IMG/VR virus record: IMGVR_UViG_2698536443_000019
Direction: 5' to 3' (one strand)
Length of the DNA stretch: 4,623 nt
From: a virus
Lineage: Duplodnaviria > Heunggongvirae > Uroviricota > Caudoviricetes
Shown here: positions 1 to 4,623 of the stretch, piece by piece
Layout: each line of letters starts with the position of its first letter
How positions within the stretch are numbered: position 1 is the first letter of the stretch
The notes under the pieces: model-generated
The model's input: only the letters and a program-made list of their open reading frames with translations
Told to the model about the DNA's origin: nothing
Databases searched by the model: none
Program-made: the position numbers and the translations under genes

Positions 1-148
1 GTACGCGATCTGTTGCCCTGGAAAGTTGATCTGAGCTCTCAGTAAATATCAATACGGTTCTGACGAGTCGCTTACGAAGCCCAAAGGCCTCAGCGATTTT
101 AAAAACACTCCAGTAATAAGCATCACCGATCCCGCTCACATTTGACAT
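1..148 (-). CDS. nohA: 5' part of a Nu1-position gene (putative terminase small subunit), partial; continues beyond window start
   Basis: Only one minus-strand frame is open from 160 to position 1. ATG at 148-146 is preceded by GGAG with 6-nt spacing; an in-frame ATG at 160-158 has no SD. Translation MSNVSGIGDAYYWSVFKIAEAFGLRKRLVRTV... has an HTH-like segment loosely resembling the lambda Nu1 N-terminus. It sits about 185-195 bp downstream of the cosN-like site, as in lambda. Symbol is a synteny inference. Confidence 0.4.
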   Translation of the reverse strand, partial: MSNVSGIGDAYYWSVFKIAEAFGLRKRLVRTVLIFTESSDQLSRATDRV

Positions 149-214
149 AAGCAACTCCATCTGGCAGGTGAAAATCATGTTTATTTATATATTTCAATTA
201 ATTGCAAACTGGTC

Positions 215-290
215 TAATGACAGGGAGAAAGAAATATTGTACAGGTGAAAAGAGAAATAACTTTTAATTATCAATAAATTACCAAACATG
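215..290 (-). other. cosB-like region: IHF consensus site plus two R-like direct repeats
   Basis: Plus-strand 269-281 TATCAATAAATTA matches the IHF consensus WATCAANNNNTTR exactly. Plus-strand 224-237 and 247-260 carry a GA(A/G)AAAGA(G)AAATA direct repeat resembling the complement of lambda R elements. The region is AT-rich and lies between cosN and the Nu1-position start. Confidence 0.4.
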
Positions 291-332
291 CTGCCGCCGC
301 CATGGAAATGCAAAAACTAGCCTTTTTCCGCG

Positions 333-344
333 ACGCTCCCGCCC
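333..344 (-). other. cosN-like cohesive-end site
   Basis: Minus strand reads GGGCGGGAGCGT-CGCGG-AAAAAGG, against lambda GGGCGGCGACCT-CGCGG-GTTTTCG as recalled. It lies 184-196 bp upstream of the candidate Nu1 start codons, versus about 190 bp in lambda. Confidence 0.5.
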
Positions 345-372
345 GTGGCAGGGGCCCCCACCGGGAGGACCC

Positions 373-395
373 GACAGCCTGACAGCCTGACAGCC
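373..395 (+). repeat. Tandem 8-bp repeat (GACAGCCT x 2.9) in a GC-rich patch
   Basis: Directly visible: gacagcct gacagcct gacagcc. An 8-bp palindrome GGGGCCCC sits at 351-358. Confidence 0.6.
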
Positions 396-531
396 GTGAT
401 GAGCATCTGATACAGCGCTTTACATAATGGCATAGGAATAATTCAGAAGGACATCACAGCATGCCCACACAAATTAGTGTGAGTGTCCTGTTTCTTCCTA
501 CGCACAGGACTGACGAGCATGAGGGGAAAAT

Positions 532-699
532 ATGCGAACCATAAATGCCTCATCTTCAGCAATGCAACCGGCATCCGAACAGGACGATATTGTAAATTCA
601 CCTAATTACGAGGACATTGCAGTAGTTGAATTGCAGCTCTGTATTAGCCTGACAGTGACAGAATGCGATATTGACTCTGTCACAGGTGAAATAGTTTGA
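532..699 (+). CDS. Hypothetical small acidic protein (55 aa)
   Basis: ATG at 532 is preceded by GAGGGG with 6-nt spacing. Translation MRTINASSSAMQPASEQDDIVNSPNYEDIAVVELQLCISLTVTECDIDSVTGEIV, stop TGA 697-699. Below the 60-aa ORF-track cutoff. No recognisable family. Confidence 0.3.
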   Translation: MRTINASSSAMQPASEQDDIVNSPNYEDIAVVELQLCISLTVTECDIDSVTGEIV

Positions 700-719
700 A
701 TGATTAGCAGTTATGGTGC

Positions 720-926
720 TCAGTCAACCACCAGGGAATAATCCTTCGAATTCTTATCGTGCTTCACCAACGCTGCCTCAATTGCCCTGAATGCTTCCAG
801 AGACACCTGATGTTCTATACATGCAATTACAACATCCGGGTAACTCATAGAAATGGTGCTATTAAGCATATTTTTTACACGAATCAGATCCAACGAGACT
901 TCATCAGCAGATTGTTCTTTATTCAT
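720..926 (-). CDS. Hypothetical small protein (68 aa), unknown function; may correspond to a small Qin cargo gene such as ynfO
   Basis: ATG at 926-924 is preceded by GGAG with 7-nt spacing. The frame is closed upstream by a stop at 951-953, so 68 aa is the maximum. No family recognised. Confidence 0.5.
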
Positions 927-1226
927 TTTGTCGCTCCATGCGTTTGCTCGTCATCTAGCGGTTAAAATATTACTTCAAATCTTACTGCATAAAAGAGGAA
1001 AAGTATGAAAGTTTGAGTACATCGACCTTACATACATCTGTCGGTTGCATATCCCTCCTGGATGCCAGCAAGGCTCAATTTTGTTACGCAATCAACACTA
1101 TTCATTAAAAACAGGCTTAATATTTGACATAAATCATCAACAAAACACAAAGAGGTCAGACCAGATTGAAACAATAAACACGATAATGCTAACTACGCGC
1201 CATCGTATCACATGGAAGGTTTACCA

Positions 1227-1637
1227 ATGGCTCAGGCTGCCATTTTTAAAGAAATATTCGATCAAGTGCGTAAAGATTTAAACTGTGAATTATTTTATTC
1301 TGAGCTAAAACGTCACAATGTCTCACTTTATATTTACTATTTAGCCACAGATAATATTCACATTGTGTTAGAAAACGACAACATAGTGTTAGTAAAAGGA
1401 CTCAAAAAGGTTGTAAATGTTAAATTCTCCAGAAACAAACATCTTATAGAGACCTCCTATAATAAGTTGAAATCAAAAGAAATCACATTTCAACAATACA
1501 GGGAAAATCTTGCTAAAGCAGGAGTTTTCCGATGGGTTACAAATATCCAGGAACACCAAAGATATTACTATGCCTTTGATAACTCATTACTATTTACTGA
1601 AAGCATCCAGAAAACTACACAGATCTTACCACGCTAA
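1227..1637 (+). CDS. ydfO: DUF1398-family prophage protein (YdfO-like), 136 aa
   Basis: ORF 1212..1637 in the track. The second in-frame ATG at 1227 has GGAAGG 7 nt upstream, while the first ATG at 1212 has no SD. Sequence [18 protein letters not shown]... recalled as YdfO of Qin. Confidence 0.75.
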
Positions 1638-1645
1638 ACCATAAC

Positions 1646-1674
1646 GTCCGGCTTCTCTCACTCCTGAGCCGGAC
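1646..1674 (+). terminator. Perfect 8-bp inverted repeat downstream of ydfO (possible weak terminator or RNA stem-loop)
   Basis: GTCCGGCT-(13 nt)-AGCCGGAC starting 9 nt after the ydfO stop. The following T-tract is weak (tgcattggttt) and the loop is long. Confidence 0.3.
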
Positions 1675-1740
1675 TGCATTGGTTTAATAAAAACCATCAA
1701 CAATTGTGATTTAGATATTCGGAACCATTCAAATATAACA

Positions 1741-1762
1741 AAACCCCGTAAAAACGAGGTTT
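1741..1762 (-). terminator. Putative intrinsic terminator downstream of gnsB
   Basis: Minus-strand hairpin CCUCG-uuuuua-CGGGG (5 bp including one G-U, extendable by A-U pairs) followed by TTTTGTT, about 25 nt after the gnsB stop. Confidence 0.4.
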
Positions 1763-1788
1763 ATGGATAAATTTTATTATTGAATACA

Positions 1789-1968
1789 TCAGATTAAATT
1801 AATCTTGACATCATAGCTTTCAAGACCCGTCATTTTTTCCCGTGCGGTAAACTGAATACTGGTAACTTCTTTCCCGGTCTTTTTCTTAAGTTCAATAATT
1901 TTTTTTGTTATATATTCAGAAATATCTGCTTCTGCTTTTGTTTTTGTTTTTAAGTTTTCAATATTCAT
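1789..1968 (-). CDS. gnsB: GnsA/GnsB-family small protein (GnsB-like)
   Basis: Track ORF 1789..1971. Tandem ATGs at 1971 and 1968; the SD AAGAGGA is 2 nt from the first and 5 nt from the second, favouring 1968. Sequence resembles GnsA (…FTAREKMTGLESYDVKI…). Confidence 0.8.
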   Translation of the reverse strand: MNIENLKTKTKAEADISEYITKKIIELKKKTGKEVTSIQFTAREKMTGLESYDVKINLI

Positions 1969-2017
1969 CATTTCCTCTTTTAGTCTGTTATGACTTTCCA
2001 GTTACACAGTAAGTCGA

Positions 2018-2046
2018 TTATATGGTGCAAACGTGTAAAAGATAAG
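2018..2046 (-). promoter_or_regulatory. Candidate sigma70 promoter for gnsB
   Basis: Perfect TATAAT on the minus strand (plus 2018-2023) about 50 nt upstream of the gnsB start. The -35 is weak (TTATCT at 17-bp spacing). Confidence 0.35.
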
Positions 2047-2139
2047 ATGAAACATCGCAATAATCAACATACGATAGTCTAAATTTTACACAAACAGACA
2101 AAGAGAATTTTCCTGAATTATCAATACAATAGCATCAAA

Positions 2140-2295
2140 TCAACTCAAGAGCCTTATTGCTGCTTCCAGAATTTCTTCTGAAGTAACATGTCGATCCGCG
2201 GCTACATAAATGACTTTATGATCTCCGGTCAGAGATGGAAACCCTGCGGCCATTACAGTAAGGTGTGTTTTTTCGCCATTTGGATATTCACGCAT
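2140..2295 (-). CDS. ynfN: Small cold-shock-associated prophage protein YnfN (51-aa form)
   Basis: In-frame ATG at 2295-2293 has GGAG 11 nt upstream and gives MREYPNGEKTHLTVMAAGFPSLTGDHKVIYVAADRHVTSEEILEAAIRLLS. Longer in-frame forms (ATG 2370, TTG 2412) lack an SD and run into the upstream terminator. Confidence 0.55.
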   Translation of the reverse strand: MREYPNGEKTHLTVMAAGFPSLTGDHKVIYVAADRHVTSEEILEAAIRLLS

Positions 2296-2412
2296 GATGG
2301 TGTTAACTCCAGTCATCGCTGGCACTACCACTGCTGGTTCAGAGTTAAAAAAAACTATGATTTTTTTCATGATGTTACCGTAGTATGTGAGTATCCATCG
2401 AATAGATACCAA

Positions 2413-2436
2413 GCAAAAAAGCTCCCGAAGGAGCCT
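2413..2436 (-). terminator. Strong rho-independent terminator (UUCG tetraloop hairpin plus T6)
   Basis: Minus strand GGCUCC-UUCG-GGAGCU followed by TTTTTTG. On the plus strand the same hairpin is followed by a T-rich run, so it may act bidirectionally. Confidence 0.7.
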
Positions 2437-2641
2437 TCATTTTCACTTTTTTAAATCCAACGACAGACGGCTGGCATTTAAGTATTGTGAAATATTATCA
2501 AATGTAATCATCATTGATTTACAAAAGATACATTTTGCCCCGAAAGGATTCATGTCAGAAACATCAAAAGATGATGTTCTATACTGGGAACCATGACAAC
2601 ACGGGCATCTAAAGTGAATATGGTTTGTAATATTGTCTACC

Positions 2642-2854
2642 TCAAAGCGCCACTACATGAACAGCGGCAGGACCTTTAGGTCCGTTCTCAATACCAAATT
2701 CAACTTCCTGATTCTCAGTTAATGTTTTGAAATCGTTGCTCTGAATTGCTGAGAAATGGACAAACACATCTTTGCTGCCATCTTTCGGCGTGATGAAACC
2801 AAAACCTTTTTCAGGGTTAAACCATTTCACTAAACCAGTCATTTTGTTAGACAT
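2642..2854 (-). CDS. cspI: Cold-shock protein CspI (CspA family), 70 aa
   Basis: [38 protein letters not shown]... carries the RNP1 (KGFGFI) and RNP2 (VFVHF) motifs. The RBS context AAAGGTAATAATT-ATG is cspA-like. Confidence 0.9.
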
Positions 2855-3033
2855 AATTATTACCTTTTGAAGAAATTAGCCCTTGGGCAGAATGGTCCGA
2901 AAAAAATATCAGAGAGAAAAACCAACAAGGAAATCTCAAGAGGTACAAATAATAAAATTATAACAATGACTGCTTCAGATAAATTTGTAACAAACCAGAA
3001 CACCATTAACGCATGATTAACCACCCATAGCAA
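2855..3033 (-). promoter_or_regulatory. cspA-type promoter with AT-rich upstream region and long (about 140 nt) 5' leader containing a cold-box-like element
   Basis: Minus strand: -35 TTGCTA (plus 3028-3033), 17-bp spacer, -10 GTTAAT (plus 3005-3010), compared with cspA TTGCAT/CTTAAT. Downstream TGGTTTGTTACAAA parallels the cspA cold box ACGGTTTGACGTACAGA. Upstream is AT-rich. Confidence 0.45.
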
Positions 3034-3215
3034 GGATTACTTTTGTAAAGAAAAACACAGCAATGAAAGAATAGCTTTATTTATTAATAAAACGTGTCAT
3101 TCTGATTAAGACCTTTTATCTTACCCTTAAGATTTCAGGAATTTTGGCTCATGGAAGAGTCCTTTTTATTTAAATTTTACATTCCGCGATGTAAATGTTC
3201 CGATTTAATATTACC

Positions 3216-4239
<1,024 letters not shown>

Positions 4240-4243
<4 letters not shown>

Positions 4244-4428
4244 ATATATTTATGATGAGGACGCTCGTGCTTATTGGCAGGATTTTCAATCTTAAAGGAG
4301 TACTGATGCTGCAGATAAGACTCAACTTTTTCTGACAATTTTTCTGCTACTTCCAGGAAGACTTGCCGGACGCTCCTTCTGGCTGCTGCCTCATAAAACT
4401 CCAGCGCAGCTCCTTCAACACGGTCCAT
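4240..4428 (-). CDS. Small hydrophilic lysis-cassette protein (62 aa from the only canonical start); possibly YdfR-like, and possibly a 5'-truncated or mis-started longer gene
   Basis: ATG at 4428, stop overlapping the endolysin ATG (ATGA). The same frame stays open a further 40 codons upstream to a TAA at 4549-4551 with no ATG/GTG/TTG. Weak RBS. Confidence 0.45.
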
Positions 4429-4560
4429 GGCGACATCCAGGTCAAAAATTTCACCGTCAAAGCGTTCCTTGTCCTGTAAGGCTACAGTTACCGTAACTTT
4501 ATTCTCAAAATTACGGACTGAACCGCCCCGGGTTTCCTGGAGAGTGTTTTATCTGTGAAC

Positions 4561-4623
4561 TCAGGCTGCCAGATCATCGTTTCCGATGGAAGCATAATAA
4601 GCTTTTTCTGCTTCTGCCGGAGG
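4561..4623 (-). CDS. 3' end of an upstream ORF (partial, entering from beyond the window end); identity unknown
   Basis: Minus frame ...PPAEAEKAYYASIGNDDLAA-TGA ends at 4561-4563. A second minus frame (...LRQKQKKLIMLPSETMIWQPEF...) is also open from the window edge to 4488, so the true frame is uncertain. Neither looks like a holin. Confidence 0.3.
   Translation of the reverse strand, partial: PPAEAEKAYYASIGNDDLAA

Follow-up and report, generated by a model that had tools for sequence, protein, structure and literature searches.

In lambda-like phages the cosB elements are ordered R3-I1-R2-R1, with R2 inverted and an IHF site between the R sequences, and the terminase consists of Nu1 and gpA. 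The cos sites of these phages have 12-base 5′ ends related to GGGCGGCGACCT, a cosQ element (GGGTCCT) some 25-30 bp upstream of the nick, and nicks that are flanked by CG (Feiss et al., PMC4669245). The part of the lambda site that is conserved and sensitive to mutation comprises the left cosN half together with the CG dinucleotides beside it, and the G2C mutation lowers yield ~10-fold, whereas the symmetric C11G change has no effect (PMC4669245). The right half of cosN (bp 7-12) is naturally variable and tolerates mutation (Feiss et al. 2015, PMC4669245). With the same cosQ and cosN sequences, lambda and phage 21 nevertheless discriminate more than 1000-fold, and specificity resides in the TerS-cosB interaction (PMC4669245). 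When cos is retained in a defective prophage, the terminase of a related phage can cut the chromosome and stimulate recombination beside cos, as described for lambda and DLP12 (PMC3945230).

A second cos type, which follows the lambda-like scheme, is known as the termini of two deposited phage genomes, cdtI (AB285204 / NC_009514) and Tritos (OV696610), the latter being prophage 3 of E. coli LF82, which gives virions and plaques (PMC9928086). Here we analyze a copy of this type in a 4,623-nt stretch of viral DNA (IMG/VR record IMGVR_UViG_2698536443_000019), referred to below as the window. We consider it likely that ~149-372, read on the minus strand, is the cos site of a cdtI/Tritos-type prophage and that this copy is a relic, with a one-base lesion at the nick that is real and impairs function. 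The lesion, which is unique to the window, is the only unusual point. A preliminary description, which had placed a lambda-like cosN and cosB ahead of the small-terminase start of a prophage, is borne out in that respect by the cosQ, cosN, and AT-rich cosB elements described below; its view of the site as apparently intact is not.

A lambdoid late region bounded by insertion sequences

On its minus strand, the window presents a lambdoid prophage's late region, in which a 68-residue ORF is followed by a 560-bp non-coding stretch and then by the first codons of a gene that starts at 160 or 148 (Table 1). The order ydfR-rrrQ-rzpQ-cspI-ynfN-gnsB-ydfO is that of the K-12 Qin region, but prophages of many other E. 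coli provide a far closer match. The window was found unbroken in no complete E. coli genome of our collection, where the best matches covered 96-98%. Insertion sequences form the two ends of the window, and the prophage is heavily IS-ridden, which points to a Shigella-like or IS-rich E. coli source outside that collection. Positions 1-75 match one end of the IS66-family element in NZ_CP118601 (7032-7106 of our extracted locus L006) at 96% identity, and homology to cdtI and O26-type prophages ends at window position 76. The IS3-family (IS629-like) end on the other side is 100% identical to an element in NZ_CM129856.

Table 1. Features of the window. Positions from the nick are counted along the minus strand.
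Feature	Coordinates	Strand	Position from nick	Remarks
IS66-family insertion sequence, terminal 75 bp	1-75			interrupts terS
terS 5′ remnant, DUF1441 family	76-160	-		ATG codons at 160 and 148; RefSeq start is 148
Repeat Rc, GATTTTCACCTG	165-176	-	+169..+180	repeats the Ra core exactly; shortly ahead of the terS ribosome-binding site
Perfect 10-bp palindrome, CAATTAATTG	195-204		+141..+150	inside cosB
Repeat Rb, ATTTCTTTCTCCCTGT	220-235	-	+110..+125	imperfect direct copy of Ra
Repeat Ra, ATTTCTCTTTTCACCTGT	241-258	-	+87..+104	candidate TerS-binding (R-type) site
IHF consensus, TATCAATAAATTA (= WATCAANNNNTTR)	269-281	+	+64..+76	bottom strand of phage map
Element at lambda R3 position, CATTTCCATGGCGGCGGCAGCATG	287-310	-	+35..+58	
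cosN-proximal block, CGCGGAAAAAGGCTAGTTTTTG	311-332	-	+13..+34	A5/T5 tract pair; common to all DUF1441-type cos sites
cosN	331-346	-		GGGCGGGAGCGT (344->333), right flank CG (332-331), left flank AC (346-345)
cosQ	366-372	-		GGGTCCT, the same 7 bp as the packaging-termination site of lambda
68-aa ORF	720-926			
ydfO	1212-1637	+		
gnsB	1789-1971			in minus-strand gene order
ynfN				between cspI and gnsB in gene order
cspI	2642-2854			with cspA-type leader (Rfam)
rzpQ	3216-3713			in minus-strand gene order
Lysozyme gene rrrQ	3710-4243			in minus-strand gene order
ydfR, partial				first gene as read on the minus strand
IS3-family (IS629-like) end	about 4517-4623			inside ydfR

K-12 Qin and DLP12 (nohA and nohB, respectively) are likewise defective lambdoid prophages in which cos lies beside a truncated small-terminase gene. 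At the equivalent map position, however, Qin (NC_000913.3, ~1636350-1636560) carries a lambda-type packaging module, with GGGCGGCGACCT, lambda-like R sites, and the Nu1-family gene nohA, whereas the module of the window is that of cdtI and Tritos. Thus, at least two distinct cos/terS modules accompany Qin-type late regions. The right arm of Tritos is 99% identical to the window through ynfN-gnsB-ydfO, and the window belongs to a cdtI/Tritos-type prophage that combines the Qin late-region gene order with a different packaging module.

Two further features of the late region are recorded here. Positions 574-718 are 87% identical to lambda 47946-48090, a non-coding stretch downstream of lambda orf p79, and the 68-residue ORF occupies the p79 position directly upstream of this stretch. 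In gnsB, a 6-bp tandem insertion (TTTTGT, minus strand, 1936-1941) distinguishes the window from all close relatives and adds two codons to GnsB in frame.

cosN and cosQ elements and the ends of related phage genomes

The sequence GGGCGGGAGCGT at 344->333 on the minus strand is followed by CGCGG at 332->328, and the 17 bases, which the preliminary description had called a close match to lambda GGGCGGCGACCT-CGCGG, agree with it at 13 positions. The cohesive-end sequence itself agrees with lambda at 8 of 12 positions (1-6, 10, and 12), including the entire left half, and differs at positions 7, 8, 9, and 11; because the 17-mer thus carries four mismatches, a search of the window with the lambda 17-mer that allowed three found nothing. 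A 7-bp cosQ identical to that of lambda lies at 366-372, beyond the range of 215-345 originally assigned to the site, and had been missed. It spans -28..-22 from the nick in the window, -29..-23 in relatives, and -30..-24 in lambda, and is 1-2 bp nearer the nick than in lambda. As in lambda, a GC-rich cosN (77% at 331-390) gives way to an AT-rich cosB (25-30% GC at 151-270), the start of the small-subunit gene is ~190 bp away, and, judging from relatives of the window, the large subunit is of the gpA family.

Directly upstream of cosQ, about three copies of an 8-bp tandem repeat, GGCTGTCA, occupy 373-395 on the minus strand; the copy number differs between relatives, and cdtI has none. Rfam searches gave no match in the cos region, and a scan for promoters and terminators gave nothing informative there.

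In the group of N15, phiD326, and Gifsy-1, bp 7-12 are reported to vary naturally, and this is the half in which all of the differences between the window and lambda fall; these phages, however, have Nu1-type TerS proteins, and the window additionally breaks the rule of conserved CG flanks and left half. Gifsy-1 departs from the lambda sequence at positions 8, 9, and 11 by the published description (PMC4669245), and the window end would therefore be one base from that of Gifsy-1. As a DUF1441 relative, Gifsy-1 was rejected, its head genes being of lambda/21 type. The Salmonella DUF1441 examples are Gifsy-2 and Fels-1, and the Gifsy-2 cosN looks different.

Phage genome records and position-conserved elements establish that the resemblance to cos exceeds chance. 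First, when phage records were searched with window positions 1-720 (minus strand), cdtI aligned from its base 1, which is homologous to window base 344, and Tritos aligned through its last base on the other side of the nick. Both genomes begin with GGGCGGGAGCGTCGCGGAAAAAGG, which starts with GGGCGGGAGCGT, and both end with CCTGCCACG (...CCACG). Since two independent deposits coincide with the lambda nick position, we infer that these record starts represent the true nick. Second, the cdtI and Tritos cos sites share with the window the 12-nt end, cosQ, cosB (~98% identity over 205-269 nt; 97.6-98.5% over the 205 nt from cosQ through cosB to the terS start), the start of a DUF1441 TerS, and the distance to that start. 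Apart from the nick, they differ from the window by 2-3 substitutions, located within Rb and close to the ribosome-binding site of terS. Third, cosQ was present in 77/77 motif-bearing loci among 80 IMG/VR loci that were retrieved through TerS, and in 74 of these 77 the distance from cosN to the ATG was 196 nt, as in the window; the cosQ-to-nick spacing shifts by one base in either direction in a few of them.

TerS alignment of viral contigs returned only loci that were 99-100% identical, and these were used for counting the nick sequence rather than for footprinting. For the latter purpose, we fetched six loci with diverged TerS proteins, one of which had no cos upstream. Relatives with TerS 61-84% identical keep cosQ, CACG/GGG (here and below, the first slash marks the top-strand nick), the block CGCGGRAAAMGGCTAGTTTTTG, and the IHF site. 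They also keep motifs resembling TTTTCACCTG at about +93 and +171, one relative having them exactly, and hardly any gaps are required to align the stretch that runs from cosN to the start codon.

The exact cosQ-cosN core of this cos type, CCACGGGGCGGGAGCGTCGCGG, occurs in 1,862 of 5,426 complete E. coli genomes, in at least 120 viral contigs, and in at least 120 metagenome contigs. It is joined to at least three cosB/TerS classes, all DUF1441 (represented by our loci L010 and L009 and the IMG/VR loci L017-L136), with a mosaic junction near +35. A common core with exchangeable cosB and TerS parts is the same modular logic that distinguishes lambda from 21.

Candidate binding elements in cosB

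Although cosQ, the left half of cosN, and CGCGG align with the lambda cos region, the cosB of the window is not alignable with that of lambda. The cosN-proximal block at 311-332 is invariant or nearly so, column by column, when relatives with TerS identities of only 61-84% are aligned, and it is present in cosB classes A, B, and C, of which class A is the cdtI/Tritos type. Next to it, the element at the lambda R3 position contains a triplet-periodic part, GGCGGCGGCAGCATG, at 287-301 (+44..+58), where other DUF1441 classes have a sequence of CATCATCATCA type.

The window holds a single exact match to the IHF consensus WATCAANNNNTTR, at the site originally proposed. Taken alone, such a match carries little weight, as 0.49 matches are expected per window and at least one was found in 72/200 shuffles. 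Nevertheless, 9 of 12 cos sites of the DUF1441 type carry a match with no more than one mismatch at +62..+76, five of them exact, in cosB sequences that are otherwise diverged. An IHF match on the same strand lies at +79..+91 in the lambda I1 region, and the window site is 10-15 bp from the lambda I1 position. The assignment of 269-281 as an IHF site within cosB is a well-supported prediction, and by position it is probably a bending site of the I1 type.

Of the direct repeats, the two described previously (Ra and Rb) are present but imperfect, and we add a third, Rc. A repeat search of the window returned 225-238 and 252-265 at 79%. The exact 10-mer CAGGTGAAAA occurs in the window only at 165-174 and 242-251, and a 10-nt exact repeat within cosB was seen in 38/2000 shuffles. 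In one relative, L224, with a TerS 75% identical, TTTTCACCTG within Ra keeps its position even though its flanks have diverged, and Rc is conserved as well. These repeats are candidate TerS sites on the basis of recurrence and position. The 10-bp palindrome at 195-204 is retained in another locus, L223, and absent from L224.

A lambda-style inverted R3/R2 pair was sought around the IHF site, and no convincing pair was recognized, all three repeats being direct. Inspection of the alignments across relatives revealed no clear pattern in which the recognition helix of TerS covaries with the repeats.

A truncated terS gene of the DUF1441 family

The preliminary description had placed a Nu1-position start about 185-195 bp from the site. 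The distance holds, as the minus-strand ATG codons at 160 and 148 are 184 and 196 bp from base 344, but the gene belongs to a different family and is cut after codon 24. These codons, which are identical to the terS starts of cdtI and Tritos, end inside the predicted winged helix-turn-helix DNA-binding domain, where the IS66-family element interrupts the gene 269 bp from the nick. Unlike cdtI and Tritos, the prophage thus has no intact cognate terS.

The full-length TerS proteins of cdtI, Tritos, and E. coli prophages match Pfam PF07278 (DUF1441), not PF07471 (Phage_Nu1), the family of lambda TerS. In relatives, the gene that follows terS encodes a large subunit of the gpA family that has both an ATPase and a nuclease domain; the window itself contains no TerL gene. 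An AF2 model of TerS has an N-terminal domain with the arrangement beta-H-H-beta-beta-H, and the predicted fold class is the only point on which DUF1441 and Nu1 agree. The sequence similarity was rejected as a sign of common family membership: hhalign aligned the HTH and wing of the two families, but with E = 0.074 and a probability below 1%. A search of PDB sequences with TerS returned only a MarR protein (E = 0.13). The packaging system is therefore lambda-like in its working, but its recognition subunit comes from another family. To our knowledge, the cosB of a DUF1441 terminase has not been dissected experimentally, which is a trait of the family rather than of the window.

A pac or headful site, which would have a pac-type terminase and permuted ends, was also considered but does not agree with the gpA ATPase and gpA nuclease of the relatives' TerL or with the single unique start shared by two phage records.

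One of the loci fetched for footprinting (L228, JGI 3300025728 contig) encodes a TerS 89% identical to the cdtI type, has no recognizable cosQ or cosN upstream, and lacks preceding lysis genes. This locus may represent a satellite, or an element that has been rearranged.

A one-base lesion at the top-strand nick

The window reads CAC/GGGCGG at the nick, with a run of three Gs at 342-344, whereas every relative examined has four, in the form CACG/GGGCGG. The comparison covered cdtI, Tritos, HannyBb, three E. coli prophages, mEp460, PhiR40_1, VT1-Sakai, 1720a-02, mEp043, a Klebsiella phage, and lambda. The deletion removes the conserved G that precedes the top-strand nick. As a result, the right flank retains its conserved CG (332-331), but the left flank is AC rather than CG. 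Stated differently, the deletion either converts the CG before the top-strand nick to AC or places the conserved flanks 11 bp apart rather than 12.

The three-G form appears to be confined to the window. A 60-nt search centered on the nick hit 1,997 places across 5,426 E. coli genomes; none was identical to the window, and the best matched at 60/61 with one gap. All 77 motif-bearing loci retrieved through TerS, and hence independently of cosN, have four Gs. Scans of viral and metagenome contigs found no three-G form in either set and at least 120 four-G copies in each. Six matches to the three-G string in a scan of one genome per species all came from high-GC, non-enteric organisms and were discarded as chance.

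Most likely, the deletion is real and weakens or misplaces top-strand nicking. If so, the site would probably be a poor substrate even for a matching helper. We regard it as possible, though doubtful, that cos remains fully usable in trans: the loss of one base would be tolerated, a cosB-anchored terminase would still nick to give 11- or 12-nt ends, and a phage of the same TerS class, whether co-resident or superinfecting, could cut the site and package adjacent chromosome. Consistent with such tolerance, the site matches that of the nearest prophage (NZ_CP074819) base for base from cosQ up to the start of terS except for the missing G, and it differs by few bases from the site of plaque-forming Tritos. 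The one-base shifts in cosQ-to-nick spacing noted above also indicate some latitude, as do natural differences in cosN length. Among cos sites of the Stx-phage type, VT1-Sakai (L011) and 1720a-02 (L014) have 11 and 10 bp, respectively, between CACG/ and /CGCGG, and the 11- and 10-bp forms GGGCGGGCGGG and GGGCGGGCGG are carried by 17 and 45 viral contigs (L350-L411). These forms could represent natural cosN length polymorphism or shifted nick positions, and because such spacings are natural in related phages, an 11-bp spacing may not be fatal to a gpA-type nuclease. The 11- and 10-bp lineages, however, keep the G4 run and have TerS/TerL lineages of their own. The absence of the three-G form from ~2,000 E. 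coli copies and from the TerS-anchored, viral, and metagenome sets likewise speaks against full function, as do the damage caused by left-half cosN changes in lambda and the conservation of the flanking CG (PMC4669245).

It is unlikely that the missing G reflects an assembly or sequencing error and that the genomic site is an ordinary, intact cos. A single-base change within a homopolymer run is the kind of difference that such an error could leave, but a run of four is not a typical error site. Moreover, only three events separate the window from NZ_CP074819 over 4,444 nt, namely the G deletion, the 6-bp tandem insertion in gnsB, and one substitution, and all 20 other homopolymer runs (A/T ≥6, G/C ≥4), including an A8 and a T8, are unchanged. 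The small number of events and the constancy of these runs make a general problem of sequencing quality unlikely.

We think it improbable that the G was lost as a scar, left when the terminase of a co-resident phage with matching specificity cut the site and the ends were imprecisely rejoined, or as a selected immobilizing mutation that keeps a helper from cutting the chromosome at this point; were either true, such lesions in cos would be markers of prophage domestication. Finally, the possibility that 215-345 is merely the intergenic leader of a terS operon with a fortuitous likeness to cos is extremely slight: the lambda match alone (13/17; a local alignment with the 57-nt lambda cos core, -35..+22, fell in the right place but was equalled in 62/300 block shuffles) and the IHF match alone are not significant, but the records of two phage genomes begin at the nick position predicted, the cosQ heptamer is identical, diverged relatives keep the IHF site and flanks in place, and the associated TerL is of the gpA family.

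Packaging model and consequences for mobilization

By analogy with lambda, a DUF1441 TerS at an intact copy of this site would bind the AT-rich cosB through its N-terminal winged helix-turn-helix, with the TTTTCACCTG-type repeats at 165-176, 220-235, and 241-258 as candidate sites, and IHF would bend the DNA at 269-281. Together, TerS binding and the IHF bend may position the gpA-family large subunit on cosN, where nicks 12 bp apart, after CACG in the top strand and before CGCGG in the bottom strand, would generate the 5′ end GGGCGGGAGCGT. DNA would then be packaged toward terS, and cosQ would serve termination at the next cos. The window copy is better described as a relic, in which terS is split by an IS66-family element, the lysis region is bounded by an IS3-family element, and cosN lacks one G.

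It had been proposed that a helper lambdoid terminase could package or transduce this region. With specificity residing in the TerS-cosB interaction, only a helper with this DUF1441 TerS class, of the cdtI/Tritos type, is plausible, and lambda is not expected to recognize this cosB. In addition, packaging by the lambda analogy would run from 344 toward coordinate 1 and beyond, through the IS66-family element; the lysis and csp genes at 345-4623 would lie upstream, out of the packaging direction. For termination, another cos, placed about one genome length away and oriented the same way, would also be needed. The lesion at the nick, the two insertion sequences, and the need for a matching DUF1441 helper together make the potential for mobilization probably lower than first supposed.

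A retained cos can also start packaging of neighboring host DNA, but stimulation of recombination with an infecting relative is the more realistic effect. More generally, a cos site defines where a prophage genome truly ends and how it is oriented.

What the first reader, a model, noticed from the sequence alone, without database searches (positions are those of the whole stretch)
532..926. Convergent pair of uncharacterised small ORFs (55 aa and 68 aa) between cos and ydfO
Both ORFs have good Shine-Dalgarno sequences (GAGGGG and GGAG) and end tail-to-tail only 20 bp apart with no terminator between them, so their transcripts would overlap antisense at the 3' ends. Neither matches a family I recognise. 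Small cargo genes at this late-region position are often superinfection-exclusion or host-modulating factors, which makes this the most plausible place for an undescribed small function.
Basis: partly seen in the sequence, partly recalled or inferred. Interest (0 to 1): 0.45.

Follow-up and report, generated by a model that had tools for sequence, protein, structure and literature searches.

The report
One known gene, one chance ORF
Of the two small tail-to-tail reading frames next to the phage DNA end, the 68-codon one is a real, already catalogued gene (YbcW / phage lambda p79, recently reported to set off a bacterial defence system), and the 55-codon one is most likely a chance reading frame.

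Summary
ORF55 (532-699, +) and ORF68 (720-926, -) exist, each has an SD-like motif, their stops are 20 bp apart, and no terminator-like site lies between them.

ORF68 is the orthologue of E. coli DLP12 YbcW and phage lambda p79 (91% amino-acid identity). It is 207 nt with an unbroken frame in 48/48 distinct homologous regions. Its core is under purifying selection (dN/dS about 0.1). It lies under an annotated CDS in every sampled E. coli genome record. A September 2026 preprint reports lambda p79 as the activator of the NADase defence system Vulcan; its function for the phage is still unknown.

ORF55 is intact only in a clade about 99% identical to the window. Every more diverged homologue breaks it, through a lost ATG, a stop at codon 2, 1-nt or 7-nt deletions, or a replaced 5' end, and so do some near-identical ones. 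It straddles the mosaic breakpoint at 574. It has no distant homologues, and no feature was annotated over it in any of 12 sampled RefSeq E. coli records. In lambda and DLP12 the convergent partner of ybcW is ylcI (DUF3950), which is absent here.

Verdict: already known plus a likely artefact; low interest.

The parts
720..926 (-). ORF68: orthologue of E. coli DLP12 YbcW and phage lambda p79 (68 aa). It is a real gene and the last gene on the late-transcribed strand before cos.
   Evidence: phrog_657 match, E 6.8e-47. 91% aa and 94.7% nt identity to lambda 47738-47944 (lambdap79) with no gaps. 207 nt with an unbroken frame in 48/48 distinct homologous regions; in two of them the stop codon is changed. 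dN/dS 0.08-0.13 for codons 23-68 in the most diverged pairs. Under an annotated CDS in all 11 sampled full-length E. coli matches.
934..937 (-). Shine-Dalgarno GGAG of ORF68, 7 nt upstream of the ATG
   Evidence: Read from the sequence. The segment is almost invariant in the alignment.
532..699 (+). ORF55: a 55-codon open frame, most likely not a gene. It is a chance ORF spanning a mosaic junction and the non-coding 3' flank of ORF68.
   Evidence: Intact in only 17 of 48 distinct homologous sequences, all at least 98.5% identical to the window. Elsewhere it is broken by ATG->ACG, CGA->TGA at codon 2, 1-nt deletions near 549, 590, 614 and 653, a 7-nt deletion at 568-574, or a replaced 5' end. 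Only 41 protein clusters match it, all close and of variable length. No feature annotated over it in 12 sampled E. coli records.
521..526 (+). SD-like GAGGGG before ORF55
   Evidence: Read from the sequence. It lies in the segment that is specific to this cos type and is altered in the 89%-identical lineages.
574..1656 (.). Mosaic block shared with lambda and DLP12 at about 89-90% identity. It contains the ybcW 3' flank, ybcW, the divergent intergenic region and ybcV. Its left edge at 574 falls in codon 15 of ORF55.
   Evidence: blastn of the window against lambda and DLP12. Identity by sub-region: 87% for 574-719 with 2 gaps, 94.7% for ORF68, 83% for the intergenic region, 92% for ybcV.
655..683 (.). 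Hairpin-forming inverted repeat GTGACAGA-N13-TCTGTCAC inside ORF55, in the 3' flank of ORF68. It is not followed by a T run.
   Evidence: Read from the sequence and present in the MFE fold. The fold of 560-725(-) is not better than shuffles, z = -0.45. No terminator call.
1150..1166 (-). Exact copy of the PdhR box ATCTGGTCTGACCTCTT reported between ybcV and ybcW in K-12
   Evidence: 0 mismatches, 0 expected by chance. PMC7660256 gives the box and reports a 9-10-fold drop of ybcV and ybcW mRNA in a pdhR mutant.
1212..1637 (+). Divergently oriented DUF1398 gene (YbcV / YdfO / lambda p78 family), the conserved neighbour of ORF68
   Evidence: Pfam PF07166, E 1.7e-43. Annotation of the O26:H11 record.
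343..344 (.). Position matching both deposited ends of phage Tritos. This is the approximate cos cleavage site if those ends are the true cohesive ends.
   Evidence: Both ends of OV696610.1 align up to window 344.

Best explanation
The finding contains one real gene and one chance ORF.

ORF68 (720-926, minus strand) is the orthologue of DLP12 YbcW and phage lambda p79. It is a small acidic protein predicted to fold as three helices. It is the last gene on the late-transcribed strand before cos, and it is paired divergently with the DUF1398 gene ybcV/ydfO. The intergenic region between them carries a PdhR box.

It is probably transcribed as the tail of the antiterminated late transcript (inferred from gene order). 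In a lysogen it is probably also transcribed from its own promoter, as shown for ybcW in K-12. It is a dispensable accessory gene.

The only activity shown for the family is that lambda p79 activates the NAD+-depleting defence system Vulcan. I infer that the protein works as a small helical binder of a host or phage partner, and that the copy here, 91% identical to p79, would be sensed in the same way. Neither inference is shown.

ORF55 (532-699, plus strand) is most likely not a gene. Its first 14 codons and its SD lie in the cos-proximal segment specific to Tritos-type phages. The other 41 codons run through the non-coding 3' flank of ybcW. The frame is open only in one very young clade. In lambda and DLP12 the convergent partner of ybcW is ylcI (DUF3950), a module this phage does not have.
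For: ORF68:
- 48/48 distinct homologous regions keep 207 nt and an unbroken frame; two of them have an altered stop codon.
- Nei-Gojobori dN/dS is 0.08-0.13 in codons 23-68 for the most diverged pairs. Variable sites in those codons fall 5/1/12 by codon position.
- phrog_657 match, E 6.8e-47.
- Same position as lambdap79, 47738-47944, and as ybcW b0559.
- Its DNA is present in 2009 of 5426 complete E. coli genomes, and the 11 sampled full-length matches all lie under a CDS.
- AlphaFold2 with a 9-sequence alignment gives pLDDT 78, about 90 for residues 11-50, with three helices.
- Literature: lambda p79 is deleted in 7 of 7 Vulcan escapers, and co-expression with Vulcan is toxic. p79 is listed as non-essential in the older literature. 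ybcW mRNA depends on PdhR and is induced by Hha. The PdhR box is exact in the window.

ORF55:
- At least six independent kinds of frame-breaking change occur. Some are in sequences 98-99% identical to the window. Others are in lineages 89% identical that are homologous across the whole ORF, including its SD and start.
- The homology breakpoint with lambda and DLP12 is at 574, inside the ORF.
- The region evolves like intergenic DNA: 87% identity with 2 gaps, against 94.7% with no gaps in ORF68.
- The word-indexed search of 5.8 billion proteins gave only 41 close clusters of variable length.
- No Pfam, NCBIfam or PADLOC hit.
- No annotation over it in any of 12 sampled records among the 1994 E. 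coli genomes that carry the DNA.
- No similarity to YlcI or YnfO.
Against: - ORF55 has a good SD-like motif at proper spacing, is intact in 17 distinct sequences, and matches a PHROG family (phrog_4035). A very young, clade-specific small protein therefore cannot be excluded from sequence alone.
- Polymorphism within the intact clade (6 nonsynonymous, 3 synonymous) is too sparse to tell neutrality from weak constraint.
- The N-terminal 22 codons of ORF68 evolve almost neutrally.
- The Vulcan result is from a single preprint, concerns lambda p79 and not this allele, and says what senses the protein, not what the protein does for the phage.
- No expression data exist for this window.
Confidence: 0.85

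Rival explanations
1. ORF55 is a real but very young small gene, born de novo at the junction between the Tritos-type cos module and the ybcW flank. It would be translated in this clade only.
For: SD-like GAGGGG 5 nt before the ATG. Intact in 17 distinct near-identical sequences. Gene callers predict it in some phage and genome records: phrog_4035 and a few 'hypothetical protein' entries.
Against: Sequences 98-99% identical already carry a 1-nt deletion, or ATG->ACG plus a 7-nt deletion. This shows that loss is tolerated at very short evolutionary distance. No homologue outside the clade keeps the frame. No feature was annotated over it in any of 12 sampled RefSeq records. The 6:3 nonsynonymous to synonymous polymorphism looks neutral. 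Chance ORFs of this length are frequent in the window.
Confidence: 0.07
2. The sequence under ORF55 (574-719) is a functional non-coding element: the 3' UTR or a weak terminator of ybcW, a small RNA, or a cos-related protein-binding site. The open frame would be incidental.
For: The segment belongs to the block conserved with lambda and DLP12. It contains the 8-bp-stem hairpin at 655-683. It also holds a third copy of AGCCTGACAG, a 10-mer repeated in tandem at 376-393, 33-50 bp from the inferred cos. A machine-learning study of lambda coevolution flagged two intergenic mutations downstream of lambdap79 as lowering infection efficiency.
Against: Identity to lambda is 87% with indels, no higher than the neighbouring intergenic DNA. 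The fold is not more stable than shuffles, z = -0.45. No Rfam match. No terminator-like site.
Confidence: 0.2
3. ORF68 and ORF55 form a convergent regulatory pair (an excludon, or a type I toxin-antitoxin-like antisense arrangement) in which the overlapping 3' ends control each other.
For: In K-12 the orthologous ybcW and the convergent ylcI are listed among convergent excludons detected by RNA-seq. No terminator separates the two ORFs here.
Against: The K-12 partner, ylcI, is absent from the window and unrelated to ORF55. Only one weak promoter-like site was found in 150-1300, and it is on the other strand. The ORF55 frame is not conserved. ORF55 has no hydrophobic toxin-like segment (sequence).
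Confidence: 0.05

Closest known systems
Phage lambda p79 (lambdap79, NP_597782.1, 47738-47944) and E. coli K-12 DLP12 YbcW (b0559)
   Same: ORF68 has the same 68-aa length, 91% amino-acid identity and the same neighbours. It is divergent from a DUF1398 gene, with the same PdhR box between them, and it is the last gene on the late strand before cos.
   Different: The N-terminal residues 9-12 and a few C-terminal residues differ. Downstream, lambda and DLP12 carry ylcI followed by a lambda-type cos with Nu1/NohD. Here a different cos segment and a DUF1441-type small terminase follow.
YlcI / YnfO (DUF3950), the convergent partner of ybcW in DLP12 and lambda
   Same: It occupies the position and orientation that ORF55 has here: a small ORF convergent with ybcW, between it and cos.
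   Different: There is no sequence similarity to ORF55 or to any frame of the window. YlcI is basic and has a Pfam family. ORF55 has no family beyond near-identical copies.
p79-like genes of phage satellites (P0305 in L170/L171; P0200 in L168)
   Same: They share the YPDVV.ACI...VS.E.F.AIEA.L core at 41-54% identity. In L170 the gene ends about 45 bp before a lambda-like cosQ/cosN/cosB region and a Nu1 homologue, so it too is the last gene before cos.
   Different: They sit in small satellite-like elements (DUF927 primase, PerC, E- and D-like capsid genes; or AlpA and a Rep protein) without a ybcV neighbour. Their N-terminal and C-terminal tails differ.
Phage proteins that trigger abortive-infection defence systems, here Vulcan
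   Same: By orthology, ORF68 is expected to be the protein sensed by the NIR-NADase system Vulcan.
   Different: This was not tested for this allele. Being a trigger says nothing about what the protein does for the phage.

Membership tests
YbcW / lambda p79 family (PHROG 657) | Full-length sequence similarity to family members | tested here: met
   phrog_657 E 6.8e-47 over residues 1-68 of 68. 91% identity to lambda p79 and YbcW.
YbcW / lambda p79 family (PHROG 657) | Reading frame conserved and under purifying selection across homologues | tested here: met
   48/48 distinct regions keep the 207-nt frame unbroken. dN/dS 0.08-0.13 in codons 23-68 for the most diverged pairs.
YbcW / lambda p79 family (PHROG 657) | Genomic position: late strand, divergent from a DUF1398 gene, last gene before cos | tested here: met
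YbcW / lambda p79 family (PHROG 657) | Activates the Vulcan NADase defence system | not testable with these tools
   Reported for lambda p79 only (bioRxiv 10.64898/2026.09.04.749371).
PHROG 4035 (ORF55-like predicted proteins) | Sequence match to the family profile | tested here: met
   E 1.2e-41 over 1-55 of 55. The relatives found in protein databases are all near-identical.
PHROG 4035 (ORF55-like predicted proteins) | A real protein family should keep its reading frame in diverged homologous DNA | tested here: not met
   The frame is broken in 31 of 48 distinct homologous sequences, including every one less than 98% identical.
DUF3950 (YlcI / YnfO) | Sequence similarity to PF13132-type proteins at the position convergent with ybcW | tested here: not met
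   No Pfam hit for ORF55. No blastp hit to YlcI or YnfO, and no meaningful tblastn hit of either in the window.
Convergent excludon (ybcW-ylcI type) | Two real convergent genes with overlapping transcripts | tested here: not met
   The second gene is missing and ORF55 is not conserved. Transcript overlap itself cannot be tested here.
Rpp (PICI redirecting-phage-packaging proteins) | Protein of 144-153 aa with an N-terminal winged-HTH similar to Nu1 | tested here: not met
   ORF68 is 68 aa and all-helical with no beta hairpin. It has no sequence match in the PDB. The Rpp description is from PMC6739421.

The most novel reading that the evidence does not exclude
The YbcW/p79 family could be a cos-linked accessory factor. 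It is a small three-helix protein kept as the last gene before cos in lambda, in DLP12, in Tritos-type phages with a different terminase, and in a capsid-encoding satellite at only 41% identity.

From my own knowledge, not tested here, the right end of lambda DNA is packaged last and injected first. This gene would then be among the first DNA to enter the cell. The family may act very early as an anti-defence or host-takeover binder, or it may act in packaging at cos. Vulcan may have evolved to guard against it.

None of my evidence excludes this reading, and none demonstrates it.
Probability: 0.15. Interest if true: 0.5.

Novelty: already known. Interest (0 to 1): 0.15.

Why it matters
There is little new here.

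- ORF68 is a catalogued gene, ybcW / lambdap79. Its only reported activity, triggering the Vulcan NADase system, was described in a 2026 preprint.
- ORF55 should not be carried forward as a candidate small protein.

Three modest points are useful:

- The analysis identifies this prophage's copy of the reported Vulcan trigger.
- The family is narrow: Escherichia lambdoid phages plus a few satellites. It is always placed just upstream of cos.
- Frame-conservation analysis over a mosaic junction can separate a real small gene from a chance ORF only 20 bp away from it.

Tried and rejected
- Pfam, NCBIfam and PADLOC scans of both peptides gave nothing above threshold.
- PDB sequence search for ORF68 found nothing.
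- Single-sequence AlphaFold2 of ORF68 was poor, pLDDT 66. With a 9-sequence alignment it reached pLDDT 78.
- The exhaustive HMMER search of 1.84 billion representatives gave 164 hits. Nearly all are error-ridden copies of the lambda sequence. Only P0200 and P0305 are truly diverged homologues.
- The profile search with A1 again listed only close hits.
- The scan of species-representative genomes returned only Escherichia plus lambda contamination in unrelated taxa.
- A degenerate DNA pattern for the satellite-type motif found nothing in IMG/VR.
- I considered that ORF68 might be related to PICI Rpp because of its position next to cos. I rejected this on size and fold.
- I considered that ORF55 might be a degenerate ylcI/ynfO and rejected it.
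- I considered an RNA element in 574-719. There is no Rfam hit and no thermodynamic signal.
- Searching papers for both peptide strings found nothing.
- The lambda ribosome-profiling paper I remember (Liu et al., PNAS 2013) is not in the searchable library. Direct translation evidence for p79 was therefore not checked.

Full report
**What the window is.** The window is the right end of a lambdoid prophage, drawn in the opposite orientation to the lambda map.
- It is 99.9% identical to a prophage of E. coli O26:H11 str. 11368 and 99.5% identical to phage Tritos.
- The lysis genes rrrQ and rzpQ/rzoQ, then cspI, ynfN and gnsB, lie on the minus strand. This is the late-transcribed strand.
- A DUF1398 gene of the YbcV/YdfO family lies at 1212-1637 on the plus strand.
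- The start of a DUF1441-type small terminase gene lies at the left edge.
- Both deposited ends of the Tritos genome map to window 343/344. If those ends are the true cohesive ends, cos is there.

**Checking the observation.** The finding's coordinates are correct.
- ORF55 runs from ATG 532 to TGA 697-699. GAGGGG sits at 521-526, 5 nt upstream of the ATG.
- ORF68 runs on the minus strand from 926 to 720. GGAG lies 7 nt upstream of its ATG.
- The stop codons are 20 bp apart.
- The consensus scan found no terminator-like site in 150-1300. It found only one weak promoter-like site, on the minus strand.
- A 55-codon ORF is not remarkable here. The window holds at least eight other ORFs of 55 aa or more that PGAP does not annotate in the near-identical O26:H11 record.

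**ORF68 is a real gene and a known one.**
- It matches phrog_657 over its full length, E 6.8e-47.
- The block 574-1656 is 89-90% identical to phage lambda and to the K-12 DLP12 prophage. Within it, ORF68 corresponds exactly to lambdap79 (NC_001416 47738-47944, plus strand) and to ybcW (b0559).
- Identity to lambda is 94.7% at the nucleotide level with no gaps, and 91% at the protein level.
- I collected homologous regions from IMG/VR through both peptides. They collapse to 48 distinct sequences including the window.
- ORF68 is 207 nt with an unbroken frame in all 48. In two of them the stop codon is changed, giving a short extension.
- Nei-Gojobori estimates for the most diverged pairs give dN/dS of 0.08-0.13 for codons 23-68, with dS 0.19-0.33. 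The first 22 codons evolve nearly neutrally, at 0.8-1.5. Variable sites in codons 23-68 fall 5/1/12 by codon position.
- The DNA occurs in 2009 of 5426 complete E. coli genomes. The 11 sampled full-length matches all lie under a CDS called 'hypothetical protein' or 'protein YbcW'.

**How wide the ORF68 family is.** The family is narrow.
- An exhaustive HMMER pass over 1.84 billion representative proteins gave 164 hits at E 0.001 or better.
- Nearly all of those are frameshifted, error-ridden copies of the lambda sequence, from contigs of about 3.5 kb. I believe these derive from the lambda control DNA used in sequencing. That attribution is my own knowledge and was not tested.
- Hits in Veillonella, Pseudomonas, Streptomyces and other unrelated genomes are likewise 91-99% identical, so I read them as lambda or E. 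coli contamination.
- Two hits are truly diverged: P0200 (54% identity) and P0305 (41%). They keep the core YPDVV.ACI...VS.E.F.AIEA.L.
- Both are encoded in small satellite-like elements.
- In L170/L171 the gene order is DUF927 primase, PerC, an E-like capsid gene, a D-like decoration gene, the p79 homologue, and then a Nu1 homologue (E 5.6e-42 to a phage small terminase chain, 6hn7_B).
- The 260 bp between the p79 homologue and the Nu1 homologue align with the DLP12/lambda cosQ-cosN-cosB region.
- So in lambda, in DLP12, in Tritos-type phages with a different terminase, and in this satellite, the family member is the last gene on the late strand before cos.

**Structure of ORF68.**
- AlphaFold2 with a 9-sequence alignment gives mean pLDDT 78, about 90 for residues 11-50. 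It predicts three helices, at 5-21, 25-38 and 43-60.
- Foldseek against PDB and BFVD found nothing.
- From the sequence, the protein is acidic: 11 Asp/Glu against 7 Lys/Arg.
- The fold suggests a protein-binding module but does not point to a function.

**What the literature says about the family.**
- A September 2026 preprint (bioRxiv 10.64898/2026.09.04.749371) reports on lambda-vir escapers of the NIR-NADase defence system Vulcan. All seven had lost lambdap79, probably by recombination with the Qin prophage of MG1655. Co-expressing lambdap79 with Vulcan was toxic, so p79 activates Vulcan.
- This fits my comparison. K-12 Qin is homologous to the window only from 1149 onward. It carries ynfO where ybcW would be.
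- A CRISPRi map scored lambdap79 as 'essential', while listing the earlier literature as non-essential. I read the knockdown effect as a polar effect on the late transcript that continues across cos. That reading is my inference.
- In K-12, PdhR binds a box between ybcV and ybcW, and both mRNAs fall 9-10-fold in a pdhR mutant. The exact 17-mer is present at window 1150-1166.
- Hha binds the region and induces ybcW 17-fold in biofilm cells.
- ybcW-ylcI is listed among convergent excludons.

**ORF55 is most likely not a gene.** The frame is intact in only 17 of the 48 distinct sequences, and all 17 are at least 98.5% identical to the window. The other sequences break it in different ways.

| Sequence group | Identity to window | What breaks ORF55 |
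|---|---|---|
| L132, L133 | about 99% | 1-nt deletion near 590 |
| L130, L135 | about 98% | ATG->ACG plus a 7-nt deletion at 568-574; L135 also has a 1-nt deletion near 653 |
| L128, L131 | more than 99% over the shared part | recombinant junction replaces the start |
| L151, L152, L153, L154, L141, L159 | 86-90% | TGA at codon 2 and a 1-nt deletion at 614 |
| L165, L163, L160, L162, L164, L155 | about 89% | ATG->ACG and two 1-nt deletions |
| lambda / DLP12 type | about 87% from 574 on | homology begins at 574; an in-frame TGA lies upstream and another lies three codons before the end |

- The groups at 86-90% identity are homologous across all or most of the ORF. In the about-89% group, homology extends upstream past the SD and start. 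In the same sequences the ORF68 core has dN/dS of about 0.1 or lower.
- The breakpoint of homology with lambda and DLP12 at 574 falls in codon 15.
- In lambda-type sequences, the same frame upstream of 574 is the C-terminus of YlcI...TSIKSDEE*.
- Segment 574-719 is 87% identical to lambda with two gaps. That resembles the ybcV-ybcW intergenic DNA (83%) and not the coding regions (92-95%).
- The word-indexed search of 5.8 billion proteins found only 41 clusters. All are close and of varying length and coverage, as expected for chance ORFs called on slightly different DNA.
- ORF55's DNA is present in 1994 complete E. coli genomes, but none of the 12 sampled records has a feature annotated over it.
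- Within the intact clade there are 6 nonsynonymous and 3 synonymous polymorphisms. That is compatible with neutrality but has little statistical power.
- The PHROG match, phrog_4035, reflects gene callers predicting the same near-identical ORF in some phage records.

**The convergent partner elsewhere.**
- In DLP12, ybcW is followed 164 bp downstream by the convergent gene ylcI (DUF3950).
- Lambda carries an ORF 100% identical to YlcI at complement(48109..48303). It is not annotated in J02459 or NC_001416.
- The window has no ylcI or ynfO homologue, and ORF55 is unrelated to them.

**Alternatives for the DNA under ORF55.**
- It contains an 8-bp-stem hairpin at 655-683. It also holds a third copy of AGCCTGACAG, a 10-mer repeated in tandem at 376-393, 33-50 bp from the inferred cos.
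- A machine-learning study of lambda coevolution flagged intergenic mutations downstream of lambdap79.
- Against a functional element: the fold is not better than shuffles, z = -0.45. There is no Rfam hit, no terminator call, and no extra conservation.
- A modest cis-acting role, such as a 3' UTR or a cos-accessory site, remains possible.

**Verdict.**
ORF68 is a real, already known gene of the YbcW / lambda p79 family. It is a dispensable accessory gene, its lambda orthologue is a reported Vulcan trigger, and its function for the phage is unknown.
- ORF55 is most likely a chance ORF created where a Tritos-type cos module joins the ybcW flank.
- Novelty: already known. Interest: low.
- The one thread worth following is the consistent placement of this family as the last gene before cos, including in a satellite at 41% identity. 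That hints at an early-entry or packaging-linked role that nobody has tested.

Noticed in passing
L167 (NC_001416) 1813-2004, i.e. lambda complement(48109..48303); also L003 200-391: Phage lambda carries an ORF 100% identical to E. coli YlcI (DUF3950, 64 aa), convergent with lambdap79 and about 200 bp from cos. It is not annotated in J02459 or NC_001416.
   Followed up: partly
L170 5001-5207 and 5208-5470 (also L171); L168 273-464: Diverged p79/YbcW homologues (41-54% identity) sit in satellite-like elements. In L170 the gene ends about 45 bp before a lambda-like cosQ/cosN/cosB region and a Nu1 homologue, downstream of E-like and D-like capsid genes.
   Followed up: partly
window 376-385, 384-393, 646-655: There are three exact copies of AGCCTGACAG, against 0.54 expected for the 9-mer core with one mismatch allowed. 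Two are in tandem 33-50 bp from the inferred cos, and one is inside ORF55 next to the 655-683 hairpin. They may be a terminase-binding or accessory-protein site.
   Followed up: no
window 1150-1166 (-): An exact copy of the PdhR box reported between ybcV and ybcW in K-12. This suggests that this prophage's ybcV/ybcW pair is wired to the host pyruvate regulator as well.
   Followed up: partly
P0027-P0120 (ENA contigs of about 3.5 kb); L172-L207: Thousands of 'proteins' and many contigs assigned to unrelated taxa (Veillonella MAG, Pseudomonas, Streptomyces, Cohnella, even the plant Dovyalis caffra) are lambda right-end sequence, 91-99% identical. They probably derive from lambda control DNA. They inflate the apparent size and taxonomic spread of this family.
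   Followed up: partly
window 2615-2999 (-): Rfam cspA thermoregulator match (114 bits, E 1.3e-29) spanning cspI (2642-2854) and its upstream leader. This is an expected feature of the prophage cold-shock gene.
   Followed up: no
window 2140-2412 (-): The ynfN reading frame is longer here than in K-12. PGAP annotates 76 aa in O26:H11 (phrog_3425), against 51 aa in K-12 (phrog_4911). The start codon choice differs between annotations.
   Followed up: no
window 1212-1637 (+): The DUF1398 protein (YbcV / YdfO / lambda p78) gives a weak PADLOC hit to a type II restriction enzyme model (E 3e-4, residues 29-109). The lambda orthologue is variously annotated as 'putative envelope protein' or 'head protein'. 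Its function appears to be unknown.
   Followed up: no

Follow-up and report, generated by a model that had tools for sequence, protein, structure and literature searches.

The gene ydfR encodes a 103-aa protein of the DUF1327 family and is known from the Qin prophage of E. coli K-12 (UniProt P76160) and from lambdoid phages such as Tritos and mEp460. The intact lysis cassette to which it belongs consists of a holin gene (essD/essQ), ydfR, the lysozyme gene rrrQ and rzpQ, and syntenic loci share the order holin (class II, PF04971), ydfR, rrrQ. Intact ydfR spans 312 nt, follows the holin gene essD at a distance of 4 nt and overlaps the start of rrrQ. The protein of strain E2865 is representative in length (103 aa, MTQDYELVVKGVRNFENKVTVTVALQDKERFDGEIFDLDVAMDRVEG...HHKYI); the N-terminus of intact YdfR reads MTQDYELVVKGVRNFENKV... 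(MTQDYELVVKG-VRNFENKV...), and the true start codon is preceded by the ribosome-binding site GAGGAGAG. According to a 2026 study, YdfR binds the catalytic domain (catalytic half) of RNase E via residues 1–72 and possibly binds RNA (PMC13232886). No lysis function is assigned to the ydfR/DUF1327 product in the literature searched.

The second described system that bears on this locus is IS629, an IS3-family insertion sequence of 1310 bp that expresses OrfA and OrfB by a programmed -1 frameshift. The element is common in Stx phages, and the copy in phage BP-4795 has the same terminal inverted repeat (TGAACCGCCCCGGG...) and the same OrfB C-terminus as the DNA analysed here.

We examined a 4,623-nt stretch of viral DNA (IMG/VR record IMGVR_UViG_2698536443_000019, Caudoviricetes), hereafter the window. 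Sequence and gene order place the window within a Qin-like cryptic lambdoid prophage of E. coli or Shigella. Many E. coli chromosomes carry Qin-like cryptic prophages with 99.8% identity to positions 76–4519, and the gene order (DUF1398, gnsB, ynfN, cspI, rzpQ, rrrQ, ydfR) can be followed in the RefSeq annotation of the matching prophages (gnsB, ynfN, ynfR, ymcF, cspI, rzpQ, rrrQ, ydfR, essD). The ydfR of the window belongs to the same sequence family as the K-12 and phage genes, and residues 12–103 of E2865 YdfR are identical to it. As in intact ydfR loci, it lies directly upstream of an rrrQ-type lysozyme gene, and its stop codon overlaps the lysozyme start. Unlike intact ydfR, the window copy has the end of an IS629 element where the ribosome-binding site, the ATG and codons 1–11 should be. 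The holin side of the cassette is thus replaced by the insertion sequence up to the end of the window, and the complete gene of approximately 103 codons with its own start and ribosome-binding site is absent from it. We regard this copy as most probably a 5'-truncated pseudogene of the DUF1327 family and not a functional member. The features of the window are collected in the table.

Table. Features of the window (positions are those of the 4,623-nt stretch).
Feature	Positions	Strand	Basis
IS629 orfB 3' end: last 20 codons and TGA 4561–4563, running off the window	4561–4623	-	C-terminus match to annotated OrfB
IS629 right terminal inverted repeat, + strand TGAACCGCCCCGGGTTTCCTGGAGA, start TGAACCGCCCCGGG	4519–4543		Alignment divergence; identity to known IS ends
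Ten accidental sense codons (NTLQETRGGS) in the ydfR frame, through the IS629 end	4519–4548	-	No counterpart in intact ydfR
35-aa ORF, ATG inside IS629, crossing the junction out of the ydfR frame	4488–4595	-	ORF list
Start-less ydfR remnant, codons 12–41 (VRNFENKVTVTVALQDKERFDGEIFDLDVA)	4429–4518	-	100% ungapped identity to intact ydfR; DUF1327 from position 11
62-aa ORF, ATG 4428 to TGA 4240–4242: ydfR codons 42–103 and TGA	4240–4428	-	ORF list; identical to E2865 YdfR from M42 on; DUF1327 profile
rrrQ-type lysozyme, 177 aa, directly downstream of ydfR	3710–4243	-	Pfam Phage_lysozyme, E=1e-23; rrrQ in syntenic loci
rzpQ (DUF2514, spanin-position gene), last lysis-cassette gene, downstream of the IS	3216–3713	-	DUF2514, E=7.7e-39; rzpQ in syntenic loci
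Cold-shock protein	2642–2854		Pfam
GnsA/GnsB toxin	1789–1971		Pfam
DUF1398 protein	1212–1637		Pfam

The opposite end of the window has peculiarities of its own. Identity to prophages of the O26/E2865 type begins only at base 76, within the 5' part of a DUF1441 gene that sits in the position of the terminase small subunit; NB4833 and ETEC strains match from base 1, but with an IS66-family element inserted nearby. At positions 1–75, two prophage variants seem to meet in a mosaic breakpoint. A G+C-rich patch (ccgcgacgctcccgcccgtggcaggggcccccaccgggaggaccc) and, after it, GACAGCCT/GACAGCC repeated three times in tandem occur within 300–400, especially 373–395. They lie in the non-coding DNA that separates the DUF1441 gene (minus strand, its 5' end with the ATG at ~148) from small ORFs at 532–926. 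By its position, this repeat patch could be a candidate cos/terminase-binding region of the prophage.

The start-less open frame and its relation to ydfR

Translation of positions 4240–4623 on the minus strand, in the frame of the 62-aa ORF, gives PPAEAEKAYYASIGNDDLAA, a stop, VHR, a second stop, NTLQETRGGSVRNFENKVTVTVALQDKERFDGEIFDLDVA and then MDRVEG.... The initial annotation had noted that this frame remains open upstream of ATG 4428 and that this ATG is its only canonical start. Codon-by-codon inspection confirmed both observations: 40 sense codons extend up to TAA 4549–4551, and ATG, GTG and TTG are absent from them. The only near-cognate codons within the extension are ATT 4449 and CTG 4440. 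TGA 4561–4563 and TAA 4549–4551 were likewise found to be in frame with the 62-aa ORF. The accompanying statement that the other two minus-strand frames are closed across 4488–4548 is literally correct, as each contains a stop there, but it is weak for one of them. One frame has stops at 4499–4501, 4505–4507 and 4511–4513; the remaining frame has a stop only at the edge of this interval (4488–4490), with no further stop from 4491 to 4622, hence the 35-aa ORF listed in the table. This short ORF is most likely meaningless.

Taken by itself, a run of 40 open codons is within chance, by our estimate of (61/64)^40 ~0.15. The family assignment is more informative: the complete 102-aa open frame matches Pfam DUF1327 (PF07041) with 154.7 bits (E=7.6e-46, profile positions 11–93 of 93), against a gathering cut-off of 25 bits, and the 62-aa ORF alone scores 96.3 bits (E=1.3e-27, profile positions 42–93). 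Because DUF1327 homology reaches into the extension, most of the latter is real coding sequence of a longer gene. The segment VRNFENK...DVA corresponds to residues 12–41 of YdfR, and the apparent start of the 62-aa ORF is the internal Met42 of the intact protein. The extension is therefore made up of 30 genuine ydfR codons (V12–A41) and 10 codons from the IS629 inverted repeat, and the TAA that closes the NTLQETRGGS reading sits within IS629.

The proposal of a longer gene that lost its start by pseudogenisation is borne out by intact homologues of 103 aa beginning MTQDYELVVKG. A merely coincidental extension would have implied that all homologues start at the equivalent of ATG 4428; the intact homologues start 41 codons earlier, and codons 12–41, which lie in the extension, are conserved.

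The IS629 end and the junction at position 4519

We compared positions 4200–4623 with 5,426 complete E. coli genomes and phage records by megablast. Intact ydfR-rrrQ from dozens of genomes and from phage Tritos aligns to positions 4200–4519 in one piece, without gaps and at 100% identity, and every match to intact ydfR-rrrQ ends at window base 4519. From there on, positions 4519–4623 match thousands of other sites annotated as IS3-family transposase. A three-way alignment of the window, an intact allele and an IS-bearing ydfR places the departure of the window from the intact allele exactly where TGAACCGCCCCGGG... / TGAACCGCCCCGGGTTTCCTGG... begins. T4519 is common to ydfR and the IS terminus, so that the junction is ambiguous by one base. 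Since the junction falls exactly at the IS terminus, we interpret it as the product of transposition rather than of misassembly.

The terminal inverted repeat at 4519–4543 begins with 5'-TG and matches IS629 ends, with 98% identity to the annotated IS629 of BP-4795. The E. coli genome SW071614 has a 1310-bp element whose end matches positions 4519–4620 at 100% identity and which itself shows 97.8% identity to the BP-4795 copy annotated by the depositors as IS629 OrfA/OrfB. Across the 105 bases inside the window, identity to IS629 amounts to 98–100%. The 20 OrfB codons visible in the window are identical to the C-terminus of IS629 OrfB, the rve domain of which lies beyond the window. This C-terminus, ending in PPAEAEKAYYASIGNDDLAA at the window edge, is that of the annotated "transposase OrfB protein of IS629" of phage BP-4795 (AJ556162), whose OrfB end (...LGHTPPAEAEKAYYASIGNDDLAA) is identical to the window-edge reading. 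Because of this identity, the "upstream gene" terminated by TGA 4561–4563, to which the initial annotation had referred, is the 3' end of the IS629 transposase and no part of the lysis cassette.

A second copy of the exact junction was absent from the 5,426 complete E. coli genomes and, with patterns of 50 nt and 26 nt, from the GTDB species representatives and JGI metagenome contigs. Among the complete E. coli genomes only SW071614 came close (megablast), with a different insertion site located 35 nt away.

Based on the alignments, the start-less frame is almost certainly the remnant of a 103-codon ydfR cut by IS629 at codon 11/12, with removal of the start. We propose that this 1310-bp IS3-family element entered ydfR by transposition; it sits at codon 11/12, and its transposase reads in the ydfR direction. 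The remaining 92 codons are no longer joined to the ribosome-binding site, the ATG or codons 1–11. Their frame is still open because they are unchanged, and the ORF finder reports only 62 aa because Met42 is the only canonical start left. Past the junction, the open frame continues for 10 more codons, a chance reading of the IS inverted repeat, and ends at the TAA inside the IS; the next in-frame stop, TGA 4561–4563, is the one that terminates IS629 OrfB. The agreement between the OrfB and ydfR frames is a coincidence with a chance of 1 in 3. As the remnant has no substitutions relative to intact alleles, the insertion is probably recent, and the frame presumably remains open for want of time for decay since then. 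A simple insertion predicts that the DNA beyond the window contains ~1205 more bases of IS629 ending in ...CCCGGGGCGGTTCA and then a target repeat of 3–4 bp (GAC or ACT). Past the target repeat, it predicts ydfR codons 11 to 1 (on this strand ...TCCTTTCACAACCAGTTCATAGTCTTGAGTCAT), GAGGAGAG and the essD/essQ holin gene.

Alternative causes of the lost start and expression of the remnant

Other ydfR copies are known to carry smaller lesions (ATG to ACG, CAG to TAG and 1-bp indels), and a point mutation in which the TAA replaces or adjoins the ancestral start, or a small indel or frameshift, might be invoked for the window as well. An indel or frameshift relative to intact homologues, or a homologue start at the position of the TAA, had indeed been considered initially. 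The alignment with the intact allele rules out lesions of this kind as the cause, and we hold them to be vanishingly improbable here: the sequence is identical and ungapped through 4200–4519, everything beyond 4519 is IS629 and unrelated to ydfR, and the true ydfR start would fall ~33 nt past the junction and not at the TAA. TAA 4549–4551 lies inside the IS629 end and matches no homologue start. The form of the IS629 event is a further question, as the window ends 105 bases into the element, so that only one IS end is in view. It is well established that prophages of IS-rich E. coli and Shigella undergo deletions and rearrangements driven by IS copies, and in another strain (L008) a deletion has removed everything upstream of ydfR codon ~31. 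The junction at 4519 might accordingly represent one endpoint of an IS629-mediated deletion or inversion, in which case the 5' part of ydfR and the holin gene would not be adjacent beyond the IS. Both fully readable IS insertions in ydfR are, however, simple and carry 3-bp duplications (GCT for the IS629 of SW071614 and GAA for the IS911-like element of L004), which makes this course of events unlikely, and a simple insertion of IS629 into ydfR is the reading that we follow below.

A different possibility is that the remnant is still translated, by means of a non-canonical start (ATT 4449 or CTG 4440), through re-initiation after OrfB, through OrfB readthrough or as a functional fragment beginning at Met42. 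Such a reading is in keeping with the placement of OrfB, the extension and the 62-aa ORF in one frame, with transcription of the IS629 transposase in the direction of the truncated ydfR, and with the overlap of the ydfR stop and the rrrQ start (ATGA), through which translation of the remnant would help to express the lysozyme. The one-frame arrangement, however, is expected by chance at the frequency given above, and the frames differ in the SW071614 insertion. Moreover, two in-frame stops (TGA 4561–4563 and TAA 4549–4551) separate OrfB from the remnant, and the first canonical start occurs 133 nt downstream of the OrfB stop. A Shine-Dalgarno sequence is absent before Met42 and the near-cognate codons; upstream of ATG 4428 there is only TGGATGTCGCC, which contains no good match. 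The Met42-started product would also miss most of residues 1–72, the region that carries the RNase E-binding surface of YdfR (PMC13232886). Stop-codon readthrough and re-initiation were rejected on the alignment and codon evidence, the initial suggestion of non-canonical or re-initiation translation gained no support, and translation of the remnant by any of these routes appears very improbable.

A promoter and terminator scan of positions 4150–4623 returned no sigma-70-like promoter; its one terminator-like hairpin, a weak one, falls in the IS inverted repeat and is confined to the + strand. As the scanned region contains no sigma-70-like site, an outward promoter that would drive the remnant is unsupported. 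With no convincing Shine-Dalgarno sequence at Met42 and no promoter-like site in the region, the remnant is most likely untranslated, and we infer that it is a non-functional pseudogene. In a simple insertion, the holin gene and the late promoter would be separated by 1.3 kb of foreign DNA from the truncated ydfR, rrrQ and rzpQ, leaving the lysis cassette, in all probability, polar-disrupted. The polarity should extend to the lysozyme, the start of which is translationally coupled to the ydfR stop through the ATGA overlap at 4240–4243.

The lysozyme has a Gly/Ala-rich, weakly hydrophobic N-terminus and an E-x8-D-x5-T motif. Such features typify the signal-anchor-release (SAR) endolysins exemplified by that of phage 21, of which this lysozyme may be one. 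In another frame within rzpQ, a 90-aa ORF (3266–3538, minus strand) with a lipobox-like LTSC motif coincides in position with the o-spanin gene rzoQ, for which two of the comparison loci (L005 and L016) have a PF28595 (RzoQ) call at the corresponding site. The spanin pair appears to be intact despite the upstream IS.

Lesions of ydfR in other strains

Comparison loci were drawn from contigs that encode exactly the 62-aa product, in which we read the upstream sequence. These represent 11 distinct places, and all 11 carry lesions other than that of the window. The ydfR start is changed from ATG to ACG in three of them (L005, L009 and L020), and Gln26 is replaced by a nonsense codon (CAG to TAG) in L021. 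Five have 1-bp indels, some of which are perhaps sequencing or assembly errors (L003, L006, L007, L010 and L019). In L008 a deletion fuses ydfR codon ~31 to unrelated DNA, and L004 (GCA_964055005) has an IS911-like insertion at ydfR codon 29 with a GAA duplication. The genes rrrQ and rzpQ are often intact where ydfR carries such lesions (L003–L010 and L019–L021). This pattern suggests that ydfR is dispensable in cryptic Qin-like prophages.

The closest parallel to the window is the IS629 copy in SW071614 (NZ_CM129856). This element is 1310 bp long, has imperfect terminal inverted repeats in which 23 of the first 25 bases match between the ends, is flanked by the 3-bp target duplication GCT and was annotated by PGAP as an IS3 family transposase with programmed frameshift. 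Together with the IS911-like element of L004, it resembles the window in that an IS3-family element lies within the first 30 ydfR codons with its transposase in the ydfR orientation, and in that the C-terminal part of ydfR and rrrQ-rzpQ are left intact. The insertion points differ, being codon 11/12 in the window, 23/24 in SW071614 and 29 in L004. The two IS629 insertions also differ in the ATG that the element brings along, which is in the ydfR frame in SW071614 and out of frame in the window. In SW071614 (L001, 6041–6343), RefSeq/PGAP accordingly lists a 100-aa "DUF1327 domain-containing protein" (WP_447312946.1) that overlaps the IS629 transposase CDS. This protein is a hybrid, MIWQPEFTDKTLSRKPGAVQ-ALQDKE..., composed of 20 codons of the IS629 right end (MIWQPEFTDKTLSRKPGAVQ) and ydfR codons 24–103, and is an annotation artefact of an IS-disrupted gene.

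Three independent IS3-family insertions in the same orientation thus fall within about 52 bp. The first 30 codons of ydfR might be a preferred target of IS3-family elements; alternatively, the insertions might have been selected because they break the link of the lysozyme and spanin genes to the holin gene and the late promoter, or readout from the IS might keep YdfR(42–103) and the lysozyme expressed. If the selection reading were true, the uncoupling would make the cryptic Qin-like prophage harmless. We regard explanations of this sort as quite doubtful: three cases among many thousands of genomes, amid many other ydfR lesions, fit neutral decay equally well.

For annotation purposes, we recommend labelling the 62-aa ORF as a ydfR pseudogene, truncated at its 5' end and interrupted by IS629, and positions 4519–4623 as a mobile element and not as part of the lysis cassette. 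The case illustrates that the end of an IS may pass for an "upstream gene" and, by chance, extend the open frame of a remnant. Gene decay caused by insertion sequences is an ordinary and already known phenomenon in cryptic E. coli prophages; the locus described here adds one more example of the IS-mediated decay of a cryptic prophage lysis cassette and raises no new question.
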